Assembly: GCA_964626905.1 (NCBI GenBank)
Contig: CAZVHA010000001.1
Coordinates: forward strand, 65,294 to 129,293
Source: an uncultured bacterium
GTDB taxonomy: Bacteria; Chlamydiota; Chlamydiia; Chlamydiales; SM23-39
Direction of reading: 5' to 3'
DNA length: 64,000 nucleotides
This document shows, piece by piece, positions 1 through 64,000 of the stretch. Positions within the stretch are counted from its first letter, which is position 1. Each line of letters opens with the position of its first letter. Position numbers and translations under genes: made by a program. Below the pieces are notes generated by a model. The model made no database searches. It was not told the origin of the DNA and saw only the letters and a program-made list of their open reading frames with translations.

Positions 1-114
1 GAATTTGTTGAACCCCAATTCTAGGGTGCGTAGGTCCACTCCAAATGGCCCCTTCCCCCTCATATATTGCAATCATCAGACAAATAGGGTAACAAAAGGG
101 GAAATGGGTTAGCA

Positions 115-1821
115 ATGATTTCTTCTCTCTTCGCTGCGCTCCTCCTTTTTGCCCCCTCTCTCCCTGAAGAGGAGGGGATCCGCCGGGTACAGGCCCACCT
201 TTTGATCGACGATCCTTCCTCTGCTTTAAACGAGGCAAATGAACTCGCAACCCTTTACCCCGACTCGGTTGAAATTCAAAAAACCCTCATCCAAGCATTC
301 GCTGTCAATGGCTTAGAAGAGGAGGCGCTCGATCATTGGAACCAATTGACCTACAAAGACCCATCGCACCTCTATGATCGGAACCTTCTGGAAGAGCTCG
401 CCTGGGGAGTGCTCAAAAAGGGGACCCGCTCAACCCAGTACGGAGTGAGACTCGCAGCGGCCATCGGCTCTTTTTTAACGCGCGATGTGAGGGCAGTGCC
501 AATTTTGATCAAGATGATGCGTGATTCTAATGCGGTGATCCGTTCCGTCGCGATTCAGATGGCCTCCGCATTTCGGGACGCTCCATTGAAAGATGAGATC
601 GCGCGGCTCATGCGCGAGGAAAAGGTTTGGGTTGTGAGGCTCGAAGTGATCAAAGCGGCAGGTGCTTTGAGGATGAAAGAGCTCGCCCCCGAGATCCAAC
701 AGCTCGTCCAATCAGAAAAAACCCCCTTGGAAGAGAGACAAATTGCCATCGCCTCCCTCTTAGAGATGTACGATACCATATCTAAAGAAGAATTTGAAAG
801 GCTCGCGCGGAGTAACCGGGCCGGATTGAGACATTTGGCCTGTTCGATTGCCATCCATTTTCAAATGCAAGAGGTCAAAGAGGAGGTGCTGAGCCTCATC
901 CAAGACGCCCACCCGGCAGTGAGGATCGCTGCACTAAACGCATTTGGACTGCTCTATAAGGGAGAGGAAAAACAGATCGCAGCAGCTCTGCAAGATTCCG
1001 ATCCATCCGTTGCCATCACCGCAGCGTGGGCCGCCTTTCTCATCGATTCGCCCCTCGCGATGGCGACCATGGAAAAATGGCTTTTCGATGCGCTCCATGA
1101 AAATAGACGTTTTGCCGCTGCAGCGCTTCGCTCTGTCGGACACAAGGGGACAACTCTTGCCCTACAAACGATGGAAAAGAGCACCGACCCTTATGTGCAG
1201 GTGAATTTGGCACTCGGCCTTTTGGGACAAAGGGTCGAAGTGAAAAAATGTTCCGATCTCATTTGCCAGTTTTTAGAAAAAGAAAACCGGATGCTCATGC
1301 TCGACCAAAGACAAAACCCCCTATTCGAGGTACTCGCGCCAAGCGCTGTGCGCCATAACGATCAAACCCCCAATTTCCCCGAAGCACAAGACCAAATGAC
1401 TAGGCTAAATCTCGTCTCGCTCCTCGCCATTTTAGAGGATGAGAGGGCTTTGCCGGCGCTGAAAACCTTTTTGCAAAGAAAACATTGGGGTGTGACAGGG
1501 CTCGCCGCCGCAACCCTTCTTCATGAGGGAGACGACACCGCTCTCGAAGTGGTTAAAGAGCTCGTCCACGACCCCGATCCCAACATTCGGCTGCAAGCCT
1601 GTCTTGTATTAGCGATGTTTGGCAAAGACGAATCGGTCCTGCATGACCTCCAGGGAGCCTACGCAGGAGCCGATCACGAAAAAAAACTGCACATCCTCGA
1701 GGCGCTCGGCAGAATCGGCAACGCCCAGTCATATAGCTTCTTGGTCGGGGTGCTAAAAGAGCCGTTCCCGATCCTGCGCGTCGCCGCCGCCGCCGCTCTC
1801 ATCCAAAGTGTCAACCGGTAA
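115..1821 (+). CDS. HEAT/PBS-lyase-like repeat protein with hydrophobic N-terminus
   Basis: 568 aa ORF starting at ATG 115. It shows repeated 'D..VR..A..AL' helical-repeat motifs (e.g. DSNAVIRSVAIQMA, DAHPAVRIAALNAF, DPDPNIRLQACLVLAMFG) typical of HEAT repeats. Function unknown. Confidence 0.6.
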   Translation: MISSLFAALLLFAPSLPEEEGIRRVQAHLLIDDPSSALNEANELATLYPDSVEIQKTLIQAFAVNGLEEEALDHWNQLTYKDPSHLYDRNLLEELAWGVLKKGTRSTQYGVRLAAAIGSFLTRDVRAVPILIKMMRDSNAVIRSVAIQMASAFRDAPLKDEIARLMREEKVWVVRLEVIKAAGALRMKELAPEIQQLVQSEKTPLEERQIAIASLLEMYDTISKEEFERLARSNRAGLRHLACSIAIHFQMQEVKEEVLSLIQDAHPAVRIAALNAFGLLYKGEEKQIAAALQDSDPSVAITAAWAAFLIDSPLAMATMEKWLFDALHENRRFAAAALRSVGHKGTTLALQTMEKSTDPYVQVNLALGLLGQRVEVKKCSDLICQFLEKENRMLMLDQRQNPLFEVLAPSAVRHNDQTPNFPEAQDQMTRLNLVSLLAILEDERALPALKTFLQRKHWGVTGLAAATLLHEGDDTALEVVKELVHDPDPNIRLQACLVLAMFGKDESVLHDLQGAYAGADHEKKLHILEALGRIGNAQSYSFLVGVLKEPFPILRVAAAAALIQSVNR

Positions 1822-2737
1822 TTGCCCCTGGCAAAAGCTCTCGGCGCAAAAGGGCTAGGGATTTAGGACCGGTGGCTCCCGTTACCTTCTGTAGTATCGC
1901 CTGGAATTCCAATGGATCTCTTTCCAATTCTGGGTGAAAGTGAAAATAATCATCGTTTTTTCCACCATCATTAGAGTGTCCAAAAGTGCGTAATGCAAGT
2001 GACCTTGGGACGCATTTCCCTAGTCCTGTCATAGTCAAACTAAAAGGATCGACATCCAAGATCGTGTCTGTTGGTTTCTCAATAATACGCAAAAGGAGAG
2101 CGGTGCGGATGATGTCAGGAAGCATTTGGTCTTCCAATCGGTCGTGAGTCATTCGAGCGGTCTCATAGCGAATATGTAACTTGTCTTCTTCGGAAACGCC
2201 CCCCTCCTTTTTCCATTTTTGCTCTTGCTCCAACATTGCTTGCTCAGCTTTACAAAACGAAGATTGGGCACGGTCTATGAAACATTTTGTTTGAGCTATC
2301 AGGGGAAGAAGATCTCGGTAAGAGTGATTTAGTTGGGACTTGTCAAGCTCGTACTCATCAAAAAAAGCTTCGACATTTTTGCGCGTCCAAGGTTCTATCT
2401 GTTTTAGTTGCTTATAAACTTGCTCGCCAAACTCGGCGCGGGCTTTGTTGAGTCTAGACCACTGCGCCAGATACGTCGGGGCAAAGATCAAAAGGGGGGA
2501 TGCGAGAATGAGCCCAGCGAGGATCGCCGATGCCGCGCTTGTGACAACAATGACTTTATAAGAAATCGCAAGTGCCACAGCGCAGATGGCAACCAGGGCC
2601 ACATAGCAAATTTTTTCAAGGGCGCACTGGGCATTTGCCTTTCTTCTGAGATTTGCATTATTCGCCTCTAAAACCTGAAGCGCTGTCTTGCCCGGCTGTT
2701 TGAAATCGGTCACCAAGTGATGTCGTTGTATAGTCAT
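1811..2737 (-). CDS. hypothetical membrane protein, Inc-like (bilobed hydrophobic domain)
   Basis: 308 aa ORF. Two adjacent hydrophobic stretches (ICYVALVAICAVALAISYKVIVV / AASAILAGLILASPLLIFAPTYL) lie about 40 aa from the N-terminus and are followed by a long hydrophilic, coiled-coil-like tail. No recognisable enzyme motif. Confidence 0.5.
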   Translation of the reverse strand: MTIQRHHLVTDFKQPGKTALQVLEANNANLRRKANAQCALEKICYVALVAICAVALAISYKVIVVTSAASAILAGLILASPLLIFAPTYLAQWSRLNKARAEFGEQVYKQLKQIEPWTRKNVEAFFDEYELDKSQLNHSYRDLLPLIAQTKCFIDRAQSSFCKAEQAMLEQEQKWKKEGGVSEEDKLHIRYETARMTHDRLEDQMLPDIIRTALLLRIIEKPTDTILDVDPFSLTMTGLGKCVPRSLALRTFGHSNDGGKNDDYFHFHPELERDPLEFQAILQKVTGATGPKSLALLRRELLPGAITG

Positions 2738-2797
2738 AACCCTCCTAATGTAGCTAAACTTATACCAAAGACGCGTAAAGATAGCACCAAAAAAAGA

Positions 2798-3214
2798 TTA
2801 AAGCAAAGTTTTTAGTGCATCTCTTTTCATTTTGAGATGAATTTGAGCTAAGCCGTTGGATCTGTGTGGGGAAAGATTGGCTCCAATGCCGAGTTCTTCG
2901 ATAAAGAGGGGAGGGCATTTTAGGATTGTCTCGGCGGTTTCACCTGAATAGACGGCGATCATCAGGGCGGCAAGCCCTTTTGAGATGAGCGCATCGCCGT
3001 CGGCGTCAAAAAAACAGTTGCCATCTCGGACTGTGATTGCGAGATAGAGGGCGCTTTGGCACCCTTCCACTTTGCGCTCCCTCGTTTTCCATTCTTTCGG
3101 AAAAAGAGGGAGATTTTTGCCCATGCGGATGAGCTCTTGCATCCGCAATTCAGGGGAAAGGGGGGCAAATTTTTCCTTGATTTCCAAGCACTTTTTTTCG
3201 AATTCCTCATTCAT
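2798..3214 (-). CDS. sufE: SufE-family cysteine desulfuration (sulfur acceptor) protein
   Basis: 138 aa, the size of SufE. It has the conserved 'VEGCQS' active-site cysteine loop and C-terminal 'LSPHRSNGL' matching the SufE/YgdK family pattern. Confidence 0.8.
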   Translation of the reverse strand: MNEEFEKKCLEIKEKFAPLSPELRMQELIRMGKNLPLFPKEWKTRERKVEGCQSALYLAITVRDGNCFFDADGDALISKGLAALMIAVYSGETAETILKCPPLFIEELGIGANLSPHRSNGLAQIHLKMKRDALKTLL

Positions 3215-3311
3215 AGAGACCCAGAATTTTAGCAGAAGAAAGATTAATAGTCATTGACTATAATATACCCTTTCGGGTTACATTATGAGCATTTCCAAGA
3301 CAAAAAGCGAT

Positions 3312-3530
3312 ATGTCAAAAGAAGAAATGATCAAGATGGAGGGCAAGGTTGAAGAATTGCTCCCGAATATGAACTTCAGTGTGCTCCTCGAAAATGGGAT
3401 GCGCGTGATTGCCCATTTAAGCGGCAAAATGCGGATGCGCAACATCCGAGTTTATGCCGGGGACAATGTGACGGTCGAGATGTCTCCCTATGATTTGACG
3501 AAAGCCCGAATTGTGTATCGCCAGAAATAA
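3312..3530 (+). CDS. infA: translation initiation factor IF-1
   Basis: The sequence [51 protein letters not shown] matches IF-1 end to end. The ORF track starts at 3285, but the 72 aa form from ATG 3312 fits family length. Confidence 0.93.
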
Positions 3531-3553
3531 TTTTTTGAATTTTGGAAAAACAG

Positions 3554-3582
3554 TTGATTTTATTGCTCCAAGTCCATATGCT
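3554..3582 (+). promoter_or_regulatory. candidate sigma70-type promoter for tRNA-Thr/tuf
   Basis: TTGATT (3554-3559), a 17 nt spacer, then TATGCT (3577-3582), about 68 nt upstream of the tRNA. Confidence 0.35.
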
Positions 3583-3649
3583 TGTAAGCTTTTGAAACCT
3601 ATTACATGAGAGCCTCGGAAAAACTAGGTGAGGTTTTGCGAGGGTGAGC

Positions 3650-3721
3650 GCCCAGGTAGCTCAGTGGTAGAGCACTTGCATGGTAAGCAAGTGGTCGTAG
3701 GTTCAATTCCTATCTTGGGCA
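3650..3721 (+). tRNA. tRNA-Thr (anticodon GGU)
   Basis: A hand-folded cloverleaf fits. Acceptor GCCCAGG/CTTGGGC, D arm GCTC..GAGC, anticodon stem CTTGC/GCAAG with loop ATGGTAA, T arm GTAGG-TTCAATT-CCTAT. It sits in the classic position upstream of tuf. CCA is not encoded. Confidence 0.9.
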
Positions 3722-3797
3722 AGAGTGCCCCTGAAGAGACCTGAGTTGGGTGCGGGGCGAAAAAAAATTTCTAGAGCCGAATGGAGGAACTTTAACA

Positions 3798-4982
3798 ATG
3801 GCAAAAGAAGCATTTCAGAGAAACAAAACACACGTAAACATCGGTACAATTGGGCACGTCGACCACGGGAAGACAACGCTGACTGCTGCCATTACTAAGG
3901 TTTTGGCTGAAAAAGGTCAGGCAAAATTCCGAGACTACAGTTCGATCGACAACACACCTGAGGAAAAAGCGCGCGGGATTACGATCAACGCATCGCACGT
4001 GGAGTATGAGACAGCCAAGCGGCACTATGCACACGTCGACTGCCCGGGCCACGCTGACTATGTGAAGAACATGATCACGGGTGCGGCGCAAATGGACGGG
4101 GCGATTCTCGTCGTTGCGGCGACTGATGGTCCGATGCCACAAACGAAGGAACACATTCTCCTTGCCCGCCAAGTGGGTGTCCCTGCGATTGTCGTGTTCC
4201 TCAACAAGATGGACATGATCGGCAAGGGCGACGAGGAGCTCGTAGAACTCGTAGAAATGGAGTTGACAGAGCTTTTAGAGGCGAAAGGGTACAAAGGCGT
4301 TCCGATCATTCGAGGTTCTGCGCTGAAGGCGCTCGAAGGCGACCGGCACTATGTCGAGGCGATTTTGAAGCTGATGGATACGGTGGATGAGAAAATCCCA
4401 ACGCCGATCCGAGAAATTGATAAGCCATTCCTCATGCCAATCGAGGACGTCTTCTCGATTTCAGGCCGCGGTACAGTGGTCACAGGAAGGGTTGAGCGGG
4501 GCAAAATCAAAGTGAACGATAAGATCCAGCTCGTCGGAATCCGCGAAACACGCGACACTGTTGCGACCGGTCTTGAGATGTTCCAAAAGACTTTGGACGA
4601 GGCGCTCGCAGGAGAAAACGTCGGGGTCCTCTTGAGAAGCATTGAAAAGAACGATGTCGAGCGGGGAATGGTCCTCTCGGCCCCTGGAACATGTACGCCG
4701 CACACCAAATTTAAAGGAACTGTTTACGTGTTGACGAAAGATGAGGGGGGGCGCCATAAGCCTTTCTTCACCGGATATAGACCGCAGTTCTATTTCCGAA
4801 CGACCGACGTTACTGGAACAGTCGAACTTCCTCAAGGGACAGAGATGGTGATGCCAGGAGACAACGTAGAGATTACGGCAGAACTGATCAACCCGATTGC
4901 GATGGAAGAGGGAATGCGTTTTGCGATTCGCGAAGGTGGCCGTACGATCGGCGCTGGAACGATCTCAAAGATTTTGAAGTAA
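3798..4982 (+). CDS. tuf: elongation factor Tu
   Basis: [28 protein letters not shown].., DCPGHADY and NKMD motifs are present. It is 394 aa from ATG 3798; the ORF-track start at 3750 is an upstream in-frame extension. Confidence 0.97.
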
Positions 4983-5031
4983 TTTGAAATAAAAGGGCGA
5001 TGGGGGAGCTATTCCCCCCCTTTGCCCATTT

Positions 5032-5104
5032 GGGTGTGTAGCTCAGCTGGTAGAGCAGCGATCTCCAAAGTCGCCGGTCGGGGGTTCAAATCCCTCCGCA
5101 CTCG
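5032..5104 (+). tRNA. tRNA-Trp (anticodon CCA)
   Basis: Cloverleaf: D arm GCTC/GAGC, anticodon stem GCGAT/GTCGC with loop CTCCAAA, T arm GGGGG-TTCAAAT-CCCTC, and an acceptor stem with several G-U pairs. It sits in the conserved position between tuf and secE. Confidence 0.85.
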
Positions 5105-5132
5105 AAGATTCGGAGTGAAACAAGGGGGGAAG

Positions 5133-5354
5133 ATGTCGGCGATTGTGGGCGAGAAAAAAAAGAGTTCCTATTTCCGGGAGGTGCAAGGCGAGCTGAAGAA
5201 GGTGAGCTGGACCTCTAAACAGGAGCTTATTTTTTGTACCAAGGCGGTGATCTTTGCGACATTTGCGTTTGGTCTTGCGATTTATGCTGTCGATTTAGGG
5301 ATTCGAGGCATATTGGAGATGGCGACCAGTATTGTTCATAGGATTTTTGGGTGA
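5133..5354 (+). CDS. secE: preprotein translocase subunit SecE
   Basis: 73 aa from ATG 5133, preceded by GGGGGA. It has a single C-terminal TM helix (AVIFATFAFGLAIYAVDLGI) and lies directly upstream of nusG. The longer ORF-track start would run through the tRNA. Confidence 0.85.
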   Translation: MSAIVGEKKKSSYFREVQGELKKVSWTSKQELIFCTKAVIFATFAFGLAIYAVDLGIRGILEMATSIVHRIFG

Positions 5355-5360
5355 GAAAGT

Positions 5361-5906
5361 ATGCATAAGTGGTATGTCGTTCAAGTGATGTCGAGCCATG
5401 AGAAGAAGGTGAAGAAGGCGATTGAAGAATATCTTCAGGCGCGCGGGCTTGCAGATGACATTGTTGAAATCTTAATTCCTACAGAAAACATCTCCGAAGT
5501 GAAAAGGGGACAGCAAAAAATCAGTGAAAAGAGGATGTGGCCGGGCTATCTTATGGTCCGCATGAATTTGACCGACGAGTCTTGGGCCTACATCAAAGAT
5601 ACCCCTGGAGTGATCGACTTCTTAGGGGGAGAAAAACCGGCCCCGCTCACCGAGAAAGAGGTGAACGACATCATGAAAGAGCTCGAAGATCGGCAAAAAG
5701 GGGTCGTGCAAAAACATAAGGTCGAAGTGGGCGACCGGGTCAAGATTACCGATGGAGTGTTTGTCAACTTTATCGGCACCGTGACCGAAGTGAACCACGA
5801 AAAAGGAAGACTCAGCGTAATGGTCTCGATCTTTGGTCGGGATACGCGGGTCGATGACCTCGAATTCTGGCAGGTGGAACAGACAACTGCAGAGAATACG
5901 GGGTAA
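5361..5906 (+). CDS. nusG: transcription termination/antitermination factor NusG
   Basis: 181 aa starting 'KWYVVQV.SSHEKKV' (NGN domain), with a C-terminal KOW motif (GDRVKITDGVFVNFIGTV). Confidence 0.95.
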   Translation: MHKWYVVQVMSSHEKKVKKAIEEYLQARGLADDIVEILIPTENISEVKRGQQKISEKRMWPGYLMVRMNLTDESWAYIKDTPGVIDFLGGEKPAPLTEKEVNDIMKELEDRQKGVVQKHKVEVGDRVKITDGVFVNFIGTVTEVNHEKGRLSVMVSIFGRDTRVDDLEFWQVEQTTAENTG

Positions 5907-5912
5907 TGGGGA

Positions 5913-5933
5913 GAAGGGCCCTAAGGGCCCTTC
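5913..5933 (+). promoter_or_regulatory. perfect 9 bp hairpin in the nusG-rplK spacer
   Basis: GAAGGGCCC-TAA-GGGCCCTTC. There is no downstream T-tract, so it is not a canonical terminator. It could be an attenuator or part of the L11-operon leader. Confidence 0.3.
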
Positions 5934-5959
5934 GATAAGACTCAAAACAAGGAAACTCG

Positions 5960-6388
5960 ATGGCGAAAAAACTAGTTAAGCAGATTAAACTGCAAATTCC
6001 TGCAGGGAAAGCCAATCCGGCCCCGCCGATTGGCCCCGCTTTGGGATCGGCCGGGATCAATATCATGGCCTTCTGCAAGGAATTCAATGCGAAGACGCAA
6101 GACCAGGGGGGCGATATATTGCCCGTCGTGATCAGCGTCTATTCGGATAAATCGTTTACATTCATTACTCGCAAGCCGCCCGTATCGCGGATGATCTTGA
6201 AGGAGCTGGGACTCGAATCGGGTTCTAAAGTTCCGAACCGAGATAAAGTGGGTAAATTAACTCGATCGCAAGTGAAAAAAATCGCCAAGGCGAAAGTCGA
6301 AGACATGCGCATTGTCACAGAGGAAGCTGCTGAGATGATGGTGATGGGAACGGCTCGCTCAATGGGCGTAGATATTGTGGAAGGGTAA
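5960..6388 (+). CDS. rplK: 50S ribosomal protein L11
   Basis: 142 aa; '[21 protein letters not shown]' is the L11 signature. Confidence 0.97.
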
Positions 6389-6389
6389 G

Positions 6390-7091
6390 ATGGGAAAACG
6401 ATCCAAGAGAATGAAGAAGATCGACGAGATGATCGATCGAGAAAAAATCTACAAGTTGGAAGAGGCGGTAGAGCTTTTGAAAAAGTGTCCCGCACCCAAG
6501 TTTGACCAGTCACTCAATGCCGCACTCGCCATTGGAATCGATCCGAAAAAATCGGATCAACAGGTGCGAGGCACTGTCTCTTTGCCCCACGGAACGGGAC
6601 AAAAGGTGGTGGTGATCGTCATTGCGAAAGGGGACAAAGCGAAAGAGGCGCTCGATGCAGGGGCCGACTTTGCAGGGGCCGAAGAGTATATTGAAAAAAT
6701 TAAAGGCGGATGGACCGATTTTTCCTCGCTGATCGCAACTCCAGACATGATGAGAGAGCTCGGAAAGCTGGGAAAGGTATTGGGGCCTCGCGGACTCATG
6801 CCGACACCCAAAGCGGGCACTGTCACAGCCGATGTCGCGAAAGCGGTTCGGGAAGTGAAAGGGGGAAAAATTGAGTATAAAGTCGACAAAACGGGAAATG
6901 TCAACAATGCTGTTGGCAAACTCTCTTTTAAGGCAGAACAGTTGGTGGACAATTTGAACACTTACCTCGGCGCGATTGCGAAATCGAAGCCTGCAAGCTC
7001 GAAAGGGGCCTTTTTGAGAAGTTTGTACCTCTCAACGACGATGGGACCCGGCTTGAAAATCGACCTACAATCCATCGCGTCATTGGCATAA
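6390..7091 (+). CDS. rplA: 50S ribosomal protein L1
   Basis: 233 aa from ATG 6390, immediately after the rplK stop. 'GTVSLPHGTGK' and 'LGPRGLMP.PK.GT' motifs are present. Confidence 0.95.
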   Translation: MGKRSKRMKKIDEMIDREKIYKLEEAVELLKKCPAPKFDQSLNAALAIGIDPKKSDQQVRGTVSLPHGTGQKVVVIVIAKGDKAKEALDAGADFAGAEEYIEKIKGGWTDFSSLIATPDMMRELGKLGKVLGPRGLMPTPKAGTVTADVAKAVREVKGGKIEYKVDKTGNVNNAVGKLSFKAEQLVDNLNTYLGAIAKSKPASSKGAFLRSLYLSTTMGPGLKIDLQSIASLA

Positions 7092-7103
7092 AGGAGAAGT
7101 TAC

Positions 7104-7607
7104 ATGAGAAAAGAAAAACCGCTCCTCCTCGATGAGATCCGAGAGAAGATCGACTCCTCAAAGGCGATGATTGTCGCGAAGTATGATAAATTGGAACCCA
7201 ATACCTCTTGGGAATTCCGAGGACTTTTGCGCGCATCTGGAAGCCAATTTGAAGTTGTGAAAAAAAGGCTATTTGTAAAAGCGACTAAAGATGCAGGGAT
7301 CGCATTCGATCCAAGCGCTTTTCAAGGCCACATTGCCGTTGTTTTTGTAGGCGGGGAAGATGCAATGCCCGCAGCGAAGACAGTGTTCAAATTTTCAGAA
7401 GAGCATGGAAATTTGCTCCAGGTCATTTGTTCGCACTTTGAAGGGCGAATCATCCCTGGTACCGAGTTAGAAGAACTTTCTAAGCTACCTGGCATGGACG
7501 AAATGAGGGCGATACTGCTCGCGCTATTTACATCGCCAATGTCCCAAATGCTCTCCGTGATGGAAGCAGCGATTGCCGGTCCGCTTGGAAATAAAAGTGA
7601 AAGTTAA
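7104..7607 (+). CDS. rplJ: 50S ribosomal protein L10
   Basis: 167 aa, positioned between rplA and rplL, with L10-like N-terminal region. Confidence 0.9.
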   Translation: MRKEKPLLLDEIREKIDSSKAMIVAKYDKLEPNTSWEFRGLLRASGSQFEVVKKRLFVKATKDAGIAFDPSAFQGHIAVVFVGGEDAMPAAKTVFKFSEEHGNLLQVICSHFEGRIIPGTELEELSKLPGMDEMRAILLALFTSPMSQMLSVMEAAIAGPLGNKSES

Positions 7608-7628
7608 AGTTTTAGGAGAAAGAAACCC

Positions 7629-8021
7629 ATGAGTCAACAATTAGAAGAGCTGGTAGATAAATTGAGCCAATTATCGGTCCTCGATATGGCAAAACTAAAG
7701 GAAAAACTGGAAGCGAAATGGGGAGTGAAAGCAGCCGTTGCTGTAGCCGCAGCACCAGGTGGCGCTCCCGCAGCGGGAGGAGCTCCTGCTGCCGAGGCAA
7801 CCGACTATAAGGTGACCCTCGAAGGCCCAATACCCGATGACAAAAAGATCTCTGTCATCAAAGTTGTGCGCGAAGTGACAGGTCTCGGCCTCAAAGAGGC
7901 AAAAGATCTCGTCGAAGGTGCGCCCAAAGATTTGAAGCTATCAGTGCCCAAAGCAGAAGCGGAAGAGATCAAGAAAAAAGTAGAGACTGCTGGTGGAAAG
8001 GTCAAATTGACGGGCCTGTAA
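7629..8021 (+). CDS. rplL: 50S ribosomal protein L7/L12
   Basis: 130 aa with an Ala/Pro-rich hinge and a C-terminal '[25 protein letters not shown]' signature. Confidence 0.97.
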
Positions 8022-8064
8022 AAAGTTGCATAAAAAAAGTTTGCAATTGCGTTATGATGTCAGT

Positions 8065-8103
8065 GCGGGGGGTTTTATCCCCCGGCTGATTTGTTTTATT
8101 TTG
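8065..8103 (+). terminator. rplL-rpoB intergenic stem-loop with T-rich tail (attenuator/terminator)
   Basis: The stem GCGGGGGG-TTTTAT-CCCCCGGC has one mismatch and is followed by TGATTTGTTTTATTTT. Partial termination between rplL and rpoB is known in other bacteria. Confidence 0.5.
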
Positions 8104-8125
8104 AAAAATTCTGAGGAGCTGCCCC

Positions 8126-11884
<3,759 letters not shown>

Positions 11885-11905
11885 AGAATGGGGAGAAGTA
11901 AATAG

Positions 11906-16087
<4,182 letters not shown>

Positions 16088-16105
16088 AAATGGGGGCCCC
16101 GATGA

Positions 16106-16483
16106 TCAAATCGGGGCCGACCTTTGAATAGTTCGCACGCGGCCTGCCAAACGGGGCGGAAAATGCCAAGAACAAACATAACGGAGGAGGGCTGTTGCAG
16201 AAATTGCTAAGGCAATCCCTTGGATTTGCGCTATGCGTAAGTCGAGATTTTGATCCACTCTTCCGTACAGTTGTTTTACAGTAGTGTGAACTTGACGAGA
16301 ACCCAAGAGAATCCAGAGACACTTTGTATTTACATCAAAGTGAGGTGCAATAAACCCCGTTGTGATGAGGGCAATTCCTGTAAAGAATCCTAATTTTTCA
16401 AGGGGATTCATCGCATGCCAAACACCTATAGCATTCATCAGCTTCCTCTCCCAAAAATTATTTGGGAAGAGGTTATACAACAT
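16106..16483 (-). CDS. hypothetical small membrane protein (weak call)
   Basis: 125 aa ORF downstream of ftsY on the same strand. It has one clear hydrophobic segment (LGFFTGIALITTGFIAP). I recognise no family, and the start is uncertain. Confidence 0.3.
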   Translation of the reverse strand: MLYNLFPNNFWERKLMNAIGVWHAMNPLEKLGFFTGIALITTGFIAPHFDVNTKCLWILLGSRQVHTTVKQLYGRVDQNLDLRIAQIQGIALAISATALLRYVCSWHFPPRLAGRVRTIQRSAPI

Positions 16484-16489
16484 ATGTCC

Positions 16490-17368
16490 TCAATTGACAA
16501 GAGCAGACACGTAACTTTGGGGATCAAAGGGCTCCAAATCTTCTGCGCTTTCTCCCGTACCCACCCACTGGATGGGGATGTTGAGCTCTCTTTGGATTGC
16601 AATGGCAATTCCCCCTTTTGCCGAGCCGTCGAGTTTTGTCAAAACGATTCCCGTAAGGGGGGTAAACTGGTGGAATGTTTTAGCCTGATCGATTGCATTG
16701 GCTCCGATGGTTGCATCGACTACAAGGAGAGTCTCATGCGGTGCATCAGATATCTGTTTTTGACAGACCCGCCTCACTTTGGCAAGTTCGTGCATGAGGT
16801 CGGTCTTTGTCTGGAGCCTTCCCGCAGTATCGATCAAGACGATATCGACCCCGCGCGCGATGCCGGCTGCTACTGCATCAAATGCGACGCCTGATGGGTC
16901 GCTCCCGGGCAATGCTTTGACGATATCGACTCCGACCCGTTTGGCCCAAGCGTCCAGTTGATCGATTGCAGCGGCCCGAAAGGTGTCGCCCGCGGCGATG
17001 AGCACCTTTTTCTTTTCTCGAACGTAGTGGGCGGCCAATTTGGCCAAAGTGGTCGTCTTGCCGCTCCCATTGACCCCGACGAGGAGGATGACATGCGGTT
17101 TTGCCCCTTGGATCGGTTTGGAGGAAATCATCCCCTTGAGCAGCTCCTCTTTGACAAACGAGAGGATCTCATCGGTTGTGATTTTCAAATTTTTTTTATA
17201 GAGTTCTCGGATTTTTTCGACGAGGATCTGAGAGGTTTGAGCCCCCAAATCTGCCTCGTAAAAAATTTGTTCTAGTTGTTCAAGTGACGCATTGTCAATC
17301 CCTTTAGAAAAAAGGGCCCGGATCTTCTTGGTAAAAGGGGAGACAATTCTCTTTAAAAAGGCGAACAT
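16490..17368 (-). CDS. ftsY: signal recognition particle receptor FtsY
   Basis: 292 aa with SRP-GTPase motifs GVNGSGKTTT, DTAGR and TKLDG. Confidence 0.95.
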   Translation of the reverse strand: MFAFLKRIVSPFTKKIRALFSKGIDNASLEQLEQIFYEADLGAQTSQILVEKIRELYKKNLKITTDEILSFVKEELLKGMISSKPIQGAKPHVILLVGVNGSGKTTTLAKLAAHYVREKKKVLIAAGDTFRAAAIDQLDAWAKRVGVDIVKALPGSDPSGVAFDAVAAGIARGVDIVLIDTAGRLQTKTDLMHELAKVRRVCQKQISDAPHETLLVVDATIGANAIDQAKTFHQFTPLTGIVLTKLDGSAKGGIAIAIQRELNIPIQWVGTGESAEDLEPFDPQSYVSALVN

Positions 17369-17387
17369 GGCCTCGATTATACATCAC

Positions 17388-18344
17388 TTAGTACTTTTTT
17401 TTCATCCGAGTGACAATCAATTTTTCGAGTTTGACAATGTCGCTGACGAAGTTGCGGATCCCCTCGGAGAGTTTTTCCGTCGCCATCGCATTTTCATTGA
17501 GGAGGTATCGGAAGGTTTTTTCATCGACCGGCATCCGTTCAAGGGGGCTTGCCTTTGCCTTGGTGGGATCGAGTTTGCGGGGCACAGGGTCGGATGAGTC
17601 TTTGAGCTCTTCGAGCAGTTTTGGGGCGATCGTCAACAGGTCGCACCCGGCGAGCTCTAAAATTTCCTCTTTATTGCGGAAAGAGGCTCCCATGATCTGT
17701 GTCTGAATGCCAAATTTTTTATAGTAGGCAAAAATCTGGCTTACCGATTTGACGCCCGGGTCTTCTTGTGGGGGATAGCTCTCCTTGCCTTCCGCTTTTT
17801 TATACCAGTCGAGAATCCGGCCGACAAAGGGGGAGATGAGGGTTGCCTTGGCATCTGCACACGCAACCGCCTGCACCAAGCTGAACATGAGAGTCATGTT
17901 GCAGTGAATGCCCTCTTTTTCAAGTACCCTTGCGGCGAGCACCCCTTCCCAGGTCGATGCGAGCTTGATTAAAATCCTCTTGCGATCGATTTTGGCCGAC
18001 TCGTAAAGGGAGATGAGATGGCGCGCCTTGGAGATTGATCCCTCAACGTCGAATGAGAGCCGCGCGTCGACTTCAGTCGAGACTCTTCCTGGAATGATTT
18101 TCAATATTTCAAGGCCAAAGTTGACAAATACCCGATCAAAAATCTCCCCGAGCTCATTTTTTTTCCCTTTGCCATAGGCGATCGCCTCGTCGATGAGGTG
18201 TTGGTATTCGGCCTTTTCGCTCGCCGCATAGATCAGGGAAGGGTTGGTGGTTGCATCGGTTGGTAAATAGGCCTTCAAAGTCTCAAAATCACCCGTGTCG
18301 GCCACCACAGTGGTCATCTTTTTCAATTGATCGAGTTGGCTCAT
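17388..18344 (-). CDS. tal: transaldolase
   Basis: 318 aa; '[10 protein letters not shown]', 'DATTNPSL' and 'KLASTWEG' match class I transaldolase B. Confidence 0.93.
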
Positions 18345-18853
18345 GGCAACGGTCCTTTGATAAAATTAAAAAAACTCCCACCTTGCGAAAATCTTCCGAA
18401 GTGAAGAGAAAACTGGCTAGGCTCTAACCTCTCCCGAAAGCCATCCACCAGGATAACGACTTCTTTTCCATCTTGCAAGGATTGAATCACCTTTTGTGTC
18501 GATTCTGAAGAGAGTTTGAGCCGCATCCGCCCCTCATAAACAGCGGCTAAATCTTCAAATATTTCATCCTCGATTTCTATGATCACTCGCGCAGTATCAG
18601 AGGTGAAGTGGAACCGATTCAGGGTGAGGAAAGCTCCAATTTCGTTTCCAAAACGGATCAAGGCAAAGTTCAAAGGGGGGTGGGATTCAGGGGAGCAAAA
18701 GGTCATTTTCGACGAGTCAAAAGAGAGATCCCCCGCCATAATGGAATCCACTTCCCAAAGAGCAGGGCCCGAACAGGCGGACAAAAATAAAACAAGAGCC
18801 AGGTCAATGAGCCTCACTTCCATTGATCTTATCGGAAGGGGAAATTTTTGCAA
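18341..18853 (-). CDS. hypothetical lipoprotein
   Basis: 170 aa with a lipobox-like 'LFLSAC' after a hydrophobic N-terminus. Its stop overlaps the tal start by 4 nt, which suggests translational coupling. Confidence 0.5.
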
Positions 18854-18859
18854 ACTCCC

Positions 18860-19327
18860 TTACTTTTCTACGATGGAGAGCGATTGAAACGATTGGAGAA
18901 TATCGCTTTGGATTTTCACAAAATCTCCCTTAAGCGCTGCTGCTGTCAAAATGTAGGCCTTTCCTCCCTCTACAAAAAGGAGCTGCAGCATTCGGATCTC
19001 TCCCCAAGGAGAAGTGCTCGCAATTTCCAAAAGCCTCCCAGAGCCCGATTTCACTGCAAAGGGACCTAAATCGCGTAACTGGGCCGTCGGGTCCTCTTTT
19101 TGGATCTCTTTCACTGCTTTGACATACTCTTTCAGCGAAACGCCGACGCCCTCTTCTACGGACAAATTGATCGATGGGCGGAATTCCTTTTCCCCTTTGC
19201 CCAAAAATCCCAATTTTAGGTAAGGCGAAGGGTTTTTAAGTTTCGCCATTTCCCAGCCGGGAGGGGGAGTGAAAACGCACTCGTTTGCAAAACCCTGGAT
19301 GAAAAAAATGAGAAAAATAATCCGCAT
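18860..19327 (-). CDS. hypothetical exported protein
   Basis: 155 aa with a signal-like N-terminus (MRIIFLIFFIQGFA), then 'TPPPGWE'. Its start overlaps the stop of the upstream small ORF by 1 nt. Confidence 0.5.
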   Translation of the reverse strand: MRIIFLIFFIQGFANECVFTPPPGWEMAKLKNPSPYLKLGFLGKGEKEFRPSINLSVEEGVGVSLKEYVKAVKEIQKEDPTAQLRDLGPFAVKSGSGRLLEIASTSPWGEIRMLQLLFVEGGKAYILTAAALKGDFVKIQSDILQSFQSLSIVEK

Positions 19328-19548
19328 CAGTGACTTGTCGTGCTCTCACTGTTTTCGACGAGAGCACAGAATGTCGCAATTCCCACGGCAAGGCCAATCC
19401 CCCACCCCATCATCGACATGACGGTGGCATCGCGCGTCGCATACCCAGCTGCTTGACCCCTTCTGCACCGGCGTGCTGCAGCCGTCTCTTGGCTAAATCC
19501 GACACTTGCGACTCCGACACAAAGGATTGCAAAAACGACTCTCCTCAT
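19327..19548 (-). CDS. small exported Gly/Ala-rich protein, paralog 2 (73 aa)
   Basis: Signal-like N-terminus, a basic stretch (ARRCRRGQ), and a glycine-zipper-like hydrophobic segment (GWGIGLAVGIATF). It has the same length and architecture as the neighbouring ORF, and both end in 'SH'. Confidence 0.45.
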   Translation of the reverse strand: MRRVVFAILCVGVASVGFSQETAAARRCRRGQAAGYATRDATVMSMMGWGIGLAVGIATFCALVENSESTTSH

Positions 19549-19606
19549 ACCTCTTGCGTTATGTCACAACAGACAGTTTCAAACAAGCTCTAAGAGTAAC
19601 GCCTTC

Positions 19607-19828
19607 TCAGTGAGAGAAATGAGAATTGCTCCCCGTTCCGCTCCCGGCGATCACCTCAGCAATTGCCCCAACAACTGCGATTGCCCCCACTCCAATGACA
19701 CAAGCCTCTTTGGTTGAACAGGCTCCTGCACGTGCGCCCCTTCCCAAAACCGGCTTTTCTTCTGATGCAAATGCTCCTTGAGCCAAGAATAGCGCCCCAA
19801 GCACGCACCCCCCAATCCACCCTCTCAT
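19607..19828 (-). CDS. small exported Gly/Ala-rich protein, paralog 1 (73 aa)
   Basis: Signal-like N-terminus (CVLGALFLAQGAFA), then GRGARAG and a GxxxG-type segment VIGVGAIAVVGAIAEVIAG. It is the first gene of the minus-strand string that runs into tal. Confidence 0.45.
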   Translation of the reverse strand: MRGWIGGCVLGALFLAQGAFASEEKPVLGRGARAGACSTKEACVIGVGAIAVVGAIAEVIAGSGTGSNSHFSH

Positions 19829-19916
19829 AACCCACCCCCAGGTTCATCCTATCTTTTTCCCCAATTCTATTCTAATAAAACTATTTTCCCCTTGAAGGTG
19901 TTGGAAGAGGGAAAAA

Positions 19917-20486
19917 GGAGAGTATAAGACGGTCGGGCTGCTCCGCTCACGCTACGCCCCCGCACGCCCAGTGGCCCTATCTGAGACTTTGTAGACCGGG
20001 GTCGCTGAGCTCCCCCTATCGCGTCCTCGCCCTCGCCGTGCGGAGCACTGCTCTTGCGGGCTGCGGTGCGATTCTACTTTGTCTCAGCGGGCTCGGGCTA
20101 CGATGAGCGCTTCAGCTTCGCTTCCGCGTCGCATCGTAGGAGGGCCGGGCTCCGCCTCGGCCTTTTTTTGTGTGTGCCTAAAAACGATCGAGTTTAAACT
20201 GTTTTGCATTGTCCGCCAGGGCATTTTGGCCTACAAAGGGGCCGAGGCGAAGCCCGGCCCTCCCTACGATGCGACATGGAGGCGAAGCCGAAATGCTCAT
20301 CGTAGCCGATGCCCGCTGAGACAAAGTAGAATCGCACCGCAGCCCGCAAGAGCAGTGCTCCGCACGGCGAGGGCGAGGACGCGATAGGGGGAGCTCAGCG
20401 ACCCCGGTCTACAAAGTCTCAGATAGGGCCACTGGGCGTGCGGGGGCGTAGCGTGAGCGGAGCAGCCCGACCGTCTTATACTCTCC
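19917..20486. repeat. giant GC-rich inverted repeat (arms 19917-20162 and 20240-20486, 77 bp spacer)
   Basis: I checked this base by base: 19917-20092 is the exact reverse complement of 20311-20486 (176/176). The inner ~70 nt of each arm is only about 80% complementary and carries its own small hairpins. Confidence 0.95.
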
Positions 20487-20581
20487 CTTTTTTCTTTTTT
20501 CTTTGACCATTTTTATTTCACCTCCCATTAAAAAGTGGTTTCTGTATAGAATGCTGTGTTTGAGAACTTGGGGAGGCCTCG

Positions 20582-21208
20582 GTGAAAGGTTTAGAAACGG
20601 GAAAAGATAAAATCCAGAAAATTTGCGACGCCTTGAAAAAAGAAACCCTCGAGCCCGCAAAACAAGAGGCAAGGGAAATTGTCGAAAACGCCCACATGCA
20701 AGCCTCTGAAATTGTAAGCGATGCAAAAGCAAAAGCCGCATCAATCATCCGAGAGATTGAGAAAGAGATGGAAGAGAAAAAGAGGACGTTTACCTCGTCC
20801 TTGGGTCTCGCCTGTCGCCAAACGATCGAGCAGCTCAAACAGAGGATCGAAAAAGAGCTTTTCAATCAAGAGCTTGGCAAAATGGTCATCGGCGAAATGT
20901 CTCAGCCCAAAGTGATTGCGAATCTGCTCAACAGTTTCATGAAAGCGATGGAGGAAAAGGGGATCGAGGAGGATTTTGTCGCTCAAATTCCGAAGGGGAT
21001 CTCTCCGCGGGTGATCAACGACCTTTTGGCAGGGCGGATTTTGGAGCGTCTCCAGAACAAGACGGTTGTCGCTTCTGAGATTGCAGGCGGGCTGCAAATC
21101 CAACTGAAGCAAAGGCAAATTACAATCGATATTTCCGATGAGGTGGTGCGCGAGCTGATCGGACAATATATTCGGCGCGATTTAAGGGATCTTGTATTCA
21201 ACGTGTAA
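20582..21208 (+). CDS. atpE: V-type ATP synthase subunit E
   Basis: 208 aa with a GTG start, preceded by GGGGAGG. It has a charged coiled-coil N-terminus typical of V/A-ATPase subunit E and is the first gene of the operon. Confidence 0.8.
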   Translation: MKGLETGKDKIQKICDALKKETLEPAKQEAREIVENAHMQASEIVSDAKAKAASIIREIEKEMEEKKRTFTSSLGLACRQTIEQLKQRIEKELFNQELGKMVIGEMSQPKVIANLLNSFMKAMEEKGIEEDFVAQIPKGISPRVINDLLAGRILERLQNKTVVASEIAGGLQIQLKQRQITIDISDEVVRELIGQYIRRDLRDLVFNV

Positions 21209-21209
21209 G

Positions 21210-21977
21210 ATGGCAAATTACTATTTTTTAATCACTTCGTTTCCCCCTCTTGCTCTCGGAGCGAAACCCGAGTTGTCATTTAAGGAGTTGGATCAACTCC
21301 TCCTCGCAAATTTAACTGAGAGAGATCTGAAAAAATTCAATCAACTCCTCCTGCCCATCGATCTTTACAATATCCGGGCGTTTTGGCTGGGGATGCCGCT
21401 CGATGACCGAGGGCACATCAAGGCACGCGAAATTGAGGAGGAGCTTTTGGTTCAAGGGGCGCTTCCGCCATACGTGGTTGCGTTTTTGGAAAGCTACGAG
21501 TCGACCGAAGAGCGGCTGCGCAATTTTTCGTCGCTCTATGTTTCGATGTATCGAGAATTGCTTCCCCATTTGAGTGGGTTTTTGTTAAAATATTTCCAGT
21601 TTGAGAGGGAATTTCGCCTTGTTTTGACGGCTTTGAGGGCAAAAGCTGCAGGAAAAGATCTCGTTCGTGAGCTCCAATTTGAGGACCCGTCCGATCCTTT
21701 GGTGCTCGAACTTTTGGCGCAAAGGGATGCGAGCGATGTTACCCCGCCACAAGAGTACGAAGAGCTGAAAACCCTTTTTGTGAAAAACAAGGACAATCCC
21801 GAGGGGCTCAATCAAAAAATGCTCGAGTACCAATTTGAGAAAGTGGAGCTGATGGAGGAGCCGCAAGAATTTGGAATCGATCGGGTGCTTGCCTATGTCG
21901 CCCGTTTTTTATTCGTCGAACAATTGGCGTTATTGGATAAAAAACAAGGAATGGAGCAATTGAGTCATTATGAGTAA
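21210..21977 (+). CDS. conserved hypothetical of V-ATPase operon (CT309-like position, DUF2764-type)
   Basis: 255 aa from ATG 21210. It occupies the slot between subunits E and A, as in Chlamydia operons. The assignment rests on position only. Confidence 0.6.
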   Translation: MANYYFLITSFPPLALGAKPELSFKELDQLLLANLTERDLKKFNQLLLPIDLYNIRAFWLGMPLDDRGHIKAREIEEELLVQGALPPYVVAFLESYESTEERLRNFSSLYVSMYRELLPHLSGFLLKYFQFEREFRLVLTALRAKAAGKDLVRELQFEDPSDPLVLELLAQRDASDVTPPQEYEELKTLFVKNKDNPEGLNQKMLEYQFEKVELMEEPQEFGIDRVLAYVARFLFVEQLALLDKKQGMEQLSHYE

Positions 21978-23736
21978 ATATCCCCATGCAACAGGAACCG
22001 TTGTGCAGGCTTTTGGAAATTTGCTGCACGTCCGGTTTGACAATCCGATTCGCCAGGGTGAAGTGGCTGAAGTCAAAGTGATGGATGAGACCCTTTTAGC
22101 TGAGGTGATCGAGATTGCGGGCAATGAGGCCAAACTCCAAGTCTTCGAAGACACGCGGGGGATCAAACTCGGAACGCCGGTCCATTTTAAGGGACACCTT
22201 CTCGAAGCAGAGCTCGGTCCGGGGCTTCTGACGACGATTTTCGATGGCCTCCAAAACCCCTTGGAAAAGGTGGCCGAGAAGACGGGGATTTATCTGTCGC
22301 GCGGCGTCTATTTGCCGCCGCTCGATCGGAAAAAGCAGTGGGAGTTTCACCCTTTGGCCAAAACGGGCGATGTTGTCGAAAGGGGCGATCCTCTGGGTTC
22401 GGTGCAAGAGGGGCGCTTCCAACACTCCATCATGGTCCCCTTTTCGCAATATGGAAAGTTGAAGCTCACTCATGTGGCTAAAGCGGGATATTACACGATC
22501 GAATCGCCCATCGCCGTAGCGGAAAATGAGAAGGGACACGCCATTGAACTTACGATGCTGCAGCGCTTTCCCGTAAAGAGCGCGCTGATGCAAGGGAAGA
22601 AGAGCCGACCGACAAAAATGATGGGTACCGGATTGCGGATTTTGGATACCCAATTTCCGATCCTCAAAGGGGGGACTTTTTGCTCTCCAGGCCCCTTTGG
22701 CGCAGGGAAAACAGTGATGCAGCACCACCTTTCAAAATACTCCGACGTCGATATTGTCGTCATCGTCGCCTGCGGCGAGAGGGCGGGAGAGGTGGTCGAA
22801 GTTTTGCGCACCTTCCCCGAGTTGATCGATCCCCACACGAACGAGCCGCTGATGAAGCGGACCGTGATGATCTGCAACACCTCCTCGATGCCGGTTGCGG
22901 CGAGAGAAGCCTCCGTTTACATGGGTGCGACAATTGCCGAATATTATCGGCAAATGGGGCTCGATGTCCTCCTTTTGGCCGATTCGACTTCCCGCTGGGC
23001 GCAGGCGATGCGGGAGATGTCGGGAAGGCTCGAAGAGATCCCGGGGGAAGAGGCATTTCCCGCCTATCTCGCTTCGCGCATCTCCTCTTTTTATGAAAGG
23101 GCGGGAGTGGTCGACTTGAAAGATGGCAAAGTGGGCTCTCTCACGATTGGGGGGAGCGTCTCTCCTGCGGGGGGGAATTTTGAGGAACCGGTGACGCAGG
23201 CGTCGCTTTCTGCGGTGGGGGCATTTCACGGCCTCTCTCGGGCCCGCTCCGATGCGAGGCGCTATCCGGCGATCGACCCGCTCATTTCCTGGACGAAATA
23301 TCTGCCAAAGGTGGGCGAGGAGTTGAATGAGCGGATGGCCCATTGGGAGAGCAAAGTGAAGGCGGCGGCGCAAATTTTGCGCAAAGGGGACGAGATCGGA
23401 AAGAGGATGGAGGTCGTGGGCGAAGAGGGGGTGGCGATCGACGATATGATCACCTATCTCAAATCGGAGCTCTATGAGTTTTGCTATTTGCAGCAAAACG
23501 CCTTTGATAAGGAGGATTGTTATTGTCCTTTGGATAGGCAACTCGAAATGTTTGGGCTCATCCAGATGATTTTTGGGGCGACGTTCCAATTTGACGTCCA
23601 CGATGCGGCGCGGCAATTCTTTTTGAATCTGCAAAACGAGATGAAAAACATCAACTTTTTGCCCTTTCACTCGCAAAAATACAGAGACGCGGTGGATGCA
23701 GTGCAAGCAAAAATAAAAGAGAAAACAACCTTATGA
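21970..23736 (+). CDS. atpA: V-type ATP synthase catalytic subunit A
   Basis: 588 aa with Walker [10 protein letters not shown], '[10 protein letters not shown]' and 'PAYL.SR...FYERAG'. Confidence 0.96.
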
Positions 23737-25034
23737 GAAAAGTGTACGACCGAATCCTCGACTTGCGGGGGAACCTGATCACAGTGGCAGCGGAAGGGGT
23801 TTGCCTCGGCGAGATGGCCCGCGTGGAAAAGCGCAATGGGACTCTAGTCTTTGCATCGGTGCTCCGCTTTGATCAAGATCTCGTCACTCTCCAAGTGTTT
23901 GAAGATACGCGGGGGATTTCGACGGGGGATAAGGTCTCCTTTTTAAACCGGCAGATCCGGGCCACTTTTGCTGACTCTCTTTTGGGAAGAAGACTCAACG
24001 GTTCAGGGGAGCCCATCGATGGGGGACCCGATATCCTCGGCGAAGAGGTCGATATTGGAAGGCCCTCTTTCAACCCGATCCGGAGGATCATCCCGAAAGA
24101 GCAGGTGAGAACCAATATTCCGATGATCGATCTATTCAACTGCCTTGTTAAGTCGCAAAAGATTCCGATTTTTTCGATCGCGGGCGAGCCGTACAATCCG
24201 CTTCTCATGAGGATTGCGAACCAGACCGATGCCGACGTGGTGATCATCGCGGGGATGGGGCTCCGTTTCGACGACTATCAGGCGTTCATCGATAACGCAG
24301 AGGCGGCAGGCTCTATTGAAAAAACGGTGATGTTTATCCACAAAGCGACCGACCCGGCTGTCGAGTGCATTTTGGTCCCCGATATGGCTTTGGCTGTCGC
24401 CGAAAAATTTGCCCTCGAGGGGAAAGATGTGCTTGTCCTCATGACCGATATGACGGCATTTGCCGATGCGATCAAAGAGATTGCGATCACAATGGACCAG
24501 ATCCCATCGAACCGGGGCTATCCTGGTTCACTCTACTCCGATTTGGCCGCTCGCTACGAGAAGGCGGTCGACATCGAGGGGAGCGGCTCAATCACGATCA
24601 TCTCAGTGACGACGATGCCGGGAGGGGACGTGACCCACCCTATTCCCGACAATACGGGCTATATTACGGAAGGGCAGTTCTACTTGCACCAAGGCTCGAT
24701 CGACCCTTTTGGCTCTTTGTCTCGCTTGAAACAGCAGGTGATTGGAAAAGTGACGCGGGAAGATCATGGCGAACTTGCCAATACGATGATCCGCCTCTAT
24801 GCCGACTCGAAAAAAGCGCGCGAAAGACAGGGGATGGGATTTCGCCTTTCAAGGTGGGATGAAAAGCTGCTCCGCTACTCGTTCCTCTTTGAGGAGCGGA
24901 TGATGAATTTAGAGGTCAATTTACGCCTCGAAGAGGCGCTCGATCTCGGGTGGCTCACTTTAGCTGAGTGCTTTGAGCTCGAAGAGATCGGCGTTAAGAA
25001 ATCGATTTCAGATAAATACTGGCCGAAGGAGTGA
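23733..25034 (+). CDS. atpB: V-type ATP synthase subunit B
   Basis: 433 aa; ATGA overlap with atpA; 'RGYPG.LYSDLA..YE.A' and 'GSIT.....TMPGGD.THP' motifs. Confidence 0.95.
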
Positions 25035-25038
25035 ACGG

Positions 25039-25647
25039 GTGGTTTTGAAACTGACGAAGAATGAGCTGCGAGTGCAACAGACGCGCCTCACTCAGTTTCA
25101 GCGCTATCTTCCGACCTTGCAGCTCAAAAAAGCGATGCTGCAATTTGAGGTGAGTGTTGTCCATTCTGAGATCGAGGCTCTGAAAAAGGGGTTTGCTGCT
25201 CAATGGAGCGGAGTTGAAAAATTTGCCCCATTTCTCGTGGAGAAGGTGAGTGTCAATCTGGTGAAATACGCCGAAATTCTCTATGTCAAAAAGCATTATG
25301 AGAATGTCGCGGGTGTCGAAATCCCGATGTTCGAAAAAGTGGTTTTTAAAGAGCCCGAATATTTTCTCTTCGACACGCCCTCTTGGACCGAAAGTGCGAC
25401 CGATCAACTGAGAGAGCTCGTCACTTCGAGGGAGAAAACGGCCGTTGCGGAAGAGAAGAAGAGGGCGCTTGAAAAAGAGTTGAGGGATGTATCAATTCGG
25501 GTCAATCTCTTTGAAAAGGTGCTGATTCCGAGGGCGGAAGAAAATATCAAAAAGATCCGGATTTTTTTGGGCGATCAGCAACTGGCAGCAGTCGCACAGG
25601 CCAAGGTGGCGAAGAGAAAAATTTTAGAGAGGAAGATGGCGGTATGA
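25039..25647 (+). CDS. atpD: V-type ATP synthase subunit D
   Basis: 'LKLTKNEL..QQ.RL......LPTL.LKK' is the subunit D N-terminus. I chose GTG 25039 because AAGGAG lies 7 nt upstream; the ORF-track start at 24973 would overlap atpB by 62 nt. Confidence 0.85.
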   Translation: MVLKLTKNELRVQQTRLTQFQRYLPTLQLKKAMLQFEVSVVHSEIEALKKGFAAQWSGVEKFAPFLVEKVSVNLVKYAEILYVKKHYENVAGVEIPMFEKVVFKEPEYFLFDTPSWTESATDQLRELVTSREKTAVAEEKKRALEKELRDVSIRVNLFEKVLIPRAEENIKKIRIFLGDQQLAAVAQAKVAKRKILERKMAV

Positions 25648-27563
25648 TCATCGATCTCTACAAGTATCTCATCGTTGGGAAGAGGGGCGACATGGAGCAG
25701 TTTTTTGCCCTTGCGCAAAGGGCTGGCTTCCTGGAATTTATCGGGCTTCAAAAAAAGGCGCTGGAGATGCCGCAAGATGCGAAGAGCATTCTCTCGGCGA
25801 TTAAAATTTTAAAGGCCCACTCGGGAAAAGCGGACGGCTCCATCGAGATAGAGGTGAGCCCCCTTGCCCTTGCCGAGCAGGTGGTGCAGTGGCATGAGGA
25901 GCGGGAAAAACGGCTGGAAGAGGAGCGGATTTTAGAGGCGGAAATAGCGCGGATCCAGGCGTTTGGCAATTTTTCTAAGACTGAGCTCCTCTCTCTTGAG
26001 GAGGAGGGGAAAAGGGTTTTTCAATTTTTTTGTATGAAGAGCGATCTTGCTCGAGAGATGACTTTGCCCCACGAGGTGATCTATGTTGGGACAGAGTACG
26101 ATCTCGACTATTTTGTCTCGATCAATAAAGAGCGAGTCGAATATCCGAAAATGATCGAGATTTTGATCGATCGCCCTGTGGGAGAGCTGAAAGAGCATTT
26201 GCATTTCGTCAAGGAAAAGTCGGTGGAGTTAGAGCAGCACATTTGCGAATCGGCCAAAAATCTCCCCTATTTGCAAAAAGGGTTGTTGGAGTATCTCAAC
26301 GAATACTCTTTGAAAACGGCTCTTCGCGATGCGACGCTCCCTGAGGGGATGGCCTTTTTTGCCATTGAGGCTTGGATTCCGAAGACGAAAATTGAGGCGC
26401 TGCACGGACTTGTGAGCAGGCTCGATGTTTTTGCGGAAGCAGTGGCCATTGCAGCGGACGATCGGGTGCCCACTTATCAGGAAAATAAAGGATCTGCAAA
26501 GGTGGGAGAAGATCTCGTCCATCTCTACGACATTCCAGCGGCAAAAGACAAAGATCCTTCCCTTTGGGTGCTTGTTTTTTTCACCCTTTTTTTCGCGATG
26601 ATCATTTCAGATGCGGGCTATGGGCTGATCTTTTTGACAATTGCGCTCATTTGCAATCGAAAGTTTAAAAAGAGAGCTCCTTCTGAGCGGAGATTTGTGA
26701 AATTGATGTTCATTCTCGCAACCGCTTGCATTCTTTGGGGAGTGATGACCGCCTCCTTTTTTGGCATTGAGGTGGGGCCGCAAAGCCCTTTTCGCAAATT
26801 TTCCATTCTCGATTTTCTCGCTGAGAAAAAAGCGGAGTATCACCTGGCGACGAAGGACGATGTGTATGAAGAGTACGTCAAAGAGTTTCCGGCAATCAAA
26901 ACGGCGCAAACTCCGTCAGAATTTTTCTTAAGTGCGACCCGGGTGAGTGATGGGAACACTAACTATGTTGCGCTGGGTGATTTTACGAGGAGTATTTTGA
27001 TTGAAATAGCGCTTCTTTTTGGGATGATACACATTTGTCTTTCATTGGGGCGGTATTTGAGGCGCAATTGGGTGGCGATAGGTTGGATTCTTTTTATTGT
27101 TGGCGGCTATCTTTATTTCCCTTCTTTTTTGGATGCGACATCGATGGTGAACTTTCTTTATATTGTCCCGAAACAGATCGCCTATCCGGTGGGGAAATGG
27201 ATTCTTTTTAGTGGGTTTGGGACCGTTTTTATCATTGCTCTTTTGCAAAAGAAAAAATGGGGAGCGCTGTACGAGCTGACGAATGGGATTCAGGTATTTG
27301 CCGATGTTCTTTCTTACTTGCGTCTTTACGCGCTTGCATTGGCGGGGATGGTGATGGCATCGACGTTCAACGAGCTTGCAGTGAAGGTGGGGGTGATTGG
27401 GGGGATTTTTGTCGTTTTGTTTGGACATGTGACGAATTTGAGTTTGACGGTGATGTCGGGAGTGATTCACGGGCTCCGTCTGAATTTTTTAGAGTGGTAC
27501 CATTATAGCTTTGAGGGGGGTGGGCGCTTGTTCAATCCTCTTCGGATACGAAAGATTAAATAG
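25644..27563 (+). CDS. atpI: V-type ATP synthase subunit I (a-subunit, membrane)
   Basis: 639 aa with a soluble N-terminal half and a polytopic C-terminal half containing the conserved 'LSYLRLYAL' Arg motif. ATGA overlap with atpD. Confidence 0.92.
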   Translation: MIIDLYKYLIVGKRGDMEQFFALAQRAGFLEFIGLQKKALEMPQDAKSILSAIKILKAHSGKADGSIEIEVSPLALAEQVVQWHEEREKRLEEERILEAEIARIQAFGNFSKTELLSLEEEGKRVFQFFCMKSDLAREMTLPHEVIYVGTEYDLDYFVSINKERVEYPKMIEILIDRPVGELKEHLHFVKEKSVELEQHICESAKNLPYLQKGLLEYLNEYSLKTALRDATLPEGMAFFAIEAWIPKTKIEALHGLVSRLDVFAEAVAIAADDRVPTYQENKGSAKVGEDLVHLYDIPAAKDKDPSLWVLVFFTLFFAMIISDAGYGLIFLTIALICNRKFKKRAPSERRFVKLMFILATACILWGVMTASFFGIEVGPQSPFRKFSILDFLAEKKAEYHLATKDDVYEEYVKEFPAIKTAQTPSEFFLSATRVSDGNTNYVALGDFTRSILIEIALLFGMIHICLSLGRYLRRNWVAIGWILFIVGGYLYFPSFLDATSMVNFLYIVPKQIAYPVGKWILFSGFGTVFIIALLQKKKWGALYELTNGIQVFADVLSYLRLYALALAGMVMASTFNELAVKVGVIGGIFVVLFGHVTNLSLTVMSGVIHGLRLNFLEWYHYSFEGGGRLFNPLRIRKIK

Positions 27564-27575
27564 GAGTGGATAGTT

Positions 27576-28001
27576 ATGGATTTCGATATGGTTGGGCCTG
27601 CAGTAGTGATGGCGCTTGCGTCTTTAGGCAGCTCCATTGGGTGTGGAATAGCGGGGATGGCCTCGCACGGAGTGATGACGAGAGTGGATGAGGGGCATGC
27701 AAAATTCATTACCCTTTCGGCGATCCCCTCATCGCAATCGATTTACGGCTTTATTTTGATGATTGTGATGCGTGGGGCGATCCGGACGGGGACTCTTGCG
27801 CCGCTCAATGCGCTTGGGATTGGTTTTTTTGTTGGGATTGCGATCATGACTTCGGCGATTTATCAGGGCAAATGTGCGGTGACGGCGATCCAAGCATCGG
27901 CGAAGCAGCCGGCCATTTATGGGATGACGATTGCGGCGCTTGGAATTGTCGAATCGTTTGCCCTTTTTGCCTTTGTCTTTGCCCTTCTTTTGATCATCTA
28001 G
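27576..28001 (+). CDS. atpK: V-type ATP synthase subunit K (proteolipid c)
   Basis: 141 aa, very hydrophobic and Gly/Ala-rich, with a conserved acidic residue in the last helix (GIVESFALF). Confidence 0.9.
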   Translation: MDFDMVGPAVVMALASLGSSIGCGIAGMASHGVMTRVDEGHAKFITLSAIPSSQSIYGFILMIVMRGAIRTGTLAPLNALGIGFFVGIAIMTSAIYQGKCAVTAIQASAKQPAIYGMTIAALGIVESFALFAFVFALLLII

Positions 28002-28043
28002 AGAGGCATCCGCAACACTCATTTGCCCGTTAAAATCGCCCTT

Positions 28044-28142
28044 TTGAGCCACGTTGCGTCCATTCTCCTCACCCAACCCACTAGGGGTTGGCCTCGTCGA
28101 ATGGATCGTGGCAGCCTTGCTGCCACTCGTAACGTGGCTCAA
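28044..28142. repeat. 99 nt Y-shaped (three-way junction) self-complementary element
   Basis: Outer stem 28044-28058 / 28128-42 (14/15). Inner hairpin 1: 28059-65/28099-105 plus 28073-79/28085-91. Inner hairpin 2: 28108-14/28120-26. No convincing ORF covers it. Confidence 0.7.
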
Positions 28143-28248
28143 AATCATCGATTTTTCCTTAGCAAAGCAGTATTGCGGGCTGCCTCTAGACAAAAAATCA
28201 AAATTGGAGTTGAATATCTGCTCATATTTTAACCGTAAGGAGTGAGTT

Positions 28249-28941
28249 ATGAGTGCGATCACAGGACAAGGTGCGAAGCAGGCGATTGCTGATCAGGTGA
28301 TGTCTTTGACATGCCATTCATCGATGGGTCTTATCGTCAATCACATTGAGGAATTTTTGACCCGTTCGAATGGGGTCGAAGGGGGAGAAAATGGGATTCC
28401 GACGATTCACCAAAAGGGGAAGTGGAACGTATCGATTCAATCGTTCATCGGATCGGCATTCTTGAGTTGCATCACCTATGTTTCTCTGAGGGCTCTTGCG
28501 ATTGTGAGTCTTGTTTACAATGGGGTGATCGGGCTTGGCAAATTGGCGCTCGCATTTCCGATGAGTTTGGGGAATGCGGAGAGCTACAAAAAAGCGCAAG
28601 ATCTTTGCGAAGAGGGTTTTTTCCATCTTGTCGTGGGCGCGTCTGATTTTGCCGTTCAATATTTTAGCCTAGTGCTCTCGATTGTATCGCTCGGATTTGG
28701 GGTTTCTCCTGACTCTATCAAAGAGGGGTTGAAGAAGTTTTATCAGCCGTGGGGAGGCGCAATCCACGAGGGGACTGATGAGGCAAAAGAGAAAAAGTAT
28801 TGTGTGGCGCAAGTGCTGGCCGACTCGCTGCAAAGGCTCATCATGCCGAAACGGGAAGGGGATAAGAATCGATTCCAACAGATTGCGGAAGCAATCGATG
28901 GAACTGCCTACGCTGCTCCTGGAGTTACCCCTGGGAGTTGA
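28249..28941 (+). CDS. hypothetical membrane protein (possible Inc-like)
   Basis: 230 aa with paired hydrophobic segments (FIGSAFLSCITYVSLRALAIVSLVYNGVIGLGKLALAF, then FAVQYFSLVLSIVSLGFGV). No known motif. Confidence 0.45.
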   Translation: MSAITGQGAKQAIADQVMSLTCHSSMGLIVNHIEEFLTRSNGVEGGENGIPTIHQKGKWNVSIQSFIGSAFLSCITYVSLRALAIVSLVYNGVIGLGKLALAFPMSLGNAESYKKAQDLCEEGFFHLVVGASDFAVQYFSLVLSIVSLGFGVSPDSIKEGLKKFYQPWGGAIHEGTDEAKEKKYCVAQVLADSLQRLIMPKREGDKNRFQQIAEAIDGTAYAAPGVTPGS

Positions 28942-29428
28942 TCGCAAAGCCGATCCGGGCGAGCAGGAAGCGAGTGACGAAAAGAGGATGGAGCGCGAGG
29001 AGTTTTAAGAAGGTCCGGTAGTTCACCGAGGTCAATTTTTTTTGGACTGTCGGGCCTTGCTTTTGTGCATCGAGGATCCACTCCAAATAAGGAGGGGGCA
29101 TGGGGGGGAGTTCTTTAAAAGAGAAGAACTGGATCCCGCGCGTCTCTTTTGTGATTTGGGCTTTGCCGTGGAGGATTTCGCATTCGAAGAGGTGGGTTCT
29201 TTTGGCGAGGCGATTGATGGGGATGTAATCTCCGACAAGCCGGTTGACTTTGACGCTGAAGCCGGTTTCTTCCAAGACTTCTCTAACGATCGCGGTGTTG
29301 GGGGATTCTCCGGGATCGATGCCTCCTCCGGGGAGGACCCAGACGGGGACGTCTCTTCTTTTGATGAGGAGAATTTTGCTTCGGTCGGGAGAAAAAATAG
29401 CGCCAGCGACGCTTTGAGGGATGGTCAT
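28925..29428 (-). CDS. NUDIX hydrolase
   Basis: The Nudix box GGGIDPGESPNTAIVREVLEETG is present. ATG 29428 (MTIPQSVAGAIF..) is preferred over the ORF-track start at 29464. Confidence 0.85.
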   Translation of the reverse strand: MTIPQSVAGAIFSPDRSKILLIKRRDVPVWVLPGGGIDPGESPNTAIVREVLEETGFSVKVNRLVGDYIPINRLAKRTHLFECEILHGKAQITKETRGIQFFSFKELPPMPPPYLEWILDAQKQGPTVQKKLTSVNYRTFLKLLALHPLFVTRFLLARIGFAINSQG

Positions 29429-29897
29429 GAAAAAGAAGATACTGCAATTTTGTTTTTTTCTCACCTTTTTTGCGGGGTGTTATAAGGAACATCTCTATGT
29501 GCAGCAGGAGTGGCTCGATCGCAATTATTTAGCGAGTAGCTATGTCAATACGCCTGATCCGAGACAAGAATCTCCGCCGACGGGGCACAGACTCTTGATT
29601 GCGTGGCGTTTTCCCTCGAATCTCGTCAATTATGGATTGAATCTTTGTTTGCGGGTCCGTTTTTGGGATCAAGTGGAGGAGGAGATTGAGAGGCCCATTT
29701 GCAAATCGCACGGGCATTTTGCTTTTAATTTTTTAGATCAAAAGATTTTGACTTACCGGATTGAGGTGAAAAATCAGGCGGGGGAGGTGGTGGAGGTTTG
29801 GGAGCACCATTTTTGGACCAAACTGATCGATGTGGATCGGAGGAGCTCTTCTGTCTCATCCCAACCCAAACAGGGGTCTGTGATGGAGACGCCGTAG
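29421..29897 (+). CDS. hypothetical lipoprotein
   Basis: 158 aa with a lipobox 'FFAGC' after a hydrophobic N-terminus. The last 124 nt overlap the 3' end of the convergent DAHP synthase gene. Confidence 0.5.
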   Translation: MVMKKKILQFCFFLTFFAGCYKEHLYVQQEWLDRNYLASSYVNTPDPRQESPPTGHRLLIAWRFPSNLVNYGLNLCLRVRFWDQVEEEIERPICKSHGHFAFNFLDQKILTYRIEVKNQAGEVVEVWEHHFWTKLIDVDRRSSSVSSQPKQGSVMETP

Positions 29898-30811
29898 CTC
29901 AAGAAGTTGAGATCGTCGTAGAGGGGCTGTTTTCCGGGGAAGAGGTGGCTTTCCAACATGAGACCTGCGATTGCGGGATTGACCATTGCCTGATCGATGA
30001 CGGTGCGAAAGACAAGGGTTTGTTTTGTGTGGTCTTTTCCGCAGTTGCCGTGGGAGCAATCGACGATGAGGCGCGGTTCGAGCCGATGTTCTTTGAGTGC
30101 ATTGAGTGCAAACGCGATGGAGTGGGCGTCGTAATTGGATCCCTGATCTCCTCCGCGGAGGACGAGATGGGTGTAGGGATTTCCAAAAGTTTGGATTTTG
30201 GCTATACAGCCTCTTGGGTCGATGCCGATATGGGAGTGGGGAATTTTTGAGGTGAGGATTCCGGCGATGGCGCTGCCGATATTGCCTTGGGAGTCGTTTT
30301 TAAATCCGATGGGAAATTTCAGTCCTGAGGCGAGCTGTCTGTGGGGTTGGGAGGCGCTCGTTCTAGCGCCGATGAGTCCCCAAACGATGAGATCGTCGAA
30401 GTAGGGGAGGACGAGCGGTTCAAGCAATTCGGTTGCGCAAGGGATCCCGAGTTCTGCAATTTTGAGAATGAGAGATCTCGATTTTCGGATGCCCGATGCG
30501 ATGTCATGAGTGCCGTTTAAATCGGGGTCATAGAGCATCCCTTTCCATCCGAGCCGTGTCCGGGGCTTTTCAAAAAAGAGGCGCATGATGGGGAAAAAGG
30601 GCTCATCGATCTCTGTCATTAACTTTTTTAGTTTTAGGGCATATTCATAGACGGCTTCTGGATCGTGAATGGAACAAGGGCCCAAGATGACGGCTAATCG
30701 CGGGGTTTTTCTCGCCAAGATTTCGATCGCCTCCCGGCGCCACGAATCGATTTTTTCGGGGACAGTGAGGGGCAATTCGCTCTTGATTTGCAACGGTGTT
30801 GGCAGTAGCAT
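29774..30811 (-). CDS. aroG: 3-deoxy-7-phosphoheptulonate (DAHP) synthase, class I
   Basis: 345 aa; 'GPCSIHD', 'KPRT..GWKG...DP' and 'SITD.C.GW..T..LL' match AroG/F/H-type enzymes. Confidence 0.9.
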   Translation of the reverse strand: MLLPTPLQIKSELPLTVPEKIDSWRREAIEILARKTPRLAVILGPCSIHDPEAVYEYALKLKKLMTEIDEPFFPIMRLFFEKPRTRLGWKGMLYDPDLNGTHDIASGIRKSRSLILKIAELGIPCATELLEPLVLPYFDDLIVWGLIGARTSASQPHRQLASGLKFPIGFKNDSQGNIGSAIAGILTSKIPHSHIGIDPRGCIAKIQTFGNPYTHLVLRGGDQGSNYDAHSIAFALNALKEHRLEPRLIVDCSHGNCGKDHTKQTLVFRTVIDQAMVNPAIAGLMLESHLFPGKQPLYDDLNFLSYGVSITDPCLGWDETEELLRSTSISLVQKWCSQTSTTSPA

Positions 30812-30876
30812 CGAAGGCTCATTCTAAAAAAAAGGGCGATTCAAATCAAATCCCAAAAAAGGTCCTCTTAATCTGA

Positions 30877-31442
30877 ATTGCCACAAAAGGAATCTTCTTT
30901 TAAAATCCCTCACTTCTTAAATCCCTCGCAAAGGAGACCCTATGAGCATACCACCTGTAACACCTCCATCGAATCCTCCTCAAAACCCCCCTTTATTTCA
31001 TATAACGCACCTTGCATTTCAAGGGACATTCGGGGTGGGTGGTGACTTTGCAGCGAGGACGGAGCTAAGTATTTATCCAGATAGGGCTACCGTCGCCACA
31101 AAAATCATGAAATACTCGGCCTTACCTGTTCAAGCCCAAAGGCAGCTGGATCCTCTTTTTTTCAAGTCATTGGGAGCGAACAAGAAGACTACGGTTCTTT
31201 GTGCTTTTGGCCCTCGTTTGCAAAGACAAGGTCTATCTGAGCAAGACCGTCAACAATGCGAGAAGGCACAGTCTGATGGATCCCCCTGTTATCCTTTGGT
31301 TAAGCAGGTGACCATGACGAATATCCATGAAACGCCTGTAGAGAGAGAGCAAATTAAAAGGCTCACACAGATGGTGGCAACGGTTGTAGATCAATGCTTT
31401 CCAAATTGGCAAAAAGCAGACTCCAAATCGGAAGAGCAATAG
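30877..31442 (+). repeat. left copy of diverged direct duplication (upstream region plus 166 aa gene)
   Basis: It aligns with 35546-36120 at an offset of about 4669 bp. The upstream motif ATTGCCACAAAAGGAATCTTCTTTTA.AATC and the RBS AAAGGAGACCC are shared. Confidence 0.85.
30942..31442 (+). CDS. hypothetical protein, paralog A (166 aa)
   Basis: Pro-rich N-terminus (PPVTPPSNPPQNPP), then conserved 'GVGGDFAA.TE..IYPDRATV.TKIMKYS.LP'. It is roughly 55-60% identical by eye to the ORF at 35611-36120. Confidence 0.7.
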   Translation: MSIPPVTPPSNPPQNPPLFHITHLAFQGTFGVGGDFAARTELSIYPDRATVATKIMKYSALPVQAQRQLDPLFFKSLGANKKTTVLCAFGPRLQRQGLSEQDRQQCEKAQSDGSPCYPLVKQVTMTNIHETPVEREQIKRLTQMVATVVDQCFPNWQKADSKSEEQ

Positions 31443-31663
31443 AGCGAACTATTGGATCAAGGCATTTGAAGCAATTCTGCGCCGAGGAAAAGAGCGTGCC
31501 GAATCATTTTTTCAGTTTATCCCCATAAACTTCCCCAAAACACCTCAAAGGGGGCTTTTTTATTAGAGATTATGTTGTCAATACCATTATTCTGTATATG
31601 TTTGATTTTTTAATTTGTTGTATATTATAATACTTGTTAACAAATTAAACGGATAAACTAAAA

Positions 31664-33166
31664 ATGACACCATTAGACCAAGTAAGAAAGCCAATCTACA
31701 CGATCGCATTTGATGAAGAGGCGAAAGGCGCTAGGCCCCCTCTTTGTTTATTGGAACAGAGTGCCAAAAATCTGAATGGGGTCGTTTCCCCGACTCTCGC
31801 AGGGATTCCAAGCGATGTATTAGATCTGATAATTCGTTTCGAGCCATCTATTACTCAAAAGCTTCATCAAACAAATAAAGCATTGAAGGGGTCTGTAGAA
31901 GATATCTATTTAAAATATTCTCTATGGGATAAAATTAAGAATTTGCCGAATATCAGTATTATCGTAGAAGGGGATCCATTCTTCATAAAACAGAACTCCG
32001 TAGGCGAAAAAATAAAGCGGCTCATTTCCATGGCTCGAGCGATGAACCCCTCTTGGCCCAGAGAACTGAGAGGCCTTGGATTTACCGAAGCAAGGAACTT
32101 TTGTAATCTAAGCAAGATGATCCCTTTTAATCGCATTTTGGAAGTTGCTCTCTCCATGAAAAATGAGGAACTGGCAAAACATTTTCTTACGAAGTTTGGG
32201 GTGGAATTCCTCGATCAAATTGACACCTACCATGCACTTAAGGCCGCTTTGCAGCAGGGCATTTCATTGTCAATCATTGATCCGCTGCTTTCGCATCTTG
32301 GAGATGAATACTATTTGATCAAGCTTTTGCCTCTTTTATATGAGTTCAAACCAACTTTGGTAGAACCTTTCTTTCAGAGGAAGCGTTTTAATATGGATAA
32401 AGCGCTTTGTTTTGCTGCTAAAGAAGGCAAACCAGATCTCATTCGCTTCATCGTAAGTTCAAACAATCCTTACTCGACGAGTTTCACCCCGTATGCCGGC
32501 ATAGAAATATATAATGAGGAACGTGGACTTCAAAGGGCGATGATGGTGGTGGTCGATCAAGGGAACACAGAATCATTGGAGGCTCTTATAAGCGCAGAGC
32601 CTAGCCTAGAGATTTTAAAGCATGCGAAAAAACGGGCGGTTTTTTGTCATCTGATGGAACAAGCTGAGGAGCTATTTCCGGGAGGAGGGGGATTGCTGAA
32701 TGGGCGGGCGTACTTGACAAGCGAAAGGTACCGCAACGGGGTAGATAACGAAGAAGAACTAGATCGGCTTCACGCCCAAATTCCAGAGCCTTTCCGCAGC
32801 GCAGCAACTCTCTTTATTGGAGATCTGGTTCCTCATCAAAATCACAGGGAGATTCAAGAGCTTCTAGACCGAGCAATCGCGCAGCGTTCCCAAGATGACG
32901 ACGTGAAGGAAACACCCCCACCCTTAGTCGATGAGGAAATCCCTCAAGCAGTTCTAACCTTAGTCGATGAGGAAATCCCTCAAGCAGTTCTAGCTGCAGA
33001 TGATAGAAATTTACAGAGAAGAGAAGGGATTGAGGTGGTCCGTGTAATCAATTTTGCTGATGACGTACACGATGCTGCATATAGGAACAGAGTCTTAGCG
33101 GTATCAACGGCAGTTTTGCTTTTGGCGCTGATTTGGCAGTTCTCTTCCTCTTGGGGCGCCGAATAG
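31664..33166 (+). CDS. hypothetical eukaryote-like protein: tentative F-box-like motif, ankyrin-like repeats, C-terminal tail anchor
   Basis: 500 aa. 'IPSDVLDLIIRFEPSITQKLHQTNKALKGSV' resembles an F-box. 'ALCFAAKEGKPDLIRFIVSS' and 'VVVDQGNTESLEALISA' are ANK-like. The C-terminal segment is hydrophobic (VLAVSTAVLLLALIWQF). The gene is lower in GC than its flanks and is preceded by an AT-rich region. Confidence 0.65.
   Translation: MTPLDQVRKPIYTIAFDEEAKGARPPLCLLEQSAKNLNGVVSPTLAGIPSDVLDLIIRFEPSITQKLHQTNKALKGSVEDIYLKYSLWDKIKNLPNISIIVEGDPFFIKQNSVGEKIKRLISMARAMNPSWPRELRGLGFTEARNFCNLSKMIPFNRILEVALSMKNEELAKHFLTKFGVEFLDQIDTYHALKAALQQGISLSIIDPLLSHLGDEYYLIKLLPLLYEFKPTLVEPFFQRKRFNMDKALCFAAKEGKPDLIRFIVSSNNPYSTSFTPYAGIEIYNEERGLQRAMMVVVDQGNTESLEALISAEPSLEILKHAKKRAVFCHLMEQAEELFPGGGGLLNGRAYLTSERYRNGVDNEEELDRLHAQIPEPFRSAATLFIGDLVPHQNHREIQELLDRAIAQRSQDDDVKETPPPLVDEEIPQAVLTLVDEEIPQAVLAADDRNLQRREGIEVVRVINFADDVHDAAYRNRVLAVSTAVLLLALIWQFSSSWGAE
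32922..32993 (+). repeat. 2 x 36 bp in-frame tandem duplication inside the 500 aa gene
   Basis: CCTTAGTCGATGAGGAAATCCCTCAAGCAGTTCTAA occurs twice with 35/36 identity and encodes LVDEEIPQAVL twice. Confidence 0.95.
33108..33166 (+). repeat. direct repeat copy 1 (3' end and stop of the 500 aa gene)
   Basis: GGCAGTTTTGCTTTTGGCGCTGATTTGGCAGTTCTCTTCCTCTTGGGGCGCCGAATAGG is about 90% identical to 33562-33620. Confidence 0.9.
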
Positions 33167-33261
33167 GCTCTGATTAAAACCCGCTAGGCTTTCTTCGGTG
33201 TCTTTTCTTTAAGACCGGCTATTTTCTGGGTGGGCTCGCAGCGATTGTAATATTCCTCTCA

Positions 33262-33561
33262 CTAAGGAAGAAGCTCTCCATTTTTAACAATTGGGCGAAC
33301 ATGGGTATGCTCTTGTTCTTCAACCCACAAGTCATAATTCGCCTGTAGATTGAGCCAAAGTTGGGGCGTAGTGTCAAAAGCCTCTCCTAAAGAAATGGCA
33401 ATAGCAGGAGTAACTTTTGTCTTACAAGCCCTGATCTTAAATAAAGTGTTCCTAGCAATTCCTAATCTATCCGCAAGTTTCTGCAAATTTAGATTAAGCG
33501 GCTTAATATAATCCTCATCAAGGATTTCTCCTGGATGAGTTGGTTTTCTTTTCTTTACCAT
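33262..33561 (-). CDS. higA: HigA-family antitoxin (XRE-type HTH), apparently orphan
   Basis: 99 aa; 'THPGEILDEDYIKPLNL....LA..LG..RNT...I......T...A..L...F.T....WLNLQ..YDL' is the HigA/VapI pattern. No HigB-like ORF lies upstream. Confidence 0.8.
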   Translation of the reverse strand: MVKKRKPTHPGEILDEDYIKPLNLNLQKLADRLGIARNTLFKIRACKTKVTPAIAISLGEAFDTTPQLWLNLQANYDLWVEEQEHTHVRPIVKNGELLP

Positions 33562-33620
33562 GGCAGTTGTGCTTTTGGCGCTGATTTGGCAGTTTTCTTA
33601 CCTTTGGAGTGCCGAATAGG
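33562..33620 (+). repeat. direct repeat copy 2 (orphan fragment of a tail-anchor coding end)
   Basis: It would encode AVVLLALIWQFSYLWSAE*, compared with AVLLLALIWQFSSSWGAE* at the true gene end. It abuts the higA start codon. Confidence 0.9.
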
Positions 33621-33652
33621 CCAGGGAGTAGAGGAGTCAAGTAATTGACTCC

Positions 33653-34000
33653 CTAATCTTGAACCTTATTCGCGCTCACCAATGGTTTAATATACCTTAT
33701 CAGGGACGGAAGGTCTTTTTCTATTGTATTCCAAACTTCTTCAATGTCTACTTCAAAATAACCATGAGTAATGCGATCCCTCATTCCGGCAATTAATTTT
33801 CAAGGAATTGCAGGATGCAGTTTTCTAAAATCTGGTGAAAGCCGTTTTACAGCCTCTCCGATAACGATGATCTGATGCATGACTCCTGATTGCACCAAGG
33901 AGTTTTGAAGAAACTATTTTTTTGTGATATTGCCAACGAATTTTTGTGCAGTTTCTGCGGCATTGATAATATCCAATAAAAACGCAATATCACGCTGCAT
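33653..34000 (-). pseudogene. HEPN (DUF86) toxin gene with two in-frame stop codons
   Basis: My manual translation gives MQRDIAFLLDIINAAETAQKFVGNITKK*FLQNSLVQSGVMHQIIVIGEAVKRLSPDFRKLHPAIP*KLIAGMRDRITHGYFEVD... The stops are TAG (33914-33916) and TGA (33800-33802, where Trp is expected). The R-x4-H motif RDRITH is intact. The start overlaps the MNT stop (ATGCAGCGTGA). Confidence 0.8.
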
Positions 34001-34304
34001 AATACACTTCTGCCGATTCTAAAATATTTTGCTTGCGAATCCAATTTCGACTATTAATAATCGCTCTTTTGCTTATCAGATCCACCGGTCTATTGAAAAT
34101 TTGAGTTAATTCTTCTTCCATTTTTGCAAGGTCGAGCAGCCCCCAGCTGGCCTTTTGAGAGAACTCAATAAGAATGTCTACATCACTGCCTGAGTGAAAA
34201 TCTTCTCTAAGTACAGAGCCAAAAAATGATAGTTCTGTAATATTCCATCTTTTGCAAAACTCTTCAACTTTGGCCCGAGGAATCTCAATCTGAAGTTTTT
34301 TCAT
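33990..34304 (-). CDS. MNT-type nucleotidyltransferase (antitoxin partner of HEPN)
   Basis: 104 aa with the motif 'FFGSVLREDFHSGSDVDILIEF' (GS..D.D of the minimal nucleotidyltransferase fold). Intact. Confidence 0.85.
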   Translation of the reverse strand: MKKLQIEIPRAKVEEFCKRWNITELSFFGSVLREDFHSGSDVDILIEFSQKASWGLLDLAKMEEELTQIFNRPVDLISKRAIINSRNWIRKQNILESAEVYYAA

Positions 34305-34505
34305 GCAAATCCCCTATTTCTTAATTCTATCGTATATAGACCGCTCTTTGTCAACAGACTTTTTGGCTATCTTTTTCCGAATATCGCTATTCAGTGCCAT
34401 TTTTTGACCCTGGATGGAGCCCTTCGACAACACAATCAAAAGAAATCTTATAAAGCAATCTCTAAGCCTTGTGCTGTAGGTAGTTGACATGCTATCCTAC
34501 TTTCC

Positions 34506-35489
34506 ATGGAAACAGCAATTCTTGAGAAAATGGCCCTTCCCGAGATTTTAGATGGGGAAGACAAAAGTTCCCCATTTATCAACTGCATGCGCAAAACCTA
34601 TAAGCATGTGAGGAAATGGGCGAAAAGGACACATACAAACTGTTTTCGGATCTACGACCGGGAAATGCACCACTATCCCCTCGCCATCGACTACTATGCA
34701 AGTAGGTATTGCATTCAATATTTTACTCCAAATAGGGATGACCTCGAGCCTCCAGAAGATCTGGTTCAAGAAGTGGAAGATGCCCTGAGGAGGCTCTTTG
34801 GAGCAGATTCAAAAAATATCTATTGGCGCAGCCGAATCAAAAGGGCCAAATCGCAACAGTATGAAAAGGCAAATAATCAAAATGAGTTCTTCTCCGTTTT
34901 AGAATATGGGGTTCAATTTAGAATCAATTTAACTGACTATCTCGACACAGGCCTTTTTCTCGACCATAAAGAAACCCGTCAAATCGTCTCCTCTTATGCG
35001 CTGGGAAAAAAAGTTCTCAATCTATTTGCTTACACCTGTTCTTTCAGCGTTCATGCGGCCGTGAAGGGAGCTGCTTTTACAAAAAGCGTCGATATGTCGA
35101 ATACTTATACCGAATGGGGAAAAGAAAACTTTCTTCTCAATGGCATTTCATTAAAAAATCACCCAATCATCCGCGAAGATTGCCTAAAATTTTTGGACCA
35201 AGAAAGGGAAAAATACGATCTGATCATCATCGATCCGCCGACGATCTCTAGATCAAAAAAAATGGATCAGATGTTTGATGTTCAAATCGACTATCCCCAC
35301 CTCATCAGACGCGCTCTTGAGCTCCTCAATCCAGATGGAATCCTGTTTTTTAGCACCAACTCGAGAAAATTCTCATTTGATGAAACTCTATTTCCAACCT
35401 GTAAAATCCAAGAGATTTCCCATAAGACGCTGCCGATCGACTTTCACGATCCAAAAATCCATCGATGCTGGAAAATAGAAAAGTCTTAA
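34506..35489 (+). CDS. rlmK: SAM-dependent 23S rRNA m7G methyltransferase, RlmK-like (stand-alone C-terminal half of RlmKL)
   Basis: 327 aa; 'NLTDYLDTGLFLDHKETR', 'LNLFAYTCSFSV', 'VDMSNTY..W...N', 'DPPT.SRSKKM..MFDVQ.D' follow the RlmK pattern. Confidence 0.75.
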   Translation: METAILEKMALPEILDGEDKSSPFINCMRKTYKHVRKWAKRTHTNCFRIYDREMHHYPLAIDYYASRYCIQYFTPNRDDLEPPEDLVQEVEDALRRLFGADSKNIYWRSRIKRAKSQQYEKANNQNEFFSVLEYGVQFRINLTDYLDTGLFLDHKETRQIVSSYALGKKVLNLFAYTCSFSVHAAVKGAAFTKSVDMSNTYTEWGKENFLLNGISLKNHPIIREDCLKFLDQEREKYDLIIIDPPTISRSKKMDQMFDVQIDYPHLIRRALELLNPDGILFFSTNSRKFSFDETLFPTCKIQEISHKTLPIDFHDPKIHRCWKIEKS

Positions 35490-35545
35490 ATTTTATTCGG
35501 ATAGCAGGTTCTTAGTTGATGAGGTATAAAAGGGGTAAAAACTCG

Positions 35546-36120
35546 ATTGCCACAAAAGGAATCTTCTTTTAGAATCTTCCACTTCTAAAACCCCTTACAA
35601 AGGAGACCCCATGAGCATAGCATCTGTAACACCTTCATCGAATCCTCCTAAAGACCTGCCCTTATTTTGTGTAACTCATTTTGCAGTCCACGGGAAGTGC
35701 GGGGTGGGTGGTGACTTTGCCGCACAGACGGAGATGGGGATTTATCCAGATAGGGCTACCGTTGTCACAAAAATCATGAAATACTCAAGCCTACCTGCCG
35801 GAGTTCAAAAACAACTGGATCCTGTTTTTTCCAAGTCATCGGGATCGGGCAAGAAGACCATGGTTTTGTCTACTTTTGGCCCTACTTTTGATAGAAAAAA
35901 TCTATCCGACCAAGACCGTCAAGAATTCGAGAAGGAATATTCTGATGGATCCTCTTATTATCCTTTCGTTAATCAGGTGACCCAGACGAATACCTGGAAA
36001 ACAGGTGCAAAGAGAAAGCAAATTGCAGAGCTCGTACAGACGGTCACAATGGTTGTAAATCAATGCTTTCCAAATCGGCAAAAAGCAGACTCCAACTCGG
36101 AAGAGAAAGCGAGAAACTAA
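35546..36120 (+). repeat. right copy of diverged direct duplication (upstream region plus 169 aa gene)
   Basis: See the left copy at 30877-31442. Confidence 0.85.
35611..36120 (+). CDS. hypothetical protein, paralog B (169 aa)
   Basis: Paralog of 30942-31442, with the same length class and conserved core and C-terminus (VNQCFPNRQKADSNSEE vs VDQCFPNWQKADSKSEE). Confidence 0.7.
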   Translation: MSIASVTPSSNPPKDLPLFCVTHFAVHGKCGVGGDFAAQTEMGIYPDRATVVTKIMKYSSLPAGVQKQLDPVFSKSSGSGKKTMVLSTFGPTFDRKNLSDQDRQEFEKEYSDGSSYYPFVNQVTQTNTWKTGAKRKQIAELVQTVTMVVNQCFPNRQKADSNSEEKARN

Positions 36121-36132
36121 CTACTTTGCGGC

Positions 36133-38910
36133 TCAATCGGTAGATGCGATTTTATTTTGGATTTCCTTGAGCTGTCTTTGTGTTTGAGAGCGATTTTCTT
36201 CTAATTTTTGCACTACTTGTTCAGGTGCTCTCATTCGAAATTCTTCATTCGCCAGTTTTTGCTGCAAAGAACCGAGGGCATTTTCCAGTTTTTCTCGCTC
36301 TTTTTCAAGTCTTTCTCGCTCTTTTCTTTTCAACGCCTCCGGCATCGGGATCATCAGCTTGTAGGCGCCGACGATTGCCGCCGATCCAAAGAGGGCGGGC
36401 GCTTTTTCGACAAAACTGACCTTCACAGTAGGTGTGAGGGCTGTGACCATCCCTTGATTTTCTTCCAAAAAGATTCTTTTGTCTTTTTCACAACAGACGA
36501 TCAGCTCGGTCTTTTCGGATGGGGGAATCTGCATTTCTGCGCGGATATTGCGCACGCATCGGACCACCTCAAGCACCTCTTGAAACTCTTTTGTCGCCCC
36601 CTCATCATCGCTCCCGATCGGCGTTGGGAAGGGAGAAACCATACATGCGCAAGAAAAAAGCGCCTCGACGACTTCTCTTGTCAATGGATCTCCTTTTTTC
36701 CCTTTAAGGGAAGGAAATTGCATCCGCACTTGGGAAAAAATCTCCTCGGTGATGAAGGGGGCCATCGGGTGCATCAGCCGAATCGCATTCACAAGGACGA
36801 TGACGAGGAGTTTTTGCTTATTTGCTTTCAGCTCCGCCGTTCCCCTTTTCCCAAAAAGGATCGGCTTTGCAAGCTCCACATAATTTGCGCAAAAATCGTT
36901 CCAGTAAAACTCATAGGCGCGGGTTGCTGCCCGATCAAATGCATAATTTGCCAAAGAGTCACTGATTTCGCGGATCGTCCGATGGAGCAGCGATAAAATC
37001 CACCGATCTTCCAAAGTGAAAAGAGTCTCATCCAACCCCTCTTCAAGAGCAGCAGCAGAAAATCCTTCCAAATTCATCAACACAAAGCGGGCGCCATTCC
37101 ACACTTTATTGGCAAAATTTTTATACTCCTCAAACTTTCTCAAATCGAGATCGATCTGCCGCGCATGCGTCGCACTCGCACAAAGAGTGAAGCGGAGCGC
37201 GTCGGTTCCATATTCGTCGATCAATTCCAGTGGATCGATGACGTTCCCCTTCGATTTGGACATTTTTTCCCACTTTGACTCGACCTCTTTGGGCATTTTT
37301 TCTCCGAGATCGTATTTTCGCTTCTCCTCTAAAGAGACATAGTGGGGGCCATGCGCCGTATTGCGCCAATACGACTTGCCGTAAATGAGCCCATGTAAAA
37401 AAGTGTCGTAAAATGGGATTTTACCCATCACATACTCTCCCATGAGGATCATCCGGGCAACCCAAAAAAAGAGGATATCGTGGCCCGTGACGAGGACCGA
37501 TGTGGGATAAAATTTTTTCAGCTCATCGGTCTTTTCTGGCCAGCCAAGAGCGCTAAAGGGCCAAAGAGCCGATGAAAACCAGGTGTCGAGTACATCGGGG
37601 TCTTGCACCCAACTCTCATCGATATTCGGCGGCTCTCCTTCCCCGTCATAGCAAATCATCTGATCGCCCTTATACCAGATCGGGATCCGATGGCCCCACC
37701 AAAGCCCTCGAGAGATGCACCAATCGCGCAAGTTTTCAATCCAATGAAAATAGGTCTGTTCCCAGTGAGGGGGGATCAGGCGCACCCGCTTTTCCTTCAC
37801 TGCTGAGATGAGTTTTTCCTTGAAGGGCCCCATTTTGATGAACCATTGCTTTGAAAGATAGGGTTGAATCACCCCTTTCGAACGATAGGAGATGCCCACT
37901 CTCAACTTATGCGGCTCTTTTTTGACGACGAGCTGTTGCAAGTCTTTCAAAACCGCTTCTCGCGCCTCTTCCATCGCCATTCCCGCATAGGCGCCCTCCA
38001 AAATTTTTCCATCGGGGGTCATGATATTGATCATCGGAAGATGGTGCCTTTGCGCCATTTCAAAATCGTTGAAATCGTGGGCCGGGGTGATTTTGACGGC
38101 GCCCGTTCCAAAATCTGGCTCAACTGCGCCATCGGCGAGGATCGGAATCCGCCTTCCCGTCAAGGGGAGTTCAATTTGTTTCCCAATGAGGCGTTGATAC
38201 CTCTTATCCTTGGGATGGACTGCAACGGCAGTGTCGCCCAACATCGTCTCGGGGCGAGTTGTCGCAATCGTCAAAGAACCCCCTCCCACAATGGGATAGG
38301 AAATGTGCCATAAAAACGAATCTTTTTCCTCGTGCTCTACCTCATCATCGGAAAGGGCTGTTTGGGCAATCGGATCCCAATTGACGAGATAATCGCCCCG
38401 GTAGATAAGCCCATCGTCAAACATTTTTTTGAAAACGGTCTTGACTGCCCTATTGCATCCGGCGTCCATGGTGAACCTGAGCCTCGACCAATCGCAAGAG
38501 CAGCCGAGCTTTTTCAGCTGGCCTAGGATCTGCCCTTCGCATTTTTCTTTCCACTCCCAGACATGCGCCAAAAACTCTTCCCTTGAAAATTCTTTTCGCC
38601 TCTTGCCCGTTTTGAGAAATAGGTTTTTTTCAACGACCCCTTGTGTCGCAATGCCCGCATGATCAGTCCCCGGAACCCAGAGCACTTCAAATCCGGACAT
38701 CCTTTTCCAGCGGATTAAAATGTCTTGCAAAGTGTCGACAAGGGCGTGGCCCATGTGCAAAGTGCCTGTCACATTGGGCGGGGGGATCACGATAGAAAAG
38801 GGCTTATTTTCAGAATGGGGATCGGCTTTTAAAAGGCCCTTTTGTTCCCAAAAATGGATCCATTTCTCTTCGATGAGTTTGGGATCAAAAGCTTTTGGGA
38901 TTTCACTCAT
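36133..38910 (-). CDS. valS: valine--tRNA ligase
   Basis: HIGH (PPNVTGTLHMGHA) and KMSKS motifs, plus a C-terminal coiled coil. ATG 38910 (MSEIPKAFDP) is preferred over the ORF-track start at 38949. Confidence 0.96.
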   Translation of the reverse strand: MSEIPKAFDPKLIEEKWIHFWEQKGLLKADPHSENKPFSIVIPPPNVTGTLHMGHALVDTLQDILIRWKRMSGFEVLWVPGTDHAGIATQGVVEKNLFLKTGKRRKEFSREEFLAHVWEWKEKCEGQILGQLKKLGCSCDWSRLRFTMDAGCNRAVKTVFKKMFDDGLIYRGDYLVNWDPIAQTALSDDEVEHEEKDSFLWHISYPIVGGGSLTIATTRPETMLGDTAVAVHPKDKRYQRLIGKQIELPLTGRRIPILADGAVEPDFGTGAVKITPAHDFNDFEMAQRHHLPMINIMTPDGKILEGAYAGMAMEEAREAVLKDLQQLVVKKEPHKLRVGISYRSKGVIQPYLSKQWFIKMGPFKEKLISAVKEKRVRLIPPHWEQTYFHWIENLRDWCISRGLWWGHRIPIWYKGDQMICYDGEGEPPNIDESWVQDPDVLDTWFSSALWPFSALGWPEKTDELKKFYPTSVLVTGHDILFFWVARMILMGEYVMGKIPFYDTFLHGLIYGKSYWRNTAHGPHYVSLEEKRKYDLGEKMPKEVESKWEKMSKSKGNVIDPLELIDEYGTDALRFTLCASATHARQIDLDLRKFEEYKNFANKVWNGARFVLMNLEGFSAAALEEGLDETLFTLEDRWILSLLHRTIREISDSLANYAFDRAATRAYEFYWNDFCANYVELAKPILFGKRGTAELKANKQKLLVIVLVNAIRLMHPMAPFITEEIFSQVRMQFPSLKGKKGDPLTREVVEALFSCACMVSPFPTPIGSDDEGATKEFQEVLEVVRCVRNIRAEMQIPPSEKTELIVCCEKDKRIFLEENQGMVTALTPTVKVSFVEKAPALFGSAAIVGAYKLMIPMPEALKRKERERLEKEREKLENALGSLQQKLANEEFRMRAPEQVVQKLEENRSQTQRQLKEIQNKIASTD

Positions 38911-41395
38911 GGCCAGGCAGTTTAGCAGATTTTGGATTTCTTGGCACACAGCGATAAAAGAGATCGATTTGCCTGTGGAGCTCCTTTTTCTCCCACCAAA
39001 AGGCCTGCTCCATCCACCCCTCTTCGAGCCGCGAAGTGAGAAACAGACTCGGCAGCGCCGTCGTCGGGGGATAGGGGGTTTCCAAAACGGAGTTGAAATG
39101 GCGCATCGCCGCCTCTTTCCCTTGCGTCATGTAGAGAAAGGTGCCGTAGGGGAAGTGCAGAGGGGAAGTCTCTTGCGAGCGGGCCTCGGGATACTGCTCA
39201 AAAAGGGCTTTTGCCTCGCTCAATTTGCCGCTCAAAAGGAGATTCCAGGCGACGAGTGTTTTTTTCTTGTTCGCTTTTTTTGGCAAAAACTTTTGCAGCG
39301 CGTCTTTTGCCTCGAGCTCTTGCAAGCAGACGAGGGCGTTGTTGAAGAGCACCTCATCCTCTTTGACACTTGCAGCCAACTCGATGAGAATAGGGATTTT
39401 GGCCAGCCAAAATGCGAGTTGGATCGCAATGGAAAGGGTCCGATTGTCTGACTTTTGGATGAAGGGCAAAGACTCCCAATTTTTCTCCAAACTGTCGATT
39501 AGATGGCAGGTGTCGGGATTTTCAAAAAGGTCTGGAATGTGTCGAATGGCGAGCAAGATGATCCGATAAGCCGACTCGCGGCTCACGAGAGAGCTTTCGT
39601 GCATTCGATAGACGATGTGCTCTTTGAGCATCGGCAAAAGGGGGTGATTGGGAAACTTTCTCAAGGCGAGCTCCAAACATTTTGCCTCCTCTTCCACATC
39701 GCCCAGTTCTTTGTAGACGAGTGACTTGCCGAGGTATTCTAAGGGGGCTCCTGGCGTTCGGTAGAGCTTTTCAAACTCCTTCAAAGCCAAATGGTAGAGG
39801 TGATCATTTTGTTCAAAGCGCCCCTTTTCGATGAGGGTGAGCCCCGCGCGAAAAAGTGCTTCGCGCCCCTCCATTCTTCCGGGAAAAGACTGGCCGATTT
39901 TTCGGTATTCGCTCAAGGCGGTGTCGTAGAGTTTGAGGCTTAAAAAGGCGTTCGGCACGGCAAGACAGCCGACCATTGCGTTGTGGCTCGCGTCGAAGAT
40001 TTTGAAATTTTTGATCTGAAAATGGCCATCTTTGTGGAGAAGTCCGACGCGACTGCCTGCAAAGGGAAGATGGCTCGAAAAGGCAAGTTTTAGTTTGCCG
40101 TCGATGAACACTTTGAGGTGATCGTCAATTTTTTCAATGGCGATTTTATAGTTTAATTTCGGTTCTGCGATTTTCGTTTCCAAAAGGAGGACATTGTTGC
40201 GAAAGAGCTTGCAATCGCTATGGCCGACCCAGATGCAATACCCCTCTTCGAGATGGCGGCTCAAATCGGGCACATTGAGTAAAAATCCGACACCACTTCC
40301 CTTTTTCTCGAGGAAAAGATCGGCGCTGAGGCGCAAATTGCTGGCGAATTCACTTTTCGAAATCATCATCGCCGCCCACTCGGTCACATCGAGACTTCTC
40401 GTGATGGCGATGTTTTTGGCAAGGAGAACATTTTCTTGGAGCATCCAGTCGCTTTTCCGATCGGGCTTGAGCTCTGTCGCTAAAACCCAAAGGGGCTTGC
40501 CCTCGATGTAGTTTTTAATCTCGCGGATCAACTCCTCCGCAGTTTTATAGCGGGTTTTGGGAGATTTTGCCAAACAGCGGCGGCATACCTCTGAGAGTTG
40601 GAGCGGGATATCGCGATACGGGGCAAGTTCAATGGGGTCGGTGAGCTCTTCCGTAGGGACGCTTTTTCGAAAGGCAGCTAAATTTTTTCTTTGAAAGGGG
40701 AGCTCTAAGGTGAGCATCTGATAGAGGATGACTCCGAGGGCGTAAAGGTCGGTTTGAACCGAAGAGGATTTCCCCAAAAGCCTTTCGGGTGCCATGTAGG
40801 CGAGGGTCCCGGTGATTTTGCCTGGCCGGGTCAAATTTCCCCCGAATGCTTTTTCTTTGCCGCCGATCTCTTCATCGCCGATCTGATCGATAAAATCGGC
40901 AATGCCCCAATCGAGAATCATTACCTCGCCATATTTTCCGATGATGATGTTTTCGGGCTTCAAATCGCGGTGCAAAATCCCCTTCGAATGGGTGTAGGCA
41001 ACCGCCTCGCAGACCTGGAGGAAAATGCGGACCAAAGAGGGGATTGAGTTGCGCACGGGGTGGAGTTCTCCCTTGTTGGAGCGCAAGATTTGGCGCAGGG
41101 TCATCCCCTCGACAAAAGGCATGGTGTAGTAGATGTCTGGAGGAGCTGTCTGAATCGATAAAATAGGGACGATCGAAGGGTGGCTGAGGGCACTTGCCAC
41201 TTCAGCCTCCCTCAAAAACCGACTCTGAATGGTTTTACTCTCTTTGAGTTCTGGCCGAACCCGCTTCAGGGCGATATGGCGGCCACAAATGGGATCTTTT
41301 GCGAGATAGACCTCGCCCATCCCCCCCTTGCCCAGGCTCTGGACAATGGAGTAAGGCCCCACACTTTCTGGCAATTTTTGCTCAAGTTTACCCAT
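38903..41395 (-). CDS. pknD: Ser/Thr protein kinase PknD-like with large C-terminal non-kinase region
   Basis: 830 aa with Hanks kinase motifs GKGGMGEVY, ALK, HRDLKPEN, DWG and APE. It lies immediately upstream of valS, as in Chlamydia. Its stop overlaps the valS start by 8 nt. Confidence 0.9.
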   Translation of the reverse strand: MGKLEQKLPESVGPYSIVQSLGKGGMGEVYLAKDPICGRHIALKRVRPELKESKTIQSRFLREAEVASALSHPSIVPILSIQTAPPDIYYTMPFVEGMTLRQILRSNKGELHPVRNSIPSLVRIFLQVCEAVAYTHSKGILHRDLKPENIIIGKYGEVMILDWGIADFIDQIGDEEIGGKEKAFGGNLTRPGKITGTLAYMAPERLLGKSSSVQTDLYALGVILYQMLTLELPFQRKNLAAFRKSVPTEELTDPIELAPYRDIPLQLSEVCRRCLAKSPKTRYKTAEELIREIKNYIEGKPLWVLATELKPDRKSDWMLQENVLLAKNIAITRSLDVTEWAAMMISKSEFASNLRLSADLFLEKKGSGVGFLLNVPDLSRHLEEGYCIWVGHSDCKLFRNNVLLLETKIAEPKLNYKIAIEKIDDHLKVFIDGKLKLAFSSHLPFAGSRVGLLHKDGHFQIKNFKIFDASHNAMVGCLAVPNAFLSLKLYDTALSEYRKIGQSFPGRMEGREALFRAGLTLIEKGRFEQNDHLYHLALKEFEKLYRTPGAPLEYLGKSLVYKELGDVEEEAKCLELALRKFPNHPLLPMLKEHIVYRMHESSLVSRESAYRIILLAIRHIPDLFENPDTCHLIDSLEKNWESLPFIQKSDNRTLSIAIQLAFWLAKIPILIELAASVKEDEVLFNNALVCLQELEAKDALQKFLPKKANKKKTLVAWNLLLSGKLSEAKALFEQYPEARSQETSPLHFPYGTFLYMTQGKEAAMRHFNSVLETPYPPTTALPSLFLTSRLEEGWMEQAFWWEKKELHRQIDLFYRCVPRNPKSAKLPGHE

Positions 41396-41476
41396 TTTCA
41401 GGTTCGTTCATGCCACATTTGCCACAAAATCGCTAGGGAAAAGTTTTAAAAAAATAGAAAAATCTCTACAATCTAG

Positions 41477-42849
<1,373 letters not shown>

Positions 42850-42892
42850 CGATTTTTCCTTTTTAAACAACCATAGCACATTTTTGCTGTAC

Positions 42893-42922
42893 TTGACAAA
42901 CGACCTTAGAACACAATATATA
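42893..42922 (+). promoter_or_regulatory. candidate strong sigma70-type promoter reading into the palindrome and DUF2147 gene
   Basis: TTGACA (42893-42898), an 18 nt spacer, then TATATA (42917-42922). Confidence 0.4.
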
Positions 42923-42963
42923 AAAATTGATTTACCAAGGTTGGTGCTATGCGAAAATGGGCT

Positions 42964-43136
42964 TATACACAAACTACCTCAAGAATCGGGAATATGCCAA
43001 GGAGGCGCCCTGAATTTGGACCAGGCTTTGCGGCGCCGAAGCAGCTAAACTTAAAAAGTTTAGTGATGCAGGCGGGATCAAATTCAGTGGCTGTCCGACG
43101 CCGGCAGAAACCGATTCTTGAGGTAGTTTGTGTATA
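42964..43136. repeat. 173 bp imperfect palindrome closed by a perfect 26 bp stem
   Basis: TATACACAAACTACCTCAAGAATCGG (42964-42989) is the exact reverse complement of 43111-43136. Inner matches include CTGAATTT/AAATTCAG and the apical CTAAACTT-AAA-AAGTTTAG (43045-43063). Confidence 0.9.
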
Positions 43137-43614
43137 TCTTTTCCTTCTTCTGGCGACATTTGCAATGGGTGCAGAAGAGATTGGGGGATTTTGGAAAAGT
43201 TATGATGATAACGGGACACCTCAATGCATTTTTGGGGTCTACGAACATGACGGGATCTATTATGGGCGGATTATCGGGACCTATGATGACGATGGAAAAA
43301 TGACCGATACGATTTACCATCCGACGAAAAGGGCTGAAGGGGTGGTTGGCAATCCCCACACTTGTGGGCTCGACATCGTCTATAATTTGCAAGATGGGGG
43401 ATCCACTTATGATGGGAAAATCATCGATCCTTCGAAGGGGAAAACGTACAACTGTTCTATGTGGAAGCAAGGGGAATACCTGATTTTGCGCGGGAAACTG
43501 TTTATTTTTGGGAAAAATATCACCTGGTATCCGGCGAGCAAAACCGATTTTCCAAAAGGGTTTAAATTGCCCGACATGAAGAAATTTAAACCATCGATCC
43601 CGCAAGTGAATTAA
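43066..43614 (+). CDS. DUF2147-family exported protein
   Basis: 'GFWKSYDD....I..VYE.DG.YYGRI', 'YDGKIIDPSKGKTY' and 'L.LRG' fit DUF2147. ATG 43066 gives a plausible signal peptide (RRRQKPILEVVCVYLFLLLATFAMG). Earlier in-frame ATGs at 42949 and 42994 are possible. Confidence 0.7.
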   Translation: MQAGSNSVAVRRRQKPILEVVCVYLFLLLATFAMGAEEIGGFWKSYDDNGTPQCIFGVYEHDGIYYGRIIGTYDDDGKMTDTIYHPTKRAEGVVGNPHTCGLDIVYNLQDGGSTYDGKIIDPSKGKTYNCSMWKQGEYLILRGKLFIFGKNITWYPASKTDFPKGFKLPDMKKFKPSIPQVN

Positions 43615-43618
43615 AACC

Positions 43619-45427
43619 ATGGCAAAAAAATACGACGAAGCGGCCATTCAATCCCTCGATGCGCTGACCCACATTCGCTTAAGACCGGGGATGTACATCG
43701 GCAGGCTTGGCAATGGCTCTCATCCCGATGATGGGATCTATGTGATGATCAAGGAGATCATCGACAACGCAGTCGATGAGTTCATCATGGGCAACGGCTC
43801 CAAAATCCAAATTGAGCTCGATGAAAAAACAGCGACGGTGCGGGTGCGCGATTTTGGAAGGGGAATTCCCCTTGGAAAGATGATCGAATGCGTCAGTCAA
43901 ATCAACACGGGCGCCAAGTACAACGATGAGGTCTTTCAATTTTCGGTCGGCCTCAATGGCGTTGGGACAAAAGCGGTCAATGCCCTCTCGTCGCACTTTG
44001 TCGTAGAGAGTTTTCGGGATGGCCAGTTTGCCTACGCCCGTTTTGTCAAGGGAGTGTTGAAGGAAAAAAAGAAGGGCAAATCAGGGGAAAAGACGGGAAC
44101 TTTTGTCGAATTTACTCCCGATGAAGCCATTTTTAAAAAGTTTGCCTTTCAAAAAGAGCTGATCGTCAAGCGGCTTTGGCATTACGCCTATCTCAATACG
44201 GGACTTGAGCTGATTTTCAACAAGGAAAAAATTCGCTCCGAAAATGGCCTCTTGGATCTGTTGAATGCCGAGCTCAAAGAGGATAGGCTCTATGAGCCGC
44301 TCCATTATAAGGGCAAGGGGCTCGAATTTGCTTTTTTGCACTCGACGAGTTACGGCGAAACCTATTTTTCTTTTGTCAATGGGCAATATACGCAAGATGG
44401 CGGGAGTCACCTTTCGGCATTCAAAGAGGGAATTTTAAAGGGGATCAACGACTACGCGAAGAAGAACTTTCAGGGGATCGATGTGCGCGAGGGGATCGTC
44501 GGGGCGATTCTCGTCAAAGTGAAAGAGCCCGTTTTTGAATCGCAAACCAAAAATAAGCTCTCCAACATTGAGATTCGCGCTCCCTTGGTGCAAGAGGTCA
44601 ACCAAGCCGTCCAAAATCTCCTATATAAGAATGAAGAGATTGCAAAAAAGATCATCGAGCGGATCCATTTCAATGAGAGATTGAGAAAAGAGCTTGCCGC
44701 GGTTAAAAAAGAGGCGAAAGAAAAGCAAAAAAAGATCTCCTTCAAAATCCCAAAGCTGCGCGATTCAAAATACCACTTTGGTGACGGGAGCAAAGAGGGG
44801 GAAAAGACAGTCATTTTTCTCACGGAAGGAGAATCGGCTTCCGCCTCGATCGTCATGAGTCGCGATCCCCTTTACCAAGCGGTCTTTTCTTTGAGGGGAA
44901 AACCGATGAACGTCCACGGGATGAAACTCGATCAACTCTATAAAAACGAAGAGATGTACAACTTGATGTCGGCCCTTAACATCGAAGAGGACCTTGCCAA
45001 TTTGCGCTACCAAAAAGTGATTTTGGCAACCGATGCAGACGTTGACGGGATGCACATTCGCAATCTCCTCATCACCTTCTTTTTAACCTATTTTGAATCG
45101 CTCGTTTTAAATGGGCACTTGCATATCCTCGAAACGCCCCTTTTCAAAGTGCGCAATAAAGAAAAGACGCTCTACTGCTACTCCGAAGAGGAAAAGAAGA
45201 AAGCGGCTGAGCTGTTAAAAAGAGGGGTGGAAATCACCCGGTTCAAAGGGTTGGGAGAGATTTCGCCAGATGAGTTTAAGCAATTTATCGGCAAAGAGAT
45301 CCGGTTAATTCCAGTGATGGTGGAGCACATTTCCGATATCAAACCCACTTTGGAATTTTACATGGGGAAAAATACGCCCCAAAGAAAGGGATTTATCATG
45401 GAGAACTTGGTGGGCGAAAATGGATGA
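43619..45427 (+). CDS. parE: type IIA topoisomerase subunit B (ParE / chlamydial GyrB_2-type)
   Basis: 602 aa with GHKL ATPase motifs (IIDNAVDE, GLNGVG), Toprim EGESA and DADVDG. It is shorter than canonical GyrB. Confidence 0.9.
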   Translation: MAKKYDEAAIQSLDALTHIRLRPGMYIGRLGNGSHPDDGIYVMIKEIIDNAVDEFIMGNGSKIQIELDEKTATVRVRDFGRGIPLGKMIECVSQINTGAKYNDEVFQFSVGLNGVGTKAVNALSSHFVVESFRDGQFAYARFVKGVLKEKKKGKSGEKTGTFVEFTPDEAIFKKFAFQKELIVKRLWHYAYLNTGLELIFNKEKIRSENGLLDLLNAELKEDRLYEPLHYKGKGLEFAFLHSTSYGETYFSFVNGQYTQDGGSHLSAFKEGILKGINDYAKKNFQGIDVREGIVGAILVKVKEPVFESQTKNKLSNIEIRAPLVQEVNQAVQNLLYKNEEIAKKIIERIHFNERLRKELAAVKKEAKEKQKKISFKIPKLRDSKYHFGDGSKEGEKTVIFLTEGESASASIVMSRDPLYQAVFSLRGKPMNVHGMKLDQLYKNEEMYNLMSALNIEEDLANLRYQKVILATDADVDGMHIRNLLITFFLTYFESLVLNGHLHILETPLFKVRNKEKTLYCYSEEEKKKAAELLKRGVEITRFKGLGEISPDEFKQFIGKEIRLIPVMVEHISDIKPTLEFYMGKNTPQRKGFIMENLVGENG

Positions 45428-47294
45428 TTTAAAAAATCAGATGAAGGATCACTTCATCAAGTACGCCTCCTATGTCATTTTGGATCGGGCAATTCCGAAT
45501 GTCGTCGATGGATTAAAACCGGTGCAGCGGCGCATTTTAGAGATCTTGTATCGGCAAAATGACGAAAAACTCCATAAAGTGGCCAACATTGTAGGCCAAA
45601 CGATGCAATTGCACCCGCATGGAGATGCGCCGATTTACGAGGCGCTCGTAACGCTTGCGAACAAAGGATATATGCTTGAAAAGCAGGGGAATTTTGGGAG
45701 CATTTACACAGGCGATCCGGCGGCTGCGGCCCGCTATATCGAGACAAGGCTGACGCCGCTTGCAAGGGAAACGCTCTTTAATCCAGACATCACAGAAAAA
45801 ATCCCCTCCTATGATGGGCGAAATTTTGAGCCGGTGACGCTTCCAGCGAAATTGCCCCTTCTCTTGATGCAGGGGGCCGATGGAATTGCCGTCGGAATGG
45901 CGACCCGGATTTTGCCCCACAATTTTGCCGAGCTTTTACAAGCGGAAATTGCCTATCTTGAAGGGAAGGCGTTCAAAATATTTCCCGATTTTCCGACGGG
46001 GGGGATTTTAGATAAAAGCGAATACGATAAGGGGAAGGGGAAAGTCAAACTGCGGGCGAAAATTGAGGCCAAAGATCCCAAAACGCTCGTGATCCGCGAG
46101 ATTTGCTACGGGACGACGACGGAAAGCCTCATTCGCTCAATCGATGAGGCGGCCAAAAAGGGAAAAATCAAGATCGAGGAGATCAACGATTATACGGCAG
46201 AAAAAGTAGAGATCGAGATCAAATTGCCCCGTGGTCAATATGCGGAAGAGATTTTGGATGCACTCTACGCCTTTACCGAGTGTGAGGTCTCTTTGAGCTC
46301 TCAGGTGATGGTGATCAAAGATGGGTTTCCTTGGGAGACCGATGTCCACGAGATCTTGAGTTACAACGCCGAAAAAGTGGTTGAATTCTTAAAAAGAGAG
46401 CTTCAAATCGAGCGGGATCTACTTTTGGAAAAGATCTTTTATAAGACGCTCGAAAGGATTTTTATCGAAAACCGGCTCTATAAAAAGATCGAGACGGTAA
46501 AAACGCTCGAAAAAATCCACGAGACTTTAGAGGTCTCTTTAAAACCATTTCGAAAAAAACTACTTCGGGAACCGACCCAAGAAGATCAGGAAAGATTGCT
46601 CCAAATTCCGATTCGGCGCATCTCGCAATTCGATATCGATCGGAATAAAGAGGAAATCGAACTCTTTGAAAAAACAATGCAAGAAGTAGAAAAAAACCTC
46701 AAAAATGTGAGAAAATTTGCGATCCGCCATTTGCAGGCGCTCCTTGCAAAATACGGGGAAAAATTCCCGAGAAAAACGAAAGTCAAGGCGATCGAAGAGA
46801 TCGATCGAAGGGCCATTGCAACCAAAGAGATCAAGGTGGGATTCGATGTGGCAACAGGCTTTGTCGGGACTAAAGTGACGGGTGGCGAAAAGTTTTCCTG
46901 CACCAACTTCGATAAGCTGCTCATCTGCCATAAAGATGGGACGTATAAGGTCGTCAATATCCCTGAAAAACAGTACTTTGAAGGGGTCCTTTGGGCGGGA
47001 GTGGCCGATAAAAAAAGCGTTTTGAACGTAGTCTATAAAATGAAGGAAAAAGGGCAAGTGTGGGCGAAGCGCTTTGTCGTTGAGAAATTCATTTTGGATA
47101 AATTGTATCGCTATTTTGATGAGAAGGGAGAGTTGATCTCCTTTTCGGAAGATCCTGATGGGGAAATCGAATTGCAATTTTCTAAGGGGCAAAAGAAGCA
47201 AGTCTATCGCTTCACCGATGTGCCTGTGACGGGCGCGCAGACGCGCGGCATGCGCCTCTCGATTCATAAGGCGCGCAAAGTCATCTGCCGTTGA
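45420..47294 (+). CDS. parC: type IIA topoisomerase subunit A (ParC / chlamydial GyrA_2-type)
   Basis: 624 aa with 'DGLKPVQRRIL' and the catalytic-Tyr context 'AAARYIETRL'. It overlaps parE by 8 nt. Confidence 0.9.
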   Translation: MDDLKNQMKDHFIKYASYVILDRAIPNVVDGLKPVQRRILEILYRQNDEKLHKVANIVGQTMQLHPHGDAPIYEALVTLANKGYMLEKQGNFGSIYTGDPAAAARYIETRLTPLARETLFNPDITEKIPSYDGRNFEPVTLPAKLPLLLMQGADGIAVGMATRILPHNFAELLQAEIAYLEGKAFKIFPDFPTGGILDKSEYDKGKGKVKLRAKIEAKDPKTLVIREICYGTTTESLIRSIDEAAKKGKIKIEEINDYTAEKVEIEIKLPRGQYAEEILDALYAFTECEVSLSSQVMVIKDGFPWETDVHEILSYNAEKVVEFLKRELQIERDLLLEKIFYKTLERIFIENRLYKKIETVKTLEKIHETLEVSLKPFRKKLLREPTQEDQERLLQIPIRRISQFDIDRNKEEIELFEKTMQEVEKNLKNVRKFAIRHLQALLAKYGEKFPRKTKVKAIEEIDRRAIATKEIKVGFDVATGFVGTKVTGGEKFSCTNFDKLLICHKDGTYKVVNIPEKQYFEGVLWAGVADKKSVLNVVYKMKEKGQVWAKRFVVEKFILDKLYRYFDEKGELISFSEDPDGEIELQFSKGQKKQVYRFTDVPVTGAQTRGMRLSIHKARKVICR

Positions 47295-47464
47295 ACCGGT
47301 AGCTCGGTTTCACTTTTGCCCTTGACGGCACCTTCTATATTAGTAATTATAAGCGGTTTACGTTCTATTCTTTTTTAGAAAGAGATCATAGGGTTTGCGA
47401 TAGTTGAGAAATTCCCGTATTTGTTGTTACAATGGTTCTCTTCTAAAAAAGCAAAAGGTGTTTG

Positions 47465-48124
47465 ATGAGAAAGCTAATGTGTTCATTGTTCATTGTAGGA
47501 ACCCTGTTGGCCGCCCCGCAGGCGGTAGTATTTGATTGGGGAAATGTGATAGCCATTGATGATCGCTCTGTAGTCGTAGATTTTATGTGTGAGACCTTTC
47601 AGTTTTCTGAGGAAGAGTTCGAAAAAGTCAATCTCAAGAAACGAAAAGCGATGAAAGAGGGAAAATCAGACGTGGAATTTTGGCTCCAGTTTGCTGCAAA
47701 GCGGGGGATTGATCTTGAAGATCAATGGCCTATGTCTTATCAAGCAACTCTCAAAAGGAGTATCGGCGTTGATGAAGAGATGTTTGCTATCGTCGCTGAG
47801 CTGCAAAGGAAACAGATCCCTGTTGCTCTCTTATCAAATATTAACGATAAATATACCAAACTCATTCGGGATTTCGGTTTTTATGACCCCTTCGAACCTT
47901 GCCTGCTTTCCTGTGAGATGGGGCTGGAAAAACCTGATCCAAAAGCCTATCAACTCCTTTTAGAAAAGCTTGACCTTCCCGCAAATGAGATCGTTTTCAT
48001 TGACGATTTAGAAGAAAATGTTGAAGCGGCTAAGAAGCTAGGCATCGACGCTATTGTCTTCAAATCTGCTACGCAAGTACGCAGCGAATTAGCAAAAAGG
48101 GGATTGGGGGTCGTCCAACAATAA
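47465..48124 (+). CDS. HAD-superfamily hydrolase (subfamily IA, YihX-like pattern)
   Basis: Motif I 'VVFDWGNVI', 'LLSN' and 'KPD...Y' followed by 'FIDD' are present. The N-terminus looks like a signal peptide. The last 18 nt lie inside the downstream palindrome. Confidence 0.75.
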   Translation: MRKLMCSLFIVGTLLAAPQAVVFDWGNVIAIDDRSVVVDFMCETFQFSEEEFEKVNLKKRKAMKEGKSDVEFWLQFAAKRGIDLEDQWPMSYQATLKRSIGVDEEMFAIVAELQRKQIPVALLSNINDKYTKLIRDFGFYDPFEPCLLSCEMGLEKPDPKAYQLLLEKLDLPANEIVFIDDLEENVEAAKKLGIDAIVFKSATQVRSELAKRGLGVVQQ

Positions 48125-48271
48125 CTTTTAGAGCTGTATAGGGAAAAATCGATTCATCTTATTGAGGATCTTCTCTTGCTGGTATTGATGCAATATCAGC
48201 TGCGAGAAGATCCTCAAAACCTGAACCGTTTTTCTCCTATACAGCTCTAAAATTTATTATTGGACAACCCC
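48107..48271. repeat. 165 bp imperfect palindrome covering the HAD gene stop
   Basis: Perfect blocks are TTTTAGAGCTGTATAGG (48126-42) / 48236-52 and GAGGATCTTCTC (48164-75) / 48204-15. The outer GGGGTCGTCCAACAATAA (48107-24) pairs imperfectly with 48254-71. Confidence 0.9.
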
Positions 48272-48369
48272 TTGGTAGAGAAATGCGCCCTATGAAATAG
48301 GGAGTAAAATACGGACCCAACAGCCTGAAAAATCGAAATGAGACCGGTCCACATCCTGAACTGCAGTTT

Positions 48370-49332
48370 ATGAAAAAAGCCCTTCGGTTCCTTTTTTTAC
48401 TTGCCATTTTTTTTATTTCCTCCTGTGAACGGAATGAGGTGAAAAAGATTTTTCTCGTTTGGATGTTTGACCCTGAAAAATTTTGGGAGGCCGACTGGTG
48501 TCGCGAGCTTTTGGCGTCGGATCAATATGAGATCGAAGAGGTCACTGCCCTCGATGAAAAAATCTATTTGGACCGCGCCATCTACGTCACTCAATTGCCC
48601 CGAGAAAAAAAGGAGCTCGATCGATTTTTCAAAACGCTTCACAAAAAAGGGGCCAGGTTTGGGATCATCCATATCAGCGACGAGGAATATAGCCACTCTA
48701 CAAAGTCCTACTCCTACGCCAAATTTGTACTCAGGAACTATTGGAAGAAAAAGTTCGATGGCAATCCAAAAATTCTTCAAATCCCCCTTGGATATAAGAC
48801 AAAGTTTTGGGCAGATAGCCCCTCAAAGAAAAGCAAAAAAAGTAGCGAGCGGCAATACTTTGCCAGTTTTGCCGGGCAGTTGAGCAAAAGCGGGCGCAAG
48901 GAGATGGCCGAGCATATGCGAAAACTGGGCCATTTTTTTGTCCATGAGACCTCCTTTTTTGGATCTGCCGATGCACTCCCTGTCGATCAGTATAGAGATC
49001 TTTTAATGGATTCAGTCTTTGCTCCTTGTCCAAAGGGGTTTGTCAACGTCGACACCTTTCGCCTTTATGAGGCCCTTGAAGCGGGGGCTATTCCAATTGT
49101 GGAAAAGGGCCCCTCCGATTACTACGAGCACCTTTTTCAAGGGAAATACCCGTTTTTCGCAATCGATCAGTGGGATGAGGTGGGTACCCTTCTGAATGAG
49201 GGCTTTCTCTCAGACCCCGAACGGATCGAGCAAAAACGGCAAGAGTGCATCGATTGGTGGAAAAAATCCAAAGAGGAACTGCGAAAAAAAATCCAAAGGC
49301 AAATCATTCGTTCATTTTTCTTTTTGCCTTGA
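48370..49332 (+). CDS. exostosin-like (GT47-type) glycosyltransferase candidate, lipoprotein-type N-terminus
   Basis: 320 aa with 'FFISSC' lipobox-like signal. The C-terminal 'Y..L..SVFAPCPKG.....FRLYEALEAGAIPIV' resembles the exostosin family motif. Recognised by eye only. Confidence 0.45.
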   Translation: MKKALRFLFLLAIFFISSCERNEVKKIFLVWMFDPEKFWEADWCRELLASDQYEIEEVTALDEKIYLDRAIYVTQLPREKKELDRFFKTLHKKGARFGIIHISDEEYSHSTKSYSYAKFVLRNYWKKKFDGNPKILQIPLGYKTKFWADSPSKKSKKSSERQYFASFAGQLSKSGRKEMAEHMRKLGHFFVHETSFFGSADALPVDQYRDLLMDSVFAPCPKGFVNVDTFRLYEALEAGAIPIVEKGPSDYYEHLFQGKYPFFAIDQWDEVGTLLNEGFLSDPERIEQKRQECIDWWKKSKEELRKKIQRQIIRSFFFLP

Positions 49333-49407
49333 ATTTTAACCAAAAATCAGACAAAACTGGGGTTATAAACGACCAAATATTAAATCAAAATACCTTGGAA
49401 TTTGGAC

Positions 49408-50751
49408 ATGTTCAAGAGAATCATAGACTTACATCTTAAACGATGGAAGGTCGATATTTATCGCAAGCCTTTGTTGTTGAGGGGGGCAAGGCAAGTGGGT
49501 AAGACCTACGCAGCAAGGAAGTTAGGGCAAACTTTTGAGTATTATGTAGAGGTTAATTTTGAGCAAATGAAAGAGGCCTGCCTGATTTTTGAAAAGGATC
49601 TGATACCCGAAAAGTTGATCCGTGCTTTAAGTTTATTGATGAAGGTGCCGATCATACCTGGCAAAACGCTCCTTTTTTTTGATGAGGTGCAAGAGGCTCC
49701 TCAGGCCATCGTTGCCCTGCGATATTTTTATGAAATGATGCCAGATCTTCACCTGATTGCGGCTGGATCTCTTTTGGAATTTGCCATTGAGAAGGTGGGG
49801 GTTTCTGTGGGGCGGATTTCGATGTTATATATGTATCCAATGTCATTTTTTGAGTATCTAGTTGCAGTTGGGGAAGGGCTGGTGGCGCAAGAAATTTTGA
49901 ATCATGAGATTGGAATTTCAATGCAAGAGCCGATTCATGGAAAAATTTTAGATCTCTTGGGAGAATATCTATCTGTTGGGGGAATGCCGGAAGCTGTGGC
50001 TCGCTGGGTTCAAACAAAAGATCCGTCGTCTGTGTTGACGATTTTGCAACAAATTGCAGCGACCTATGCACAAGATTTTGAAAAGTATGCAAGAAAGTCA
50101 CAAGTGAAATATTTAGATCGGTTATTTCGGCAAATTCCCCATTTAATCGGCAATGAATTTTCATATAAACAAATCCATGGGGAATTTAGAAAAAGAGAGC
50201 TTGCGCCGGCGTTAGAGCTCTTAGAGCGAGCGAATATCATACATATAGTTCGACACACCTCTGGGAATGGAATTCCCATAGGTGCTGACACCGATTTTGA
50301 TACGTTTAAAATCATTTATTTAGACGTAGCTCTTTGCCAAGCGATCATTGGTACAGACATATCAATCTGGTTCTTAAAGCCATTAGAGGGCTTTGAAAAT
50401 CGCGGAGAAATCGCAGAGGCTTTTATCGGTCAGGAATTGATCTGTTATGCAAATCCGCATAGCAAAGCCGAGCTTCATTTTTGGAGGCGAAGAGAAAGAA
50501 ACAGTTCTGCAGAAATTGACTATTTGATTCAAAGAGGCGAGCAGATTTTTCCAATAGAGGTGAAAAGTGGGCACGGAAACACATTGCGCAGTTTGCGGCT
50601 ATTCTTACAAACACACCCAAAATCCAAACGGGGAATCCGCTTCTCGGCTCTCGACTATTCAGTGATAGATCATCTTGATTCCAGGCCGCTATATTCAGCG
50701 GTATCTTTGGCCCATGAAACGCAAATAGATGGATTAAGGGAGCTGCTATGA
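49408..50751 (+). CDS. AAA-family ATPase with DUF4143-type C-terminal domain
   Basis: Walker A 'GARQVGKT' and Walker B 'LLFFDEVQ'. The C-terminal 'HFWRRRERNSSAEIDYLI..G...PIEVKSG' is typical of the AAA_14/DUF4143 architecture. The gene looks lower in GC than its flanks. Confidence 0.75.
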   Translation: MFKRIIDLHLKRWKVDIYRKPLLLRGARQVGKTYAARKLGQTFEYYVEVNFEQMKEACLIFEKDLIPEKLIRALSLLMKVPIIPGKTLLFFDEVQEAPQAIVALRYFYEMMPDLHLIAAGSLLEFAIEKVGVSVGRISMLYMYPMSFFEYLVAVGEGLVAQEILNHEIGISMQEPIHGKILDLLGEYLSVGGMPEAVARWVQTKDPSSVLTILQQIAATYAQDFEKYARKSQVKYLDRLFRQIPHLIGNEFSYKQIHGEFRKRELAPALELLERANIIHIVRHTSGNGIPIGADTDFDTFKIIYLDVALCQAIIGTDISIWFLKPLEGFENRGEIAEAFIGQELICYANPHSKAELHFWRRRERNSSAEIDYLIQRGEQIFPIEVKSGHGNTLRSLRLFLQTHPKSKRGIRFSALDYSVIDHLDSRPLYSAVSLAHETQIDGLRELL

Positions 50752-50754
50752 AGG

Positions 50755-53700
50755 TCATTCGCTCATTTTCTTGACACTGAATCCAAGTTTTTCGCGAATG
50801 TATTTAGCGGTGCGAGAAGTTTTTATTTTGGCCACTTCCTCGGGTGTTCCTTTGGCCATGACTTGTCCTCCTCGCTCTCCCGCATCGGGGCCGAGATCGA
50901 TGATGTAGTCGGCATTTACGATCACATCGATGTTGTGTTCGATGATGACGAGGGTATTTTTTTTATCGGCAAGCCCATGGAAAATGTGGAGCAGTTTTAA
51001 CACATCTTCTGGGTGGAGTCCCACCGTCGGTTCGTCGATGAGATACAGCGTTTTTCCGCTCTCTCTTTTTGAGAGCTCTCTCGATAGGCGGAGCCTCCCT
51101 GCTTCCCCGCCGGAGAGGGAGACGATCTCTTGCCCGAGTTGCAAATATCCCAAGCCGACATCGATGAGGGTTTTGAGTTTTTTGGCAATTTGGGGAATGG
51201 CTGAAAACCAATCGAGCGCCTCCACAACGCCCATCTGGAGCACCTCGCCGAAATGTTTGCCCTTGTACTTCACCTCTAAAGAAATGGGATTGAGCCGAGA
51301 GCCCTTGCACGATTCGCAAGGGACTCTCACGGAGGGCAAAAATTGCAAATCGACCGTTTTATACCCAAGGCCCCAGCAGGTGCGGCACATGCCTCTTAAA
51401 TGATTGGGGCTGAAATGTCTTGGCTGAAGACCTTTCATTAAGGCCAAAGGGAGGGCTGCAAAATGAGCCCTGATCAATGGCTGTACGTCAGAATAGGTAC
51501 TCACATCTGCTCTTGAAGTTTGGCCGATCGGGTTTTGATCGATGGTGATGATTTTTTCAAACTCTTTTCGGGCGCGCAAGTAGCTCATGAGGCTCGATTT
51601 TCCAGAGCCTGAGACGCCGGTGAGGCAAGTGATGGCCCCTTTGGGGAGGGAAACGGTGATATTTTTCAAGTTGTGTAAAGTAGCATTTTCAATGGTGATA
51701 TCGGGGCTGAAGGGCCTTCTTTTTTGCGGAATGGGGATCTGTTTTTTGCCGCTCAAATAGGCACCTGTGAGCGAGCGGGGATTATTTTGGATCTCTTTGA
51801 GGGTTCCCTTTGCTGTGATTTGCCCTCCCTCTTTTCCCGCTTTGGGGCCAAAGTCGAAAAGGTAATCGGCGCAGGCCAATGTCATCGGGTCGTGTTCGAC
51901 CAAGATGAGCGTATTGCCGAGATCGCGCAGCTCTTTGAGCGCCCGGTTTAATCGCTCATTGTTGTATGGGTGAAGGCCAATCGTCGGCTCATCGAGGACA
52001 TAAAGACACGAGGTGAGTCCCGATCCGAGCTGTCTTGCGAGGCGAATTCTTTGCAACTCTCCTCCGCTCAAAGTGGGGGCAGAGCGGCTCAAGGTCAGAT
52101 ATTCCAGACCGATCGCGAGCAAAAATTGGAGGTATTTGAGGAGTTGGCTGTGGGTTTCTTGCAAAAATGGGGGCACTTTGAGCAAGTTTATAAATTGAAA
52201 GGTCTTTTCGATACTCAAAGCGCATATGTCGGCAATGGACTGTTTTTCAATGAGCACATTTCTCGCCATTGGATTGAGTCTTGAGCCTTGACAGGCAGGA
52301 CATGCTTCAGCGCGCATCATCGGCATGAGGGCTTCCCGAATTTCTCCGCGTGCCATTCTCGCAGCTGCAGCCAAAACGGGATGGAGTCCGAGCCACCGGA
52401 CACTGAGCCCATTTTTGAGCTTCACTTCCGATCCGCCATTCAGGAGGGCATTTCGATCATCTCCCACGCTTTTTTCCATGAGGCGAATGGCTTCGGAGGT
52501 CCCCTTTTCTTTGAAAAGAAGATCGGCAAAGTCATAAAGAGACCATTTTTTGATCCGCTTTTCCTCATCTAAATGGGCGCCAAAGGTATTTCCAAGCCCC
52601 TGACATTCGGGACACATGCCTAAATCGTGGTTGAACGAAAAGGTTTGTGCAGAAATCTTTTTTTTTGTTTGCAGATCAAACGTGAGATCGCCCTTGTCTC
52701 TTGCGTCTCTTCCGACGATGAGCGACTCTTCGGCTTTTGAGATGGCCTCATAGAGCCGGTTTTGAGCCTTTGGCTCGACAGGGAGTCGATCGATCACGAG
52801 GAGCAGTTCATTTTTACGCATTTTTTCATAGGGGATCTGCTCATCGAGCGAAAAAATTTGTCCGTTGAGCCGGATGCGCAAATATCCTTGCCGCTGCAAC
52901 CGGGCAGTGAGCTCCTCAAAACTCTCTTTTTTTTCAAACGGAACCGGTGTCAAAATTTGGATTTTTTCTCCTCTAGGGAGCTTTAAAATTTCTTCGACAA
53001 TCTCCTCTTTGCCCATTCTTTGGATCACTTTCCCAGTTTCGGGATCATGCGGGATTCCCAAATGGGCAAAAAGCACCCTTAAAAAGTCGTACACTTCGGT
53101 CATTGTTCCAACGGTGCTTCTCGGATTGAGCCCGCCTGTTTTTTGCTCGAGCGCAATCGAGGGCAAAAGCCCTTCAATCCTTTCCACTTTTGGTTTTTGG
53201 AGCTGTTTGACCATGGCCCGGGCGTAGGCGCTCAGTGTCTCGGTGTAGCGCCTTTGCCCTTCTGCATAGAGCGTTTCAAACGCCATGGTCGATTTGCCCG
53301 ACCCTGAGGGGCCGCAAAAGACTGAAATCTTCCCGTGGGGAATCTCAAGCGAAACATTTTTCAGATTGTTTTGCTGCGCGCCCACAACTGAAATGACCCC
53401 TCTTTCCTTCGGTTTTTTGGCCTTTCTTTTTTCGGTTTTAAGCCCTTTGAGCGCAAGAGCTGTGGGGGTGTTTAATTTGGCAATTTTTTCTGGTGTTCCG
53501 GTGCCGATGATTTCTCCTCCGTGGACACCTGCGCCCGGACCCAAATCGATGATCCAATCGGCGCATTTTACAAAGTCCATATTGTGTTCGATGACGAGCA
53601 CCGTATTGCCCCGGTCGACGAGTTTTTGCAAAATTCCGATCAATTTGGCAATGTCGTGGAAATGGAGCCCCGTGGTGGGCTCGTCCAAAATATAGATCGT

Positions 53701-64000: not shown

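Follow-up and report, generated by a model that had tools for sequence, protein, structure and literature searches.

Long interrupted palindromes are recombinogenic and are targets of SbcCD in Escherichia coli; an engineered 246-bp example in lacZ of this bacterium is cleaved by SbcCD and drives rearrangements (PMC3315005). What, then, is a near-perfect inverted repeat of some 600 bases doing between two operons of a chlamydial genome? The question is raised by a locus in a 64-kb stretch of DNA, referred to here as the window, which gene order and AtpE homologues identify as part of an environmental Parachlamydiales genome. Bacteria of this group are uncultured, obligate intracellular symbionts of eukaryotes (protists). 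The element lies between divergent operons, as a sequence-only reading of this DNA had stated and as Pfam calls on a contig of the same species that spans the element bear out. To the left, on the minus strand, are four small ORFs, tal (TAL_FSA) and ftsY (SRP54), with rpoC further left; to the right, on the plus strand, are atpE, a DUF2764 gene and the ATP-synt_ab genes of a V-ATPase. No transposase or recombinase is encoded among these neighbours on the spanning contig. A replication origin at this position was considered and rejected: in a 2-kb GC-skew profile the values are positive on both sides, and the local minimum near 20 kb is an effect of gene orientation only.

The dimensions of the palindrome are readily confirmed. 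Direct comparison finds the two outer arms (table 1) to be exact reverse complements over 176 nt, with zero mismatches in the window's assembly. The imperfect inward continuation that had also been described is recovered by a repeat search, which returns arms of 245 nt each (19905-20149 and 20254-20498) that are 93% complementary, and an inner pair of 29 nt (20139-20167 and 20235-20263) that is 90% complementary around a spacer of approximately 67 nt. Some 12 arm-to-arm mismatches fall in the inner 75 nt of the arms. If one 1-nt indel is allowed, the inverted repeat extends from approximately 19902 to 20499, about 600 bases. Its GC content is 61.4%, against 48.9% across the window, so the element is indeed GC-richer than its surroundings. 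Folded as single-stranded DNA it forms one hairpin of -361 kcal/mol, compared with -118±5 for shuffled sequences (z = -52). This hairpin potential is far beyond chance, and the earlier view that the palindrome calls for an explanation is shared here. BLAST and covariance model searches found no second copy of an arm elsewhere in the 64-kb window.

The simplest explanation would be a fold-back chimera introduced by assembly, which the sequence-only reading had listed among its possibilities. Short-read contigs do break within the arms (at 20457 and 19946 in L002, L004, L005 and L021, and at 20092 in L020), and the window's arms may be perfectly identical because of a consensus collapse, as two differences are present in other assemblies. 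The breaks lie at mirror positions of the two arms, however, as expected from a true inverted repeat. In ERZ27247831, a strain approximately 94% identical in DNA, the left-side contig extends only as far as the outer edge of the left arm, and the right-side contig includes, at its start, the final 17 nt of the right arm. A 10.5-kb ENA contig from the same species (L001) covers the whole element and has unique sequence on both sides. In this assembly and in a second ENA assembly of the species (L003), the right arm alone carries an extra G and a G>A change relative to the left arm; because these differences are confined to the right arm, the arms are distinct loci. The approximately 12 inner differences are consistent across assemblies. 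Finally, a homologous two-copy element is present in a metagenome-assembled genome (MAG) of another species, and the outer arm of that type is seen again in a separate run (L011). With a spanning contig, distinguishable arms and a homologue elsewhere, an assembly artefact is effectively ruled out. The perfect 176-nt identity, which is specific to the window's assembly or strain, may be a strain-specific or consensus effect on an element that is itself real.

The homologue is carried by the Parachlamydiales MAG GCA_019694475.1 (L010), whose AtpE is 83% identical to that of the window, and it occupies the same site upstream of atpE. Its two copies are a full-length one at 5523-5767 (plus strand) and an inverted one at 5781-5921 (minus strand), from which an internal 106 nt is missing. 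Arms of the window and L010 are 83-88% identical (61/65 over the outer 65 nt), whereas coding DNA is 74-76% identical and four-fold degenerate sites, which are saturated, stand at 37%. The copies were aligned as units read from the outer edge to the centre (alignment A3), which gave four informative copies; they come from two lineages and include two paralogues. All of the parts considered below are listed in table 1.

Table 1. Parts of the palindromic cassette and adjoining features, in window coordinates.
Feature	Position	Strand	Remarks
Direct repeat, left copy (TATTTTCCCCTT)	19882-19893		Imperfect, 12 nt; flanks the cassette
Left outer flank	19894-19927	+	A/G-rich; TATAAG at 19923-19928; putative promoter region
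Left perfect arm	19917-20092		176 nt; exact reverse complement of right arm
Left unit	19928-20169	+	Approximately 242 nt; putative structured sRNA, centre-directed; covariance model R1, 279 bits
5' region of left unit	19928-19992	+	C-rich, best conserved; no structure detectable; mirror 20411-20475 (-)
3' hairpin of left unit (CTACGATG...CATCGTAG)	20098-20139	+	42 nt; mirror 20264-20305 (-)
Terminator-like GC hairpin and T7, inner end of left unit	20142-20169	+	Terminator scan match 20138-20167
Central spacer	20170-20231		Approximately 62 nt, without conservation; approximately 12 nt and dissimilar in L010
Right unit	20232-20475	-	Centre-directed; R1, 293 bits at 20230-20475
Terminator-like GC hairpin, inner end of right unit	20232-20261	-	Weaker T-rich tail, CCTTTGT
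Right perfect arm	20311-20486		176 nt; extra G and G>A in L001 and L003
Right outer flank	20476-20513	-	A-rich; mirror TATAAG; putative promoter region
Direct repeat, right copy (TATTTCACCTCCCATT)	20514-20529		Imperfect 12/16-nt repeat with left copy
atpE-proximal -10-like box (TATAGAAT)	20545-20552	+	Outside the cassette; kept in relatives without it

The units share a common layout. (i) Each is preceded by a poorly conserved, A/T-rich flank. In each of the five copies available, a weak -10-like motif that contains ATA is located 6-9 nt upstream of GGTCGGG; a scan of the element for consensus sigma-70-type promoters gave zero matches. (ii) The 5' region is identical between the window and the left L010 copy (L010_L) at 61 of 65 positions and is kept in the shortened right copy (L010_R). 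It folds less well than shuffled sequences (z = +1.7 and +0.6), and helix 1, placed here, shows zero compensatory changes among the copies. (iii) A branched central domain of approximately 105 nt occupies the middle. (iv) In the 3' hairpin, 6 of 15 pairs covary (5/12 in helix 9 and 1/3 in the apical helix 10), and the fold z-scores of the window copies are -3.3 and -2.6. (v) The terminal GC hairpin is followed by a T-rich tail in four of four copies, and in the inward sense only; in the left terminal hairpin, one G-C pair has become A-U in the L010 copies, a compensatory change. Although 106 nt are missing from L010_R, its 5' region, 3' hairpin and terminator are retained.

Comparison of the copies identifies where constraint is likely to act. 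The consensus structure contains 78 pairs, 11 of which show double compensatory changes among the four copies. Shuffled alignments give 3.5±1.4 such pairs, with none of 500 reaching 11, and sliding the partners by 1-3 columns leaves 0-2. Between the left and right copies of the window, three stem pairs differ, and all three are compensated with none broken; between the left copies of the window and L010, nine pairs are compensated, one has a one-sided change and four are broken. The 3' module (the 42-nt hairpin, the GC hairpin and the T-rich tail) is built alike in all four copies, with fold z-scores of -3.3, -2.6, -3.5 and -1.8. Folding above the level of shuffled sequences is limited to this module, and the whole unit has a z of approximately 0. 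Two G-U pairs do not vary among the copies, one formed by columns 97/141 and one, in the 3' hairpin, by columns 181/203, and 11 G-U cells are found against 4 A-C cells; this excess and the orientation of the T-tail favour the inward-reading strand as the probable RNA strand. Taken as aligned, the copies show an apparent constraint on local structure within each arm and not on arm-to-arm complementarity. Pairing between the arms is not the feature that is kept, because the inner differences break it and are compensated within arms, and because L010_R is 106 nt shorter. The suggestion that a cruciform or a very long hairpin RNA is the selected feature is not upheld by this pattern. Confidence in the covariation reading is limited by the number of informative copies, four, and by template-switch mutation in quasi-palindromic DNA, which can produce compensatory changes without selection on RNA (PMC8794818).

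Protein genes are not evident in the element, in agreement with the sequence-only reading. The ORFs at 20079-20387 (plus strand) and 20409-20744 (minus strand) are present as mechanical ORFs only, and neither matches Pfam. Gene calling on the spanning contig leaves the first uncalled and retains only a 39-codon 3' piece of the second (20410-20529). In the long sense frame of the unit, the first ATG, GTG or TTG comes only 22 codons ahead of the stop, and the length of the frame is not conserved. Its conserved core, approximately 15 codons from AGCACTGCTCTTGCGGGCTGCG onward, shows zero synonymous differences between the window and L010, as read by eye from A3 and not by a computed statistic, at a distance where neutral sites are saturated. 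Translation of the sense frame found zero homologues among 5.8 billion proteins, and six-frame segments gave zero matches to Pfam. An origin of the arms as fragments of protein genes was rejected on these grounds. It had been suggested that evidence for arms as duplicated gene fragments with no structural role would undo a structural account of the palindrome; each arm does look like a duplicated gene, for a structured RNA with a terminator, and so comes close to that condition. Searches for known RNAs were also negative: Rfam 15 in E-value mode, applied to the window and L010, returned only far-sub-threshold matches to (plant) miRNA precursors on the palindromic centre, and ARAGORN found no tRNA or tmRNA in the element.

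The explanation considered best, at a probability of about 50%, is that the palindrome is an inverted duplication comprising two convergent genes for a new, lineage-restricted structured sRNA of approximately 245 nt. Both copies would be transcribed inward, yielding two nearly identical stable RNAs, and each would end at one of the predicted intrinsic terminators that stand back to back at the centre. The C-rich 5' part, presumably single-stranded, may be the working surface, available for pairing with G-rich targets or for protein binding. A conserved, open 5' part and a 3' terminator form the layout of many trans-acting sRNAs. When the unit was folded as an RNA duplex with 52 start regions of the window, only unrealistic long-loop duplexes resulted, and no target or partner is proposed. 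Recent gene conversion between the copies could account for the 176-nt perfect identity. The long palindrome itself would be a deletion-prone by-product and a liability, in line with its recurrent absence from sister lineages. Several observations weigh against this explanation: the covariation comes from only four informative copies in two lineages, the promoter scan is negative and the upstream flanks vary, and the unit as a whole folds no better than shuffled sequences. The distribution is also patchy, with empty sites in the closest relatives, and the high conservation between distant carriers would also fit horizontal spread of a mobile or selfish element.

That distribution is informative in its own right. 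In L006, whose AtpE is 92% identical to that of the window, the site is empty: the sequence corresponding to window positions approximately 19894-20529 is absent and 19896 is joined to approximately 20522. The L006 junction has a single TATTCTCCCCTT, whereas the window has the imperfect direct repeat of table 1. L017, with an AtpE 90% identical to that of L010, has 54 nt in place of L010:5479-5936, and on comparison with L017 no direct repeat is recognizable at the L010 junctions. The search for an empty site that the sequence-only reading had proposed thus succeeded in both L006 and L017. The cassette is absent from L018 and L019 as well, where an extra small exported-protein gene is found at the site. 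Covariance model searches of the orthologous loci of L007, L008, L009, L017, L018 and L019 returned zero matches. The cassette is accessory. Sister lineages that lost the cassette by deletion would account for the empty sites, though it may also have been gained independently. The search for further copies beyond the window covered 10 related loci, using BLAST and covariance model R1, and none was found. For larger collections the probe was a 20-mer invariant in all copies, an exact match that would miss diverged copies. A scan of 185,579 species-representative genomes placed it only at the locus on the L010 contig, apart from one chance Streptomyces match; JGI metagenomes gave three chance matches in high-GC coding DNA, none of them true, and viral contigs gave zero matches. 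Blastn of one arm against plasmid and phage collections found nothing similar. The cassette appears to be confined to a single locus.

The main alternative is a non-autonomous, MITE-like mobile fold-back or horizontally spread selfish cassette upstream of atpE, with hairpins that function at the DNA level, being recognized by a transposase or produced by template switching, and with RNA as an incidental product. It overlaps with the preferred explanation, as a mobile cassette could still carry RNA genes. The sites found empty in the nearest relatives of each carrier (L006 for the window; L017, L018 and L019 for L010) are typical of what this alternative predicts, as is the imperfect 12-nt repeat on either side of the cassette, of which L006 has one copy only. 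The GC content of 61% in surroundings of 49%, and an identity between carriers of 83-94% that is far above the 37% of neutral sites, point in the same direction, and small palindromic insertions exist in these genomes (L008:5345-5540, absent from L007). A mobile element would nevertheless be expected to leave further copies, and the searches of the window, the 10 related loci and the L010 MAG, where the 20-mer is confined to one locus, recovered none; the MITE or fold-back proposal made earlier agrees with the data only in part. The missing direct repeat at the L010 junctions and the lack of a transposase or recombinase nearby also count against mobility, which leaves unexplained the T-rich tail that follows the terminal hairpin in every copy. 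The insertion point is the same in two lineages, which fits orthology better than repeated transposition. On balance this alternative is unlikely. A more specific version of it, to which only a slight chance is given, envisages a protein-less mobile or selfish cassette of an undescribed kind: two mirrored RNA genes, site-specific upstream of the V-ATPase and moving horizontally among intracellular chlamydiae. It is retained because the cassette occupies one and the same site in the two carriers, their closest relatives have that site empty and the likeness exceeds that of neutral DNA. In a variant of this version, read-through would produce a long hairpin RNA that acts on the eukaryotic host.

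Other explanations place the function in the DNA, in one long transcript or in a peptide. A cruciform-forming or protein-binding insulator between the divergent promoters, which would absorb negative supercoils or offer the same binding site to both operons, is suggested by the position exactly between them, with the cassette ending approximately 30 nt (about 31-33 nt in both lineages) upstream of the atpE -10 box, by an inverted arrangement kept in both carrier lineages and by the enormous hairpin potential (z = -52). The inner arms have diverged with compensation inside each arm, however, one L010 arm is without 106 nt, and most relatives manage these two operons with no cassette between them. 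The approximately 240 nt constrained per arm also far exceed the needs of a binding site, and such an element is improbable. A 5' leader or riboswitch shared by both operons was rejected as unlikely: the atpE -10 box is external to the cassette and persists in cassette-free relatives (TAAAAT in L006; CAGAAT in L017 and L019, as in L010), and the L010 centre of approximately 12 nt is too small for outward promoters. Transcription through both arms into one long hairpin (dsRNA), perhaps cut by RNase III or by the RNAi of a eukaryotic host, would make use of the 176 bp of perfect and approximately 70 bp of imperfect complementarity and would suit bacteria whose group lives in obligate symbiosis inside eukaryotic cells; two facing terminator-like hairpins at the centre, selection within rather than between arms and the unequal length of the L010 arms make it very improbable. 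Nearly as improbable is a resemblance to type I toxin-antitoxin loci, with the arms as structured mRNAs that would each encode a tiny hydrophobic peptide (GTG start, VRSTALAGCGAILLCLSGLGLR, 22 codons). Patchy occurrence and duplication at a single intergenic site, both common in loci of that type, are found here, and the hydrophobic frame lies within a highly structured unit of approximately 245 nt. The GTG is not preceded by a Shine-Dalgarno sequence, though, and the stop is not conserved: the frame is more than 60 codons longer in L010_L and is deleted in L010_R. Changes are almost all non-synonymous, with no synonymous change in the core, and convergent copies would give identical rather than complementary RNAs, with no antitoxin evident.

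Several characterized systems invite comparison with the cassette. Sibling sRNA genes with Rho-independent terminators are known from OmrA/OmrB, PrrF1/PrrF2 and Qrr1-5. Like these, the cassette has two nearly identical non-coding units at one intergenic locus, patchily distributed among relatives, and each unit runs from a conserved 5' part through a body that varies more to a closing GC hairpin with a U-tract. Unlike them, its copies are inverted and convergent rather than tandem, so that a 600-bp palindrome results, and its units are long (approximately 245 nt), GC-rich and without sequence or Rfam kinship to a known family. Bacterial MITEs and palindromic repeats include Correia/CREE, ERIC/IRU, RPE and BOX. 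The cassette resembles them in being non-coding, self-complementary and intergenic, with empty sites and a possible flanking direct repeat, but it is about four times longer and occupies a single locus instead of being dispersed. MITEs have short terminal repeats around a core, whereas here the whole cassette is an inverted repeat and each arm ends in a terminator-like structure. The par locus of Enterococcus, a type I toxin-antitoxin system (Fst RNA I/RNA II), likewise consists of two small convergent units with back-to-back central terminators; direct repeats make its RNAs complementary, and a conserved toxin peptide is translated from one of them, in contrast to the putative RNAs of the cassette, which are identical in sense and have no conserved ORF. 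Like the engineered lacZ palindrome, the cassette is a lengthy inverted repeat in the chromosome that is interrupted by a short spacer, but it is natural, is kept in at least two species and has mismatched inner arms and a spacer of 62-104 nt (PMC3315005).

The element, a real and unusual structure, is most likely of a known kind, sibling sRNA genes, and represents a family that is new and very narrowly distributed. If this is correct, it would add a new structured sRNA family to the environmental Parachlamydiales, a group with almost no described regulatory RNAs. It would also provide a natural case in which inverted gene duplication and gene conversion have produced a near-perfect chromosomal palindrome of 600 bp that persists in some lineages. 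Palindromes of this type break short-read assemblies at predictable points, and constraint within the arms should be checked before a long palindrome is called a cruciform, a MITE or an artefact. The significance of the cassette would rise if it proved to be mobile, or if its RNA were active in the interaction of these bacteria with their hosts.

Within-species sequence variation in the cassette, the inverted repeat between the tal-side genes and the V-ATPase operon, is restricted to its right arm. Comparison of the window with contigs of the same species from two other assemblies (L001 and L003) places this polymorphism at 20405-20418, where two changes are seen: (i) one G is inserted, in a predicted loop, and (ii) a G>A substitution adjoins the GGGG stem. 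The pattern is consistent with two accounts of the window's genome: gene conversion there erased these differences, or its assembly collapsed them into a consensus.

The small ORFs beside the cassette are variable among close relatives. Both the number and the size of block members differ among the window, L007, L008, L010, L017, L018 and L019. The window encodes proteins of 73, 73, 155 and 160 aa, and the sets in the relatives' orthologous stretches include members of 221-227 aa and 61-86 aa. At two cassette-free orthologous loci, L018 and L019, the cassette's position holds an extra copy of a small ORF. None of the small ORFs of this block, in the window or its relatives, was assigned to a Pfam family.

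Coordinates of the small-ORF block and of further repeats (window positions unless a locus is named)
Feature	Position	Strand	Size	Description
Small-ORF block	18341-19828	-		signal-peptide-like, Gly/Ala-rich; between tal and atpE
Quasi-palindrome	48107-48271		165 bp	81% self-complementary across full length
Inverted repeat	57974-58113		35-nt arms	arms 97% complementary; 70-nt spacer
Palindromic insertion	L008:5345-5540; L009:3357-3552		~175 bp	ends GGAGACC...GGTCTC

Two further repeats lie within the window. The arms of the inverted repeat at 57974-58113 contain many CACCGAGG motifs, and convergent ORFs flank it (56194-57936, plus strand; 58147-58842, minus strand). The quasi-palindrome is intergenic, flanked by plus-strand ORFs 47462-48124 and 48370-49332, and may be a small MITE-like element; a second copy was not found in the window or the fetched related loci. 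In the orthologous loci L008 and L009, a small minus-strand ORF has the palindromic insertion 3 nt upstream of its start codon. L007 is collinear apart from lacking this insertion, which shows that palindromic insertions do occur in related chlamydial genomes.
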